Shown here: positions 1 through 64,000 of the stretch, one piece after another
How the letters are laid out: every line of letters begins with the position of its first letter
Numbering within the stretch: the first letter of the stretch is position 1
From: Dictyostelium discoideum
Taxonomy: Eukaryota
Reading direction: 5' to 3'
NCBI GenBank assembly: GCA_000004695.1
Contig: CM000154.2
Location: forward strand, 4,352,001-4,416,000
DNA length: 64,000 nucleotides
Notes under the pieces: model-generated
Databases searched by the model: none
Told to the model about the DNA's origin: nothing
What the model saw: only the letters and a program-made list of their open reading frames with translations
Position numbers and translations under genes: made by a program

Positions 1-1
1 T

Positions 2-619
2 GAATCTCAATTGGAAAGAATTAAAAATGAAGTCATATCACCAACATTAAAACAATCAACAATTAATTTCATCTTTAATAATTTTAATGATTTTAAAGAA
101 ATTATAATATCAATTTTTAATAATAATATTAATCATACTAATAATAATAGCAATATCAATAGTGAAGAAATTTTAAATAATATAAACAAACTAAAATATT
201 TTTGTAATGGTTTAATAGATTGTTCAATGGATGGATTATTACCATTATATAATTATTTAGAAACTAATAATAGAATAGAGATTGAAGATGATTATGTTTT
301 AGTTGAAATTTGTAAACGTGGTGATTTAAATGGTTTAGAACAAATTTTAATAAGAAATAATAAGTTAGTAATTAAAAGGGTATTAAGTTGTTCAATAGTG
401 TTTGGTCAATTGAAGATGTTTGAATATATAAATAGCTCTAAGCATAGTTGGATATTGTCTAATTTATCAAATACTACATCCCCAATTTCATTATATGATT
501 TTGACCAATTCATTGAATATGCAATCAAATATTGTCAATACCATTTTATTGATTATTTTAGAGACGTTTTAAAATTAAAATTAAAATCACTTTATAACAT
601 TAATAAATCATTTATTTAA
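2..619 (+). CDS. C-terminal fragment of a protein-coding gene that continues upstream of the window; Asn-rich protein of unknown function
   Basis: The frame is open from window position 2 (gaa tct caa ttg...) to the stop at 617-619. The ORF-track start at 11 is TTG, not ATG. There is no stop upstream in frame, so the gene is truncated by the window edge. Confidence 0.4.
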   Translation, partial: ESQLERIKNEVISPTLKQSTINFIFNNFNDFKEIIISIFNNNINHTNNNSNINSEEILNNINKLKYFCNGLIDCSMDGLLPLYNYLETNNRIEIEDDYVLVEICKRGDLNGLEQILIRNNKLVIKRVLSCSIVFGQLKMFEYINSSKHSWILSNLSNTTSPISLYDFDQFIEYAIKYCQYHFIDYFRDVLKLKLKSLYNINKSFI

Positions 620-726
620 ATTAATTTTAAAATTAAATAATTTTATTTACATCTTATTTTTTTTTTTTTATTTTTTTTTTATTTTTTTTTTTTTTATTTT
701 TTTTAAAAATATTAACTATAAACTAA

Positions 727-2400
727 TTAATTGAACTCTTCTTTAATAATTAAACCATTTGACCATTGTTGGAATGCCCATTGAGTTTTTTGAACACGGT
801 TACCACCATAAGTGAAATCCATAAACATTTCATATGCTGAATTTTCACCATCGACAATTGTTTTTAAAACTTTAGCTTCATGAATAGTTGCGTTACTGAC
901 AAAAGCTTCTTCAGCAGCACGGTTGGCAGCTTTACCAACACGATTGGTTGAATCACCTTTTTCAAACATAACAATTTCGTCATGATAGTATTTTTCAAAT
1001 ACTTCTAAAATCTTATTATCTTGAATACCTTTAATAACTGCTTCTAAATTTGCTCTAATATCATGTGTTTTGGTAGTTTCTTCGGTGGTGGTTTGTTCAG
1101 ATGCTACAACAACTGCTGCTGCTTCTTCAACTTTAGTTTCTTCAGTGGTGGCTGATGCTGATGCTGGTGCTGGACCTTTATTTTCATTGAATTCTTCTTT
1201 AATTACTAAACCATTTGACCATTGTTGGAATGCCCATTGAGTTTTTTGGACACGATGGCCACCATAAGTGAAATCCATAAACATTTCATAAGCGGTATTA
1301 TCACCATCAACAATTGTTTTTAAAACTTTAGCTTCATGAATAGTTGCATTATTAACAAATGATTCTTCGGCTTTTCTATTGGCTTCTTTACCAACACGAT
1401 TGGTTGAATCACCATTTTCAAACATAACGATTTCATCATGATAATATTTATCAAATACTTCTAAAATTCTACCTTCTTGAATACCTTTAATAATTGAATC
1501 TAAATTTGCTCTAATATCATGAGTAACTGGTGGAACAACAACTGCTGCTGCTTCTTCAACTTTAGTTTCTTCAGTGGCTGGTGTTGGAGTTGCAGCTGGA
1601 GCTGGACCTTTATTTTCGTTGAATTCTTCTTTAATAATTAAACCATTAGACCATTGTTGGAAACACCATTGAGTTTTTTGAACACGATGACCACCATAAG
1701 TGAAATCCATAAACATTTCATAAGCGGTATTATCACCATCAACGATAGTTTTTAAAACTTTAGCTTCATGAATAGTTGCATTACTAACAAAGGCTTCTTC
1801 GGCTTTTCTATTGGCCTCTTTACCAACACGATTGGTTGAATCACCATTTTCAAACATAACAATTTCATCATGATAGTATTTTTCAAATACTTCTAAAATC
1901 TTATTATCTTGAATACCTTTAATAACTGCTTCTAAATTTGCTCTAATATCATGTGTTTTGGTAGTTTCTTCGGTGGTGCTGGTGGTGGTGGCTGGTGCTG
2001 GAGTTGCAGCTGGAGCTGGACCTTTATTTTCATTGAATTCTTCTTTAATTACTAAACCATTTGACCATTGTTGGAAACACCATTGAGTTTTTTGGACACG
2101 ATGGCCACCATAAGTGAAATCCATAAACATTTCATAAGCGGTATTATCACCATCAACAATAGTTTTTAAAACTTTAGCTTCATGAATAGTTGCATTACTA
2201 ACAAAGGCTTCTTCGGCTTTTCTATTGGCTTCTTTACCAACACGATTGGTTGAGTCACCATTTTCAAACATAACGATTTCATCATGATAATATTTTTCGA
2301 ATACTTCTAAAATCTTATTATCTTGAATACCTTTGATGATTGCTTCTAAATTTGCTCTAATATCATGAGTAGTTGTTGTTGTTGGTGTACTAGTAGCAGT
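727..2400. repeat. Four tandem DNA repeats of about 462, 422, 422 and 368 bp that make up the coding repeats of the 727..2592 gene.
   Basis: The string gaattcttctttaattactaaaccatttgaccattgttggaa... recurs at about 1189, 1611 and 2033, with a variant at about 727. The units are nearly identical at nucleotide level, including synonymous positions. Confidence 0.85.
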
Positions 2401-2592
2401 GGTGGTGGTGTTATTTGTATTTGGTGATGTTTCAGTTGCAACAATTGTTGTTGTAGTTGCTTCAGTAGTTGGAACTGGAGTGGTTGTAGTTGGTTCTGTT
2501 GTTGGTGCTGCGACTGGTTCTGTTGATTTTTTATTATCTTTGGATTTTTTAGATTTACCTAAACCCAAAACTTTCTTAAATTTCTTGAACAT
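727..2592 (-). CDS. Single-exon gene for a 621-aa protein. It has a basic N-terminus (MFKKFKKVLGLGKSKK), Thr/Pro/Ala linkers and four tandem ~125-aa domains that look NTF2/SnoaL-like (THDIRANLEAIIKGIQDNKILEVFEKYYHDEIVMFENGDSTNRVGKEANRKAEEAFV...WSNGL[VI]IKEEF).
   Basis: Continuous minus-strand ORF running from Met to stop. Four protein repeats are visible by eye and are more than 90% identical. The fold assignment rests on the pattern of alternating hydrophobics and on the ...GDxxxxEMFMDFTYGG...W..G.W.I motif; I did not run an HMM. Confidence 0.7.
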   Translation of the reverse strand: MFKKFKKVLGLGKSKKSKDNKKSTEPVAAPTTEPTTTTPVPTTEATTTTIVATETSPNTNNTTTTATSTPTTTTTHDIRANLEAIIKGIQDNKILEVFEKYYHDEIVMFENGDSTNRVGKEANRKAEEAFVSNATIHEAKVLKTIVDGDNTAYEMFMDFTYGGHRVQKTQWCFQQWSNGLVIKEEFNENKGPAPAATPAPATTTSTTEETTKTHDIRANLEAVIKGIQDNKILEVFEKYYHDEIVMFENGDSTNRVGKEANRKAEEAFVSNATIHEAKVLKTIVDGDNTAYEMFMDFTYGGHRVQKTQWCFQQWSNGLIIKEEFNENKGPAPAATPTPATEETKVEEAAAVVVPPVTHDIRANLDSIIKGIQEGRILEVFDKYYHDEIVMFENGDSTNRVGKEANRKAEESFVNNATIHEAKVLKTIVDGDNTAYEMFMDFTYGGHRVQKTQWAFQQWSNGLVIKEEFNENKGPAPASASATTEETKVEEAAAVVVASEQTTTEETTKTHDIRANLEAVIKGIQDNKILEVFEKYYHDEIVMFEKGDSTNRVGKAANRAAEEAFVSNATIHEAKVLKTIVDGENSAYEMFMDFTYGGNRVQKTQWAFQQWSNGLIIKEEFN

Positions 2593-4001
2593 TTTTATTA
2601 TATTATATTATAACTTATTATTAAATTATTTAATTATTTAGATTATATATTTAAAATTAATTTATTTTTTTATTTATTTATTTAAAAAAAATTACTATGA
2701 AATTTTTTTTTTTAATTATTTTTTTTTTTTTTTTTAAAAAATTTTTTTTTTTTTTTATATGAAATTATTATTATTACAAAAAGTATTAATATATTTATTT
2801 AATTATTTATTTATTTATTTTTAATTTTATTCAAATAAAAAAAAAATTTTTGGTTCTAATTATAAATGAATGAAAAAAAATTTTTTATTTTTTTTTTTTT
2901 TTTTTATTTTTTTTTTAATTTATTTTTTTTTTTTTTTTTTTTTTTTTTTTCAGTTCCAGAATATTAAACCCGAATTGAAAAATAACGGTAACAAATGAGA
3001 AGGTTTTTTTTTTTTGGTATGAAAACGATTATTGTAAAATTATTTCGGGTTTTTTGTGATCAAAAGCAAAATTTTTAAATATATGGGGCCAAGGGAAAAA
3101 AAAAAAAAAAAAAAAAAAAAAAGGAAAATTTTGGTGCCAGTAAATTTTTTCCTAAAGTTAAATTTTTGGTGGCTTCTTTCCAAAAAATAAATAAAATTTT
3201 TCTTTTACTTAATAAATAAAAAAAAAAACTATGTAAAAGAATAAAAATAATGAAAATTATTGTTTTAAAAATTAAAGTTTAATTACTTTTTATTTGGGTT
3301 TTTTTTTTTTTTTTATGTTTAAAATAAAAAATGAATAATTTATAATAATTTTCTTTTTTAGGTTTTAAATAATTCATTTATTGTTTTATTGTGGTGGGTT
3401 GACATTTTTTTATTTTTTTAATCGAAAAACATTGGATATAACTTCACTTTTTTTACTTTTTTTTTTTTTTGATAATTTTTTGGTTTGGCAAATTATTAGA
3501 AAAATATAAAAATAAAAAGAAAATTCTAATGAAACTTTTACATAAATAAAAACCAATTGACATTAATCTTATTATTATTTTTTTTATTATTTTATTTTTC
3601 TTTTCAAAAGATATTTTTTTTTTCTTTTTTTAGGTTAATATCTAAAAGATTTAATCACCAAAAATAAAAATATAAAAAAAAAAAATAAAAATAAAATTAA
3701 AATTAAAAATAAATAAAAAATAAAAAAAATTAAAAAAAAAAAAAAAAAAAAAATTAAAAAAATTGAAAAAAATATTAAAAAGACTATAAAAAAAATATCC
3801 TGGGTACTTTTTCTTTACACAGTAAAATAAAAAGATTTTTTAAATAAAAACAATATCTCCTATAAAATTAAATTAATTTTTATTTTTTTTTTTATTTTTT
3901 TTTTTTTTTCAATTTTTTTCATGTGAATGTATACCCCAAAAACATTTGGGATTTTCAGAAAAAACAATTAACGATAACTCCTCATAAGTTTCATAAATTT
4001 T

Positions 4002-4053
<52 letters not shown>

Positions 4054-4437
4054 ATTAAACAAAAAAAATAAAATAGAACCTATTAGGTTGTATAAAAAAA
4101 GACAACACACAACCACAAACACACAAAAAACATCATTATAACATTACATATAAATATACGAAGCCACACTTTTTAAAAAAAGAGACTTTCTCCCCCTGTG
4201 TGTATGTATTTTTTTTTTTTTTTCATTGAATATTTTTTTTTATTTTTTTTTTTTTTTTATTCTTAAAAAACCAATCTTTTCTTTTTTAATACTAATACAA
4301 ATAAAATAAAATTATAATAATAGTAATAATAATAATACTTTATAATATTTATTTTTATTTTATTTTAAAATAGTTTATAAAAAAAAAAAAAAAAAAAATA
4401 AATAAAAAAAAAATAAATAAATTAAAATAAAAAAATA

Positions 4438-5592
4438 ATGATAACTATTTCAGAAGAATTAGAGAATTATTCTCTTTCAAAATTTTTTGAAAAATGTTAT
4501 TATTATTTATTTAAAAATTGGTCAACAACAACCACCACAACAACTGCAACTACAAAAACAAAATTAAATAAAAATAAAATTAGTAAAAAGAATGAAAAAA
4601 ATCATATTTCACATCAAACTCAATATATAAAAAATGACAATAATTCTTTAAATAATAGTAATAGTAACTGTTGTAATAGTAATAATAATGATAGTAATAA
4701 TAATATAAAATTAAAAAATGAAAAAGAAGAATTAATTAATAATAATAATAATGAAAAAAAAACAATTTATTCATTAGTTGGAATTGAAGAAGCACCAGAA
4801 CATTTAAAAAGAGAATTTATATTGAATGGATATAGGGTAGATTTTTCATATTTATTATGTTTTAAATCAGTGTTGATATTTGGACATAACGATTTCGCTA
4901 ATATACATAGTCATTTAATACCGGCATTGTTTTTTATGTATACATTGTGGGGAGTGTTGACAGGATCGAGTGGAGGTTATAACGATTATGCAACTTTTGA
5001 TAGCGGTGACAAGATAGTGTTCACCATATTCATTGGGGCAGCCATCACCACCTACATCCTGTCGTTCCTATATCATACGTTTGGGTGCCACTCATTATGT
5101 ACCTATTCGAAATTGTTGGTATGTGATTATTTGGGAATCATCCTATTGATAGGGTCTAGTTTTTTTCCACCACTTTATTATTCGTTCAAGGCGAATCATA
5201 TCGGGTTAATGATATTTTATATGGGTTCAATTACAATGTTGTGTTTGTTATTGGCAATCATGGTTTTAATACCATCGTTGGCCGATAAGAATACTCTAAG
5301 AAATACTTTATTCTGTTTAACGGCTTTGTTTGGTATTGTGCCTTCAATTCACACACTTTTCATTTACCCAGCCCAAGAGGTGTATTACTTTATATTCCGT
5401 TTGGTTTGTATGTTTTTAATTTATGGTGCTGGTTTATTAGTTTACATCTATAGAATTCCTGAAAGTTTAATACCTGGTTATTTCGATTCAATTGTAACAA
5501 GTCATTCAGTTTGGCATTTCTTTACTGCTTATGCTACTTTTTTTAGTTTAAATACTTATTTAGAATTATATAGTAAAATTTCAAATCTATAA
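4438..5592 (+). CDS. PAQR / hemolysin-III / AdipoR-like seven-transmembrane protein, 384 aa, with an Asn/Thr-rich N-terminal extension.
   Basis: Single ORF. PAQR signature motifs are present in the right order: NGYRVDF...HNDFANIHSHL (compare AdipoR HNETxNIWTHL), an S...H at the end of TM2 (LYHTFGCHS), and HxxxH in TM7 (TSHSVWHFFTAY). Seven hydrophobic segments can be read off the translation. Confidence 0.75.
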   Translation: MITISEELENYSLSKFFEKCYYYLFKNWSTTTTTTTATTKTKLNKNKISKKNEKNHISHQTQYIKNDNNSLNNSNSNCCNSNNNDSNNNIKLKNEKEELINNNNNEKKTIYSLVGIEEAPEHLKREFILNGYRVDFSYLLCFKSVLIFGHNDFANIHSHLIPALFFMYTLWGVLTGSSGGYNDYATFDSGDKIVFTIFIGAAITTYILSFLYHTFGCHSLCTYSKLLVCDYLGIILLIGSSFFPPLYYSFKANHIGLMIFYMGSITMLCLLLAIMVLIPSLADKNTLRNTLFCLTALFGIVPSIHTLFIYPAQEVYYFIFRLVCMFLIYGAGLLVYIYRIPESLIPGYFDSIVTSHSVWHFFTAYATFFSLNTYLELYSKISNL

Positions 5593-5684
5593 AATAAATA
5601 AATAAATATATAAAAATAAAAAATAAAAATAAATAAAAATAAATAAATAAATAAATAAATAATAATGTTCCTTATTTGGAAATA

Positions 5685-5724
<40 letters not shown>

Positions 5725-5774
5725 AAAACATAAAACTTTTTTTAAATATCTATAAAAGATTTAAGAAATTAATT

Positions 5775-5823
<49 letters not shown>

Positions 5824-6105
5824 AATTTACCATCTTAACTTCTTTTAATCAAAAAATAAAAAAAAACAACTTTTTTTTGGTAAATCTTGGAATTAGATAA
5901 ATAAAACAAATGTAGGGGGAACAAAAATCCTAAAATTTCAAAACTTAATTTTTTAAGAAGTATATATTTTTTTATTTATTTTAAATTGAATTTTTTTTTT
6001 TTTTTTTAGATTTTTTTTTTTTATTGACAATGACTTTATTTTTTTTTTTTTTTGTTTGCATTAAATTAATTTCCCACCACACACCCCGCACAATAAATTA
6101 TCACA

Positions 6106-8111
6106 ATGGATAATAATAATAATCCAAATAATAATAATCCAAATAATAATAATAATAATAATAATAATGATTATAATAAATGTCATTATCATCCGACTAA
6201 TGAAATAAATTTAATTTGTTTAGAAGCAGAGTGTAAATTAATGCCATGTTGTGTAGCTTGTATGTCAATTAGTGGGAAACATCATAGACATAGTTTTGAT
6301 TTAGTTAATAATTGTATTTCAAAAATTATTGATAATTTTAAAAAAATATATCCAAATATTTCAAAAAGAATTAATGATTATAAAGAATTATCAGAAAAAT
6401 CAAATTCGATTCATTCAAATTCTAAATTAGATTTTTATAAAAATATTGCTCTTAATGATAAAGTTTTTGCAAATTTAATTAATACTTTAAGTTCAATTCA
6501 AAGAAATATAAAAAATGAATTACAAACAAATCAAGATAAAAATTATGAACTAAATTCAAATGAATCTTTACTAATAACTAATAATAGTCAAATACTTTCA
6601 AATATTTTAAATAATGTCTCAATTGATCATTTGGATGATTCAATTAATAATGATAATAATGATAATATTAATTTAGTTAAATATTATCAACAATCTTTAG
6701 AAGTTTTAAATGATGAAATCATTGAAATTGATTATCAAAATTCTTTACTAACTTTCGATCTTCAACTAATTGAAGAATTAAAAGAAAATTTTAAAAAAAT
6801 TTATTCAATTAATCAATCAGATAATATTAATATTGAAGATGAAGAAGAAGAAGAGGATGAAAAATTTAAGATTGGAATTGATGAAAATGGCAATGGGTTT
6901 GTAAAGAGTATGTATGGTGTGTGTAATTTTAAAGAGAAGGGGGTGGATGATGATGATTATTAATATGAATTTTTTTTTATTTTTTATTATTTTAAAATTT
7001 AGATGAAAATAAAAAGTATTATATTTATTCAGAGAATAGTGAACAAGAAGATAAAGATTCAGTTGCATTTGGAGAAGATTGTGGTAATTTATTAAACATT
7101 AGATCAAATAGAGTATTGAAGAATGTAATGTTGTTAGATGGATTTAAAGAGAGTTTAGGAGTTGGTGTATTACCAGATAGTATTGAATATTTGGAGATAT
7201 GTGATATTAAAACACCTTTGGTGGTTGGATCAATACCATCAAGTGTAAGAACATTGGTATTAAATGATGGATTTAGTCAACCATTAGAACCTGGTATTAT
7301 ACCATCAAGTGTAAAAAGTTTAGATTTACATAATATTAAAAATCGATTAAATGTTGGTTCAATTCCAAGATCAGTTGAAAATTTGGTTTTAAATAATGGA
7401 TTTAATCAACCACTTTTAGTTGATGTAGTATCGTTAATATCAGATGGTGTAAAATTTTTAACATTACATAAAATTAAAAGCCAATTAAAGGTTGGCTCAA
7501 TTCCAAAAACAGTAAAGAAATTAAGTATTGGTGATGGATTTTCACAATATTTGGAAAGTGGAATTGTTCCAAATGGTGTAATTACATTATATATTAATAA
7601 TATTAAACAACAGTTACAAATTGGATCAATTCCAACTTCTGTAAAATTTGCAACTTTTGGTGAAGGATTTAGTCAATTGCTTTCACCTGGCATTATTCCA
7701 AAGGGTGTAATGATGTTGTTTTTCTATAACATTAAATGTCCATTGGTTATTGGTTCAATTCCAATTTCAGTTACATGGCTAACTTTTTATAATGGTTTCA
7801 ATCACTCAATATCACCTGGTATAATCAGTAAAGGTGTGGAAAGATTATTATTACATGATATTAAACAACCATTAGAAATGGGTTCAATACCAACAACAGT
7901 AACTCACATCGTACTTGAAGATGGATTCAAACAAGCACTAACACCAGGAATCATTCCAAATTCAATAAAAGAATTAACTTTAAAAAATGTAAATCTTCAA
8001 TTAGTTGAAGGTTCAATACCAAGACAAATTCCAAGAATTATTTTAAATAATTTTAATGAATCATTAGAAAATTGTAATTTAGATCAATCCGTAGAAATAA
8101 AAATAGAGTAG
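6106..8111 (+). CDS. Copy 1 of the B-box-like zinc finger / coiled-coil / FNIP-repeat gene. Two exons: 6106..6907 and 7003..8111. An alternative acceptor would start exon 2 at 7033.
   Basis: Exon 1 encodes [37 protein letters not shown] followed by a heptad-rich region. The donor is a|GTATGT at 6908, in phase 1. The acceptor is TTTAG at 7001-7002. Exon 2 encodes 13 or more FNIP repeats (GSIP..V..L.L.DGF[SN]Q.L.PGIIP). The frame is open across the splice. Confidence 0.65.
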
Positions 8112-8113
8112 GG

Positions 8114-8163
<50 letters not shown>

Positions 8164-8378
8164 GATTTAATAAAAATTAAATTTTAAAAAAAAAAAAAAA
8201 AAAAATTCCTTTTTAAAAATAAAATAAATAAAATTATTAAATCGATGTGCAATTTTTTTTTTTTTTTTTTTTTTTAAAATTTTAAGTTTATTAAATCATG
8301 ATTGTTTTTTTTTTTAACCACCCACACCACAAACCATCAACAAAAACACTATTTCCATTTTTTTTTTTTTTTAATTTT

Positions 8379-8420
<42 letters not shown>

Positions 8421-8446
8421 AATCAATAACAAATAATATATTAAAA

Positions 8447-9181
8447 ATGAATAAAGATAATAACAATAACAAATGTTCATTTCATCCAAATAAAAATTTA
8501 GAACTTTTATGTTTTAATTGTAAATTTATTCCATGTTGTATGCACTGTATTTCTCAACATGGTGAACACCATGGTCATAAAACAAATTGTATAGATTCAA
8601 TTGAAACATCAAATATTCTCAAAATGATGAATTTATTTAAAAATGATATTATTCCAAAATTAAAAGAAATAGTTGAAAATGATAAACAAATAATCAATAA
8701 ATCTGAAAATATTTATAATGAAATTAATCAACAATATGAAAATAATAAAATTTTAGTAACAAACGAATTTAAAAAGTTTCATACATTAATTCAAATTAAT
8801 CAATTAGATATTGAAAATCAATTAAGAACAACATTTGATGAAAATACAATAATATATACTATTATTAATTCATCAATCAATAATAATAATAATTATAATA
8901 TTAATGATGATAATAATTATGGTATTAATATAGAATCAATAGGTAATAAATTAGATAATCTCAATGATACTCACTTACAATATTGTAATGAAAATCAAAT
9001 TTATAACTGGCTTGAGAATCAAGATATTTATCAATTATTTAAAAAATATCAACAATCAACCTTAATAGTTAATAATAAAAATAATATTGAAAATTTAAAT
9101 AAATTAAAAGAATATAATAATCAATCAATAGTATTTAAAATAATGAATGAAATTAAAAATAATTTAAAATTAATTTATTAA
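8447..9181 (+). pseudogene. Truncated 5' part of a B-box/FNIP paralog (copy 2a). It has the B-box and coiled coil only and ends prematurely after ...EYNNQSIVF.
   Basis: It is homologous to exon 1 of copies 4-6 ([51 protein letters not shown]...). It diverges and stops where intact copies continue for about 60 more codons. There is no intron and no FNIP exon. Transposon-like insert DNA follows. Confidence 0.6.
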
Positions 9182-9339
9182 ATTTTATGAAAAAATGAAA
9201 AGTTGGTGTAAATATTTTTATTTTTTTATTTTTTTATTTTTTTATTTTTTTATTTTTTTTTTTTTTTTATCCAGATTTTAATTTTTTATTTTTTATTCAT
9301 CCCTTTTTTATTATATTTTAGTTATTTTATTTAACAACA

Positions 9340-10200
9340 AACACTGTTCTTTTTCTTTTATTTCTTTAAGTTTATCTTTGTCTAATTCAATGCCAAAACC
9401 ATCATTATATGTTTCTTGAAGATCAGCTAACATACAGAGTATTGACGATTTTGTTTAAATGATCCAAATTTCCTCGGTATGTTGGAGTTATTTTAAAATG
9501 ATTAATTTTTAAAAAAAAAGTTTTCCACATACACACTATTGGAGCTTACAAAATTAGGTAAAGATATATCTAGAAAAAAAAATAATAAAATAATAAAAAA
9601 TAAAAAATACCAATAATATAATTATTTTAATAATAATAAAAAAAAAAAAAAATAAAAAAAATAAAAATAAAATAAAATTAATAACAAAGTATTAAAAGTA
9701 AGAGATTTGGTTATTTAAATAATTACCCAATATTGGAAAGCTATCATGTTTACGAATAATTTTACCATTATTATAGTATTGTGGCTCTATTTTGGTATTT
9801 TCTAGTATATATTTGATCATGAACGGAACCTGGGAATCCCTCAGGATGTAGTAACAATAATCTGTATGATCTAGTGCATACCTCACAATGAAATTTGACC
9901 ACATGACTTTACTTTTACCAGAATAATAATTTTTTTTTGGATTTGATGAGTGGGAGTTTCAATATCAATAGAGGTAGATTCAGCAGCAATCGCACGATAA
10001 AGCACATTAGATATAGGATGTTTTAAAAAGCCAACTGATTCAACAAGTTTATCTCTTTTCCATTATTTCCTTGCATACAACTCAAAGTGAATGGTTGACT
10101 ATAGTGATTTTGAAATGTTTTTGGACTAATACCAAAAGTAACACATATCTCATAAATTGGAAGATATTGTTTCCAATATAAGAGAGTCTAACACAAAAAA
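9340..10200 (-). mobile_element. Degenerate Tc1/mariner-like (DDT-type) DNA-transposon fragment. It is a transposase pseudogene with stops and frameshifts.
   Basis: Minus-strand conceptual translation gives a helix-turn-helix-like segment (WKQYLPIYEICVTFGISPKTFQNHYSQ) followed by KSKVMWSNFIVRYALDHTDYCYYILRDSQVP..GKIIRKHDSFPILGNY. This resembles the Tc1 HTH and the start of the DDE domain (..WSDESKF..). A+T is lower than in the flanks, and the reading frame is broken by several stops. Confidence 0.35.
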
Positions 10201-11091
10201 AAAAAAAAAAATAAATAATGTTATTAATTAATTCATTTTATTTTTTACATTTTTTATTTTTTTTTTCTGTTTATAATTTTTTTTTTTTTTTACTTTGTTT
10301 AATTTAGGACTTGGTGTAATTTTACAAAATTATTTAATTTAATTTAATTTAATTTAATTTAATTTAATTTAATTTTTTTTCATTTTTTTTGTAAAAAAAT
10401 AAAAATTTTCACACCAACTTTTCATTTTTACATAAAATTTTTTTTATTTTTTTTTTTATTTTTTTTATTTCTATTTCGAAAAATTATTAAGATGGTTAAA
10501 AAAATAAGAGTTATTATACCCTTTATGTTGGAAAAGGCTTATGAAGATATAAATAATAATGATTATATAAATAAAAAAAATATTTACGGGATTTGGGTAT
10601 ATAAAACAAATAATACAAAAAAAATGTATATTGAAACAAAATCAGAACAAGGTTCACTTCCTCTTCTAGTTCATTTACAAAATGAACATTTATCGTCTAG
10701 AAAAGTCGAGTTATGGCTTGTTGAAAATAAAATTTATATACCAAAGTTAAGAGAAAAATATTTATATTTTTTAAAATGCAAAAAATGGTAAGATAAATTT
10801 ATTTATTTATTAAAATAATAATATATTAATATTTGTTATAATAAGTCAAAAAAGAAAAGATAAAAGAAATAAAAAAAAAAACCAAATTAAAGAAAAAGAA
10901 ATTTACATTAAAGTTGAAGATAATAAAGAAATTAGCGAAAACGAACGTGATTTAATTGAAGAAAATAAAAAAGAAGTTAGCGAAAATGAATGTGATTTAA
11001 TTGAAGAGGATGATGATGAAATATTATGTGAAGATGATGAAATACCATGTGGACAACCAATCTCATCGGAAGAAGATGAGCCAACTCGTTA

Positions 11092-11550
11092 TACTTTAAC
11101 ATTGATTTCAAAAACGATCAAATTGAAAGAAATAAAAATGACAATGGTACAAATAAAAAAGAAAAATTAAAAATTGAAATTGATGAAAATAAATTTAAAT
11201 TTATAATGAGTAAGTGTAAATAAAAATTTAATAATTATTATTATTTTATATTAATATTATAATATATGTGTATATATTTATATATATATATATTATAAAT
11301 AGATGATAATAAAAAATATTATATATATTCAAAGAATAGTAAATTTTCAGATTATCAAGATAAAGATTCAATTGCATTTGGAGAAGATTGTGGTAGTTTA
11401 TTAAAATTTAAATTAAAAACAAATATAAAGAGGGTTATGTTATTAGATGGATTTAAAGAAAGTTTAGAACCAGGTGTATTACCAAATGGTATTGTACATT
11501 TAGAAATGAACTGGTATAAAAAAAGTTTTTGAGGGAAAAAAAAAAAGGAG

Positions 11551-11581
<31 letters not shown>

Positions 11582-12232
11582 AAAAAAAAAAAAATAAATT
11601 AATCCACATTTTTAGTAATTTTATAAAGAGTAAAAAAAAAATTTAATTTTCCTTTTTTTTAAAAAATAAATCCACTACTTTTGTGTGTAAACAAACTAAA
11701 ATGGCTTCTTAAGAATTTATTTTTTCCCCTTTTTAGTTTTTTTTTTATACCTGAATCTGGAAAATTAAAAATTCATAATTTTGAAATTATTATAAAATAA
11801 TGTTTAAAAAAAAGGGGTAATGGTGAAAAAATTAATAAAAAAATTACGATTAAAAAAATTATTTTAAATGATTTTCCAGAAGAATCATTAAAAGTTTGTA
11901 AACTAAATAAATCTATAGAGATAAAAATTTTTAAATAAAATAAAACAAAAAACTATTATATAAACAAAAAAATAGAAATAAATAAATTAATTTTCATTTG
12001 TAAAATTGGATTTAGTCTTGATTGGTTTAAAAATTTGATAATATTATACCATATGTTTTGTCATTGGAATTTTTTTAAAAGAATAAGTTTGATAAGAAGA
12101 AAATATATGTTAGGTTTTCTTTGAAGGTAATTAATGATCATCAAACCTTTCATTTTCAGTATTGATGAAGTGAAATTAGGAATTGGATACATTTTATAGT
12201 TTTTTTTTTTTTTAATTTCATATGAATTTTAC

Positions 12233-12263
<31 letters not shown>

Positions 12264-12975
12264 AAAAATTGATTGAATTTGTATACCATTTGAACCTAAA
12301 AGATGGATTCTCTCAAACATTAAAGCCAGGTGTTATTCCAAAAACTATTAGAATTGTAACATTACACCAAATAACAAAACCATTAGTAATTGGATCAATA
12401 CCAAATACAGTCTTAAGAATAGAATTTCATAAAGGCTTTAACCAATTCCTTACTCCAGGTATTATATCAGAAGGTGTTAAATCATTAGAATTTTAATGAT
12501 TTAACAGTTTTAAGAATACAATTTCATAAAGGATTTAACCAATTACTTACAGCTGGTATTATACCAGAAGGTGTTAAATCATTAGAATTCCACCAAGTTA
12601 AATACTTATTGATTGTCGGTTCAATTCCTAACTCGATTTATTTATTATGTTTACTGGATGGCTTTAATCAAATAATATCACCAGGCATAATTACTAATGG
12701 AGTGTGCGAGTTAGGTTTGGGAGAAATTAAACAACCATTATTTGTGAATTCAATACCTAATTCCGTCACCAAATTTAATATCATTAATGGATTTTATCAC
12801 TAACGCCTGGAATCATTTCAAATTCAATAAAGAAATTAACTCTATGTACTGTAAATATATGAAATTAGTTGAAGGGTCAATTCCATAAAATTATTTTATA
12901 TGGTAATGTTGAACCATCATCTTTAGATGTTTGTAAATTAGATAGATATGTACAAATAATAAAAAATAATTTATA
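11092..12975 (+). pseudogene. 3' part of a B-box/FNIP paralog (copy 2b/3). It carries the end of exon 1 (..[18 protein letters not shown]), the intron, and a FNIP exon broken by stops, frameshifts and a local duplication.
   Basis: The donor a|GTAAGT is at about 11210 and the acceptor at about 11330. The FNIP frame ([25 protein letters not shown]) runs into a stop at about 11530. Further FNIP repeat fragments lie in three different frames between 12269 and 12960. Confidence 0.6.
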
Positions 12976-13187
12976 ATAATAGTAGAATCTTTGTAAATAA
13001 TAAAGGATCAAAACAAAAAAATAAAAATAAAAATAAATAAATAAATTAAATAAATATATAATTTGGTTCATCAATTTTATCAAATATTCTATTAATTTAA
13101 TTTGAATTTGTTTTTTTTATTTTTTTTATTTATTTATTTTTATATTTATTATTTAACTATTTAATTAATTTTATATTTTCTTTTGTT

Positions 13188-13330
13188 TCAATCATACAAT
13201 TAATTCACTCGAGATATAAATATATTCTTGTCTTTGAGTGATCATTTATTAATGTATGAATTTTTAAAAATTTTCAATTAATCCATTGCCTTTGTTGTTG
13301 ATGTTGTTGGTAGTCTAGTGGATTTGATAA
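13188..13330 (-). pseudogene. Intergenic pseudo-exon fragment. It is about 75% identical to an internal coding segment (28741..28870) of the coiled-coil gene 28155..30317.
   Basis: There is a shared core gagata(t/a)(c/a)aatatattcttgtctttgagt, with extended similarity through ..tcatttaatccattgcctttgttgttgatg compared with tcatttcatccattgttgttaatgattg. Confidence 0.55.
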
Positions 13331-13470
13331 TATTATAATTTATTTATCTTAATATAAAAAGTAACCCAATTGATTCAAAAAAAATAAAAAATAAACCAAT
13401 TCAGTCTTTTTTTGTTTTTTATTTTAATATCTAAATTTTATAATATCTCAATTTTTCACTCAAATTTTTA

Positions 13471-13517
<47 letters not shown>

Positions 13518-13655
13518 TTTTTAAGATTTTTTAATTTTATTATAATACGATCACTGTCTACAATAATAATAACACATTAAACTATTATCAAAAATAATAA
13601 AAATTTTTACCCACACATTTTTTTTTTTTTTAATCAATAACAAATAATATTAAAA

Positions 13656-15557
13656 ATGAATAATGATTTAATATTAGATAATAACAATAACAATAAGAAA
13701 TGCACACTTCATAGAAATAAAATTTTAGAACTTTTATGTTTAGATTGTAAATTTATTCCATGTTGTACTCAGTGTTTTTCCAAGATGGTCAACACCATGG
13801 TCATAAAACAAATTGTATGGATTCAAAAGCAACATCAGATATTCTCAAAATGGTGAATTTATTTAAAAATGATATTATTCCAAAATTAAAAGAAATAGTT
13901 GAAAATAATAAACAAATAATTAATGAATCTGACAATATTTATAATGAAATTAAACAACAATATGAAATTAATAAAAATTTGGTAATAGATGAATTCAATA
14001 AATTTCATAAAATACTTCAAATTATTCAATTAGATATTCTAAAGCAATTAGAAACAACATTTGATGAAAATACATTAGTAAATACTATTATTAATTCATC
14101 AATCAAAAATAATGATAGTTATGGTATTACTATGGAATCAATGAGTAATGAAATAGATAATCTCAAGCATACTCACTTACAATATTGTGATGAAAATCAA
14201 ATATATAACTGGCTTGAAAATGAAGAAATTTATCAATTAATTAAAAAATATCAACAATCATCATTAATAGTAAATAATAAAAATTATATTGGTAGTTTAA
14301 ATATATTAAAAGAATATAATAATCAATCAATACTATTCAATAATTAAATAATTGATGATATTAAAAATAATTTAAAATTAATTTATGAGTTTGATAACAA
14401 TAAAAACAACCAAAATAAAAACAATAATCGTATTAATTATAATAAAAATGAAAAATTAAAAATTGAAATTGATGAAAATAATTTTAAATTTATAAAGAGA
14501 AAGTAAGAATTTAAATTATAAATAAAATTTAAATTATTATTAATATATATCAATATATATTATAAATAGATGATAATGAAAAATATTATATATATTCAAA
14601 GAATAGTGAATTTTCAAATCATAAAGATAAAGAGTCAATTGCATTTGGAGAAGATTGTGGTAGTTTATTAAAATTTCAATCAAAAACAAATTTAAAGTTA
14701 TGTTATTGGATGAATTTAAAGAAAAATTAGAACCGGGTGTATTACCAAATGGTATAAAATATTTGGAAATAGGAGATATTATAACACTATTAGTAGTTGG
14801 ATCGATACCACCTGGTATCATTCCTTCTTATCCACCAAATGAAGGTCATTGGTTTAAATAATTTTCATTTCCATTGTTCTTAGGTGTAAGATTCCTAACA
14901 TTACATAAAATTAAAAGTGAAGTAAACATTGGATCAATTCCAGTGTCAGTATCGCGTTTGAATCTAAAAGATGGGTTCTCTCAAACATTACAGCCAGGTG
15001 TTATTCCAAAAACTGTTAAAACTGTAATATTACAGGAAATAACAAAACCATTAATAATTGGATCAATACCAAATACAGTTTTTACAATAGAATTTCATAA
15101 AGGCTTTAACCAATTACTTACAGCAGGTATTATACCAGAAGGTGTTTATTCATTGGAATTCCACCAAGTTAAGGACTTATTGATTGTCGGTTCAATTCCT
15201 AACTCGATTTATTCATTATTTTTAAAGGAAGGCTTTGATCAAAAAATATCACCAGGTATAATTACCAATGGAGTGGGCCTATTACATTTAGGAGAAATTA
15301 AACAACCATTATTAGTGAATTCAATACCAAACTCTGTCACCAACTTGTATATCACTAAAGGATTTAATCAATCACTAACACCTGGAATCATTCCAAATTC
15401 AATAAAGGAATTAACATTGGGTACTGACAACATACAATTAGTTGAAGGATCAATTCCAAAAACAATTCAAAAAATTATTATAAGTGGAGATATAGAACCA
15501 TCATTCTTAAATGTCTGTAAATTAGATAAATCTATACAAATAGATAGCAATTATTAA
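13656..15557 (+). pseudogene. B-box/FNIP paralog (copy 4) with a 1-nt deletion in the B-box (about 13780), a premature stop at 14345, and a frameshifted 5' end of the FNIP exon.
   Basis: The track ORFs 13656..13856 and 13760..14347 are the same gene in two frames. Intact copies read tgtatttctaaagatggtgaa where this copy reads tgtttttccaagatggtcaa. The donor FIKRK|GTAAGA is kept. After the acceptor the exon-2 frame is lost (..[14 protein letters not shown] is out of frame). Only 14874..15557 stays open. Confidence 0.6.
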
Positions 15558-15723
15558 TAATAGTATACTTTTTTATTTATTAAAGTATTAACTTATCTCA
15601 AATATTTTAATTTTACAAAGAATAAAAATAAAATAAAAAATAAAAAGGGAAGAAGGAGAAAATATTGAATAGTGGAATTCCATTTGTAAATATTAAAGGA
15701 TCAAAAACATGTGAAAAAAAATA

Positions 15724-15756
<33 letters not shown>

Positions 15757-15881
15757 AATAAATATAAAGTTGGGTTCATCAATTTTATCATATATTTCAA
15801 TTAATTTAATTTGAATTAATTTTTTAATTTTATATTTTTATTATTATTATTCAAAGATTTAATTGGTTTAATTTTCTTATG

Positions 15882-16030
15882 TTTCAATCATACAATTAAT
15901 TCACTTGAGATATCAATATATTCTTGTCTTTGAGTGAACATTTATTAATATATGAATTGAAATTTTCATTTAATCCGTTGCCTTTGTTGTTGATGTTGTT
16001 GGTAGTCTAGTGGATTTGATAATATTATAT
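15882..16030 (-). pseudogene. Second copy of the same pseudo-exon fragment (homologous to 28741..28870), located in the spacer after copy 4.
   Basis: The core cacttgagatatcaatatattcttgtctttgagtgaaca matches 28751-28790 almost perfectly. Confidence 0.55.
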
Positions 16031-16519
16031 TTATCTTAAAATTGCTCCTGATCGACACTCAAAATTAAAAGGTTCGATGATCAATAATTACCTTAATTGA
16101 AAAATTAACCCAATTGATTCAAAACCAATATTATCTTCTTATTTAATTCTTATAAAGTTAGTAAAGATAGACCCACATGAATATAAGACAATTCCAATGA
16201 CATTTGGGGATGGATGTATTTTATAATTGTTTATTTTTTTAATTTCACATTTCATTTTAGAAATAAAAAAAAAAAAAAATAAAATAAAATTAAAAAATTG
16301 GGATTAGATTTAAAATCTCAATTTTTCCAATTAAAATTTTAAAAAAAAAAAAAAAATAAAAAAAAAAAAAAATTGTATTTTTATTTTTTGATTTTTTTAA
16401 AATACTCGTGCAACACTATAACAACTCATTATACTATTAATAATACAATAACAAAAAAAAAAAGAAGAAAAAAAAAAACTTCTCACACCCCACTTTTTTT
16501 TACTTTATTAATATTAAAA

Positions 16520-16916
16520 ATGAATAAAGATATAATATTAGATAATAATAATAACAATAACAAATGTACACTTCATACAAATAAAAAACTAAAACTTTTA
16601 TGTTTAGAATGTAAATTTATTCCATGTTGTATTCAATGTATTTCTAAAGATGGCGAACACCATGGTCATAAAACAAATTGTATAGATTCAATGGAAATAT
16701 CAAATATTCTCAAAATGATGAATTTATTTAAAAATGATATCATTCCAAAAATAAAACAAACAGTTGAAAATGATAAACAAAAAATCAATGAATACTTCAA
16801 ATTCTTCATTATTTAATATGATATCGAAAGGCAATTAGAAACAACATTTGATCAAAATACATTAATATATACTATCATTAATTCATCAATCAAAAATAAT
16901 AATCAAAATAATAAGG

Positions 16917-16979
<63 letters not shown>

Positions 16980-18357
16980 GCAATATTAATAATGATAATA
17001 ATGATAATGATAATTGTTATTATGGTATTAATATAAAATCAATAAGTAATAAATTAGATAATCCAATGATAATCACTTACAAAATTGTGATGAAAATCAA
17101 ATTTATAACTGGCTTGAAAATGAAGAAATTTATCAATTAATTAAAAAATATCAACAATCATCATTATGAGTTTAATAATAACAACAACCAAAATAAAAAT
17201 GTTACTATTGTAGAAAACAATAATAGTATAAAAATAAAAAATTAAAGATTGAAATTGATGAAAATAATTTTAAATTTATAAAGAGTAAGTGTTAAAATTA
17301 CAAATAAAAGTGTAGTTTTATTATTATTATTTATTAACATAATAATAATTTTATAAATGTGATTATAGGAAATATTATATTCAGAGAATAGTGAATTTTC
17401 ATTTTATAAAGATAAAGATGCAATTGCATTTGGAGAAGATTGTGGTAGTTTATTAAAATTTAAAGAGAGTTATGATAATTTTAATTTAACCAGTGTTATG
17501 TTATTAGATGGATTTAAAGAAAGTTTAGAACCAGGTGTAGTACCATATGGTATTTATAATATGGAAATAGGTGATATTAAAACACCATTAGTAGTTGGAT
17601 CAATACCATCAACCGTTTCAAGTTTAACATTACATGATGGATTTAATCAATCATTAGAACCTGTTATTATTCCTTCTTATCCAAAAAATAATGGACTCAA
17701 GCCATATTATTGATATTTTCATCCAGTGGATGTGTAAGATACTTAGAATTACATAATATTAAAAGTGAACTTAAAATTGGATCAATTCCAGGGTCAGTAT
17801 GCCAATTGACATTAAAAGATGGATTCTCTCAAATATTAAAACCAGGTGTTATTCCAAAAACTGTTGGGATTGTTAGAATAACAAAACCATTAGTAATGGG
17901 ATCAATACCAAATACAGTTTTAACAATAGAATTTGATAAAGGCTTTAACCAATTACTTACAGCAGGTATTATACCAGAAGGTGTTATCGGATTAAGATTC
18001 CACCAAGTTAAGGACTTATTGATTGTCGGTTCAATTCCAAAATCGATTTATTCATTATTTTTCAAAGATGGCTTTAATCAAATATTATCACCAGGTATAA
18101 TTACTGATGGAGTGTGTGAGATAATTTTGGGAGAAATTAAACAACCATTATTAGTGAATTCAATACCGAATTCTGTCACAAAATTGCATATCATTAATGG
18201 ATTTAATCAATCACTAACACCAGGAGTCATTCCAAATTCAATAAAGGAATTAACTTTAGGTAGTGTAAAAACACAATTAGTTGAAGGATCAATACCAAAA
18301 ACAATTCAAAAAATTATTTTAAAAGGAAATATTGAACCATCATATTTTTTTTTTTGA
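16520..18357 (+). pseudogene. B-box/FNIP paralog (copy 5) with an internal deletion of about 100 bp plus frameshifts in exon 1 and a frameshift in the FNIP exon.
   Basis: Exon 1 stops at 16816 after KINEYFKFFII. The downstream frame resumes with ..IERQLETTFDQNTL. About 40 codons that are present in copy 6 are missing. The FNIP exon is split between the track ORFs 17498..17713 and 17710..18357. Confidence 0.6.
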
Positions 18358-18624
18358 TTCTTAATTATTTACAAAGTTGGAACCCTTTAAATATATCGCT
18401 AATAATTCAATTTATCATTTGCTGATATTGATTAGTTATTTGACGTTGTTGTTATTCTAGATTTAATTGATTTTTTTTTTTTTTTGATTTAAAAATTCCA
18501 ATTTTGAAATTAAAAAATAAATAAATAATATATAGAATGTTCATATTCATTTTAATTATATCTTATATAATTTTGTGCTCTATTTATTTGTAAAAGTTTT
18601 TTTTATAGTTAACTTAAAATTTAA

Positions 18625-18685
<61 letters not shown>

Positions 18686-18849
18686 AAAAATTGAGATTTA
18701 ATTAATTTGGATTTAAATTTTATTAAAATTTAGAATCACCACATAATAACAACATGTCAAACTATAAATACAATAACAAAAAAATTTTCACCCACAACAC
18801 ACCCCTTTTTTTTTTTTTTTTTTTTTTCAAATTTTTGATAATATTAAAA

Positions 18850-21203
<2,354 letters not shown>

Positions 21204-21936
21204 TTATAAATAATTAAGTATTATTCCGATACCAATTCTCAAATATTACAGGATTAATTAATTTCAGAAATACTTCAAGTTCCTCAATAAAATTTCGAAA
21301 GGCAGCCAAAAACAAAAGATTTAAAATTATTTTTTAGATATTAATTAAATAGGTTTCAATTAAATTACATTTCTGGTAGCAGTAATAACATTTATTTTAA
21401 TAAAAAAAAAAAAAATAATAATAATTACTCATTTTATTCAATTTTAATTTATACTAATTATTATTATCATACAAGTAGTAAACAAAGGAAGAGTATTTGA
21501 TGTTTATCAAGTATGTGTTTATTTTATTTTATTTTATTTTTTTGTAAAATTTTTATTTTTCACTCGATTAAATTGAAACTAATTTCTTTTTGATCCTTTA
21601 TTATTTACAAATATTCTACTATCCATCATTTTCTCCTCTTCCTCTTTTTTTAATTCTTGTAAATTTTAATATTTGAGAATGGATAGGTATAATACTCTTT
21701 TATTTATTATTATTAATATTTATTTATTAATACAGATTTATCCAATTTACATCTAACCCAATTCACACCTAATTTTATTAAATCTGATTTCGATAGGTGA
21801 TTTAAATTTACAAGATAACACGTTTCTAATGGTTGTTCGATTATATCGTAAATAGAACTTGTGGCGGTTATTGGTTATTATTATTAGTTGTTGTTGCTTA
21901 TTAATGATATTACTATTACTTCTATTGCTATTATTA

Positions 21937-22003
21937 ATATTACTATTACTATTACTATTACTATTACTATTACTATTACTATTACTATTACTATTACTAT
22001 TAG
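21937..22003. repeat. (TATTAC)~11 hexanucleotide repeat.
   Basis: Direct reading of the sequence. Confidence 0.9.
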
Positions 22004-23277
22004 TTGGATTTGATTTTTTTTAACTGAATCATTTAAAGTTAAAACAAATGAGCATTTATCTGGTTGTGTTGCTTTGATACAATAGTTACCTACTTATAAA
22101 TGGTTGAAATTTACCATCAATATTGCTGATTGTTGAAGGCACTTTTGGTAATGTAATTGATACATTTTATTTACAGTCACTTGATTTTATTTCAAATTTG
22201 TATGTTTAAAAAAAAAAAAAAAAAGAAAAATAAACTAATTCAATCAAATCAATCACTTTTTTGATTTTTTTTTAAAGACAAAAAGATTTATAAATTTTAT
22301 AAATTAGAGATGGTGTAATCTGAAAAAAAAAAAAAAAATGAGAAAAATAAAAAATTTATTTTTTGATTATTTTTTTATTTATTTATGTTTAACATTTAGT
22401 TGGATTCAAACCATCCTGTTAAATCAATTTTCTTTTTTTTTTTTCGGGATATTGTTAATTGAAAACTTCAAACATCCCAAATATTGTATGGCTTTTAATA
22501 TCAGAATTAATTTTTTTAATTCTTTTTGATAGCTGTTTTAGTTCTTTTTTGTTGAAAATTCAAATTTAAATTGGTGATAATATCATCAGCAATTAAATTT
22601 AAATTTTTAATTAATTCTGATTTTTTTAAAATGACTACACCAACTTTGTATGGAAGCTCATATAAAAAATTTTTATTAAATGAATATGCTGTAGAAATTT
22701 TTTTTTTTTTCTAATGAAAGATTGTTTAAATCTTATTTTGGATTGATAAAAATAGTTTTTTTTTATCTCCAAACAAAGTTAAGAGATATAATATAAATTT
22801 AAATTTAAAAGATTTATTATTATATTTACATTTTATATAATGTTATCCAACAATTGATCAACTCGTAAAATATCATAAAATGTCTATTTTTAATATAGTT
22901 TTATTATTGATGGTAAATAATAAAACTATATTAAAAAAATTAAATAATGTAAAAAAAAACATTTTAATTTTAAATGATTTAAATCCAATAAATAGTAAAG
23001 ATAGGTTATCTCAAATACCATTAATTATTGATGGTATTAAAATATTTTCAGTTGTGGATACAACATATTTAATATACAGAATTAGATGAACATGCTAGAA
23101 TAATTATTTTTATTTTTAATATTTGGATAATTTTTAATCCAACGAGAGCTAACAAATAAAATCTAAATCATTTTTAATTTATTCATACATTTGTTTTTTT
23201 TTTTTTTTTTAATTTTTTTTTTTTTTTTTAATTTTTTTTTTTTTTTCAAATTTGATTTCTAATTTATAAAATCATAT

Positions 23278-23321
<44 letters not shown>

Positions 23322-23422
23322 TTTTTAAAATCTTTTTAAATTTAAAATACTGTCACTGCATAATAACAACACATTGTACCCTTAGATAAAAAAAAATAAT
23401 AATTAATAATTCTTTTTTTAGA

Positions 23423-25665
<2,243 letters not shown>

Positions 25666-26103
25666 TAATAATAATAAATATGTCTATATCCATTCTCAAA
25701 TATTAAAATTTACAAAGAATTAAAAAAAAGAAAAAGGAAAGGAAGAAGGAGAAAATGATGAGTAGTAGAATATTTGTAAATAATAAAGGATCAAAAACAA
25801 AAAATAAATTCCATCAATTTTATCCTTAATTATTATTATATTTTTAAATTTTTTTTTTTTTTTTTTATTGAAATTATTTTTTAAATATAATCAATTTTAT
25901 ATTTTTTTTTAATTAAAATAAAAGCTAGATATTTTTTTTTAATTAAAATAAAAGCTAGATATTTTTTTTTTTTTTTTTTTTTAAATTTTTTTTTTTTTTT
26001 TTTTTTTTTTCACTCCAAATCAAAAAGTTTTGTTTAATTTTATTTTTAGTTTTTCAGATAAAAAAAAAAAAAACATAAATACTTTAATAATTCTTTTTTT
26101 AAT

Positions 26104-26823
26104 ATGATTGAAAATAAAATAGAACAGAACTGTGCACTCCACACAAATAAAAATTTAGAATTTTTATGTTTAGATTGTAAATTAATACCATGTTGTACAT
26201 TATGTATTTCTAGAGGAGGTGAACATCATCGTCATGGAATTGATTCATTAGAATCAATACAAACATCTTCAATTCTTTCAATGATGAATAGTTTTAAAGA
26301 TGTTTATCCAAAAGTAATTGAAAGAATAGAAAATGATCAACAGATATTAAAAGATTCTGATGAAATTTTCAATGAAATTCAATCACAATATAATAAAAAT
26401 AAAATCACACTAAACCAAGAATTTAAAAAAATTCATAACATACTTTCAATACTTGAATTGGATATTGAAAGACAATTAACTACAGATTTCGAAATAAATA
26501 CATTAATAAATACAACTATAACCTCTTCAATAAATAATGATATTGACAATTATAATAAAAATAAAAATAATAATTCAATCACAGATATATTAAATATTTC
26601 TATAAAAAATATACAACAATATAATGATGATGATTACTATAAAATAGATTCAAATTCAATCGAATTAATAAAACAATACCAACAATCATTACTATTATTA
26701 AATAATAACAATAATATTGATAATTTAAATAAATTAAAAGAATATAATAATCAAACCATTAAATTCGATAACCAAATAATTAATGATATTAGAAGTAATT
26801 TAAAATTAATCTATTCTTTTGAA

Positions 26824-26917
<94 letters not shown>

Positions 26918-28044
26918 CTGAAAAATTAAATATTGAAATTGATGAAAATAATTTTAAATTTATAAAGAGTATGTTGTATAAATAAATAAATAGATAAATA
27001 TATATATATAAATAAATAAATAAATATTAACAATATTGATATATTATTATAAAAATAGAACAAAATAAAAAATATTATATTTATTCAGAGAATAATGAAT
27101 TTCCAAAAAATGAAGAAAGAATTGCATTTGGAGAAGGTTGTGGTAGTTTATTAAAAGTTAATTGGAATAAGAATTTAAAGAATGTAATGTTATTAGATGG
27201 ATTTGAAGAAAGTTTAGAACCAGGTATATTACCAGATGGTATTGTACATTTAGAGATATTTGATATTAAAACAGAATTAGCAGTTGGATCAATACCATCA
27301 ACAGTTACAAGTTTAACATTTAATGATGGATTTAATCAATCAATTGAAGTTGGTATTATTCCATCAAGTGTTATTTATTTAGATTTACATGATATTAAAC
27401 AACCATTAAAGATTGGTTCAATCCCACAATCAGTACAAGATTTGAAACTTTGCAATGGATTCTCTCAACCATTAGAACCAGGTATTATTACAAATAAAAT
27501 TAAAACATTAAGTATTCATGAAATTAAAACTCAATTACAAATAGGATCAATTCCAAATAGCGTCACTCATATGGTATTTTACGATGGCTTTAACCAATTA
27601 CTTTCAGCAGGTATTATACCAGAAGGTGTTTCATGGTTATTCTTTTTTAATATAAAAATCCCATTAGTTGTTGGTTCAATTCCTCAATCAATTTATTATT
27701 TAGTTTTCAGTGATGGTTTCAATCAAACAATATCACCAGGTATAATTACTAATGGTGTGGAAATTTTATGTTTACGTGATATTAAACAACCATTAGAAGT
27801 AAATTCAATACCAAAATCTGTAACCAATCTACTTATTGATAGTGGTTTCCAACAACCATTAACACCAGGAATCATTCCAAATTCAATAAAAGAATTAGCA
27901 TTAGGAAATATAAAAACTCAATTAGTTGAAGGATCAATTCCAAAGAAAATTCAAAAAATTATTTTAGATAAAAATTTCAACCAATCCTTAGAAATTTGTG
28001 ATTTAGATAAGAGTGTAGAAATAAGAACAAATTATTTAAAGTAA
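26104..28044 (+). CDS. B-box/FNIP paralog (copy 8), apparently intact. Two exons: 26104..26968 and 27059..28044 (alternative acceptor gives 27089).
   Basis: Exon 1 is about 97% identical in nucleotide sequence to exon 1 of copy 7, apart from the Asn tract. The donor a|GTATGT is at 26969. The acceptor AAAAATAG is at 27056-27058. The FNIP exon resembles that of copy 1 rather than copy 7. Confidence 0.65.
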
Positions 28045-28154
28045 AAAAAAAAAAAAACAAAAAAAAAAAAATAGAATTCAATAAACTTTATTGAATATTA
28101 AAGATTTTTTAAATAGTATATATTGTTTATTATGTTTTATGTATGATTTAGATA

Positions 28155-28606
28155 TTAAAACCAACCAGACATAAAAGATCCTTTTTCTTTTTCTTTTTCT
28201 TTTCCATTGCCATTACCATTCTGAATTGGTGATGATGTATTACTATTATTATTTGGTGGCGAAAATAATGGTTGTGTTTGAGTTTGAGTTGTTTGAATTT
28301 GTGGTGGTTGCATTTGAATTTGTGGATTGTGACTATTTTGTTGTTGTTGTTGTTGTTGTTGCTGTAAATTTGATTTTAAATTTAATGGATCTAATAATGG
28401 TTGTGGTTGTAAATTATGTGGTGATTGAGCGCCATTACTTAATGATTCTTGTGTTATTATAAAGCTATTATGATTAATACTACTGCTACTATTACTACTA
28501 TTATTACTATTATTATTATTTGATTTTACAATTGGTGATGAATTTGATTTTATATTGCTATTTGTATTATTCGTACTATTATTATTATTATTATTTGTAT
28601 TATTAC

Positions 28607-28685
<79 letters not shown>

Positions 28686-30317
28686 TAAACCTTTTAATTG
28701 ATTTAATTCCTGAATTAATTTTAAATTATCTTTTTTTGAATCATTTAATTGATTAGAGATATCAATATATTCTTGTCTTTGAGTTAGAATTGAATCTTTG
28801 AATTTATTTTTCATTTCATCCATTGTTGTTAATGATTGTTGATAACGAGTTAACATTTGACTATATCTTTCATTTGAGAATTCAAATTTACCTTCAGATT
28901 CTTCCAATTTTCTTTTTAAATCATCGTTTTCTTCATGAAGTTGTTTCTCTAATTTCAATACTCTTTGTTTATGAGTATCTCTCTCCAAAGTGACAGTTTT
29001 TAAATCGATTTTCAATTTTTCAATGGTTGAATTCATAGAGATTGATTTCACTTCAGTTTCTGATATTTTATTGGTTAAATCTGATATTTTATTCATTAGA
29101 TCTTCTCTCTCTCTTTGAAGTGTACGAATTGTATCTCTAAGCTGTGATGGATCTCTATTCATTAAATTATCTCTTGCTGGTGTTGGTTTATTATTTGGTG
29201 TTGATGTTGATGATGATGATGTTGATGTTGTTGTTGGTCTAGTTGGGCTTGACAATATTCTACCTGATGTTGTCATTAATGTTGTACTTGCTATTGGTTT
29301 CTTTAATGGACTTGGTGTTGGTTTATTAAGTGATGATGATGATGATGATGATGATGATGTTGTTGTACTAGTAATTGGTCTATGGAGTGATGATGATGAT
29401 GTTGATGTTGTTGATGGTGTTGGTTTATGAAGTGATGATGATGTTGTTGTTGTATCTTTATGAGTATGCTCTTTACTATCAGAATGAGTTGAATAAGAAG
29501 ATAATACAGGTGATGCATCAATTGGTGATGTTTTATTTGAAGAAGGTGGAGTTGGTGATACTCTTGGTGTTAATTTATTTGAACCTAAACTACTACTACC
29601 ACCACCACCACCACCACTACTACTATTATTATTTGCAGGCATTGGTGGTTTTAATGATGATCCTGATGATGATAAACTCTTTCTATCTTTTGTTGTTGTT
29701 GTTGTTGTTGTTGTTGATGGTGTATCTGTTGATTTATTCGATGATATACTTGGTCTAGATGATGATGATGATGATGATGATGATTTTGAAGGTAATGTAT
29801 GATGATGAGAATCAGTTTTTTTCATCATTGATGCTACAGTTGGTGTTGATAATTTATCAGTTAATTTTTTAGATGATAAAGTTGATGAAGCTGAATTTGA
29901 AGTTGAAGAAGTAGAGGAAGTACCTCCTGTTGTTGATTTTCTTGGACCTGGGAATGTACTTGATAATGATGTTGATGATAATCTATCAGACATTAATGGA
30001 TTTGATTTTAATGTAGTTGAATTATTTGATGTTGATGATAAATTTGTTTTTGATTTATTGGCTGTTAAAGTTGATGGTGTTTTTTTTACAGTTGATGATG
30101 TTGTTGATGATGATGATGATGATGATGATAATGATTTAGTTTTTGATAATGTTGATGAAATTGGTGTTGTTGAAACTGGTTTGTGTGGTGTTGATGATAT
30201 TGTAGTTGTAGTTGTTGAAGATGGATGTGTAGCTGTTGATGGTTTAGTTGATTCATTTATAGATTTCTTATCACCATCATTATTACCACCATTAATTAAT
30301 GAGGTTGGGCTTGACAT
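28155..30317 (-). CDS. Protein of 720 aa. It is Ser/Thr-rich and has a central coiled-coil region (..LQREREDLMNKISDLTNKISETEVKS..LEKQLHEENDDLKRKLEESEGKFE..), then poly-Asn and a Gln-rich tail. Function unknown.
   Basis: Continuous minus-strand ORF from Met (30317) to stop. The composition and heptad pattern can be read from the translation. Confidence 0.6.
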
Positions 30318-31189
30318 TTTTTTTTTTATTTAATTTTGTATTATATATATAGTTATTTGTTTATTTTTTTATTATTTTTTTATTTATTTTTTTATTTTTT
30401 ATTTGCTTATTTGCTTATTTGTTTTTTATTATTAGAAATCTAAATATCTATATTTTTCTTTTCTTTTTTTTTTTTCTTTTTTTTTTATCTAAAATTCTTA
30501 ATTCTATTGAAATACCATATATTATGAAAAATAAAAATAAAAATAAAAATAAAAAAAAGTGTGTTTATGGTAATAAAAAAAAAAACAATGGAAATTTTTT
30601 TTTTTTTTTTTTTTTTTATTTTTTTATTTGTATATTATATCTGTGTAATTATTTTATAAATTAAATTTTTTTTTTTTTTTGAATTTTTGTTTTTGAATTT
30701 TTTATAATTTTTTTTTTTTTGAAAGTGTGTGAAAATAAAAAAAATATTTAAAAATTTAAAAAAAAAAAAAAGAAAAAAAAAAAAAGATTTTTATTAATTT
30801 AATACTACTCTTTAGGTGTGTTTAGTTAAAATTAAATTGGAATTACCTCAAGATCAGAATTTACTAAAACCTTCCCACTTGTATATATTTGGAACTAAAG
30901 AAAAGAAAAAAAAAAAAAAAGGAAATTCCATATCATACAAATGAAATATTAAAAGTAGCCCAAAGAAGAAAAGTAGTCGAGACCCAAAGCAGAATTCACA
31001 AAATCTTATCAAAAATTAAAAGAATTCAAAACCAAGAACAAGTATAAGAAATTGAATTTCATTCCCCCATCTTTATCTTATATTTGTTTTTAGATCTTTA
31101 ATTTTTTTAATTTCAGATGAGATTTCTTGTGAATTCTCTATGGTATCGGGCCTAAAATAAATAAATAAATAAATTATTAAATAAAAAAT

Positions 31190-31195
31190 AACAAA

Positions 31196-31262
<67 letters not shown>

Positions 31263-31264
31263 AA
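31190..31264. repeat. (AAAT)~18 microsatellite.
   Basis: Direct reading of the sequence. Confidence 0.9.
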
Positions 31265-31354
31265 ATAACAATTAATTTTTAAACTTTATGTTTTATTGTG
31301 TTATTACTTTTTTTCATTTAATTAAAAAATTGGATTATTATTATTTTTTAAAAT

Positions 31355-32254
31355 TTATTTATAATTTTGATTTAAATAAGAACCATTTATATGTCTATCT
31401 TTAATTTCAGATATTGGAGTTTTTTGATATAAGAAACCAGAATTTGATTTCTTACTACTACTACTACCACTACTATTACCACTATTATTATTATCAATTA
31501 ATGGTTGTAATTCTTTAATTAAACCTGATAAAGAAGATGAAGTATGACCATGACATTGAAATATTCTTTGATTATAATTACCAATTTTAACTCGAATTGT
31601 AAAATCAATAAAGTTGGATGGATTATTATTATCATTATTATTATTATTATTATTTTTATTCGATGAACTACTTGTTGGAGCTTTCATTTTTAAAAATAAT
31701 TGATTAATATTATTTGGATCAATGAATATAAGATAACCAATTTTTGACATTAAAGTTATCATTGAACTACTTAAAATCAAATCTTTCTTTAAACAATAAC
31801 CATATAAACCTGGTATATCACAAAATATTTGAATACTTCTAAATAAACTTGAAGAAATCAAAGGTGAAAAAAATGTACAAAATCTTGAGAATTCGATAAC
31901 TGAAACTTCATCCCTTTTTTCATCAATTACCTTTAATATATATCTAATATAATCAAATATATATTCATAATATGCATTATAATTCCTATTTCTATTATTA
32001 TTAATATTATTATTATTATTATTTATAATATTATTATTATTATTATTATAATTATTATTATAAACGCTTCTATTTCTATTATTTTGTTGCTGTTGTTGTC
32101 TTTGATTATTTCTTGATGAATTATTATTTAAATTAAAACTTGAATTTGAATTTGATGTTGAAGATTGTCTATATATATTTAAATGATTTGATAGGAACGT
32201 TTTAAATTTTAACCAAGGTATTGATTCATATATTATTATACTTGTAGTTTCGTC

Positions 32255-32305
<51 letters not shown>

Positions 32306-33331
32306 TTGATTATTATTATTTTGATTATTATTATTATTATTATTAATTAAAGAATCATCATTTTGTTGTAAATATTTTGAAGATGAAATCCAAAATTGTC
32401 TACCATTTAAACTTGGTATATTATTTAAAATGATTTCAGATAATCTTGATCTAATTTCAATGAATGATGGTCTAATTGATGGATCATGTTTCCAACATAA
32501 TCTAATTAAATCTTGAATACCTTTTGGTAAATGGTCCAATGGTAAATGTGATTCTCTTTCCATATCAGTTTTAATTTGTTTAACTTGTTCTCTTGATAAT
32601 GATTCATATGGTAATGTCCAATTTAAACATTCCCATAACATTATACCAAATGAAAATACATCAACTGATTTATTAATTAAATTATTATTTTGATTATTAT
32701 TACATAATAATTCTGGTGGTGAATATCTATATGATCCCATATTTAAACTATTATTATTATTATTTTGATTATTATTATTTAAAAATTTACTAATACCAAA
32801 ATCAATTAATTTTAATTTATTATTTTTTGAATTTTTTAAAATATTTGAAGGTTTTAAATCGAAATGAATAATACCAATTTCATTGTGTAAATAAATCATA
32901 GCATCAACAATTTGTTGAAAATCTTGAATTACTTTTAAAGGATTTGGTAATGATGATGATGGTGACAATGGTAGTGACTGACTTGGATATTTATCCAAAC
33001 TATTACCATCGATAAATTCTAATAATATAATTCTTTCAATGGTTGAATAAGTTATAATCTTTACAATATTTGGATGATTTAGTCTCTCCAATATTAAAAC
33101 TTCATTTTCAAACTCTTTTGAAATTAAACTACTACTTAATGATGGTTTGAACCTTTTCATTGCTGTACCCATATATTTATAAATTGAACATTGACCACCT
33201 TCACCAATTTTATTACTATCATTAAATATCTCCTCTAATCCATTATTTGGTAATAATGTTGTTGTATTATTTAATAGTTGTGTCCTTGGTGATATATTAT
33301 TATTATTTGATTGTTGTAACATTGAATTATT

Positions 33332-33371
<40 letters not shown>

Positions 33372-34337
33372 GATGGTGGTGGTGGTGGTAGTTGTTGTTG
33401 TTGTAATTGAATTAAATTTGGTAATAATGAAGAAGATGATGATAATGATGTTCTTAAACTATTTGACCTTATTAAATTTTGAATTGATTGAATTCTTTGT
33501 AATGGTGATGACGATGACGATGATGATGATAATGTTAATGGTGATGATGATAATGGTGATGATGAAATATTACTATTATTATTACTACTATTATTGATAG
33601 ATGATGATAATGATGATGTTGACAAACCACTTGATGAAGCTGATAATAATGAAGCTGATAATAATGATGTTGATAATAATGATGATGATGTTGAATTTGA
33701 CATTGAAAGTGATGATAATGATGAAAATGATGTATTATAACTAACACCACTATTATCTTTAATGGGTGAAATGGGTTTTTGTTGAAGTTGTTGCAGTTGC
33801 AGTTGCTGTAATAGTTCTTGTTGTTGATCTTTATATATTGGTTTTTTTGGTATTACTTTTGTTTCATATCTTTGTTCTATAATCTCAATCTCTTCTTTTT
33901 CTTTTTCTTTCCCTTTTTCTTTTCCTTTAATTGATTTATCACTATCTCTACTCTTTCCAATATCTTTTGTATTATCATCTTCTACGACATCGTCATCCTC
34001 TTCTTCATCACTATCTTCTTCATCCTCTTCATCCTCTTCATCATCATCATCTTCATCACTATCTTCTTTTATGAATGTTTGAAGGAATTTTAAGTTGAAT
34101 GGTTTATTCTAAATAAAAGAAATGTTAAAAATTTATGTTGGGGAAAAATAAAAAAAAATAAAAAAAAAAAAAATAAAAAAAACATACCAAATAGATAGTT
34201 TGTAACTTTCTAATTCTGGAATCAATAGTATCAAATAATATTTGTTTCTCTTTTGTTGACAATTGTTTAACTAATGCTATGAATGAATCTTTATCATCTT
34301 TTTTTAATATTAATATTTTCTTTTCAAATGAATTCAT
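31355..34337 (-). CDS. Protein kinase of the TKL-like Ser/Thr type. Two exons: 34337..34188 and 34108..31355, giving about 967 aa. Between the N-terminal exon and the kinase domain there is a long Asp/Glu-rich stretch.
   Basis: The catalytic motifs are present in order: IGEGGQCSIY (GxGxxG), AMKRF (VAIK), HFDLKPSN (subdomain VIb, non-RD), DFGISKF, SPPE and DVFSFGIMLWE. The 782-aa track ORF remains open upstream of its first Met, with no stop back to an acceptor TTTAG|AAT at 34110/34108. Exon 1 (MNSFEKK..RKLQTIYL, 50 codons) ends at the donor ttg|GTATGT at 34187, in phase 0. Confidence 0.65.
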
Positions 34338-34528
34338 TATTTATTTATTTATTTATTTTTAATTTTTTTTTTTTATAGTACATTTAATTTATATTTATAT
34401 TTATATTATAATATTTTTTATTTATTTTTTTTATTTTTTTATTTTTTTATTTTTTTTTTTTTTTATTTTGTTATTCTAAACTACATATATTTATTTTACA
34501 AGGGATGATAATACATACAAGAAGAAGG

Positions 34529-34579
<51 letters not shown>

Positions 34580-34583
34580 GTTC

Positions 34584-34626
<43 letters not shown>

Positions 34627-34962
34627 ACCTTCGAAACATCTTGCTCTAAAAATAGGAGTTTTTTTTTTTTTTCAAAAGAAGAACTGTGACATTGATCATT
34701 ATTTTTTTAATACGAAAATAATTTCTTTCAAATTAATATTTTATTTGAAAAATCTAAAAATAACATATTTTTTTATTTTTTTATTTTTTTTTTGTTTTAA
34801 AATTTTTTTTTTTTTTTAGTTACGTTTTGGAAAAAAAAAAAAAGATTTTTTAAAAATAGAAATATTATTACTAAGAATTAAAAAATTTCCTTAAATCGTT
34901 CATTTTGAATTATTATTTTTTTTATTTTGTTAAATTTTTTTAAATTTTATTTTTAATTATTT

Positions 34963-34999
<37 letters not shown>

Positions 35000-35154
35000 C
35001 TGATTTTTTTCTTGTGATTTGTTTTTTTTTTTTTTTTTTTTTTTTGTGAGAAAAAAAAAAAAAATCAAAATCCAAATTTTTTTTTTTTTTTTATAATCAA
35101 TTCAAAAAATAACAAATAAAAAATAATTAATTAAATAAATAATATTAAACAAAT

Positions 35155-35201
<47 letters not shown>

Positions 35202-35214
35202 ATAATTAATAATA
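34338..35214. promoter_or_regulatory. Divergent promoter region shared by the kinase gene (minus strand) and the tRNase Z gene (plus strand).
   Basis: The two start codons are 877 bp apart in head-to-head orientation. The region has extreme A/T homopolymers (A23, A35, T20). Confidence 0.5.
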
Positions 35215-37650
35215 ATGAAATCATTTTTAGAAATTACAGGAGAAAATGGTGATACACCAACAACAAGTTATTTATTTTCAGATTCTGATAGATATTTTTT
35301 TGATTGTGGTGATGGATTTCAAAGATTCATTAAAGGAAGGTCAAATATAACATTTGGTAAAATTAAATCAATATTCATAACATCATTATCATGGGATTGT
35401 ATTGGTGGGTTAATTGGTCTATTCTTAACTATGGCAGAATTGAATATTAAAGTTCGTTTATATGGTCCAAAAGGTTTACATAAATTATTTACATCATCAA
35501 GAGAATTTCAATATCAATTGAATGTAGAAATTTATGAAGTTGATTCAACAATAATTCAAACTATTAAAGATGATTCATTTACATTTTATACATTACCAAT
35601 TACTAATAAAAACAATAAAGATGATGATAATGATGAAATTAAATCGATTATTGATGAAAGTAAAACTCCAACTTTAGCATATTATGGTAGAAATCCACAA
35701 CCTATACCAACAACTATTGAGAATGATTATGAATATGAAGAAAGTTCAATAGTTTGTTATATTGGTATGACAAAAGATTTTAAAGGTAAATTCTATCCAG
35801 AGAAAGCTGTAGCATTAGGTGTACCAAAAGGTATTTCATTTAAACATTTACAAGATGGCAAATCTGTGACAAATAAAGATGGAGTTACAATTACACCTGA
35901 TCAAGTTATGGATAAATCGATTAAAGGTACAAAATTTGCAATCATTAGATGTCCATCAATTGAATATTTACCAAGTTTAAAATCACATCTTTCAATGTTT
36001 ACAGATATTCATATTGTAAATCATATAGTTCCAAATGAAGTTTTATCAAATTTAAATTATATTAAATTTATGGAAGATATTAATCAACAATCAACAGCAG
36101 CAGCAATTAATACAAAACATATTATTGTAAATAATGAAAATTGTGAAAGGGTTTCAGGTTGTCAATCATCTGATAATCAAATTTTAAAACTTCAAAAATT
36201 TATACCATCATTATTTCCAATGAAACAACAATCTAGTGAACATGATAGTTTAGTTAAATCAATTGAATTTTTAAATGATTCAAAAATATTAAAAGATCAA
36301 ATTAATGTTTTCCCATGTAAAGAAACTACAAATTTAATATTAGGTCCACCACAAAATGCAGGTGATATTGAATTTTTACCATTAAATAATAATAATAATG
36401 GCGAAGGTGGTGTTGATTCAAATGAAAATGAAGGTTCTTCTGATAATAAATCAATGGAAGAATTTATAAATACAGAACAAGGTCAATTATTTAAAAAACA
36501 ATTAGATCAACAAGTTGAACAATTAGAATCAAATCCAAATAAATGTTGTCATCCAAAAATATTATTCACAGGTACAGGTTCAGCAATACCAAGTAAATAT
36601 AGAAATGTTACAGGTAATTTCATAACATTGGCAGATGATCAAAATATTCTATTAGATGCAGGTGAAGGTACATTTGGTCAATTGTATCGTTTCTTTGGTC
36701 CAATTGAAGTGAAAAAGCAATTAATTAATTTGAAAATGATTTGGTTATCACATTTACATGCTGATCATCATTTAGGTATACCAAATATTTGTGAAAAAAG
36801 ACAACAATATGCTCAAGAATTAGGTTTAAAAGATAATGAATTAGAGCCATTAATTATAATTGGACCAGAGGCATTGATTCAATGGGTTAATGAATTATCA
36901 GTTATTGTAAATTTAAAATTCATTGGTATTGCTATCAATGGTAATCATTCAAATCAATTGGTACAAACTTGTAAGAAATTAAATATTAAATCATTTTCAA
37001 TGGTACCTGTAATTCATTGTAATTATGCTTTTGGTTTAGTTATTGAATGGAATGATGGATTCAAATTAACTTATTCAGGTGATACTCGTCCTTGTAAATT
37101 CCTATCTGAAATGGGTAAAGATTCATGTGTACAAATTCATGAAGCAACTTTTGAAGATGAAAAACAAATGGATGCTGTCTCAAAAAGACATTCAACTGTT
37201 GGTGAAGCTTTAGAAGTTGGTAGATTAATGAATTGTAAATTCTCTTTATTAACTCATTTTAGTCAACGTTATCCAAATTTAAAAATGGGTACATATAAAG
37301 ATACAAATTATGGTTTGGCAATTGATTTACTTCAAATTTCACCTTATCAATATCCATTAGTTTATAAAATGATTGAACCATTTTCTTTATTATTTGAAAA
37401 TGAAGCTCAAAAGAAATTAGATAAAAAATCAACTCAACCAACAACAACAAGTAAATCAAAATCTACAAAAACAGAAGATGAAAATAATACAATTGAAAAA
37501 GATGCTAAAAGATTAGAGAAATATCAAAATAAATATAAAGATGAAGTAATATTACCAGCTTATGTATATAATATTGATTCAAATTCTTTAACTTTAATAG
37601 AAAATACATTTGATGATTTATCAAGTCAACCTCAATTTGAAGATGATTAA
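35215..37650 (+). CDS. Long-form tRNase Z (ELAC2-like tRNA 3'-processing endoribonuclease), 811 aa, single exon.
   Basis: The N-terminal half is a pseudo-metallo-beta-lactamase domain. The C-terminal half carries the HxHxDH zinc motif (LSHLHADHHLG), the GTGSAIPSKYRN motif and the TFEDE...HST motif. The size matches ELAC2. Confidence 0.8.
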   Translation: MKSFLEITGENGDTPTTSYLFSDSDRYFFDCGDGFQRFIKGRSNITFGKIKSIFITSLSWDCIGGLIGLFLTMAELNIKVRLYGPKGLHKLFTSSREFQYQLNVEIYEVDSTIIQTIKDDSFTFYTLPITNKNNKDDDNDEIKSIIDESKTPTLAYYGRNPQPIPTTIENDYEYEESSIVCYIGMTKDFKGKFYPEKAVALGVPKGISFKHLQDGKSVTNKDGVTITPDQVMDKSIKGTKFAIIRCPSIEYLPSLKSHLSMFTDIHIVNHIVPNEVLSNLNYIKFMEDINQQSTAAAINTKHIIVNNENCERVSGCQSSDNQILKLQKFIPSLFPMKQQSSEHDSLVKSIEFLNDSKILKDQINVFPCKETTNLILGPPQNAGDIEFLPLNNNNNGEGGVDSNENEGSSDNKSMEEFINTEQGQLFKKQLDQQVEQLESNPNKCCHPKILFTGTGSAIPSKYRNVTGNFITLADDQNILLDAGEGTFGQLYRFFGPIEVKKQLINLKMIWLSHLHADHHLGIPNICEKRQQYAQELGLKDNELEPLIIIGPEALIQWVNELSVIVNLKFIGIAINGNHSNQLVQTCKKLNIKSFSMVPVIHCNYAFGLVIEWNDGFKLTYSGDTRPCKFLSEMGKDSCVQIHEATFEDEKQMDAVSKRHSTVGEALEVGRLMNCKFSLLTHFSQRYPNLKMGTYKDTNYGLAIDLLQISPYQYPLVYKMIEPFSLLFENEAQKKLDKKSTQPTTTSKSKSTKTEDENNTIEKDAKRLEKYQNKYKDEVILPAYVYNIDSNSLTLIENTFDDLSSQPQFEDD

Positions 37651-37815
37651 AAAAAAAAAAATAATAATAAAAGAAATTTATTTTATTTTATTTTATTTAT
37701 TTATTCATTTATTAAAATTTGATATTACAATATTATTTATTCAAAAGAAAAAGTTATTTTTTTAGATTTTTAGTTTTTTTTTTTTTTTTAACCCTTACCT
37801 CCTTTTTATATTTTT

Positions 37816-39535
37816 TTAGAATTTTACAACTTTTACATCATCTAATAATTTGCAAACATCAAGAGATTGATTAAAATCATTTGATAAAATGATCTTTTTT
37901 ACAGACTTTGGAATTGAACCATTTAATAAAGGTTGTTTTAAATAACCTAAATGTAATTCTTCAACAGAATCTGGAATTATTGATGGTAATAAACATTGAT
38001 CAAATCCATTTTGTAATGAAATACATTTTACAGAATTTGGAATTGAACCTTCCAATAAATCTTTTTTAATAGCATGAATATCTAACCATTGGATACCATC
38101 TGGTACAATACCTGGTAATAAAACTTGATTAAAGTTACTACCGAATGTAATATTCTTAATTGTATTTGGTATTGAACCAAACATTAACTCTTTTTTAATA
38201 TCATGAATTGATAATACTACAACTTCATTTGAAATTACACCAGGTAGTAATTGATCGAATCCATCATTAATTGTTAAAAATTTTACTGATTTTGGAATTG
38301 ATCCTTCAATTAATGGTTTATCTAATTGAAAACAATGGATTGTTTTAATGGTTTCAGGTAATGTTCCTGGTGAAATAAATTGATTAAATCCATTCAATAA
38401 AATAATTGAATTGACATTTGGTCCAAATTTAAATTTTGATAAATTACCACAATCTTTACCAAATGCAATATTTGAAATGTTTTCATTTTCAATTGGGAAT
38501 GGGTAACTTTCTGAGTAGACATAAAATTTTAATCCATTATCTATTTTTTTTAATCAAAATAATTAAAAATTAATATCATTATTTTAATTTTATAATAATT
38601 GTTTTTAATTTATACATACAAGTTACATATCTGTAATTATCTTTATCAAATTGAATATTATTTTTATCATTTACATTTTCATTATTATTATTATCTTCTT
38701 GATTAATTTTATTTGAAACAATTTCATTTTTATTTTTTAAAGAAAAAAATGATTTAAATGATTCTTTTACATTATTAAGTTCATTATTATTAATGGTAAT
38801 AATATTATTTTTATAATTATCAGAAATTGTATTATTATTTTTTTCTTTTAATATAAGTAATGATTCTTGATATTTTTTAATAATATTTTTAATTTCTTTA
38901 TTAATTTCATTTTCATTTTCTTTTTCATTATCATTTTCTTTTTCTTTTTCATTTTCATTTGATAATTTTTTAATTTCATTTAAATTATTAATTGAAATTG
39001 AATTTTTAATACTTGATAATATTTGATCATAATTATTAATTGATGTTGTTATTGAAGAATTTAAATTTGAATTTTCTTCAAGTGTTGATTTTAATTGATT
39101 TTTTAAATCATTTTCAATGATGTTGATTAAATTATGAATTTTTTTAAATTCATTTGTTATTAATTCAATATTATTATCAAATTCATTTTTAATTTGATTA
39201 TATTTATTATTTGATAGATTTAATAAAATTTTATCATTTTTTATTGTTTCTGAAATTGTTGGATGAATTTTATTTTTGAAAATTTCAATTAATGATAAAA
39301 CATTGGTTTCATCCAATAGGTTTGCTTTATGACCTCTATGATGTTTATCACTTGTTAAACAATGAATGCAACATGGTATTAATTCACAATCTGAGCATAA
39401 AAATGTAATTTCATATTTTGGGTGTAATTGACATTTATTAATATTATTATTATTATTATAAATATTAATACTATTATCTTTATTATTAATTATATTATTT
39501 AAAACATTTTCATCAACAACATTATTTGAAATCAT
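37816..39535 (-). CDS. Diverged, inverted B-box/coiled-coil/FNIP gene. Two exons: 39535..38620 and 38540..37816.
   Basis: Exon 1 encodes CQLHPKYEITFLCSDCELIPCCIHCLTSDKHHRGH followed by a Glu/Lys/Asn-rich coiled coil. The donor t|GTATGT is at 38619, in phase 1. Only the distal acceptor ATAG (38543-38541) gives an open frame (..YRYVT|Y NGLKFYVYSESYPFPIENENISNIAFGKDCGNLSKF..LLNGFNQ). The proximal CAG would create TAA. Exon 2 encodes 7-8 FNIP repeats. Confidence 0.6.
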
Positions 39536-40044
39536 TTTATTGATAAATATACAATTATAATTTTATAACTTTAATAATAAAAATAAAAAATTATTTTTTG
39601 TGTTGAATAAAAAAAAAAAAAAATTTATTAATTATATATTATTAACGTAATTATTTCATAAAAAAAAAAAAAAAAAAAAAACAAATCAAAAAATTAAAAA
39701 ATATATTTAATAATGAAAAAAAAAGTGGTATAACCACATCAACACCCTCACACACAATTTCTGCGGGGCAAATTCATAATTATGAATTTACCATTGTGTT
39801 AATATTATTATTTTTTACTAGCATTTAATTTTAAAATTTTTTTTTTTTTTTTAATAATAAAAATTTATTTGTTGGTGGGTAACAAAAAAAAAAAGTGTTT
39901 GGTATTCCAGTTTAAAATAATTAAATTATAATTTTTTTATTATTATTATTTTTTTTTTATTAAAAAAAATACTTGCATAATGATATGCTAAATATTTCCA
40001 TAATTATATTTATTTATATTGTTTTCTTATATTTTTTATTTTTT

Positions 40045-41418
40045 TTATTTTAATTTTTTAAAATTTTTTCTATAGATTTTATTATTTGGATTATATTCTG
40101 AACATTTTGGATCATTTTTAGGTGCAGGTTCACATAGGCAATAATAATCTAAATCATGATAAATATAAATACAAGGATCTTTTATAAAACAAACATTACC
40201 ACCTTCAAATATTTTAATATTTGAATTTTCATTAAAAATAGTAATATTCTTACAACCTGAATTTCTATTTACAAATCCTACTAAATTAAAATGATCAATA
40301 TATGTAACATTAATTAAATTATTTCTACCAATTAAAAATTTTAATGAATTTGGATCATTTCCAAAATAACCAACTGCTCTGAAAAATCCTATAAAAAAAA
40401 AAAAAAAATTTTATTATTTTATTAATTTAAAAATTAAAATAAATTATAATTATTATTTTTTTAAAAAAAAAATCACATACCTCCATTTGAATCTGGTTGA
40501 GTTTTAATTGAATCAATTGTAATTTGTTTTTTTTGATCACAATTTGGACCAATGTAGCCATATTTACAATGACATTCATAAAAACCACCACTAATATAAC
40601 CAAATTTACAATTTGATAAAGGTTTATATTCTGAAAAGTTCCAAATTATTTCATTTTGAATAATTTTAAATTGAAGAGGTTCATTATTATAATTTAATAA
40701 TTTACCAATATTACATCTAATTGTATAATTATTTCTTGATGTTATATTACATGGTTTATTATCAATTGTGATTCTATAAATTTGATTCTTGTAAAAGTAT
40801 CCTATCAACCTAACTTCTCCACCATCAACTTTTGCAGGTTTCAATTGAAACACTTCAGGTTTAAATTTTTCACAATTTTTACCAAAATAACCTGCTTCCC
40901 AACATATTCTTCTACCTGTTAATTCTGATAATGTAGTTTCACTACCACCACTACCACTACCACTACCACCATTTTTATATTCTATTGAATAATTTACTCT
41001 AGTATCTTCAAAAATAATTATATCTTTTAAATTATATGGATCTTTAAAATTGTAATCATCCAAAATTTTAACGATTGGATTTACTATATCACTTTTTTGA
41101 AAATAATCTGAACATCTTGGAAAACCTTTTAATGTTGGTTCACAAAGACAATAAAAATCTTTACTTTGATTATAATACATGTTATTACATCTGTTTGCAT
41201 CAAAACATAATAGATCATTACCACTAAATAATAATTCATTAGTTATTGAATCATAAATTGATATTTTCTTACATCCAATATCACCTTTAACAAAACCAAA
41301 AATTTCTCTAGAATCAATAAATGAAATATTTGCTCTATTATTATTATTATCACCAACTATAAAATTCATTGGGTTTGGATATTTACCAAAAAATCCAATT
41401 GCTCTAAAAAATCCTTTC

Positions 41419-41455
<37 letters not shown>

Positions 41456-42048
41456 AATATTTTAAAAATAAATAATTAATTAAATTATTTACCTCCTTTT
41501 TCTTCTGGTTGAGTTAAAATTTGATCAATTGAAATTGGTCTATCTTTATCACAATTTGTACCAACATATCCAAAATCACAAACACATTTTATAAAACCAC
41601 TTGTTATATAACCATTTTCACATTCTGGAAATGGTGTATATTCTGGATATGTCCAAATTATACCATTTTGATAAATTTTAAAATCTACAGGTTCATAATC
41701 TTTTAATTCACCGATATTACATTTAATAGAATAATTATCATATGATGTAATATTACATGGTATATTATCAATTGTAATTTTATATTCATTTTTATCATAA
41801 AAATAACCAACTAAACTAACTTCACCACCTTCAAGATTTGCAGGAACTAATTGAAAAACTTCTGGTTTTGTTTTTTCACAATTTGAACCATATCTTCCTT
41901 CTTGAGCACACGCTCTTAAATTATTTAATTCACTCGATTTTAAATCTGAAATAACATTTGTATCAATTGACCAACTACCTTGTGTTAAAATTATATTATA
42001 ATAATTATTAATTAATAATATTAAAAAATATAATTTTATAATATACAT
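40045..42048 (-). CDS. Secreted cysteine-rich protein of about 610 aa with an A-B-A'-B' module structure. Three exons: 42048..41493, 41413..40481 and 40388..40045.
   Basis: Exon 1 has a signal peptide (MYIIKLYFLILLINNYYNIILTQG) and module A (..CEKTKPEVFQL..GGEV.L.GYFY..ITIDN.PCNITS....I.CNIG...CDFGYVGTNCD...GG). The donors g|GTAAAT (41492) and g|GTATGT (40480) are both in phase 1, directly after a GG dipeptide. Exons 2 and 3 each begin GFFRA[IV]G[FY]FG. The track ORFs 41485..42048 and 40473..41420 are exons 1 and 2. Confidence 0.55.
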
Positions 42049-42480
42049 TTTTTTTTTTTATTTTATTAATAATAATAAAAATAATAATAATAAAATTTTA
42101 TTATTATTATTTTTATTATTATTAATAAAATAAAAAAAATAATAAAATAAAAAAACGAATAAATAAAAAACTATAATAAAAAAAATAAATGAATAAATAA
42201 AAATAAAATTGAAAATAAATAATTACAATTAGTAATAGTAAAATTAATTATTTAAAATTTAAAATATGTGGGTTATTCTTTTTCAACAAAAAAATAAATT
42301 GTGGTTAATGTGTTTTAATTTTATTAATTTTTTTTTTTTTTTTTTTTTTAATGTCAATTCTTGAAATAGTAGTAATAGTATTAAAAGATTGAAATTATTA
42401 TTAAAAAATAAAAAAGTTAATTCTTTTAATTATTATCATTATTATTATTTTAAAAATTATTAACCTTTGGTATAAAAGTC

Positions 42481-42536
42481 ATTTTATTATTATTATTATT
42501 ATTTATTTATTTTATTTTATTTTATTTTATTTTATT

Positions 42537-42545
<9 letters not shown>
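42481..42545. repeat. (ATTTT)~12 microsatellite next to the 3' end of the UBE2O-like gene.
   Basis: Direct reading of the sequence. Confidence 0.85.
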
Positions 42546-45916
<3,371 letters not shown>

Positions 45917-46718
45917 AATGAATTAATATTAATCTTTTATTACCACTAAAAAAAATAAATAAAAAAACAAATAAAAAAAAAAAAGTGTGGAAAAACCTTT
46001 TTTTTTTTTCTTGAAATTTATTTTTTAATTACGAAAAAAAAATAAAAAAAATAAAAATTAAAATTAAAATAAACTATTATTTCAAAATTTTGAAAAAAAA
46101 AGGAAATCCAATTATTTTGGTAATTTATTTTTAAAAAAAATGAGAAAATGTGGAAAAAAAAAAAATAAAAATATTCTATAAATAGAATTTGCTTTTTTTT
46201 ATTTACCATTAAATATAATAATATATAATAATATATAATATATATTATTATATATATAATAAACTCCACAAATTTTTTTTTTTTTTTATTTCATCAATGA
46301 AGAAATATATTTTTTTATTATTATTATTATTATTTTTATATTTATATTACTATTACTGTTATTTTGTGATTCGATGAAATTAATCCTAACCCTTAATTCG
46401 TTATTGTTATTGTTATTATTATTATTATTTTTTTAATTATTATTATTATACTATTTTCATTAATTTTTAATTTTATCTAAATATCCAATACCACATCGTG
46501 GTGTGTATGCGTGCGTGTGAGTATGCTTGATTTACTTTCTTTTTCTTTTTCTTTTTTTTTATTTTCTTTTTTTCTTTTTTCTTTTTTTCTTTTTTCTTTT
46601 TTTCTTTTTTTTTATTTTTTTCTTTTTTTATATTTTTTTTTTTTATTAATTTTGTGATGGGTGGTGGTCATTGAAAGGGGGAGGGGAAGTTTGATATGTT
46701 ATGTTGAGTGCACCGACC

Positions 46719-46749
<31 letters not shown>

Positions 46750-46764
46750 TTATTCTACTATCCA

Positions 46765-47048
46765 TTAATGACTGCTATTCATTTTTGCTAAAAATGCACC
46801 CCACCCTATATTACAAACATTCATAAAAGTAACTCTGTGTATGCTACTTATATAAGCGAAATTTACGAAATTGATGAATGGCCAAACCACACAATCTGAA
46901 ACATATGTTGTCAACCAATCCTTTTTAAGTTTTTCTACGATATCATCCTTTGATTTACCTTCTAAAATACCCATACCTAAAAATAAATAAATAAAAAAAT
47001 AATAATAATAATATTAAAAATAATTTATTATTTTAGTAAATTGAGAAT

Positions 47049-47098
<50 letters not shown>

Positions 47099-47614
47099 GG
47101 GTGTGTGGGTTGGTTGGAAAAAAAAAAAAAATGAAATTTCGAAAAGATTGGAATTGATTGAATATTGAAATTGATTTTTATAAATATATACCTGAAAAGA
47201 ATAAAAAATTAAAAACTGGTGAACAAACCACTTGATCAATTGTCAATTTTATAAAAGCATGTCTATATGATTTTTTAGGAAAATGTTTATCTAAATATTT
47301 AAACCAATAATGAAATAGTGGACCTGTAACAGCGAATCCAAACACTGCCATTCTCATTGACCTTTTGAAATCATATTTTTTATCTTTGTCTCTACTTAGT
47401 TCAATACCTTGTACTAATGAATCTGATATTAAATATAAAAAACCTGAAGTTACCGCCTAATAATAATAATAATAATAATAAAAATTAGTATTGGGAGAGA
47501 GAAAAAAAAAAAAAAAATAAACTTTATAATTACCTTTGTAGCCACTGGATATTTATGTAGTTGTGAAAGATAATGTGATTGAGCTAATTTTAAACCTACT
47601 AGTAATCGACTCAT
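46765..47614 (-). CDS. Mpv17/PMP22 (Sym1) family peroxisomal/mitochondrial membrane protein of about 185 aa. Three exons: 47614..47534, 47456..47192 and 46976..46765.
   Basis: Exon 3 carries the family motif ..DCVVWPFINFVNFAYISSIHRVTF.N..NIGWGAFLAKM (W-P-x-x-x-NF). Exon 2 reads ..GFLYLISDSLVQ..AVTGPLFHYWFKYLDKHFP... Exon 1 reads MSRLLVGLKLAQSHYLSQLHKYPVATK and ends at the donor aag|GTAATT. Intron 1 ends at TTAG and intron 2 at TTAG. Only exon 3 is in the ORF track. Confidence 0.6.
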
Positions 47615-48064
47615 TACTATTTTATTATTATTATTATTATAATTATTATTATTATTATTATTATTAAAATTTAATTTAATTTAATTATATTTTTATATTT
47701 ATATTTATAATATTTTTTTGTATTTATTTATTTGCTTGTTATAAATAAATTTATTTGTTTATCTTTAAATATATGTTTATTTAATTTGTTGGTTTGGTTT
47801 TTTTTCTTCTTTTAAAAGTGTGTGAGAATTTGGGGGGGGGGGGGGGAGATTTTTCAACTTGGTTAAACAAACATTTAATGCTTGAAAAAAAAAAATGTAT
47901 TGTGTGTATTTCTTAGAGCGGTCACTTTTAAAATTGAATTTTAATAATTTTAAATTATTTTAGTAATGTTACGCTGGTGTGTGCTTGACTAAAAAGGTCG
48001 AATGAAATTTGGAAAAATAATTTCAAAAAAAAAAAAAATCAAAAAAAAAAATGAAAAATTATTT

Positions 48065-48106
<42 letters not shown>

Positions 48107-48213
48107 AAAATAAAAAAAAAAAATTTGGAAAGGGTATGACATAACGATGAGCTTTTTTATTCTTTTAGCACAAAACTGCTAATTTTTGATTAAAAAGCTC
48201 ATTGCGCAACCCA

Positions 48214-48267
<54 letters not shown>

Positions 48268-49241
48268 AACTAACAAATGAATAATTTAATTATTTGATTG
48301 GGAAAGTAAATTAATTATTTATTTATTTTTTTTTTTTTTTAAAAAAAACATATATCTAAAAATATAAAAAATTCTATCAGGATTGAAAAAAAAAAAAAAA
48401 AAAAAATTAAAAAAAAAAATAATAAAAATAATTACACAAATTCTTAAAAAAAAATATATATAATTATGTCTATTTTTTTTTTTTTTTTTATGGCAACATT
48501 AAAACAACAACTATTATAATAAAAGAATCTAAAAAAAGCATTAGTGGGAAACTAACAATAAATAAAAAAATTAAAGTGAACATGTTCTTGGAATTAAAAC
48601 CTCTATTTCCTTTTTAATATAAAAAGTTATTTTCAGTATCCCTTTTTTAAAAATACTTTCACCCATACTGTGTTTTTTTTTTTTTTCTTCATTATTCATT
48701 AAATTGATTATTATAATAATCATAGAATAATATTTATCATCTAAAAACAATCATAATAAAATTAATAATTAATAATAAAAAAAAAAAAGAAAAATTAAAT
48801 TAATTCAATATGATAAAAATAGATTTTACACACCCTCTCAACAAAAACAAATCTTAATTTGAAAAAAAAAAAAAAGAATTGATTGTTCTTTTTTTTTTTT
48901 TTTAAATTAAAAAAAAAAAACTTTTTTTAATTGTGTGTGTTTGTGTTTTTATTTTTATTTTTTTATTTTTTTTCATTTTTTTTATTATTTATTATTAATC
49001 ACAATATATCTAGAAATTAATTTGTTATTATTAGAGCGAAAAAAAATGTCCATAGACAATATATATATCTTTTTTTTTTTTTTATTATTTGAAAATCAGT
49101 TTTTATTTGTTGAAACTGTGTAATGTAAATGTGAGAGATATAGGGTTAAGTTTGATTATTGATTTTTCAAACACATTAATGGGGGAGGGAGTTGATTACA
49201 ATTTTTTTTTTTTTCCTTTCATAGTAAAAAAAAACTTTATA

Positions 49242-49275
<34 letters not shown>

Positions 49276-49494
49276 CCAAAACACTCCACCAAAAATACCA
49301 CTTGAGTGTCAACACCCAATTGTATTCATCTCATCAATAAATTAATAAATAAATAATAATAAAAAATAAAATTAGACATATTATAAAGAGGATACAAAAA
49401 CTTATTATTTTATACTATTATGTTAATAATTACACACTATATTCATTAAACTAAATTAAAATTACACATTTTTGAACAAGTGGGATTTGTTGTT

Positions 49495-49543
<49 letters not shown>

Positions 49544-50330
49544 CAGAATTATTTTTTGAAATAGGGTATCTATTTATACAACATCAACATAATGGGAGCG
49601 AGAAAAAAAGAGAGAGAGATATTGATTTAATAATTATTAGAAGAAAAAAAAAAAAAAAAAACAAAAATGATGACTTCAAGTGGGGTATTTTTGTAGATAT
49701 GTGTGGTTGTTCTTTTTTTTTTTCTTTTCCTTTTTTTTTTTTTTATTTGTTTTTTTTTTTGATTTAATATGGTAAAACTCAACTCATTCATAATCATTAT
49801 TATTTTTATTATTTTTATTATTTTTTTATATTTTTTTTTTTTATATTTTTTTTTTTTTTGTGCAAGTGAGTTTGTGTTGTTTTAGTGTTTGTGTTCTTTT
49901 TTATTTATTATAACATCAAACACACTTTCAAATCCATCACTATTTTTATTATTTATTTAATAAAATAATTGATTATATACAAATATATAAAAATAAAAAA
50001 AAAAAATATTTATTTTTGGAAAAAAAAAAAAAGAAAAAAAAAATTATTTATAGAACCAATTTATTTTTTTTCATTTATCTTTTCAATTACAAATAATAAA
50101 AAACAAAGGAAAAAACCTTTTTTATAAAATAAATAAATAATTTGTTGTATTTTTATTATTATTATTTTAATTATTATTTCAATTATTTTTTTAATTATTT
50201 TTTTAATTTTTATTATTATTATTTTTATTATTTTTATTATTTTTATTATTATTGTTTTTTAATCCAATTTCCCATTTTGTATTTTTTTACGACATTGTAC
50301 AAATAGTTCACTCACTCAATCACACACATA

Positions 50331-50340
50331 CACCCACAAA
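50331..50340 (+). promoter_or_regulatory. ACCCACAA, a perfect match to the Dictyostelium upstream sequence element (DUSE) consensus [AT]CCCA[CT]AA, inside an unusual C/A-rich island (50280-50560).
   Basis: Sequence match only. No recognisable snRNA or class I RNA follows about 60 nt downstream. Confidence 0.25.
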
Positions 50341-51131
50341 AAAAAAAAAACACACACAGATTTTCACTTTCATAAATAATTTTGACAAATAGAGTAACAA
50401 GTAAGCATAACTCACATTCACATTATCAATTTTGTTAAACTTCTCATTTTTACACTATATCCTACAAAATAATCGTTATATCATATTTTTACACAATTCA
50501 CTTTAATTTTTAAACAACCACTAAAAATTTCTTTGTACTACCACAATTAATTTATCAACTTTATTTAATATATTTTATTAATTTTTTTTTTTTATTATTA
50601 TTATTTTATTTTTTTTATTTTTTTTATTTTTTTTTTTTATTACACATGTATTGAAAGGATTTATCTTCTTTTTATTTTTATAATAATTGAACAACAACAA
50701 AAACATCAAAAACATCAAAAACATAAACCCCATTTCCCACAATAAAAAATTTAAACACTCTTTTAAGAAGCCCCTTTTAAAATTTTAATTTGATTTTTAT
50801 AAATCTACATTCCCAAAAGTTTCTTTTATTTTTTTTATTTTTTTTATTTTATATTTATCATTTTTATAAAATTTCTTTTTTTGTCCATTTTTTTCCTATT
50901 TTAATATTTTTCAAATTAAAAACAATCATTTTTAATTATTTTAAATTAAAATAATTTTTTTAATTAAAAATTAAATAATTAAAATAAAAAAAAAAATAAA
51001 AAAAAAAAATTGATATAGTTTTTTTTTTTTTTTTTTTTTTTTCTTCTTTGGCCTTTCATAGTTAAATTTTTATATTACATAGAAAAAATACAACTATTAT
51101 TACTATAATCCTTATTGTTATAATAATAAAA

Positions 51132-51174
<43 letters not shown>

Positions 51175-51177
<3 letters not shown>

Positions 51178-52149
51178 TCTCAATTATTTTATTCAAAAAA
51201 TTTATTAAATAACAATAATAATATTAGTAATAATATTAGTAATAATAATACAAATAATAATAATAATAATAATAATATCAGTCCAGTCGATTTCTCATCT
51301 AATAATGATAGACCACATTTACCATCAATAACATATAATGATAATTTAAATAATAGTAATAATAATATAAATAATAATAACAATAATAACAATAATAATA
51401 GCCCTTCAATAAATGGAATACCATTTAATATTAGTTCACCAAAAATATCATCATCTTCATCAACATCTTCATCAACTTCTCCATTGCCATCACCATCATC
51501 ATTTTTTAAATATAAAAATTTTAATCAAGAAGAGTCAACAATTACTGTGCCTCCTCTTTTAGCACCACTACAATTTACAAATGATATTAAAAGAACATTA
51601 TCACCACCAAATTTTCCATATTATAATTCATTTTCATCACCATGTCCATCACCAAACCATTTTTCAGTTTCACCAAGAAATTACTCTTCACCAAGTTATC
51701 CAAGCTCACCATTAAGCTCTCCAAAATTAAATAACAACCTTTCAAATTTATGTCTTAACAACAACAATAACAATAACAACAATAACAACAACAACAATAA
51801 TAATAATAACAATAATTATAATAATAATAAAAATAATAGCATTTATAATAAAAATGAATTTTTAAATTTAAGTAGTGAATCATTATTTTCATCATCCTCT
51901 TCTTCAAATTCTTTACTATCTTCCCCATATATTAGATCAGCTTCTTCAAATTCTTCACCTCCATTATGTTCTTCACCCCCATTATGTTCTTCGCCACCAA
52001 GATTAAATTACACTGACTGCGATAGTAGAGTTAATTATTTTATTGAGGAAGAATATATAAATATTAATAATTATAATAATAATAATTATAATAATAATAA
52101 TTATAATAATAATAATAACAATAATAATAATAACAATAATAATAATAAC

Positions 52150-52203
<54 letters not shown>

Positions 52204-52402
52204 TTGTATAATAATTTTTGTAATAATAATAATAATTTAAATAATAATAATAATAATAAAAATAATAATAATTTTACTAATAATATTAATAATAATAATA
52301 TTATAAATAATAGCAATGGTAACAATCTAAATAGTGGCTGTTCTTACTCTCGTAAAAATTATAATAAACAAAATAGAAGCAATAATAAAAATAAAAATAA
52401 TC

Positions 52403-52435
<33 letters not shown>

Positions 52436-52998
52436 TTAATAATAATAATAATAAAAGGGTTCAAAAATCACCAACTTTAATTAGTCAACAATCATTAATT
52501 CCATTGATTTCCAATGGAGATGATAGCTTCACAACTGCAACAGCAGAAGAAGCAGCAGAAGCTAGAACCATGACAACAACTACAACAACAACAACAACAC
52601 CAATATTATTACCACAACCAATTTCATCTTCTTTGTCATTGTTTCAAGAGATTAAACCAAGATACCAATGTGAACATACCAATTGTTTTAAAACCTTTTC
52701 ATCGCCACAATCAAGATCAAATCATTACACTCTAAAACATGATAGTAAATGTCAAGATCCAACAACTTGTCCACAATGTATAAGAAATCAAAAAATTCAA
52801 AATTCACCAAAATCAAAATGCAGACACTTTGGTTGTGGTAAAATTTGTTCATCAGCAAATCTCGCCAAACATGAGAAAACGTCGCATCATAAAACAAATA
52901 CCTTGGAGAAATTCTCATGTACAAAATGTGATGATTTATCAAATATCTCTTGTAAAAACTCCTTACCACCTTGCTCAACAATTATTGAAAAAAAATAA
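51175..52998 (+). CDS. C2H2 zinc-finger protein of 607 aa, rich in Asn/Ser/Pro. It has at least two C-x4-C-x12-H-x4/5-H fingers near the C-terminus.
   Basis: Single ORF starting after an A30 run. The fingers are YQCEHTNCFKTFSSPQSRSNHYTLKH and CRHFGCGKICSSANLAKHEKTSHH. There are long (AAT)n/(AAC)n coding microsatellites. Confidence 0.6.
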
Positions 52999-53150
52999 AT
53001 AAAAAAAAAGAAAATCAACCTCTTTCCCAAACCTTTGTAACAACAACCAGTGCACATTTAAAAATGTAAATAGTTTACAATCATGTATCTAATTAGAATA
53101 ATTAATTATAAAAAATAAAAAAAAATAAAAAAATAAAAAAATAAAAAAAT

Positions 53151-53333
<183 letters not shown>

Positions 53334-53678
53334 TAATAGTAATATTTTAATTAAAAGTTTTGGTATTATAAAAAATTGTAAATTAAAATAAATGTTAGAA
53401 AAAAAAAAAAAAACAAATAAAAAAAATAGTGAAAAATGATTAGAAAAATTTAAAATTAATGAATTTTTTTTTTTTAAATTTCGGTGGTCACTTTATTTTA
53501 TTTTTTTTAAATTTCGGTGTTCAATTTATTTTTTTTTTTGGCAATTATTATAAATTTTAAACCTGGTTTTTTTTTTTGTTTTGTGTTTTTTAAAAAAAAT
53601 ATGCAATGAAATTCAAAAAAAAAAAAAAAAAAAATTAAAAACGAAAAATAAAAAATCAAAAAAAAAAAAAAACAAAAC

Positions 53679-54043
53679 ATGTATGGAAATAGAATATTAT
53701 TTTTCCTTATTTTATTTTCTCTTTTATGTCTTGTTAATGGTCAATTTCAATTGACAGATTTATCAAGTAATACAGATAAAATAAAATATTTAGAATCAGA
53801 TGGCTCAACATGTAATTTTAAAATTCCAATTTTAGCCAATGGTTCAGGAACTTTGAATTTTTTAAGTGAAAATACTATTCCTGCACAATGGTTTCCATAT
53901 TCATATTCATCAGGTTCTAATACTCTATTTCTAATAGAGTTTAGTTCAATAAAAAAGGGAGAAAAAGAGTTTACTATTTCAGCAGATAGTGCTCCTTCAA
54001 TTAAAATAACTTTATCATGTTTGTGTAAGCATTACTATTTTAT

Positions 54044-54091
<48 letters not shown>

Positions 54092-57000
54092 ATTAATTGA
54101 TATTTACATATTAATTTTGGTGGTGAAATTACATTTAGATCAGTATCAAGTAATCAAAGACCTATTTATTCATTATCAACATCATTCAATAATATTCAAA
54201 TTTATGTATCACCAAGACCAATCTCTGGTAATGCAAATAATATTACCTACATAGTTTATTGCCCTCGTTTTGAAAAAAGTGGAAAACAAGTATATAATTT
54301 AAACTCATTTTTACCATTTGGTAATGCTACTATATCAACAATAAGTATAGTATAGATATCCAATTATATATATTTTTAAGTATAAATACTAACAAAAAAA
54401 AAAAAAAAAAATTAATAGGTAAATTTTATAATACTCTAAGTATTTTTAATAATAATTCAGCAAATATAATTTCAAATAATCAAATAGGTGAAGCATCATT
54501 TGATCTTTCATTTGAAAATTTAAAAGGTTACGATTTTAAAACATATCAATACCAATTTAAATCAGGATCATCTATATATTCAGCATTTCCATTTGGATTT
54601 AAGAGTGGAAATAATTCAAAATTTAATTATTTAGCATCGTTTTTAACATCTAATCAGTCAAGTAATCCCACTTCGGAATTAAAAGTTGATGAAATTACAT
54701 TTCAAGTAACTCCTAATCAATTGGTTCTCACAACAGATGATACTCTCCGTATTGAAGATTTAAGATTTTTAGAAGCCACCAATTTTAAATTTGTAATTAG
54801 AATTATAGCTGGTAGTAAATATTTAGTAAAATACTTTATTATACCATTAAAAAATGGTTTAAATATAAAGATTGACAATAGTAATGTTATTTCTCAAAAT
54901 TTATTACTTGGAATTTGGGAATATATTTTCGATGCTTTTTCATATGGAACTGATTTTGAAGGTAATATTATTATCTATAATTTCAATGATCAACAAAAAT
55001 CATATTCATTAGGATATCCATATGATGCAAAAAAACCTAACAATATTTTATCATTACCAAAAACTGATCTATCAAGTAAGTATACTTTATTAATTTTATA
55101 AAATTATTATTAAAAAAAATTTAATTCTAATTAAAAAATTTATTATTATAATTAAAAGATTGTAATTATTTACAAGATATTAAAAATATTTCATTTTTAA
55201 ATAATAATATTGATTTAACTAATCAAAATGTTGATAATATGATATATTTTTCATTTGGAAATAATAATAATAATTATATTACAAAATCAATTGGATTTTC
55301 ATTAACTGACCCAAAATCATTAAGAGATCAAGGTTTTAATGGTGATATTTCAAAGTATTACAATACAAAATTAACATTTGCAAAATTTGATTCAATTAAT
55401 AATAGATTTAGTGCACCATTTAAAATGCCAGCCAATATAGTACCAGGTCAGTTGGATTATACTATAATATTTGATAGAGATAATATTATTCCAAGTGTAG
55501 CATTACCAATGGAGTATCAATTAAATGTTACAAGTTCAAATGTTGATATTCAAGGACCAATGATAACAAATATAATTTATAATTATAATTCAATTTCTTT
55601 TGGTTGGACAATTACAATTGAAGACTCAATAAATGGTTTTGATAGTGGTTATATTCTAATTAGAGGTGTAATTGATAATTCATTATACAATATTTCATTC
55701 TCAAATAGGGATGGTAAAAATGGTAATAATAAATTTAAAAACAATTATGATATTCTAATAGAATTAGATAAAACTCATAAGTGTACATCACAAAATTATT
55801 CAATCAATTATGTTTATTTAGTTGACACATTTGGTAATGAAGCAACATTTTATAAACATGCAACTGATATACAATTAAATAAAATGGTTTATAATTCGGA
55901 TTCAACTGGTAATCCATTAATAAATTTTATAAATCAACAAAATTTATTTAGTATTTTATCACCAGATTATTGCAACTCTCCTCAAGTTGATTCAACAATT
56001 ACTTTACTTAGTTTTAATACAACCACTACTGAAATAGATGCTGGTTCAATTAATAGATCTGTAACATTTGATTTTGAAGTACAAGATTCTGTTTGGGGTT
56101 TAAAAAAAGATCAATATCCAATGGTTTATTTAATTTCTCAAGATTTTAAATCGGTTCAATGTGTCTCTAAAATTGTATCTTTAAATGATTTTAAAGGTGT
56201 TTATCAATGTACTTTTGATCAATTACCACTAGGTTTTGGCTTTCCAAATGGTTTGAGTATATCAGTTTATGGTTTCATTAATAATGGTGGTCAATTTTAT
56301 GGTTTCTCATCATCAATGTTAAAGAGTTTAGGTTTTAAAAATTTTATAAGTGTTTTACACTATAATCCAAATTTAATATTCATTACTGGTACAAGTGAGG
56401 TAACTGAATTAGATAGTGAATTCTTAATTTATGGAACTGCACTCACAAATGTTATTACAGCTAGAATAACTCTTTCAAATGGTACTCTTATAGAATGCCC
56501 TTGTAAAAGTACTTTTAATAGTATTCTCAAAGTTTTATTTTTCCCAATTGGTATTAAAGATCCTTTTACAATTACACTAAATGGAGTTTTAAATGATTAT
56601 TCAAATGTTTACCCGGTTACACCAATTCAATATAATTTCAAATATGAACCAATAATAACTGAAACTCCAATAGTTACATACCCACCTCAAAAATGTAAAG
56701 GCTCACCAGAATGTGGTGGTACATCCAATGGTTATTGTTCCAATTCAGGTTGTATTTGTTATTCACCATGGTTTGGAATTGATTGTACATCTCAAATTAT
56801 AACAGTAGCTCCACCATTGATTGATACTGATAAACCAATAACATCAATTGATGTACCAAAAGATTCAAATGGTAATAATATAAAATCAATTATATCAATT
56901 GTTGCATTAAGAGAAATTAATTCAGTAACAAATGAACAAATTAAAATTCACTATTTTGAAAAATGGATTTATAAAAATATCTCCTCAACGATTTCACAAT

Positions 57001-57722
57001 ATACAAGTAATATTACAAATGGTGATGGTGATGATGGTAAGCCAATAACCACTACAACCATCACAGCAACTTTAGAATGGTTTTCAGAGAGTAGAAATAT
57101 TTCTTTCGCAAATCAACAATTAATTATGAATCCATCAAGTATGAAATATACCATAGAACTTTCATCATATGCTTTTTCAAATTCATTATCAAATTTACAA
57201 GTGGTAATGTCTGCTCAAATTCAATCAAACCAAAAAAATATTTGTTCAGATAAAGATTTTGGAAATACTACAATGGAAAATTCAAACTATATAAAATTAC
57301 AAGTCGCATCTAATAGTTTCTATGGAAGATATATTAAACGTGGTATTGTTGATGGTAAATTCATTACGGTTGAAAATGAAATTTTAGATTCAAAATTTAA
57401 TGCAATTCAAAGTGAAAATACTGCTCAAACTTTTATTGGTATTTTAATTGGAAGATATGTAAATTATGCTATTATAGATCCAGACTTTTCAATATTAATT
57501 GAATCAAACTCTGCCAATTCCAATTCTCCAAATTCAATTTGTTCAGCATCAAATTCAACAAAAGTTTCAACTGGACAACTTATTGGTATAATCATTGGTT
57601 CTTTTATTGCTTTCTTATCATTGTTAATAATTGTTTTATTCCTTATGTATAAATCTCCTCATTGTTTATTTTTTAAAATTTTTATTTATAAAATTACTAA
57701 AAAGTCAAAAATAAATAAATAA
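53679..57722 (+). CDS. Large type-I transmembrane glycoprotein of about 1250 aa. It has a signal peptide, many N-glycosylation sequons, an EGF-like Cys cluster and a C-terminal transmembrane segment with a short tail. Four exons: 53679..54024, 54144..54344, 54419..55075 and 55159..57722. The boundaries of intron 1 are uncertain.
   Basis: The track ORFs 53679.., 54721.. and 55239.. join in frame. The donors are t|GTAAGC (54025), a|GTATAG (54345) and a|GTAAGT (55076). The acceptors are CAG (54143; an alternative is TTTAG at 54138 combined with a GTGTAA donor), TAG (54418) and AAG (55158). The EGF-like cluster is CKGSPECGGTSNGYCSNSGCICYSPWFGIDC. The transmembrane segment is LIGIIIGSFIAFLSLLIIVLFLMY. 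Confidence 0.5.
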
Positions 57723-58175
57723 AATTTGTTTAGATATAAATATATTAATATTTTTGTTTATGTAAAAAAAAAAAAAAAAAAAAAGAATATGTTATTTATT
57801 TTTTTTTTTTGAAATTCAAGTTAAGGTTTTATTATTCTGTTTGTTTTGTTCTACTAAAATAATCAAAACTATTAGATGATATATTTTAGTAAATTTTTAA
57901 TTCTAATCTGTTGGTTTTGTTTTTTTTTTTTGTTTGCCAGTAGGGCTTATAATTTTTTTTTTTTTTTTTTTTTTTTTAAAGATTTTAATTATTAATTATT
58001 ACGAGTCTGTTTTTATGGAATTTATCGCGATTTGAATAATTTGTTCTGTTTATTTGTTCTGTTCATTGTTTCTGTTATTTTCTTCTGTTGTTTTTTTTAA
58101 CTTTTTCTTTTTTTCTTTTTTTTTTTTTCTTTTTTTATATATATATGATTCGGTTGGGTATTATTTGATTTCAAG

Positions 58176-58335
<160 letters not shown>

Positions 58336-58370
58336 CTTTCTTTCTTTTTTTCTTTTTTTTTTTTTTTTTT

Positions 58371-60340
58371 TTATACAATAATACGAAGATTTGTATTAAG
58401 ATTATTATTTCTATTATTAGAACCACGATTACGACCTCTAGTTACATATAAGACTGATACAATAGTTGTTGAGGTTGGAGGGTAAAAATAAGAATCTAAA
58501 TTAACCAAATAACTACGAAGCAATAACTCTTTCATGAACTGTACACCTTGAGTATTGATATTGTTATGGTTTAATTGTATTGAAGCCAATGATTGATTGT
58601 ACCATAGAGCTTCACATAAGGCTTTAGCACCATCATTTGTGATACCATTACCAGAAAGGTTTAATTCAGTGATTGATTGATTTTGTTTTAATGAATCACT
58701 TAGAGCTCTACAACCTTCATCACCAATTTCATTTCCACGTAATTGAAGATCGGTGATTGTTGAATTTTGACGTAATGCTTCACCCAAACGTTTTGCACCA
58801 ATTGGACCCAATCCATTGGTACACATTGAAAGTTTTGAGATTTTCTTATTCATTGCTAAACCCTCAGCTATATGAATTGCACCAAGGTGACCAATTTCAG
58901 GATTGATTGAGAGATCTAGTATCTCTAAAGATCTATTTGTTTTCAAAGCATTACCAAGTGAAGTGGCACCGCTTGCACCAATATTATTGAAAGCCAATGA
59001 TAAATTAATGATTGAATGATTTTGAGCTAGAGCATCCCCCAATTGAACGGCACCTTTATCACCGATTGAATCACCGGTCAAATCGAGATAGGTTATAGAT
59101 TGACACATGGATAAAGCGGCAGCCAATGGTTTTAAACCTTTGTAATTGAATTCGTTTCTTGACATATCGAGATAGGCAATCGTTTGACTGGCTTGAATAC
59201 CTTCGGAGATATATTTCATACTTTCGGGTGATAGTTTAGTATCACATAAATTTACAGAAGCAAGACAAGGATGTTTTCTAATGGCTTCACCAACGTATTT
59301 CGAACTCTTTTCATTGAGATCATTCTTTGAAAAGTCAACCTCTGTTAGTGAACTATTCTTACCAATGGATTCCACGATGAAATCGATACCTTTGGCGCCG
59401 AATCTATTTTTAGAGAGATTAATGGTTTGTAGGATCGTAGTGGATTGAAGTGCTTGACCCAATGCTTTTGAGCCTTTGAGACCAATACAATTTTGTGAAA
59501 GATCCAAATTGATTAGGGTGGTATTTACCAATATCGCTTTGGAGATCTCTTCGGCACCCTCATTACCAATGGAATTAAAACTCAAATTCAAATGAGTGAT
59601 GGTTTTATTTGCCAACAAACATTCACCAATACAATGTGCTGCTTTATTTCCAATACCATTTTGTGAGAGTTCCAATGTCGTGATTGTGGTATTTTTGGTT
59701 AATAACATCCTAACAAAACTTGATACATCGAAAAGGGTAGGTGTTGATACCTTTAGTTGAAGGTTTATTAAATTTGGATATACATTATTTGAAAGATTAC
59801 GAAATAAATTGGTAATACTACGATCTGGTGGTAATTGATAGGTATAATTAACTAATCTTCCAACTGATATCTTTCTCCATTTACTACATACACTACATAT
59901 GTTTGTAAAATTTTGTGAATTTGGTTCATCTTTATGTGCTTTACCCAAAATATTGGAAATAATAATATCTGCTAATGATCCAATAAATGGTGGTCTTTCT
60001 CCTGGTTTTAATAATATTTCTGGTGTTTCATATGTTATATTATTTGGTGCTGATTGATTATTATTATTATTATTATTATTAGGCGGAGTGGTTGATGATG
60101 TAACCCGTGGTGATTGGTTTGATGCACTACTTCCACTTCCTGCCATTAAATTACTTGATGATGATGATGTCGACTCCTCAATCGAATCTGAATTTGTTAA
60201 ATTTGTTATTGAATTATCGTTTTTATTAAAATTATTGTTATTATGGTGACTTATTTGTGGCGATGATGTTGGTTCTTGTTGATTACCATTCCCTTGGTTA
60301 TTATTGTGGTTATTATAATTATTGCTATTATTATTATTAC

Positions 60341-60380
<40 letters not shown>

Positions 60381-60806
60381 GTTATTATTACTATTATTAT
60401 TTGATTGGAAATGATAATTTTGTAAATGTTGATGAATATGGTGTTGTTGCATATGATTTATTGGGTGATTATTGTTATTACTATTATTATTATTACTATT
60501 ATTAATATTATTATTATTACTATTATTATTACTATTATTATTGTTGTTATTATTACTATTATTATTATTATTATTATTGTTATTATTGTTATTATTATTA
60601 CTATTACTATTACTATTACTATTACTATTACTATTACTATTACTATTACTATTATTATTATTATTATTATTATTATTTTTATCCAAACCAGGTTGGTGAT
60701 ATGATGCTTGATCTGAAATATCTATATCCTCTTTTTTTATTTGCGTCTCTAAATTGTTTGATTGATCTTGTCCTGATATAAAATAAAATTGATGATCAAC
60801 ATTCAT
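58371..60806 (-). CDS. Leucine-rich-repeat protein of the ribonuclease-inhibitor/RanGAP type, 811 aa, with an Asn/Ser-rich N-terminal half.
   Basis: There are more than 12 consecutive 28-aa repeats of the form L..L.LS.N.IG..GA..L..AL..N (for example TLELSQNGIGNKAAHCIGECLLANKTITHLNLSFNSIGNEGAEEIS). It is a single minus-strand ORF. A possible extra 5' mini-exon is described in the findings. Confidence 0.7.
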
Positions 60807-61490
60807 TTGATTCTTTATTGTGTAATTAATATTGATGTTTAATATAGGTAGCGGCCATGCAAGGTGCCCAATTTTGTAGTTTTTATAAAAAATAAAAAAA
60901 AAAAAAACGATTAAAAAAAAAAGTTAACAAATTTTAAAAAAAAAAAAATAAAAATAAAAAAAAAATAAAAAAAATAAAAATGAAAAAGAGGTGTTAGTAA
61001 TGAGGCGAAATTTGAGTTTTTTTTTTTTTTTTTTATGGATTTGGGGGGATAAAAAAAAAAATTCTAAATAACTTACCTGGTGATTTTGCATGTGGATAAT
61101 ATATGATGTTTGGTCAGAAAAAAAAAAAAAAAAAAAAAAAAACAACCCTGAAGTTATGTGGTATTTTTTTTTAAGTTTTCTTTATTTTTTTTATTAATTA
61201 ATGAATTTATCTTCCGACTAAGTTTAAGCAATAATCTGTGAAAAAAAAAAAAAAAAAACTAACTTTTTATTTTTTTTTTTTTATTAAAATTTTGAAAAGA
61301 CTTTTTATTTTTAAAAAGTTTTTTTTTTTTGATTTTTTGATATTTTTTTTTTTCTTTTAGTAAACGATTGGTTTTATTTCTATGGTGAATTTTGTAGTAA
61401 AACACACTTACAATTTTTTTTTTTTTTTTTTTGATAATTTAGTTTATAATTAAATTTTTTTTTTTTTTTTATAAATAATTAATTAATCTA

Positions 61491-61491
61491 A

Positions 61492-61547
<56 letters not shown>

Positions 61548-61548
61548 A
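61491..61548. repeat. (AAAT)~14 microsatellite.
   Basis: Direct reading of the sequence. Confidence 0.9.
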
Positions 61549-61749
61549 AATAAATAATTAATTAATAAATAAATAAATAAATTAATAAATAAAATATTAA
61601 TTAATTAATTAAATAGATTAATAAACAAAGTAAAGTTAAAAAAGTGGTTGGGTGTGATTTTTTATTTTTAAAAGATCTTATCAATGATAAGCCTTTGTTG
61701 TGTGTGTATGAAATTAATTGTTGAAATATGATTTTTTTTTTTTTGTTTT

Positions 61750-61783
<34 letters not shown>

Positions 61784-62506
61784 TTTATATTTTTTTTTAT
61801 TTTTTTATTTTTTTTTAATGATAAAATAATTTCTTTGAAAATGGAAAAATAAATAAATAAAAAAAATTATTTATTTTAATTTTTAAAATTTTTTTTTTAT
61901 TTTTTATTTTTTTTTTTTTTATTAATATAAAAAACAAATTAAAGGTGACTTTTCACTTTTAGGATTGTGAAGTTTTATTTTATTTTTATTTTTTCCAAAT
62001 TTATTAAAAAAAAAAGTATTACTATAAAAAAAAAAAAATCTAATTGTTGTTAAAATAGAAAAAACCTTAGATTTTAGAAAATTAATGAAATAAATTAAAA
62101 AAAGGAAAAAATGATTTGGCGTTTCTAAACACAAAAAAAAAAATAAAAAAATAAAAAAAAAAATAAAAAAGAAAACCATAAAATTTAAAAAAAAAAAAGA
62201 AAACCATAAAATTTAAAAAAAAAAATTAAAATAAACTTACTTCTTTTATTATATAAAAAATGGGATTCTAAAAAATTGAACAAATATTAATATTGAAAAT
62301 TATATATATATATATCTTTATAAATTTATATGTACAAAAAAAATAATACAGCTTTATTGAATAGAAATAATCTAAACTATAAAATAATAAATAAATAAAA
62401 TATTGAAAAGATAAATTAAACAAAAATAAATAAATAAATAAATAAATAGGTTTTTTTTTTTTTTTTTTTTTTTTTTCCAAAAAAAAAATTTGAAAAAAAA
62501 AATTAT

Positions 62507-62860
62507 TTGAAATTATATAATTTCTTTACCCTTGAAACTCGATTACCTTTAAAAAAAAAATTTAATTTAATAATATTATTATTTTTAAAAAAAAATAAAC
62601 TTTAGAATTTTAAACCCTATTTTAATTATTTCANNNNNNNNNNNNNNNNNNNNNNNNNNNNNNNNNNNNNNNNNNNNNNNNNNNNNNNNNNNNNNNNNNN
62701 NNNNNNNNNNNNNNNNNNNNNNNNNNNNNNNNNTATATAATTTCATTAACTTGAAACTCGAGTAACTATAAAAGAAGAATTTAAATTAATAATAATAATA
62801 ATATTAAAAAATAATAAAATATAGAAATTTAAAATCTATATTAATTAATTTAAAATAAAA
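62507..62860. repeat. Two diverged copies (about 80% identical) of a roughly 130-bp unit flank the gap (tatataatttc.tta.c.ttgaaactcga.ta.c...aatttaa.ttaataat...). This is a tandem duplication, and more copies may be hidden in the gap.
   Basis: I aligned 62507-62633 against 62734-62860 by eye. Confidence 0.6.
62634..62733. other. Assembly gap of 100 N.
   Basis: A run of n characters. Confidence 1.
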
Positions 62861-63166
62861 TAAAATAAATAAAACTTACCACACAAAAGATTTTTTATTA
62901 CTATTATTCATACAAATTCGTATATTAGATAATGTATTAATTTTTATAAAAAAAAAAAAATTATAAAAAAATAAAAAAACACTATATGATTTGGTTTAAG
63001 AAAATCACAAAAAAAAAAAAAAAAAACAGTCCAATCACACAAACATATATAATTTTTTTATTTAATTATATATGTGAATTTTTTAAATATTGATGATGTT
63101 GATGATTAATAAAAAAAAAAAAAATTAAAAAAATTTAAAATGATGGTTTTTTTTTTTTTTTTTTTT

Positions 63167-63225
63167 TTGTTGTTTGTTTTGTTTTGTTTTGTTTTGTTTT
63201 GTTTTGTTTTGTTTTGTTTTGTTGT
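63167..63225. repeat. (GTTTT)~10 microsatellite.
   Basis: Direct reading of the sequence. Confidence 0.9.
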
Positions 63226-63362
63226 TTTTTTTTCTGTATATTAATTGAACGTGTGCTTGTGTGTGAGTGATGAGGAAAATAAAATAAAATAAATAAAATA
63301 AAATAAATGATTAAAAAAAATAAAAATTTAAAAAAAAAAAAAATTAAAAAATAAAATAAAAA

Positions 63363-63411
<49 letters not shown>

Positions 63412-63874
63412 AAAAACAATTTAATGAAGGAATTAAATAATATTAATATTAATATTAATTAAATTAATTGATTATTGTTATTATTATAATTTAATCGTGT
63501 GTTATTATATAATTTTGTTTTATTTTATTTTATTTTATTTTTTTTTTTTTTTTTTTTTATTTTATTATTTTTTTTTTTTTTTTCATAATATTAAAATAGA
63601 GAAAGCTCTTTCCATATTAATTTTGTGAGTAACTGTGGGTGTGTGTAAAATTTAAAAGTTAAATGGGCTCAATGTTACCAATGTAAAAAATTTTATTATT
63701 TATAGTTGCCAATGTTTTTTAAACTGGCAAGGGGGATAATTTCATATTATTATTGAAAAAAAATTTTAAAAAATTATTTAATTTAATTAATTTTATGTAT
63801 AAAATGATTCAGTGTGTTACATTTTTGTTTAGCATTAGATAAATAATTTAATTAATCAACCTTTTTTTTTATTT

Positions 63875-63918
<44 letters not shown>

Positions 63919-64000
63919 GGAACAAGAAGTGGTATTTTTTTTATTTCAAAAAAAAGTGTATTTTATATATAAGTGGGTGTATTTCTGTGTGTGTGTGGTT

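Follow-up and report, generated by a model that had tools for sequence, protein, structure and literature searches.

A single open reading frame near the start of a 64,000-nucleotide stretch of Dictyostelium discoideum DNA (the window) encodes several head-to-tail copies of one small domain, which raises the question of how such an in-frame array came about, how it is maintained, and what a protein that carries it might do. An earlier note, written from the letters alone, had read the copies as near-identical NTF2/SnoaL-like domains and attributed their likeness to concerted evolution or very recent amplification.

Gene identity and layout

The window is from D. discoideum AX4 and the gene is DDB_G0290603, a single open frame of 621 aa on the reverse strand whose stop codon occupies positions 727-729 in the ORF listing. 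Its translation exactly matches XP_635685.1 and UniProt Q54FT2, named "SnoaL-like domain-containing protein". To judge from its sequence, DDB_G0290603 is an intact, single-exon and expressed-looking gene; it is already present in the reference annotation, already labelled SnoaL-like by UniProt, and as a gene it is ordinary. Literature searches with DDB_G0290603, Q54FT2, the paralogue identifiers and SnoaL in Dictyostelium recovered nothing relevant, nor did searches for NTF2-like tandem Dictyostelium proteins or for DoxX, YceI and SnoaL. From N- to C-terminus, the product comprises a 23-residue basic-hydrophobic peptide, a disordered Thr/Pro-rich stalk of ~50 residues, and four acidic, NTF2-like SnoaL_5 domains of 113 aa, joined by linkers rich in Pro, Ala, Thr and Glu (Table 1).

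Table 1. Features of DDB_G0290603 and its upstream region, in window coordinates
Feature	Position	Strand	Basis
Complete single-exon CDS	727..2592	-	ORF listing; identity to XP_635685.1 / Q54FT2
N-terminal basic-hydrophobic motif, aa 1-23 (MFKKFKKVLGLGKSKKSKDNKKS), net charge +9	2524..2592	-	Composition; orthologue conservation
Thr/Pro/Ala-rich low-complexity stalk, aa 24-74	2371..2523	-	Composition
Repeat unit 1, aa 75-187, SnoaL_5/NTF2-like	2032..2370	-	SnoaL_5, 23.4 bits
Linker 1, 25 aa, ENKGPAPA...TTEETTK	1957..2031	-	Conserved by position across species
Repeat unit 2, aa 213-325, SnoaL_5/NTF2-like, modelled unit	1618..1956	-	SnoaL_5, 24.8 bits; structure model
Linker 2, 31 aa, ...TEETKVEEAAAVVVPPV	1525..1617	-	Conserved by position
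Repeat unit 3, aa 357-469, SnoaL_5/NTF2-like	1186..1524	-	SnoaL_5, 27.2 bits
Linker 3, 39 aa, linker-2-like part followed by linker-1-like TTTEETTK tail	1069..1185	-	Conserved by position
Repeat unit 4, aa 509-621, most divergent, orthologous by position across species	730..1068	-	dS; tree; Pfam
GC-richer conserved island, 360-500 bp upstream of the ATG (tentative regulatory element)	2951..3095	.	blastn conservation

Two further features of the locus were considered. The antisense ORF at 2399..2641, which the earlier note had singled out for a transcript check, does exist as an open frame; as a gene we reject it, given its GTG 'start', the absence of any ATG or Met throughout, and a translation made of Val and Gly runs. 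In every orthologue, the codons used by the sense strand here (ACN, CCA and GAA) leave an equivalent antisense frame of 65-101 codons open, and the ORF is a by-product of those codons. The island upstream of the ATG is retained at 92-96% identity in three discoideum-group assemblies and at 84% in a fourth, with only ~45-bp patches detected by blastn in D. citrinum and D. dimigraforme; we tentatively regard it as a possible promoter or 5'-UTR element. No Rfam family matched within positions 1-12000 of the window, which include the island.

Fold and family of the repeated domain

The NTF2/SnoaL-like assignment, initially made from a motif pattern, is upheld by Pfam, by an AlphaFold2 model of one unit and by structural matches in the PDB. 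The suggested HMM check for a different fold returned SnoaL_5 and SnoaL_2: the whole protein matched SnoaL_5 (PF20409) at 64.3 bits (cut-off 24.1; E 1.8e-17) and SnoaL_2 at E 2.3e-16, each over four stretches. Scanned singly, the units scored 23.4-27.2 bits against SnoaL_5, with two marginally over the cut-off and two marginally under it. The whole protein also matched the SnoaL cyclase family PF07366 at 33.9 bits (cut-off 28.4), a score that may reflect the four repeated units; no unit scanned alone matched this family at E<=0.01. NTF2 proper (PF02136) was not matched in Pfam by the whole protein at E<=1 or by single units at E<=0.01, and the limonene-1,2-epoxide hydrolase (LEH) family was absent from the Pfam scans of both, leaving a likeness to LEH that is structural only. 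NCBIfam provided no usable domain name, and its ketosteroid-isomerase-related matches were all sub-threshold.

The model of unit 2 has a pLDDT of 94.3, with helices at residues 4-16, 20-27 and 46-59 and five strands; one unit is thus predicted to adopt the alpha+beta cone fold, in which a curved antiparallel sheet carries three helices. Foldseek returned 540 PDB matches at E<=0.001, the best 50 of these 540 being NTF2-like proteins or designs on that fold. The closest was 3hk4 (TM 0.85, rmsd 1.9 Å, 25% identity), and limonene epoxide hydrolases and ketosteroid isomerases (KSI) were among the further top matches. A profile of dictyostelid units likewise recovered 3hk4 from the PDB at E 4.8e-08; a sequence search with the whole protein reached it only marginally (E 0.056), and the other two matches of that search were spurious. 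The full-length AlphaFold2 model, built on a 7-sequence orthologue alignment, is of low confidence throughout (pLDDT 38.9) and uninformative about how the units pack. SnoaL_5 appears to be a wholly uncharacterised family of 763 clusters, for which a single structural-genomics entry was the only solved structure found. Our literature search found no functional paper on 3hk4 (Mlr7391), its sole mention being in a template table.

A multi-domain protein of this kind had seemed unusual. It appears less so now, since dictyostelids hold a whole family of one- and two-unit paralogues: DDB_G0270080, DDB_G0284631 and DDB_G0293760 carry one unit, and DDB_G0281999 and many 237-aa copies carry two. One paralogue (P0036) bears a C-terminal TM helix in place of the basic N-terminal motif. 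Across dictyostelid groups the domain retains 70-79% identity; both its conservation and its multiplication in social amoebae are unusual.

Spacing, similarity and selection among the units

The four-repeat structure holds: a tblastn search with one unit yielded exactly four matches (E 1e-72 to 1e-78), the 113-codon cores could all be located in frame, and the Tandem Repeats Finder (TRF) array score of 2013 places the repeat far beyond chance. Its supposed uniform period of 422 bp does not hold, as the start-to-start spacings are 414, 432 and 456 bp; TRF itself resolved only three copies, with a period of 414 and 89% matches. The unequal length of the linkers is real: they measure 25, 31 and 39 aa, and linker 3 exceeds linker 1 by 42 bp. 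The units proved less alike than near-identity would imply, differing at 16-40 positions per 339 nt (88.2-95.3% DNA identity overall; 92-95% among units 1-3). The same applies to the near-identity claimed for synonymous sites: between-unit dS (Nei-Gojobori) is 0.14-0.54, each value being noisy given the ~75 synonymous sites per unit. The corresponding dN is only 0.007-0.077, so that dN/dS lies well below 1, and the data strongly support purifying selection on the four-unit array.

Age and copy number of the array

D. discoideum, D. citrinum and D. dimigraforme have in common the four-unit layout, linkers specific to each position and a unit 4 that stands apart. Linkers 1, 2 and 3 are orthologous by position in all three of these discoideum-group species, and their fourth units form a clade by position with 97% bootstrap. 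A neighbouring gene places D. citrinum and D. dimigraforme at dS 0.41 and 0.64 from AX4, respectively. The four-unit array is therefore, on strong evidence, old and predates the split of the three species. Very recent amplification, one of the two histories originally proposed, is at odds with the between-unit dS, the unit-4 clade and the positional linkers shared by three species.

The comparison of repeat number across strains and species that the earlier note had recommended gave two, four and six units, and one in Heterostelium relatives. Four units are present in eight assemblies, two of AX4 type and six further ones. D. cf. discoideum GCA_054859205.1 carries two, an observation from the assembled sequence of one assembly; in this allele, a hybrid of units 1 and 3 precedes linker 3 and unit 4. 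Six occur in D. purpureum, all monophyletic. Where Heterostelium relatives carry the N-terminal motif too, they have a single unit, and we take them as likely orthologues of DDB_G0290603.

Evidence for patchy gene conversion and unequal crossing-over

The proposal of ongoing unequal crossing-over and concerted evolution stands in part. In its favour are the copy numbers of two, four and six, the species-wise grouping of units 1-3 and the clustering of identity in tracts; unit 4, which groups by position, falls outside it. Among units 1-3, within-species dS is 0.11-0.33, versus 0.27-0.49 for orthologous units between AX4 and D. citrinum or D. dimigraforme. Paralogous units are thus closer within than between species for units 1-3 only, which does not apply to unit 4. 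In the tree, units 1-3 likewise cluster within species and not by position: units 2 and 3 of D. dimigraforme pair with 92% bootstrap, those of D. citrinum group together, and unit 1 of disW falls among the D. discoideum unit-2 sequences.

Mosaic tracts were also apparent. Unit 1 in one D. citrinum assembly (L008) contains a short unit-4-type tract, strain-specific variants are distributed across units 1-3 in one assembly of D. cf. discoideum (L001), and identity between AX4 units 2 and 4 is confined to the first 88 nt. A Sawyer-type permutation test found clustered identity at p<0.05 in 17 of 43 within-gene pairs, one of which passes Bonferroni correction. Because units 1-3 are part-homogenised, tracts are mosaic and copy number is variable, both gene conversion and unequal crossing-over are supported: there is a strong case that units 1-3 are partly homogenised by patchy conversion with unit 4 evolving independently, and likewise that copy number changes by occasional unequal crossing-over, as in the two-unit allele. 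A separate idea, that conversion had driven excess polymorphism among D. discoideum 'strains', was rejected because the neighbouring HlyIII-family gene is equally divergent (dS 0.08-0.21).

Three other histories were weighed against an old, partly converted array. Duplication of the units within D. discoideum, which would make them alike because they are young, might draw on the high DNA identity of units 1-3 and on the variation in copy number between genomes; it conflicts, however, with the synonymous divergence between units, the recurrence of four units with three distinct linkers in D. citrinum and D. dimigraforme, the positional unit-4 clade and the distance of these array-sharing species from AX4, and we regard it as highly improbable. 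Even less probability attaches to the repeat or its copy number being an assembly artefact. Tandem repeats of ~430 bp can collapse or expand in short-read or Sanger assemblies, and the sole two-unit allele comes from one assembly, but an identical 621-aa protein is encoded on two contigs under two NCBI accessions, the six further four-unit assemblies have contigs of 2.5-5 Mb, and every array keeps its reading frame and has units that can be told apart. For the four-unit array, its recurrence in the two AX4-type and six further assemblies excludes an artefact, which the earlier note had named as a possible refuter. Independent, lineage-specific duplication and loss could instead account for the within-species likeness of units 1-3, as unequal exchange clearly alters copy number and the monophyly of the six D. 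purpureum units fits expansion as well as homogenisation. Yet the linkers keep their positions in three species, so that loss and regain would have to rebuild the same layout each time, and similarity is patchy inside units, as in the D. citrinum unit-4 tract and AX4 units 2 and 4; we consider this history unlikely, if less so than the other two.

N-terminal peptide and stalk

The Lys-rich N-terminus reported earlier is evident, with 10 Lys and one Asp among the first 23 residues (net +9). The opening MFKKFKKV is invariant among discoideum-group orthologues, similar motifs occur in D. purpureum (P0001) and Heterostelium (P0020, P0029 and P0047) proteins, and the segment FKKFKKVLGL is amphipathic. 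No signal peptide or TM segment was found in the product, because of which we place the protein, provisionally, in the cytosol. The stalk (aa 24-74) is 78% Thr, Ser, Pro and Ala and varies in length between orthologues; it has no Pfam match and is not structured in the low-confidence full-length model. The conserved basic-hydrophobic composition of the N-terminus suggests membrane tethering: the peptide may hold the protein on acidic membranes by electrostatic attraction, as a MARCKS-type basic-hydrophobic site does. It could instead be a nuclear localisation signal (NLS) or a calmodulin site.

Bacterial gene context and possible function

The bacterial homologues, 32-47% identical to the Dictyostelium unit, offer a contextual lead. 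Among the best 80 of 360 loci, mostly from Bacteroidota, a Crp/Fnr-type regulator lies directly upstream of the SnoaL_5 homologue in 61-62. Directly downstream, 36 of the 80 encode a DoxX membrane protein, at a median gap of 11 bp, and 18-20 encode a YceI-like lipid-binding protein; no locus had both. This conserved cassette of Crp/Fnr, SnoaL_5 and either DoxX or YceI suggests, by analogy, a hydrophobic ligand handled at the membrane, and gives a concrete lead on SnoaL_5 function; its carry-over to the amoeba protein, across proteins ~40% identical, is weak. Under this scheme the stalk and linkers would present four cone-shaped pockets, and each pocket may bind or transform a small hydrophobic molecule, perhaps quinone-, isoprenoid- or polyketide-like as the bacterial gene neighbours point to. 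Several units could raise capacity or avidity, or pair as intramolecular pseudo-dimers. Taken jointly, an old four-unit array shaped by patchy conversion and occasional crossing-over, whose product presents membrane-tethered pockets for hydrophobic ligands (a mode of action that we infer), is the account we favour, and we hold it to be reasonably probable.

Of the other functional readings, the one with most to commend it takes each unit as an enzyme with NTF2-like chemistry (for instance a polyketide cyclase, epoxide hydrolase or isomerase) and the whole as a fourfold catalytic array in Dictyostelium secondary metabolism, a gene dosage in cis, not a binder or scaffold. The structural neighbours of the unit are LEH, KSI and SnoaL-like enzymes, the polar residues Y27, E35, N36, K44, E51, D84 and Q97 (numbered as in P0055, a homologue of bacterial type) are invariant or nearly so from bacteria to amoebae, and the domain is very highly conserved across dictyostelid groups. 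Numbered by unit, E36, K46, N49, R50, E53, Q96 and Q100 are invariant polar positions. However, no single unit matches the SnoaL cyclase family at E<=0.01, the LEH and NTF2 families are absent from the scans, the NCBIfam isomerase-related matches fall below threshold, and no characterised SnoaL_5 member is apparent, 3hk4 being a structural-genomics entry. This reading, which we consider doubtful, also overlaps the favoured account, as the latter allows the pockets to bind or transform. Action in the nucleus or in nucleocytoplasmic transport, with the Lys-rich N-terminus as an NLS, is considerably less probable. KKFKK...KSKKSKDNKK does resemble a bipartite basic NLS, and two Heterostelium relatives bear the UniRef label 'nuclear transport factor 2 family'; against this, the NTF2 family proper is not matched, the conserved motif core contains FF, L and I, aromatic and aliphatic residues that are typical at basic-hydrophobic sites binding membranes, one paralogue is TM-anchored, and the bacterial partners are membrane or lipid proteins. 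A broader conjecture, scarcely more probable than nuclear action, is that a SnoaL_5 small-molecule module has been kept from the bacterial Crp/Fnr cassette to dictyostelids, making DDB_G0290603 a membrane-tethered multivalent sensor, carrier or detoxifier. Dictyostelids may then have acquired SnoaL_5 from bacteria and expanded it into one-, two- and four-unit forms; were this so, the ligand would be a lipid of quinone, isoprenoid or polyketide type, and could be a metabolite of bacterial prey or an endogenous signalling polyketide.

Comparison with known systems

The nearest structural relative, Mesorhizobium Mlr7391 (PDB 3hk4), shares the SnoaL_5 family, a size of ~115 aa and the GK-x-A-x-R helix signature, but it and nearly all 763 related clusters are single-domain, unlike DDB_G0290603 with its four units, basic peptide and stalk. 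SnoaL polyketide cyclase, limonene-1,2-epoxide hydrolase and ketosteroid isomerase share the alpha+beta cone fold, which encloses a pocket, and LEH and KSI entries superpose on the unit model at TM 0.78-0.84 (LEH 0.80-0.84), whereas the sequence identity of characterised NTF2-like enzymes to the unit is only ~10%. The dictyostelid paralogues are closer, with domains 67-85% identical and, in the two-unit genes, a comparable fusion through a short Pro/Thr linker; they differ in lacking the basic N-terminal peptide and long stalk and in having at most two units.

The MARCKS effector domain is a basic-hydrophobic membrane-binding peptide, and the N-terminus resembles it as a short unstructured Lys-rich stretch with interspersed Phe and Leu (FKKFKKVLGLGKSKK), a resemblance of composition for which no homology is claimed. 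Unlike MARCKS-type peptides, DDB_G0290603 has no myristoylation site, because it starts MFKK.

Coding tandem repeats of the polyubiquitin type evolve by unequal crossing-over and gene conversion. DDB_G0290603 resembles them in its in-frame head-to-tail units, its copy-number differences between strains and species, its partial within-species homogenisation and its strong purifying selection. As far as is known, its product is not cleaved into monomers, and its units are homogenised weakly and in patches (dS reaching 0.54), with unit 4 and the linkers keeping their positions. By combining old positional linkers, an independent unit 4, patchy conversion of units 1-3 and occasional crossovers giving two, four or six units, DDB_G0290603 offers a clean, datable case of in-frame domain-array evolution.

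Identity and genomic setting of DDB_G0290603

The product of DDB_G0290603, encoded by a single exon, exactly matches XP_635685.1 / EAL62162.1 / UniProt Q54FT2, which is publicly recorded as 'hypothetical protein DDB_G0290603' of Dictyostelium discoideum AX4 and carries the UniRef name 'SnoaL-like domain-containing protein'. A literature search found no paper on this gene. It lies in an AT-rich window with long intergenic poly-A/T tracts, and its pairing with a divergent HlyIII-family gene is kept in every discoideum-group genome examined. Within the 1.85-kb divergent intergenic region, 360–500 bp 5' of the ATG, we observed a GC-richer island that is 92–96% conserved in three discoideum-group assemblies and 84% in a fourth; D. 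citrinum and D. dimigraforme match it only in patches of ~45 bp. This island matched no family in an Rfam search and may well act as a promoter or belong to the 5'-UTR. Codon usage (GGT in 32 of 32 GGT/GGA Gly codons; ACC in 22 of 55 ACC/ACT Thr codons) hints, if weakly, at reasonably good expression.

Features of DDB_G0290603 and its surroundings (window positions in nucleotides; aa, residues of the protein)
Feature	Position	Strand	Remark
DDB_G0290603	727..2592	-	621 aa
N-terminal region ahead of unit 1		-	74 residues
Unit 1	aa 75-187	-	113 residues
Unit 2	aa 213-325	-	113 residues
Unit 3	aa 357-469	-	113 residues
Unit 4	aa 509-621	-	113 residues
Linkers 1, 2, 3		-	25, 31, 39 aa
Antisense ORF	2399..2641	+	GTG start
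GC-richer island	2951-3095
HlyIII-family gene	4438..5592	+	divergent neighbor

The antisense ORF, raised earlier as a possible transcript, contains no ATG/Met and encodes runs of Val and Gly. An open antisense frame of 65–101 codons is present in all orthologues because the sense strand there is rich in ACN, CCA, and GAA (Thr/Pro/Glu) codons. We therefore reject it as evidence of a gene or transcript, since it merely mirrors the sense codons.

Repeat architecture and fold of the units

TRF reported a period of 414 bp (3.0 copies, 89% matches, score 2013) over 1106–2371, and a repeat search recovered a 300-nt core four times, with start-to-start distances of 456, 432, and 414 bp. Together with the protein units, these results confirm that the array is real. 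The 422-bp period proposed in the earlier note thus holds as an average rather than as a uniform spacing, and its remark that a unit exceeds the rest by ~40 bp agrees with the 456 versus 414 bp distances.

Pfam scans of the whole protein recovered SnoaL_5 (PF20409; E 1.8e-17) and SnoaL_2 (E 2.3e-16), each over four stretches. Scanned singly, the units scored 23.4–27.2 bits, close to the SnoaL_5 cut-off of 24.1, and are thus individually borderline. For unit 2, AlphaFold2 run on an alignment of 35 sequences gave a model with a mean pLDDT of 94.3 and the helix-helix-strand-helix-four-strand order of the NTF2-like cone; the full-length model was of low confidence (pLDDT 38.9). In Foldseek searches against the PDB, the best hit to the unit-2 model was 3hk4 (TM 0.85), a structural-genomics entry for Mlr7391 labeled 'putative SnoaL-like polyketide cyclase'; limonene epoxide hydrolases, ketosteroid isomerases, and designed NTF2-fold binders came next. 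The family profile also matches 3hk4 by sequence (E 4.8e-08). No single unit matched the SnoaL cyclase family in the unit-by-unit Pfam scan, the LEH and NTF2 families were absent from Pfam scans of both the whole protein and single units, and NCBIfam returned no above-threshold match for the domain. The fold first proposed from motif pattern is therefore correct, namely NTF2-like of the SnoaL_5 type, with membership in any characterized enzyme family not established.

Age and partial homogenization of the array

Within the AX4 gene, the 339-nt unit cores differ pairwise at 16–40 positions (88.2–95.3% identity). Nei-Gojobori dS is 0.14 between units 1 and 3, 0.26 for pairs 1-2 and 2-3, and 0.35–0.54 between unit 4 and the others, with dN of 0.007–0.077 between units. 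The units have thus clearly diverged synonymously under purifying selection, and the description 'near-identical' was an overstatement. Differences between units are patchy in site-by-site comparison. In one D. citrinum assembly (L008), unit 1 carries a unit-4 tract coding KAANRAAEE, plus GGNR, and in one D. cf. discoideum locus (L001), strain-specific variants are common to units 1, 2, and 3. A Sawyer-type permutation test, comparing the longest identity run with expectation, gave p<0.05 for 17 of 43 within-gene unit pairs (~2 expected by chance), one of which survives Bonferroni correction.

Two accounts of this array had been offered, very recent amplification and concerted evolution, along with the caveat that the repeat number might be an assembly artifact. 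The artifact can be dismissed: two contigs encode the identical 621-aa protein, which has two NCBI accessions, and four-unit arrays recur in six further assemblies (two each of D. discoideum and D. citrinum, one each of D. cf. discoideum and D. dimigraforme), all with distinguishable units on contigs of 2.5–5 Mb. For the remaining two accounts, we constructed a neighbor-joining tree of all 36 units from nine genomes (297 nt, 200 bootstraps). Unit 4 forms a by-position clade spanning D. discoideum, D. citrinum, and D. dimigraforme (97% bootstrap). Units 1–3 are not sorted by position: units 2 and 3 pair in D. dimigraforme (92%) and cluster in D. citrinum, and units 1 and 2 of D. discoideum intermingle. 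The six units of D. purpureum are monophyletic (100%). The three linkers retain their positional identity across all discoideum-group species, with TTEETTK at the end of linker 1, EETKVEEA..VVVPPV at the end of linker 2, and EETKVEE..VVVA.E joined to a tail in linker 3.

As a clock, we used dS of the neighboring HlyIII-family gene against AX4, which is 0.08–0.21 inside the discoideum group, rising to 0.41 for D. citrinum and 0.64 for D. dimigraforme. Orthologous units of AX4 and the latter two species differ by dS 0.27–0.49, against only 0.11–0.33 among units 1–3 inside one genome. Taken with the shared unit-4 clade and the orthologous linkers, these values place the four-unit scaffold before the split of D. 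discoideum, D. citrinum, and D. dimigraforme, which rules out very recent amplification, and indicate that units 1–3 have been partly homogenized since. Concerted evolution accordingly applies to units 1–3, with their mosaic tracts, and fails for unit 4. Separately, the 0.08–0.21 range for genomes labeled D. discoideum or D. cf. discoideum looks large for conspecific strains and may be a sign of cryptic species.

Copy-number variation and the wider dictyostelid family

Repeat number differs across genomes (two, four, or six units, and one in Heterostelium relatives). Only two units are present in the 343-aa protein of one D. cf. discoideum assembly (GCA_054859205.1): a hybrid, unit-1-like at its 5' end and unit-3-like at its 3' end, followed by linker 3 and unit 4. 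An allele of this kind is what unequal exchange of units 1 and 3 would be expected to yield, and, with the copy-number differences, it upholds the unequal crossing-over suggested earlier. In D. purpureum (L003:6001-8610, GL870969.1), the genomic frame is open across six units, the sole real interruption being a short intron early in unit 1; the gene model DICPUDRAFT_28055 (740 aa) removes one whole 113-aa unit as an 'intron' through which the genome reads. The Heterostelium proteins P0020, P0029, and P0047 combine a similar N-terminus with one unit each. At a D. discoideum locus (L006:6001-7893, GCA_054859385.1), the model P0010 lacks GKSKKSK of the N-terminal motif and its translation is not colinear, probably reflecting a spurious 21-nt intron call.

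A period-2 signal in the units and linkers (730–2370, minus strand) hints that the array may have expanded when a block of two units was duplicated. Unit 1 is most similar to unit 3 (dS 0.14), the 5' end of unit 2 is like that of unit 4 (the first 88 nt are identical in AX4), and linker 3 looks like part of linker 2 joined to the tail of linker 1.

Searches with one unit recovered single-domain paralogues of 112–131 aa (63–79% identity) in all the main dictyostelid groups (Dictyostelium, Polysphondylium, Heterostelium, Acytostelium, Cavenderia, and Tieghemostelium), including DDB_G0270080, DDB_G0284631, and DDB_G0293760 in AX4. Linker 3 plus unit 4 retrieved many two-unit paralogues of 236–237 aa (DDB_G0281999 in AX4), forming 90%-identity clusters of up to 19 sequences; the locus tags of some run consecutively along a single contig (e.g. 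ACTFIR_004700-004702), suggesting tandem gene clusters. In P0198–P0213 and P0046, from Dictyostelium spp., a ~15-aa Pro/Thr linker joins the two SnoaL_5 units. Some paralogues (P0049, P0007, and P0008) have long unrelated C-terminal regions, including a 'UBX domain-containing' model (P0049), which may be gene-model errors. An exhaustive profile search of 1.84 billion representatives yielded 763 clusters at E<=0.001, and nearly all of the 150 listed are single domains of ~115–125 aa. Combining several units in one protein thus appears to be a dictyostelid trait, with four units plus an N-terminal extension as the extreme case.

A bacterial cassette and a possible membrane-associated function

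Scanning one genome per prokaryotic species identified 360 loci with relatives. The best 80 of these, mostly from Bacteroidota but also from cyanobacteria, proteobacteria, and others, encode proteins 32–47% identical to the Dictyostelium unit, with the match at ~5001–5350 in most loci. Clustering the three ORFs on either side revealed a single ~195-aa family directly upstream on the same strand in 61 of the 80 loci (median gap 99 bp), classified by Pfam/NCBIfam as a Crp/Fnr-type regulator (cNMP_binding). The adjacent downstream gene, also co-oriented, comes from either a ~160-aa DoxX family (PF07681, DoxD-related; 36 loci, median gap 11 bp) or a ~192-aa YceI-like family (PF04264; 18–20 loci, median gap ~32 bp), and the two never co-occur. 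No description of this Crp/Fnr regulator–SnoaL_5–DoxX/YceI cassette was found in the literature, and it is apparently undescribed. Membrane proteins of the DoxX/DoxD type are associated with the redox chemistry of quinones and thiols, and polyisoprenoid or fatty lipids are the ligands of YceI proteins; these partners point to a possible role of SnoaL_5 domains in handling a hydrophobic small molecule at a membrane. The conserved cassette thus offers a handle on SnoaL_5 function.

Residues 1–23 of DDB_G0290603 (MFKKFKKVLGLGKSKKSKDNKKS) carry a net charge of +9, all other segments being acidic, and T/S/P/A make up 78% of the low-complexity stalk before unit 1. The highest mean over a 19-residue Kyte-Doolittle window is 0.78, so the protein has neither a signal peptide nor a TM helix. 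MFKKFKKV is unchanged throughout the discoideum group; the D. purpureum N-terminus reads MNFFKKIFKRKSKK, and those of Heterostelium (MGHLKRFFSKLGKK, MVQIKRFFSKIGNK, and MGFFKKLFSRHKK) precede an S/T/P/Q-rich stalk and one domain each. Heterostelium P0036 (PPL_10287) has a C-terminal hydrophobic TM-like helix instead.

We propose that the N-terminal peptide would hold a cytosolic protein at acidic membranes, where the four pockets could bind or transform a hydrophobic ligand. Several units might add avidity or capacity, or form intramolecular pseudo-dimers, an idea prompted by the usual dimerization of NTF2-like proteins and the very short linker of the two-unit paralogues. We hold the structural and evolutionary description with high confidence and regard the membrane-tethered, ligand-handling mechanism as tentative and rather doubtful; the explanation combining both is modestly favored. 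The gene and its SnoaL-like label were already public annotation, so that DDB_G0290603 is an uncharacterized member of a known superfamily. Its repeat dynamics are likewise a process of known kind, of which this array provides a dated example of partial concerted evolution.

Follow-up and report, generated by a model that had tools for sequence, protein, structure and literature searches.

Within a tandem array of B-box/FNIP-repeat genes on Dictyostelium discoideum chromosome 5, the first exon of one gene is interrupted near its end and sequence of the same family picks up again only some 1.9 kb further on. The question raised by this locus is whether the flanking pieces are the halves of a single gene and, if so, what came between them and in which order. 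All positions refer to the window, i.e. the whole 64 000-nucleotide stretch that was analysed (contig CM000154.2, positions 4,352,001–4,416,000 of the forward strand). According to the original prediction, the second and third copies of the array looked like one ancestral gene, split by an insert of about 1.9 kb with a Tc1/mariner-like element remnant and unrelated acidic debris. The split and the size of the insert were upheld; the equation of the two copies with one gene and the nature of the insert required revision.

The 5′ part of the split gene, termed unit I, was located at 8447–9178 (plus strand) from its open reading frame, by alignment to paralogues and by a zf-B_box match, which was weak (E = 3.6e-4, under the Pfam cut-off). 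The frame 8447–9181 consists of 244 codons and contains no interruption, although it had been taken for broken; it ends at a TAA (9179–9181) that was created by the insertion junction. In tblastn it was matched by residues 11–255 of the roughly 300 alignable residues of exon 1 of copy 6, and it thus represents about 85% of exon 1 rather than two-thirds. Over 8447–9178, copies 4 and 6 are 84.9% and 81.1% identical to it, respectively, and at the protein level exon 1 of unit I is 71% identical to that of copy 6. When intact B-box/FNIP paralogues were compared, homology was found to stop at 9178 and to resume at about 11093–11122. The end of exon 1 and the intron were found where they had been placed, at about 11092. 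The 3′ end of exon 1 occupies 11093–11209 (plus strand; alignment to copies 4, 5 and 6), residues 271–300 of copy-6 exon 1 matching 11122–11211 (tblastn). It is followed by the 93 nt family intron (11210–11302, plus strand), read directly from the sequence with donor GTAAGT at 11210–11215 and acceptor AG at 11301–11302 and sharing homology with the corresponding stretch of copies 4, 6, 7 and 8. The FNIP exon, which had been thought to follow as such, is present only as a head (11303–11508, plus strand), in frame and free of stops and matched by residues 2–64 of copy-6 exon 2 at 81% identity (tblastn). Unit I thereby conforms to the family layout of a B-box exon, one intron and an FNIP-repeat exon; in L003, array genes nearby were assigned FNIP (PF05725).

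The join 9178|11093 is almost seamless, with scarcely any of exon 1 missing relative to the paralogues, and unit I is therefore one gene that has been cut by the entry of some 1.9 kb of foreign DNA into exon 1. Copies 4 and 6 are the closest paralogues on both sides of the insert, with a similar ranking; in terms of the family frame there is a one-base shift between the two halves. The structure of the split locus, which lies downstream of a gene of the HlyIII family (4438–5592), is also present in a second D. discoideum assembly (L003, 99.9% identity). A search for an empty-site allele or an orthologue yielded none in L008 (a paralogous array, 77–87% identity), in L003 and L009, which are one assembly, or among Logan contigs, which were too short, and the pre-insertion sequence was therefore reconstructed from paralogues that are 81–85% identical over the segments concerned.

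The left part of the insert (9180–10440, minus strand, 1,261 bp) was identified from its terminal inverted repeats (TIRs) and from full-length relatives as a defective, internally deleted non-autonomous DNA transposon. The left TIR (9180–9228, plus strand), which in the orientation of the transposase is the 3′ end of the element, starts with AAATTTTATGAAAAAATGAAAAGTTGGTGT; the right TIR (10392–10440, minus strand) is the 5′ end. The inverted-repeat arms extend over 80 nt at 81% complementarity; each TIR is about 48 nt long. A 27 nt TIR core occurs twice in the window versus zero times expected, and it is kept in six termini from three loci, including L001 and L002. Of the TIRs and TA duplications that were to be sought at the insert boundaries, TIRs were found, though they bound only 9180–10440, and TA duplications were not: the triplets flanking the TIRs are ATT and TTT. 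The ATT (9177–9179) is a putative left copy of a target-site duplication (TSD), occupying the same position as the flanks in L001 (ATT/ATT) and L002 (AAT/AAT), the only two intact pairs available; the corresponding triplet beyond the right TIR (10441–10443) is TTT, and the duplication is not intact in the window copy. The two TIRs differ at three positions. The element is 83% identical to an element of ∼3.8 kb in L002 and 76–78% identical to one of ∼4.1 kb in L001, and it is without the second gene and transposase exon 1 of these relatives.

On the minus strand, the predicted helix–turn–helix (HTH)-like segment followed by a degenerate DDE remnant was confirmed using the intact relative P0001 as a tblastn query (E = 1e-25 and 8e-20). 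The remnant (9332–10178) corresponds to residues 57–326 of the 327 residues of P0001, with 58% identity; it is spread over three reading frames, includes an AT-rich intron at ∼9557–9700 and carries the HTH-like part at its N-terminus. The elevated GC content noted for the insert is real and modest (0.23 at 9501–10000 compared with about 0.17–0.18 on either side). P0001 matched DDE_Tnp_4 (PF13359) with 79.4 bits (E = 2.9e-22, profile positions 2–157 of 158), and translated pieces of the window matched the same family (E = 5.5e-5) and, weakly, HTH_Tnp_4 (E = 0.025); the DDE_Tnp_4 score for the window fell just short of the cut-off (23.3 versus 24.8 bits) and was obtained with a hand-stitched peptide. 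In the same Pfam comparisons of the window pieces, P0001 and P0002, none of the Tc1/mariner or pogo families, such as DDE_3, Transposase_1, DDE_1 and HTH_Tnp_Tc3/Tc5, was matched at E ≤ 1. The Tc1/mariner or DDT assignment was accordingly not supported; judged by its transposase type, the 9180–10440 element is of the PIF/Harbinger superfamily type. In the remnant, in which catalytic residues were assigned by motif pattern rather than from a structure, the first catalytic Asp is replaced by Glu (AADST reads AAEST), the codon for the second is gone (the GDRAY codons are lost in a 12 bp deletion) and at least four frame changes and stops are present; the transposase is predicted to be catalytically dead. 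A D. discoideum copy in L015, 92.6% identical to the window element, shares its 15 bp, 12 bp, ∼75 bp and 3 bp deletions and a 1 nt frameshift, and hence the defects of the window element probably predate its insertion. The second gene of the full-length relatives is divergently oriented and encodes 358 amino acids in L001 and 291 in L002; its three exons in L001 produced no credible Pfam match, to Myb/SANT or otherwise, which is weak evidence of absence in a fast-evolving AT-rich genome.

The remainder of the insert (10441–11092, plus strand) is a fragment, truncated at both ends, of a second, transposon-like repeat unit (here called X) and was recognized from L004, L005 and the related proteins P0010, P0011 and P0012. 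It consists of a T-rich promoter-like tract, an ATG at 10492, an exon to 10787, an intron (10788–10845) and an acidic exon that extends to the gene junction, and it is 88% identical to L004 7811–8440 and 92% identical to L005 5797–6382. The GC-rich subterminal repeats of X were not found in 10441–11092, nor was the other terminus of X found within L004. Harbinger sequence does not adjoin X in L004 or L005, the only X copies fetched, and X is of independent origin from the Harbinger element. The acidic open-reading-frame material at 10500–11100 is therefore unrelated to the transposase, as had been proposed, and is the 5′ fragment of a repeated unit rather than debris. Pfam searches with P0010, P0012 and the neighbouring L004 open reading frames gave no credible match, and a Ulp/C48-like motif suspected in P0010 lacked Pfam support. 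Because of its divergent orientation the 10492 reading frame was also considered as the second (Myb-like) gene of a Harbinger element and rejected, being dissimilar to the second gene in L001 and part of a separate repeated unit. The insert is thus composite: a single element of 1.9 kb was rejected because the TIRs bound only 9180–10440 and because L001 and L002 contain nothing like 10441–11092 (tblastn and blastn). The X fragment adjoins the right TIR exactly, with zero bases between, TTAT microhomology is present at one of its junctions, and the insert ends on the right in …CCAACTCGTTAT, which is unlike the TIR.

Downstream of the insert the FNIP exon of unit I breaks off at 11508, and in place of its middle there are 309 bp (11509–11817) for which, low-complexity matches aside, neither the window nor any fetched locus gave a counterpart except L003, which is the same locus in the second assembly. 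A C-terminal tail of an FNIP exon with its stop codon (..KKIILNDFPEESLKVCKLNKSIEIKIFK followed by the stop) then lies at 11818–11943 (plus strand) and was recognized by its match to the tail of copy 1 (11854–11928 against 8033–8104, 77% identity, E = 3e-10); it is likely to be the end of unit I. Intergenic-like spacer follows (11944–12269), in which 12171–12268 is 81% identical to 16198–16296 upstream of copy 5. The next family sequence, unit II (12270–12976, plus strand), is a 5′-deleted FNIP exon running from the middle to the tail with frame breaks; it is matched by residues 182–254 and 226–322 of copy-6 exon 2 (tblastn), is 82–89% identical to copies 4 and 6 and contains a local duplication (12407–12492 and 12504–12589). 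Because it lies beyond an FNIP tail with a stop and beyond intergenic-like DNA, this piece more likely derives from a further array unit, and for this reason the second and third copies probably do not add up to exactly one gene. The AX4 gene model DDB_G0290607 joins the X fragment to the FNIP remnants, taking its start codon from X and using 11818–11943 as its last exon; this hypothetical gene is pieced together from a transposon-like fragment and bits of pseudogene. An Rfam scan of 8400–13000 returned SNORD56 as its sole match, which was sub-threshold and was taken as chance.

Taken together, these features are probably explained by an array unit whose exon 1 was disrupted, and the gene thereby inactivated, by a composite 1.9 kb insert (9179–11092) made up of a dead Harbinger copy and an X fragment. 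The Harbinger part of the insert derives from a PIF/Harbinger-type cut-and-paste transposon of ∼4 kb. A full-length relative may have moved the defective copy in trans into a T-AWT-A-like site, with duplication of ATT. The order that we prefer, to which we give an even chance, is that the Harbinger copy came first and X was captured later by break repair: a break at the right end of the element, perhaps during attempted excision, would have been end-joined with an X fragment as filler, and the right TSD copy would have been removed in the course of this repair. Downstream, what was left of the split gene would have degenerated through a large deletion, and the following unit of the array would have lost its 5′ half. 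Divergence from the nearest sampled copy, 8% for X and, for the Harbinger element, 17% (full-length) or 7% (L015), does not discriminate between the orders.

The reverse order, which we regard as possible though on the unlikely side, would have X captured in exon 1 first by an unrelated break repair and the Harbinger copy inserted subsequently into the gene/X junction, with the right ATT changed to TTT. The left ATT can be constructed from the TA of the gene and one T of the T-tract of X, such a T-rich target is near the T-AWT-A pattern that the other copies show, and an element old enough for its TIRs to differ at three positions could plausibly carry a mutated duplication; yet the transposon would have had to hit within 0–2 bp of an existing junction, a substitution in the duplication is needed and the first break is left without a cause. 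Alternatively, the Harbinger copy and X might have arrived as one pre-formed piece, either through one-ended transposition of an aberrant kind or as a copy made from a donor locus with the element in the X promoter. That X lies directly against the TIR would then be expected, and the TTT that follows the TIR might represent a duplication at the donor site, inside the T-tract of X. We nevertheless consider this improbable: the right end of the insert does not resemble a TIR, neither fetched X copy (L004 or L005) has a Harbinger copy at the matching position and copying is not expected to end precisely at the outer base of the left TIR.

Two further readings were weighed. If copies 2 and 3 had been different array genes, of which the 5′ part of the former and the 3′ part of the latter came to lie together through unequal recombination or a deletion, with the foreign DNA there by chance, the one-base difference in register between the halves would be accommodated, and deletions are frequent nearby (the 11509–11817 gap and the missing 5′ half of the 12270–12976 unit). 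Against this, the breakpoints in exon 1 coincide to within a few bases, the left one falls exactly at the transposon terminus and both halves have identical closest paralogues, which makes such a fusion decidedly improbable. A single Tc1/mariner-like (DDT-type) remnant of ∼1.9 kb with unrelated acidic debris is scarcely credible. In its favour, the minus strand reads an HTH-like segment and then a DDE-type remnant, and pogo-like DDE_1 transposases do occur in Dictyostelium genomes, one in a gene neighbouring the element in L001. The matched families are, however, DDE_Tnp_4 and HTH_Tnp_4, with the remnant 58% identical to DDE_Tnp_4 proteins, TA duplications are absent and the TIRs bound 1,261 bp only, 10441–11092 being a separate repeated unit.

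Under the preferred order, with the Harbinger copy in place before X, a further step may be proposed tentatively, and we think it rather unlikely as a whole: that the defective Harbinger end was cut in trans, that the promoter and first exon of X were captured there and that a putative chimeric DDB_G0290607 transcript runs into the FNIP remnants. If true, this would be exon shuffling by failed excision, caught in the act. The locus is an ordinary transposon insertion into a pseudogenizing family member, and the general understanding of transposons or of the B-box/FNIP gene family is unchanged by it. Its value lies in the corrected class of the element (PIF/Harbinger, not Tc1/mariner), in a dated-looking case of the loss of a B-box/FNIP array member by transposon insertion and then deletions, and in the annotation of Dictyostelium repeats, to which it adds a Harbinger-type family whose autonomous members, ∼4 kb long, occur in related strains and species and whose defective derivatives occur in D. 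discoideum. This family, with T-AWT-A as its target, may be a component of the D. discoideum repeat catalogue that is misclassified or has no name of its own; the papers found on the D. discoideum DDT-A/B/S and thug-S/T families provided no sequences or transposase class onto which the element could be mapped.

Among known systems, the window element is most readily compared with PIF/Harbinger transposons (DDE_Tnp_4, PF13359; the HARBI1 lineage), with which it shares the transposase type, an HTH-like N-terminal segment, short TIRs and the occurrence of internally deleted non-autonomous derivatives. TTA/TAA is the triplet typically duplicated by these transposons, whereas the relatives described here duplicate an AWT triplet within T-AWT-A. 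The full-length relatives in L001 and L002 are also alike in possessing a second gene and 3 bp duplications made up of A/T only; the typical PIF/Harbinger target-site duplication is 2–3 bp (PMC3627910). Their second open reading frame differs from the Myb/SANT-like one of autonomous copies in that it has no Myb/SANT match, and the window copy differs in being, by its motifs, catalytically dead and in the absence of the second open reading frame. Tc1/mariner and pogo elements resemble it in the succession of an HTH and a DDE-type catalytic domain within a TIR-bounded cut-and-paste element, but the window element has a DDE_Tnp_4 transposase and no TA duplication. Tdd-4 and Tdd-5 (Ginger2) inhabit the same host, D. 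discoideum, and are TIR elements of ∼3.8 kb, near the length of the L001 and L002 relatives; Tdd elements have integrase-like transposases, TIRs of 260–297 bp and 5 bp duplications (PMC2836005), in contrast to the DDE_Tnp_4 transposase, TIRs of ∼48 bp and 3 bp duplications of the present family. The doubly truncated piece of a repeat between a transposon end and host DNA is reminiscent of filler-DNA capture at double-strand breaks, the repair mechanism proposed here. Lastly, in supplying the start codon of the annotated chimeric DDB_G0290607, the X fragment resembles the exonized transposable-element fragments of transposon-driven chimeric gene models.

The window is extremely AT-rich, and the genes of its tandem array consist of two exons, a B-box exon and an FNIP-repeat exon, separated by a short intron. 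In the split gene (unit I) the 5' part is an uninterrupted ORF of 244 codons (8447–9181) with a weak B-box match, equivalent at the protein level to residues 11–255 of the ∼300 residues of copy 6. This ORF can be aligned with its paralogues as far as base 9178 (copy 4 at 84.9% identity, copy 6 at 81.1%), and its stop codon (TAA, 9179–9181) spans the boundary to the foreign DNA; the frame, described as broken in the original prediction, contains no internal break and ends at this boundary. In the paralogue alignment, family homology to the end of exon 1 was traced back to ∼11093–11122; it is followed by the intron (donor GTAAGT, 11210–11215; acceptor AG, 11301–11302) and by 206 bp of the FNIP exon in frame. 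Joining 9178 to 11093 yields paralogue sequence with almost nothing lost, and both flanks of the insert are most similar to copies 4 and 6. Both observations argue for one gene split by about 1.9 kb of foreign DNA, and this claim was accepted. Because the two halves differ in phase by one base inside a poorly conserved Asn-rich stretch, the pre-insertion sequence is not exactly reconstructible from the paralogues. Protein matches were 100% identical to D. discoideum proteins, including the AX4 chromosome-5 model DDB_G0290607. Two assemblies share all of the structure described, since between 8400 and 13000 the corresponding locus of a second D. discoideum assembly (L003) has 99.9% identity. 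Array copies 4 and 5 (13760–15557 and 16373–18357) look damaged, with exon-1 ORFs that are broken or start mid-domain and shortened FNIP ORFs; several units of the array may therefore be pseudogenes.

The left part of the insert (part A, 9180–10440) is bounded by an inverted repeat in which 9149–9228 pairs with 10392–10471; the window contains two occurrences of its 27-nt core, with none expected. A transposase remnant lies on the minus strand between the arms, spread over three frames. A hand-stitched peptide matched DDE_Tnp_4 in Pfam with an E value of 5.5e-5, just under the cut-off, and peptide pieces matched HTH_Tnp_4 (E = 0.025); no Tc1/mariner family was matched in Pfam among the window transposase pieces. 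The stitched peptide is 54–58% identical to Dictyostelium proteins of 326–327 aa, which score 70–79 bits on DDE_Tnp_4. As an unbiased check on the stitching, tblastn with the intact relative P0001 aligned residues 57–326 over 10178–9332 (E = 1e-25 and 8e-20); the alignment changes frame at least four times. These matches identify the transposase as one of PIF/Harbinger type, not of the Tc1/mariner type originally named. Of the terminal inverted repeats (TIRs) and TA duplications anticipated for the insert, the former were found; the flanking triplets are ATT and TTT. Just inside the right TIR, where full-length relatives have coding sequence, lies an (AATTT)n microsatellite with some nine units (10329–10375). 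An Rfam match to SNORD56 at 9393–9462 (+), within the transposase remnant but on its opposite strand, falls below the gathering score (25.9 against 36 bits, E = 0.036) and is probably due to chance.

P0001 is encoded in locus L001 (D. cf. discoideum) and a second relative, P0003, in L002 (D. discoideum). Both loci carry the termini of part A, spaced 3.8–4.1 kb apart and enclosing a three-exon transposase gene and a divergently oriented second gene. Six termini can be aligned inward from AAATTTTATG and diverge outward. The flanking triplets (ATT/ATT in L001, AAT/AAT in L002), each inside T-AWT-A, indicate a 3 bp target duplication in these relatives; typical Harbinger duplications are of 2–3 bp (PMC3627910). 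The full-length copies lie in transposon-rich neighbourhoods, since they are adjoined by a pogo-like DDE_1 transposase gene (L001, 166–1506) and by hAT dimerisation and ZBED-type transposase genes (L002, 1–1169).

In the window copy the second gene and the first exon of the transposase have been lost, and low-complexity DNA and the rest of intron 1 adjoin the right TIR. The first motif Asp is replaced by Glu, a 12 bp deletion takes out the GDRAY codons and a deletion of ∼75 bp lies between TAATTTTGT direct repeats. A fragment on another contig (L015), 92.6% identical to the window copy, shares the 12 bp, ∼75 bp, 15 bp and 3 bp deletions and a 1 nt frameshift, which suggests that the defects are probably older than the insertion; this would reconcile the battered transposase with the intact adjoining 244-codon host ORF. 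The window copy belongs to a defective subfamily that was presumably mobilised in trans. The L015 fragment (5051–5849) is a second D. discoideum copy of this subfamily, cut off at both ends; a segmental duplication of the window was ruled out because its flanks are not homologous. The gene model P0006 includes part of it along with a weak MyTH4 region, and a B-box/FNIP gene lies ∼1.6 kb downstream.

The right part of the insert (fragment X, 10441–11092) comprises a T-rich tract, an ATG at 10492, an exon ending at 10787, a GT–AG intron (10788–10845) and an acidic exon. After splicing, its product resembles members of a small D. discoideum family, in which P0010 (358 aa) is the full-length member. 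The DNA can be aligned with loci L004 (88% identity) and L005 (92%) from the T-rich tract on; upstream, both loci have GC-rich GCCGGGCAAT subterminal repeats that the window lacks. X in L004 also extends further downstream, and the homology of the insert to L004 stops at ...CCAACT-CGTTAT (11092). Fragment X thus derives from another, transposon-like repeated unit and has been truncated at both ends, and the single insertion originally proposed, correct in size, is over-simple in anatomy. In L004 a palindromic TTTTAAAGGTAATTTTAAAGG-type repeat cluster at 8930–9540, with inverted arms 87–97% complementary, interrupts the full-length X gene; the cluster resembles a small foldback or MITE-like insertion.

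The left junction of part A is a precise terminus with ATT. On the right the triplet after the TIR is TTT, and X directly adjoins the TIR with no other bases between them; the last four bases of X (TTAT) equal the TTAT of the gene at 9175–9178. We favour an order in which a Harbinger copy would have entered the gene first and its right end would later have been broken and repaired with X as filler, the right duplicate being deleted, because this explains why X abuts the TIR. Capture of X first, followed by transposition onto the gene/X junction and mutation of the right duplicate, is less favoured. That Harbinger and X arrived as one pre-formed unit is unlikely because the right end of the insert is unlike the TIR and the X copies in L004 and L005 have no Harbinger neighbour. 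As the loci and assemblies compared yielded neither an empty-site allele nor an intermediate one, the Harbinger-first order is one that we infer.

Beyond the insert, the match to the FNIP exon in unit I ends at 11508, and the 309 bp replacing the middle of this exon (11509–11817) matched, low-complexity sequence aside, nothing in the window or the fetched loci except L003. Bases 11854–11928 match the tail of the copy 1 FNIP exon (77% identity, E = 3e-10), within a tail ending with a stop at 11943; 12171–12268 matches DNA upstream of copy 5. A second FNIP remnant (12270–12976) runs from exon middle to tail; its frame is broken in places, and it contains a local duplication, 12407–12492 and 12504–12589 forming a near-tandem pair (97 bp offset, 90.7% identical) more similar than is usual for neighbouring FNIP repeats. 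The most economical reading is of two array units with two deletions, so that the former copy 3 comprises the rest of the split gene and a further 5'-deleted unit. The merging of copies 2 and 3 into one gene therefore holds for the exon-1 end and the FNIP head and probably for the tail to 11943, but probably not for 12270–12976. DDB_G0290607 (P0009, 241 aa; 10625–11940, discontinuous) begins inside X, reads the exon-1 tail out of frame and continues into the FNIP head and then the FNIP tail (11818–11940). The model is chimeric, built from remnants unrelated to each other; the same DNA is annotated in the second assembly as a 162-aa protein (P0008) and a 203-aa FNIP model.

The original prediction was thus correct in its observation, wrong in its family label and over-simple in its anatomy, and the biology of this transposon-split gene is ordinary. 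No report linking D. discoideum with Harbinger elements was found in the partial literature covered. Identity with Tdd-4/5, which are Ginger2 elements with 5 bp duplications and TIRs of 260–297 bp (PMC2836005), was ruled out by TIR length and by duplication size, which is 3 bp in the part A family. The Myb-like partner, a hallmark of the PIF/Harbinger superfamily, was not detected for this family, the second gene of the full-length relatives having no Myb/SANT match, and the window copy is dead. In its transposase, its TIRs and the 3 bp duplications seen in full-length relatives, however, the family resembles PIF/Harbinger transposons, and on these sequence features the part A element is assigned to them and would work as they do.

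Follow-up and report, generated by a model that had tools for sequence, protein, structure and literature searches.

The window analysed here is a 64,000-nucleotide stretch of the Dictyostelium discoideum genome (assembly GCA_000004695.1, contig CM000154.2, positions 4,352,001 to 4,416,000 of the forward strand), which is very AT-rich (about 20% GC) and whose ORFs contain the long (AAT)n tracts typical of Dictyostelium. On its plus strand lies a tandem array of two-exon genes, delimited by ORFs, Pfam matches, self-BLAST, assembly gene calls, and identity matrices. Exon 1 encodes a B-box zinc finger/coiled coil and exon 2 encodes FNIP repeats (Pfam zf-B_box and FNIP); both exons are merged into single genes of 616-757 aa in the annotation of NCBI assembly GCA_054883475.1. 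In a related species, no Pfam domain class is more abundant than the FNIP-repeat proteins (preprint 10.64898/2026.03.01.708701). The last unit of the array is faced by a convergent coiled-coil gene on the minus strand. The array, its units and this gene are located as follows:

6106-28044, plus strand, tandem array of two-exon genes
6106-8111, plus strand, array unit
8447-11935, plus strand, array unit, broken
12269-12973, plus strand, array unit, 5'-truncated
13656-15557, plus strand, array unit
about 16520-18357, plus strand, array unit
about 18850-21203, plus strand, array unit
23423-25665, plus strand, array unit
26104-28044, plus strand, last array unit
28155-30317, minus strand, coiled-coil gene, a single-exon ORF of 720 aa, intact in ORF search and translation

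The units of the array differ in their degree of relatedness. According to the identity matrices, the B-box exons of the four middle units share 82-89% mutual identity and those of the last two units share 97%, while the FNIP exons of every unit but the first and last are 83-86% identical to one another and that of the last unit is 72-74% identical to each of the others. The penultimate unit combines a B-box exon (23423-24469) that is 97% identical to that of the last unit (26104-26985) with an FNIP exon (24652-25665) that is only about 72% identical to its counterpart there (27187-28044) and groups with the middle units (83-86%), and is thus a chimera that arose by unequal crossing-over or gene conversion. 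The poly-Asn-encoding (AAT)n tracts of the B-box exons (19285-19539, 23852-24393, and 26824-26931) range from about 35 to about 180 repeats between units, so repeat expansion and contraction are fast relative to unit divergence. Outside the array, within a minus-strand ORF at 727-2592 (621 aa), positions 1106-2371 hold three tandem 414-nt units with 89% matches, which is an internal protein-repeat expansion.

Several parts of the array are rearranged. The region 8447-12973, nominally the second unit, really consists of two broken units, with these components:

8447-9181, B-box exon of the broken region
9182-11130, insert of about 2 kb without a Pfam match
about 11300-11520, start of an FNIP exon in the broken region
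11854-11935, isolated FNIP C-terminus and stop, 77% identical to 8033-8104
11936-12268, spacer after the isolated FNIP C-terminus
12269-12973, FNIP exon, 5'-truncated and frameshifted

The ORFs of the insert, like those of the 2.2-kb spacer at 21204-23422, gave no Pfam match. Within that spacer, 21518-21751 is an inverted copy of an FNIP exon's last approximately 40 nt together with some 200 nt of adjoining 3' flank; its identity to 15516-15762 and 25627-25801 is 68-84%. In the unit that ends at 18357, the FNIP exon terminates early (..NIEPSYFFF, then the stop) and is without the conserved C-terminus (..LDxCKLDKS..); homology to the other units breaks off at 18347, and the last approximately 15 codons and the 3' flank are missing. 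Furthermore, the spacer segment 12109-12268 has two blocks in common with a later spacer (16040-16296), one inverted (12109-12177 vs. 16040-16109, 77% identity) and one direct (12171-12268 vs. 16198-16296, 81% identity).

The coiled-coil gene abuts the last array unit with its 3' end, as the earlier note on this DNA had observed: the two stop codons (28042-28044 on the plus strand and 28155-28157 on the minus strand) are 110 nt apart. It is called as one single-exon 720-aa gene in GCA_054883475.1, where the locus is found on CM142511.1 at about 4.47-4.51 Mb, and its protein has a Ser/Thr-rich N-terminal half, a conserved coiled coil at about residues 385-545, and a poly-Asn/Gln-rich tail. No relative came up when the 160-aa coiled coil was used in a word-indexed homology search, and the exact 720-aa protein is absent from a clustered protein collection. 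An exhaustive HMMER search with the coiled-coil region against 1.84 billion representative proteins returned only two relatives, at 48-49% identity; both are dictyostelid proteins in which the coiled coil is conserved, and one is from Acytostelium subglobosum. The Acytostelium orthologue (363 aa, with a weak CCDC89 Pfam match) is situated in DF837574.1 about 3 kb from an FNIP-repeat gene on the same strand (region 10001-15624), a proximity that may be a coincidence because FNIP genes are very numerous in dictyostelids. The kinase encoded at 32287-33593 in the window has its closest database relative in Dictyostelium dimigraforme, where contig JBTAPM010000013.1 carries the kinase orthologue at about 80% nucleotide identity to the window. 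No coiled-coil orthologue is found within 10 kb of the kinase orthologue on that contig, and there is therefore either a synteny break or a species difference in gene content.

Fragments of the coiled-coil gene in two array spacers

Two spacers of the array contain sequence homologous to the interior of the coiled-coil gene. One follows the broken unit that ends near 12973 and precedes the unit beginning at 13656; the other separates the unit ending at 15557 from the one beginning near 16520. The homologous DNA comprises two elements, each a mosaic of pieces copied from separate parts of the gene (A and B), and a third, inverted piece (C). The source segments in the gene and the copies in the spacers are as follows:

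28694-28844, minus strand, source of piece A, codons 492-542 (YQQSLTTMDEMKNKFKDSILTQRQEYIDISNQLNDSKKDNLKLIQELNQL), from local alignments to both elements and residue mapping
29217-29280, minus strand, source of piece B, codons 346-367 (..TSGRILSSPTRPTTTST..), from shuffles and coding-gene controls
29470-29525, minus strand, source of piece C, codons about 265-283 (PIDASPVLSSYSTHSDSKE), from alignment, shuffles and coding controls
13145-13355, minus strand, element 1, pseudogene mosaic of pieces A and B, from BLASTN, Smith-Waterman, stops and frameshifts (GC 19%)
15835-16042, minus strand, element 2, pseudogene mosaic of pieces A and B, from BLASTN, Smith-Waterman, stops and frameshifts
16110-16167, plus strand, piece C in inverted form, about 65 nt beyond the right end of element 2, from alignment to the reverse complement

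Piece A was detected in a BLASTN comparison of the kind that the earlier note had suggested. With the ATT tract of the gene removed and the whole window as the target, gene positions 28701-28844 matched 13151-13312 (74.7% identity, E-value 7e-22) and positions 28712-28844 matched 15856-16004 (75.2%, E-value 1e-18), and these two are the only matches in the window beyond the gene itself and low-complexity DNA. Simple repeats are abundant, with hundreds of spurious BLAST matches in the window. Since BLAST statistics are unreliable at 80% AT, the comparison was repeated by Smith-Waterman, with dinucleotide-preserving shuffles of the individual spacers as background. Element 1 scored 121 and element 2 scored 111, where the shuffles scored 30-32 +/- 4 (z about 21). 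Over the full extent of the piece, 28694-28844 aligns with 13145-13312 and with 15835-16004 at 126-127 identities, 24-25 mismatches and 19 gap columns, i.e., about 74.5% identity with gaps and 84% ungapped for both elements. The 29-nt core (GAGATATCAATATATTCTTGTCTTTGAGT) is shared without mismatch by the gene (28756-28784) and element 2 (15907-15935), and element 1 differs from it at a single position (13211-13239); the chance expectation for such matches is zero. A restriction of the similarity to this core, which according to the earlier note would refute the observation, does not hold: the similarity extends well beyond it and is significant against the shuffles. Seven residues that are invariant in both dictyostelid relatives lie within piece A (Y492, Q493, L496, K507, Q515, Y517, and L541).

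The extent of the homology differs from that first proposed. The earlier note had described elements of about 140 bp matching 28741-28870, along with a weaker third trace at 18420-18470. Two of the three are real, with the boundaries of piece A revised to 13145-13312 and 15835-16004. At the coordinates first given, identity is 66-69% with gaps and 81-84% without. The left edge in the gene reaches about 28694, into the ATT tract, and continuation of the homology through 28845-28900 is weak (z 2-4) and is superseded by a match of the right ends of the elements to 29217-29280. The third trace scores at the level of chance both against the gene segment and against the two elements (z -1.0 to 0.1); that spacer finds its best match in another part of the gene (29151-29208), with a score of 41, and unrelated coding genes reach up to 50. 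A partial copy in a third unit is thus unsupported, and with it falls the order of units that had been derived from it. The remaining spacers gave z of at most 3.1 on either strand by Smith-Waterman, and no further copies were found in 8112-8446, 9182-11130, 21204-23422, 25666-26103, or 5593-6105; nor does any piece of the coiled-coil gene accompany the inverted copy at 21518-21751.

Piece B makes up the right ends of the elements. Positions 13293-13353 and 15985-16029 match gene positions 29217-29280 with z of about 7 (0/300 shuffles), at a score of 52 versus 21-36 in 20 comparisons with the other coding genes of the window. Pieces A and B are 372 nt apart in the gene and directly adjoin in the elements, such that codons 492-542 lead into codons 346-367; the elements therefore skip 28845-29216 (codons 368-491), and the skipped codons are the best-conserved part of the 720-aa protein. 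At the joint is an imperfect TTGTTGATG-type repeat that both gene sites contain, the two copies being TTGTTAATGATTGTTG at 28822-28840 and TGATGTTGATGTTGTTG at 29217-29237. A motif near 12040 (TTTGATAATATTATACC) that resembles piece B scored no higher than the controls and was rejected.

Piece C is shorter and inverted. Gene positions 29470-29525 match the reverse complement of 16110-16167 at 78% identity over 59 columns (z 5.3, 1/300 shuffles), with a score of 51 versus 22-33 for coding controls. Element 1 retains just the first 15-19 nt of this piece, at 13362-13380, and the 19-mer TAACCCAATTGATTCAAAA, which occurs in the window only at 13362 and 16106, is common to both spacers. A possible fourth piece (gene 29785-29833 vs. 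12120-12168) scored 38 with controls of at most 28; it is left unproven because its inverted homologue at 16040-16109 scores only 25.

The elements lie 170-280 nt downstream of an FNIP stop and 300-500 nt upstream of the ATG of the next unit. An alignment of the two spacers covers 12978-13355 and 15668-16042 with 82% identity, and promoter-proximal homology to the other units begins 110-280 nt past the elements (13463 and 16320), with AT-rich DNA of no assignable origin between. To the left of the elements, the 3' tail and 3' UTR of the gene (28090-28460) have no counterpart (z at most 1.0), and 28045-28650 as a whole yields only poly-A matches, which are uninformative.

Decay, direction and relative age of the copies

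In both elements, every frame on the minus strand, the strand of the gene, contains stop codons, and there are frameshifts as well. Relative to the gene, the elements carry indels of 1, 2, 4, and 5 nt, and the mismatches at codon positions 1, 2, and 3 number 10, 7, and 7 in one element and 6, 12, and 7 in the other. The stops, frameshifting indels and even distribution of mismatches over codon positions constitute a pattern of neutral decay. The elements nevertheless keep a coding-like GC content of 19-21% inside spacers of 9-13%. Because the segment is conserved in the dictyostelid relatives, the gene is the ancestral coding sequence and the spacer copies are derived. The central claim of the earlier note, that spacers of the array carry pseudo-exon copies of a segment inside the coiled-coil gene next door, is therefore borne out by homology, stops and frameshifts: judged by their sequence, the elements are dead, non-coding partial copies of that gene.

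Both elements have in common four insertions relative to the gene (ACAA, TTA, CCT, and TG), an identical A-B junction, and the identical 19-mer start of piece C. The shared insertions indicate that both derive from one already diverged fragment that was copied again together with an array unit. Between the two elements the ungapped identity is 91%; for the FNIP exons and spacer flanks beside them, identity is 85-91%. Homology, the direction from gene to fragment, decay, a single origin and re-duplication are thus demonstrated. With respect to the proposal that the ancestral duplicated unit included part of the neighbouring gene, the shared indels and the 91% identity confirm that the mosaic was recopied with its unit; that the unit simply ran into the gene is not established.

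The identities give an approximate chronology. The 84% ungapped identity between gene and elements fits a capture of the fragment at roughly the point where the last unit diverged from the forerunner of the middle units; one partner in this comparison, the gene, is under selection and slow-changing. The two copies of the element, at 91% identity, arose later, along with their units.

Possible origins of the mosaics

The elements are probably non-functional, decaying copies of the gene, captured through a tandem duplication that had one of its breakpoints within the coiled-coil gene. In such a history, coding DNA of the gene would have entered the 3' flank of one array unit in a single copying event, most likely by tandem duplication of the gene-adjacent unit with the distal breakpoint in the coding region at or beyond about 29525. 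The orphaned fragment, free of selection, would then have lost most of its length through at least two deletions, including the low-complexity 3' tail and 372 nt between two imperfect TTGTTGATG-type repeats; a small inversion would have turned one piece around, and point changes would have accumulated together with frameshifting indels. The degraded mosaic would subsequently have been recopied with its unit and spacer, giving rise to the sequences now at 13145-13355 and 15835-16167, and the other spacers would have lost the fragment or never had it. In the unit ending at 18357, a deletion at 18347 would have removed the last codons together with the 3' flank, and loss of the fragment from other spacers is plausible given this truncated unit and the rearranged spacer at 21204-23422. 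The breakpoint within the gene and the order of deletions and inversion are steps that we infer.

Position and orientation speak for a breakpoint in the gene, since pieces A and B sit 3' of the FNIP stop in gene orientation with the ATT-rich tract on the left, as in the gene, and thus on the same side of the FNIP stop as the real gene after the last unit. The succession of FNIP stop, intergenic DNA and gene agrees in orientation and order, but strict collinearity fails: 28045-28650 is without a counterpart, 28845-29216 is skipped, and piece C is inverted. A simple run-in should also have carried the 110-nt intergenic DNA and the last approximately 500 nt of the gene, and the inverted piece C needs an inversion beyond tandem duplication and deletions. 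The missing 3' tail and UTR, the 372-nt skip and the inverted piece consequently point to several later deletions and an inversion, which could account for the lost collinearity, or to complex template switching. In the latter case, replication template switching of the FoSTeS/MMBIR type, or templated filler DNA, would have patched three stretches of the gene into a junction during duplication of an array unit or repair of a break; the patch would later have been copied with the unit, and no large gene fragment would ever have been present. This one-step origin is rather unlikely. In its favour, the pieces are short and discrete (about 151, 64 and 56 nt), in mixed orientation with the third inverted, and all derive from one stretch of about 830 nt in a gene at a distance of 12-15 kb, so that several short nearby-templated segments of mixed orientation, as defines templated insertions, are present. 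The A-B joint falls in imperfect microhomology (TTGTTAATGATTGTTG / TGATGTTGATGTTGTTG), the ATT simple repeat at the left edge could act as another, and the 3' tail and UTR of the gene leave no trace. Other inverted copies also occur in the array (21518-21751, and 12109-12177 against 16040-16109). However, at about 16% divergence the junctions are too decayed for rigorous scoring of microhomology, and template switching does not predict the agreement in position and orientation between pieces A and B and the real gene after the last unit. Sequential events, for their part, are not far-fetched, because deletions and inversions are clearly frequent in the array. No intermediate state was found at the single related locus compared, that of D. 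dimigraforme. Of the two routes, a breakpoint in the gene is preferred, and the elements are relics under both.

Other readings can be set further aside. A retrocopy is rejected, as the mRNA 3' end (3' coding tail and UTR) is absent from the elements; intron loss is no test here because the parent gene is intronless. The possibility that the gene took up spacer sequence, or that the similarity is a chance artefact of AT-rich, low-complexity DNA, is practically negligible. The window does, at about 20% GC, abound in simple repeats and spurious BLAST matches by the hundred, yet the shuffle z is about 21 and no comparable match exists to other spacers or genes; moreover, the segment encodes a conserved dictyostelid coiled coil, and it is the spacer copies in which the stops and frameshifts sit. 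Shuffles, dictyostelid conservation and the pattern of decay thus already refute both versions. A functional element is very unlikely as well. Here, plus-strand transcripts reading through from the FNIP genes would make the elements a source of antisense or small RNA, or the elements would serve as promoter or enhancer for the next unit, as the earlier note had raised with its conserved antisense or regulatory alternative. This would be in keeping with the 29-nt stretch identical to the parent gene, with the location between an FNIP stop 170-280 nt away on one side and the next ATG 300-500 nt away on the other, and with the retention of the element in two copies. An exact run of 29 nt is not rare, however: by our estimate, about 0.15 would be expected at 84% identity over 150 nt. 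Since the elements are conserved at 91% and the neighbouring FNIP exons and flanks at 85-91%, there is no extra constraint on them; several AATAAA motifs lie ahead of them, and five other spacers are without the element. Plus-strand RNAs of the elements fold no more stably than shuffles (z -0.47 and -0.13), an Rfam search of the elements found no family, and ARAGORN found no tRNA in them, which speaks against a structured RNA. An antisense or regulatory role is therefore unsupported by conservation, RNA structure or Rfam, and the elements appear to bear no sign of function, a reading drawn from negative evidence. Even less credible is the more specific scheme whereby read-through from the FNIP genes, which are transcribed in the opposite sense, would make the mosaics yield antisense or small RNAs and so tie the expression of the coiled-coil gene to the activity of the array.

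Comparison with known systems and significance

The elements are ordinary duplicated (non-processed) pseudogene fragments, a by-product of segmental duplication. Homology to a parent, disabling mutations, an intact ancestral parent and the absence of an mRNA 3' end or poly-A tail, the features of this class, are all found. Like the duplicated pseudogene fragments at the edges of tandem segmental duplications, they are partial, co-oriented, near their parent, disabled, and spread by duplication of a unit. Unlike those, they form a mosaic of 210-330 nt in which the conserved core is skipped, one piece is inverted, and the 3' end of the parent is missing. Templated insertions of the FoSTeS/MMBIR type at rearrangement junctions are described mainly in human and yeast copy-number variants. 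They resemble the present elements in their short, non-contiguous, nearby source segments, mixed orientation and possible microhomology; the junctions here, however, are old and decayed, and sequential deletion and inversion gives the same pattern. Pseudogene-derived antisense RNAs and endo-siRNAs are described in mouse oocytes. As at such loci, the elements have a perfect or near-perfect parental match of 29 nt and are placed where read-through would give antisense RNA, but no hairpin or selective constraint was found in them. A parallel within the same organism group is provided by the duplicated tgrB/tgrC regions of Dictyostelium, which are reported to hold incomplete pieces both of these genes and of many of their neighbours (PMC12745789). 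There, too, duplicates and partial fragments lie in unalignable stretches next to tandem duplicates; in contrast to the hyper-rearranging tgrB/tgrC region, the present locus is a B-box/FNIP array, and nothing suggests recombination of the fragments back into the parent gene. The mosaics are thus another instance of a known phenomenon, and the three-piece structure in mixed orientation is their only unusual feature.

The importance of the finding is accordingly limited. For annotation, it serves as a warning that 13145-13355 and 15835-16167 are neither exons nor conserved regulatory elements. The mosaic could become a small case study of duplication in an AT-rich genome, but only if related genomes provide intermediates, and if the antisense reading were true, it would represent a pseudogene-derived regulator in a social amoeba. 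As a relative time marker, it places the capture and decay of the fragment before the duplication that yielded the two copies. For the locus itself, it records growth of the array from the end that borders the coiled-coil gene, or at the minimum an exchange of DNA with this end, and it adds a further case of partial gene relics in the fast-rearranging arrays of Dictyostelium.

Follow-up and report, generated by a model that had tools for sequence, protein, structure and literature searches.

Tgr proteins (TgrB1/TgrC1) and ComC are extracellular cell-surface proteins of dictyostelids composed of IPT/TIG-type sandwiches, and ComC also contains EGF-like repeats. IPT/TIG domains are likewise arranged in tandem in the ectodomains of MET, RON, and plexins. 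Growth of repeat proteins by intragenic tandem duplication is a textbook route, in which introns located inside the duplicated block are copied together with their position and phase. Here, we analyzed DDB_G0290627, a Dictyostelium discoideum gene of 3 exons located on the minus strand (40045..42048) of the window (the whole 64-kb stretch of DNA that was analyzed), which encodes a protein of 610 aa with 28 Cys. This protein is much smaller than Tgr and ComC and lacks a transmembrane segment, and searches of the protein database and with HMMER produced no significant sequence match to Tgr or ComC. We also considered whether it could be a Tgr (tiger) allorecognition receptor and rejected this identity because its only hydrophobic window is N-terminal, its C-terminus is basic, and no Tgr matches were obtained. 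Unlike MET, RON, and plexins, the protein has neither a Sema/PSI head nor a transmembrane segment nor a kinase, and it carries an EGF-like knot after each IPT domain. Its best non-self match is DICPUDRAFT_41509 from D. purpureum (263 aa, XP_003293083.1; E 1e-17, 35% identity), which shares with DDB_G0290627 the order signal peptide, IPT, EGF, IPT, EGF and a phase-1 intron in the GG of the second IPT domain (IPT2), but differs in having one A-B unit, a full 6-Cys terminal EGF, and no equivalent of 2 extra Cys of IPT2. As in intragenic tandem duplications in general, a contiguous block has been copied in frame in DDB_G0290627 with an intron included. Because the breakpoints would fall within exons and the intron lies within a domain, this case differs from the classical shuffling of a symmetric domain-encoding exon.

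The coding sequence of DDB_G0290627 starts with the ATG at 42048-42046 on the minus strand and ends with the TAA stop at 40047-40045. The spliced CDS of 1833 nt produces a 610-aa translation that matches the DDB_G0290627 protein annotated in D. discoideum AX4 (UniProt Q54FR6, named EGF-like domain-containing protein in the database) with 100% identity and 100% coverage. The gene is thus already annotated with exactly this model, and the exons and junctions (41493/41413 and 40481/40388) that the initial annotation had proposed from the sequence are exact. The gene is organized as follows:

Exon 1: 41493..42048, minus strand, 556 nt; N-terminus resembling a signal peptide, then module A and the opening strand of IPT2.
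Intron 1: 41414..41492, minus strand, 79 nt; GTAAAT...AAAG, GT..AG borders, 96% A+T, phase 1, in codon Gly186.
Exon 2: 40481..41413, minus strand, 933 nt; single open frame spanning B, linker, and A'.
Intron 2: 40389..40480, minus strand, 92 nt; GTATGT...ATAG, GT..AG borders, 96% A+T, phase 1, in codon Gly497.
Exon 3: 40045..40388, minus strand, 344 nt; B', 15-aa basic tail, and TAA stop.

The last base of exon 1 is the first base of the Gly186 codon. As had been described, a TAA and a TGA occur in frame just past the donors (GGT AAA TAA and GGT ATG TGA, respectively). These stops, located 2 to 3 codons past each donor, could mean that the 3-exon model is an annotation artefact, and that the locus contains either a short 187-aa gene followed by non-coding or pseudogenic remnants or two genes. 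We consider this highly improbable. Exon 2 is an open frame of 311 codons that contains neither its own start codon nor a signal peptide. Comparison with the D. cf. discoideum orthologue shows that exons 2 and 3 have been kept as coding sequence (overall dN/dS 0.31, and 0.18, 0.58, and 0.19 for exons 1, 2, and 3, respectively), with indels of these 2 exons in frame only. Moreover, the motif GG[HD][VI].A.G[FW]F (GG-x4-G-[FW]-F), which is continuous in the intronless paralogues DDB_G0272606 and DICPUDRAFT_77300, is restored in DDB_G0290627 only by the proposed splices, which provides good comparative support for the predicted junctions. Finally, independent annotations of 3 genomes contain the same gene model. 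Annotation and comparative evidence are thus the basis on which the splice junctions are predicted. Within intron 1, the polypyrimidine tract (41419-41447) is an unbroken run of 29 T in AX4, while the tract of D. cf. discoideum has just 12 T, and the acceptor context is GAAAG in AX4 versus ATAG in D. cf. discoideum.

Comparison of the protein with itself (BLASTP, aa 1-340 against aa 341-610) bore out the order A-B-A'-B' that had been read from the sequence. Residues 34-289 and 343-595 are colinear and share 130 identities over 258 aa (50%, E 6e-98). In tblastn, A and A' were approximately 56% to 57% identical, and B and B' approximately 41%. The genomic period of the 2 units is approximately 1006-1012 bp, and they are separated by a linker that is unique to the first half of the protein:

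Repeat unit 1: 41103..41949, minus strand; aa 34-289, intron 1 included.
Linker: 40944..41102, minus strand; aa 290-342 (53 aa), ending in a (GGT AGT)n Gly-Ser microsatellite.
Repeat unit 2: 40093..40943, minus strand; aa 343-595, containing intron 2, with the domains ordered as in unit 1.

Each unit consists of an EGF remnant, a first IPT domain (IPT1), a 4-Cys EGF, a second IPT domain (IPT2), and a degenerate EGF. All 14 Cys of unit 1 are paired with Cys of unit 2. The protein is therefore Cys-rich, as the initial annotation had stated, with 28 Cys instead of the approximately 30 given there, and the EGF-like Cys spacing that it had assigned to the protein applies to only part of them, since 4 Cys per unit are in the beta-sandwich domains. 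The ratio dN/dS between unit 1 and unit 2 was approximately 0.8 (NG86), with a dS of 0.48 from unit to unit versus 0.08 between orthologues, both dS values being unreliable under the codon bias of Dictyostelium. The Gly-Ser end of the linker (40944-40973, aa 333-342) is a (GGT AGT)n repeat that varies among strains, reading GGSGSGSGG in AX4, GGGGGGSGG in D. cf. discoideum, and SGSGSGSGGGSGSG in another D. discoideum strain; all these differences in linker length are in frame.

The A and B modules are related to each other. Each of them is an IPT/TIG beta-sandwich followed by an EGF-like knot, and the profiles of the A and B families aligned end to end in hhalign (probability 97%, E 1.3e-10). 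When A and B were compared without family profiles, by pairwise BLAST or two-sequence hhalign, the similarity was not significant (E 0.18). B modules of homologues matched the A-only paralogue described below by tblastn, with E values down to 7e-12. The Pfam TIG model (PF01833) scored 31.6 bits on the whole protein versus a cut-off of 20.9; on the separate modules, A reached 23.1 bits, A' remained below the cut-off with 17.8 bits, and neither B nor B' produced a match alone. The model of the second ComC beta-sandwich (ComC-type, PF24143) scored 23.1 bits, below its cut-off of 27, and all Pfam EGF models were below their cut-offs as well (8-18 bits versus 21-27 or more). The central knot of the unit has 4 Cys (C-x11-C-x-C-x8-C), and the terminal knot of each unit has lost 2 Cys relative to homologues that keep 6. 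These knots are best described as EGF-derived regions and not as canonical EGF domains.

Structural models of the unit are in line with this domain assignment. An AF2 model of unit 1 based on a 10-sequence alignment (pLDDT 74.8) contains two 7-stranded sandwiches (unit residues 30-104 and 140-223) with a small Cys knot between them; modelling confidence is low for the terminal EGF-like region of each unit. The best PDB matches of the unit model in Foldseek were the IPT tandems of MET and plexin (E 1e-8 to 1e-6), on which both sandwiches superpose (E 1.4e-8 for MET 5lsp and 1e-6 for plexin A1). This likeness is at the fold level only, with 11% to 14% identity, and phmmer of the protein against PDB sequences gave no match. 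The single-sequence AlphaFold model of the whole protein had a pLDDT of 35 and was unusable. Altogether, these results identify A and B as old duplicates of one IPT+EGF unit, and the family exists as 1-, 2-, and 4-unit forms. Approximately 19 residues of the second IPT-like domain precede the intron, which coincides with the beginning of strand 2 of this domain. The A|B border is thus an exon border and not a domain border.

Both introns of DDB_G0290627 fall in one column of a codon-aware alignment, in the second Gly codon of GG, which is split G|GA in phase 1. The identical position and phase noted by the initial annotation thus stand, while its placement of the donors directly after GG needs correction because the second Gly codon is itself split. 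The chance that 2 intron sites coincide in this way is approximately 1 in 770 (about 256 codons x 3 phases). No similarity above shuffles was found between the sequences of intron 1 and intron 2 (score 23 versus a shuffle mean of 31), and the homology argument is therefore one of position and phase only. Unrelated intron sequences would also fit 2 separate insertions into one and the same proto-splice site (GAG|G) that followed a duplication free of introns, such as a cDNA-mediated one. Both sites indeed read GGAG|GA, which fits a proto-splice site, and 2 paralogues, DDB_G0272606 and DICPUDRAFT_77300, are intronless. Against this, the single-unit homologue DICPUDRAFT_41509 contains one 57-nt phase-1 intron (L002 5443-5499) at the homologous position, splitting the second Gly codon of ...HFGG|YFYANGFFG. 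One ancestral intron covers all 3 occurrences, whereas independent gain requires 3 hits at 1 of approximately 770 positions. Furthermore, the AT-rich introns of Dictyostelium quickly lose alignable similarity: the D. cf. discoideum orthologue (609 aa) keeps both introns at the same place and in the same phase, with lengths of 70 and 68 nt, and many indels are needed to align even these orthologous introns. We therefore regard independent gains as barely conceivable. The presence of the D. purpureum intron in the same Gly codon shows that the intron is older than the doubling and was copied along with the unit from a single-unit ancestor. Since the intron occurs in both copies, the duplication was DNA-based, which excludes a cDNA-mediated route.

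To place the doubling among the relatives of the protein, we compared the A-B units of the family. When 1.84 billion (1.84e9) representatives were scanned exhaustively with HMMER, no more than 5 other matches emerged, corresponding to 4 dictyostelid proteins and 1 coelacanth IPT-repeat protein. The 3 matches covering both modules (P0002, P0003, and P0004) did so in a single stretch with a single A-B unit each, and all other A-B family members found have one unit, none of them showing the A-B-A'-B' order. In D. discoideum, DDB_G0272606/DDB_G0274037 (285 aa) has orthologues in D. citrinum, D. dimigraforme, and D. cf. discoideum, which were found by profile search; this protein and its D. citrinum and D. 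dimigraforme orthologues share the A-B domain order with DDB_G0290627 but are single-unit, intronless, and only 28% to 29% identical to it. D. purpureum also contains DICPUDRAFT_9634/77300 (249 or 494 aa), and a 175-aa protein of the D. discoideum group contains module A only. A 176-aa D. discoideum paralogue (L006 3001-3531) is intronless and consists of one EGF-IPT-EGF unit, the one-unit state of the family; no B-like sequence that could represent a hidden B exon was found within 3 kb downstream of it. In DICPUDRAFT_77300 (L004 2001-3485), extra EGF repeats precede the single A-B unit. Behind this unit come a stretch rich in Ser, a Cys-rich region, and a hydrophobic C-terminus, a possible membrane or GPI anchor. 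This layout suggests that some family members are probably surface-bound and not soluble. No orthologue of DDB_G0290627 was found among the annotated proteins searched of D. citrinum and D. dimigraforme; these species may lack the gene, or their copies may be unannotated or too diverged.

In a neighbor-joining (NJ) tree of A-B units, the 4 units of D. discoideum and D. cf. discoideum formed one clade in 500 of 500 bootstraps. Each unit is conserved between these 2 organisms at 96% to 97%, and units 1 and 2 are 53% identical to each other, versus at most 35% to any other protein found among the 1.84 billion representatives. In addition, both units share derived Cys characters that are absent from single-unit relatives: the gain of 2 Cys in the second sandwich and the loss of 2 Cys in the last EGF. 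The grouping of DICPUDRAFT_41509 with DDB_G0290627 was recovered in only 59% of the bootstraps. Because the 2 units are sisters and share these Cys changes, the doubling is younger than the divergence from all remaining known family members and older than the separation of D. discoideum and D. cf. discoideum.

The duplicated A-intron-B block postulated for this gene is thus supported by the sister relationship of the units, by the single-unit relatives, and by the intron of DICPUDRAFT_41509. Tandem duplication at the genomic level of a single A-B unit with its intron, inside the gene, very probably explains DDB_G0290627. The ancestor would have been a two-exon gene of approximately 260-290 codons that encoded a signal peptide, EGF remnant, IPT, EGF, IPT, and EGF. 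Its only intron, in phase 1 and within IPT2, would have separated signal peptide, A, and first strand of IPT2 from the rest of B and the tail, a layout that DICPUDRAFT_41509 still shows. One tandem duplication of approximately 1 kb (1006-1012 bp) would then have copied the unit plus its intron, and the outcome would be the present 3 exons: signal peptide and A in the first; B, linker, and A' in the second; and B' and tail in the third. Since the origin of the linker could not be detected, we infer the placement of the breakpoints: the first in exon 1 just past the signal peptide, the second in the last exon close to its 3' end.

Duplication of the whole gene in tandem followed by fusion of the 2 copies would give an identical product, A-B-A'-B' with both introns. 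In this case, the 53-aa linker would be what is left after the first stop codon, the DNA between the 2 copies, and the signal peptide of the second copy had been lost. The homology of unit 2 begins where the mature unit 1 would begin (aa 34 is aligned to aa 343), and the beginning of the linker weakly resembles the C-terminal tail (NP..KI...NFK), which would fit a retained old tail. However, local alignment of protein and DNA detected no significant similarity of the linker to the N-terminus/signal peptide, the C-terminal tail, or the 300-nt 5' and 3' flanks of the gene (scores at or below the shuffle means), and tblastn found no tandem paralogue of the gene in the 64-kb window. Fusion moreover requires at least 2 events versus one, and we consider it unlikely. 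Under the preferred duplication within the gene, DDB_G0290627 is a tidy and datable case of growth of an extracellular repeat protein, from 1 IPT+EGF unit to 2 (A-B) and then to 4, in which the intron carried along marks the copied block, and it shows that exon borders do not need to match domain borders in such duplications. It is a neat but ordinary case because the public annotation of the gene already gives this very model and the mechanism is a familiar one.

The N-terminus of the protein is its only hydrophobic 19-residue window and has small residues at positions -3 and -1 of the predicted cleavage site (T-Q-G). It defines the following feature:

Putative signal peptide: 41980..42048, minus strand; aa 1-23 (MYIIKLYFLILLINNYYNIILTQ|G), with the cleavage site predicted.

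This region is helical in the single-sequence AF2 model of pLDDT 35, and homologues have similar N-termini. The C-terminus is basic (KIYRKNFKKLK) and contains no anchor, and the protein is thus probably secreted and soluble. It contains 10 N-x-S/T sequons, and a disulfide-rich, glycosylated extracellular protein is a reasonable inference from its sequence. A role in extracellular binding, adhesion, or matrix would be a guess from the domain types. Literature searches returned 0 papers for the gene identifier DDB_G0290627 and nothing relevant for IPT/TIG with EGF in Dictyostelium. One could imagine that the doubling was an innovation confined to the D. discoideum species complex: a secreted IPT-EGF protein that was monovalent would have become bivalent, could bridge 2 copies of a surface partner, and would have taken on a new function in the cohesion of cells with each other or with the matrix in the course of multicellular development. 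The family is tiny, restricted to dictyostelids, and fast-evolving, as seen in the unit-to-unit dN/dS, and these traits are compatible with recognition as a function. Nevertheless, we see this as a rather doubtful proposal.

Regarding the neighborhood of the gene, synteny as support for orthology with DICPUDRAFT_41509 was not found: the locus of this D. purpureum homologue is unrelated and not syntenic with the window. Neighboring genes did not lead to the D. citrinum and D. dimigraforme loci either, as a cluster look-up yielded D. discoideum only and a search with UBE2O yielded no orthologues from close species. Upstream of DDB_G0290627, on the minus strand, there are a UBE2O-type E2 gene (42537-45700; UQ_con plus UBE2O SH3-B and SH3-C) and an Mpv17/PMP22-like gene (46768-47460). 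This UBE2O and Mpv17 pair is syntenic with D. purpureum (L003), and the synteny breaks off where UBE2O ends on its 3' side: the adjacent D. purpureum gene encodes a polyketide synthase and takes the place of the IPT-EGF gene. Downstream, a B-box zinc-finger ORF is followed by FNIP repeats (37816-39535, minus strand); together they are probably one spliced gene, for which the D. cf. discoideum annotation gives 543 aa. Further downstream is the tRNase Z gene DDB_G0290623 (35215-37650, plus strand).
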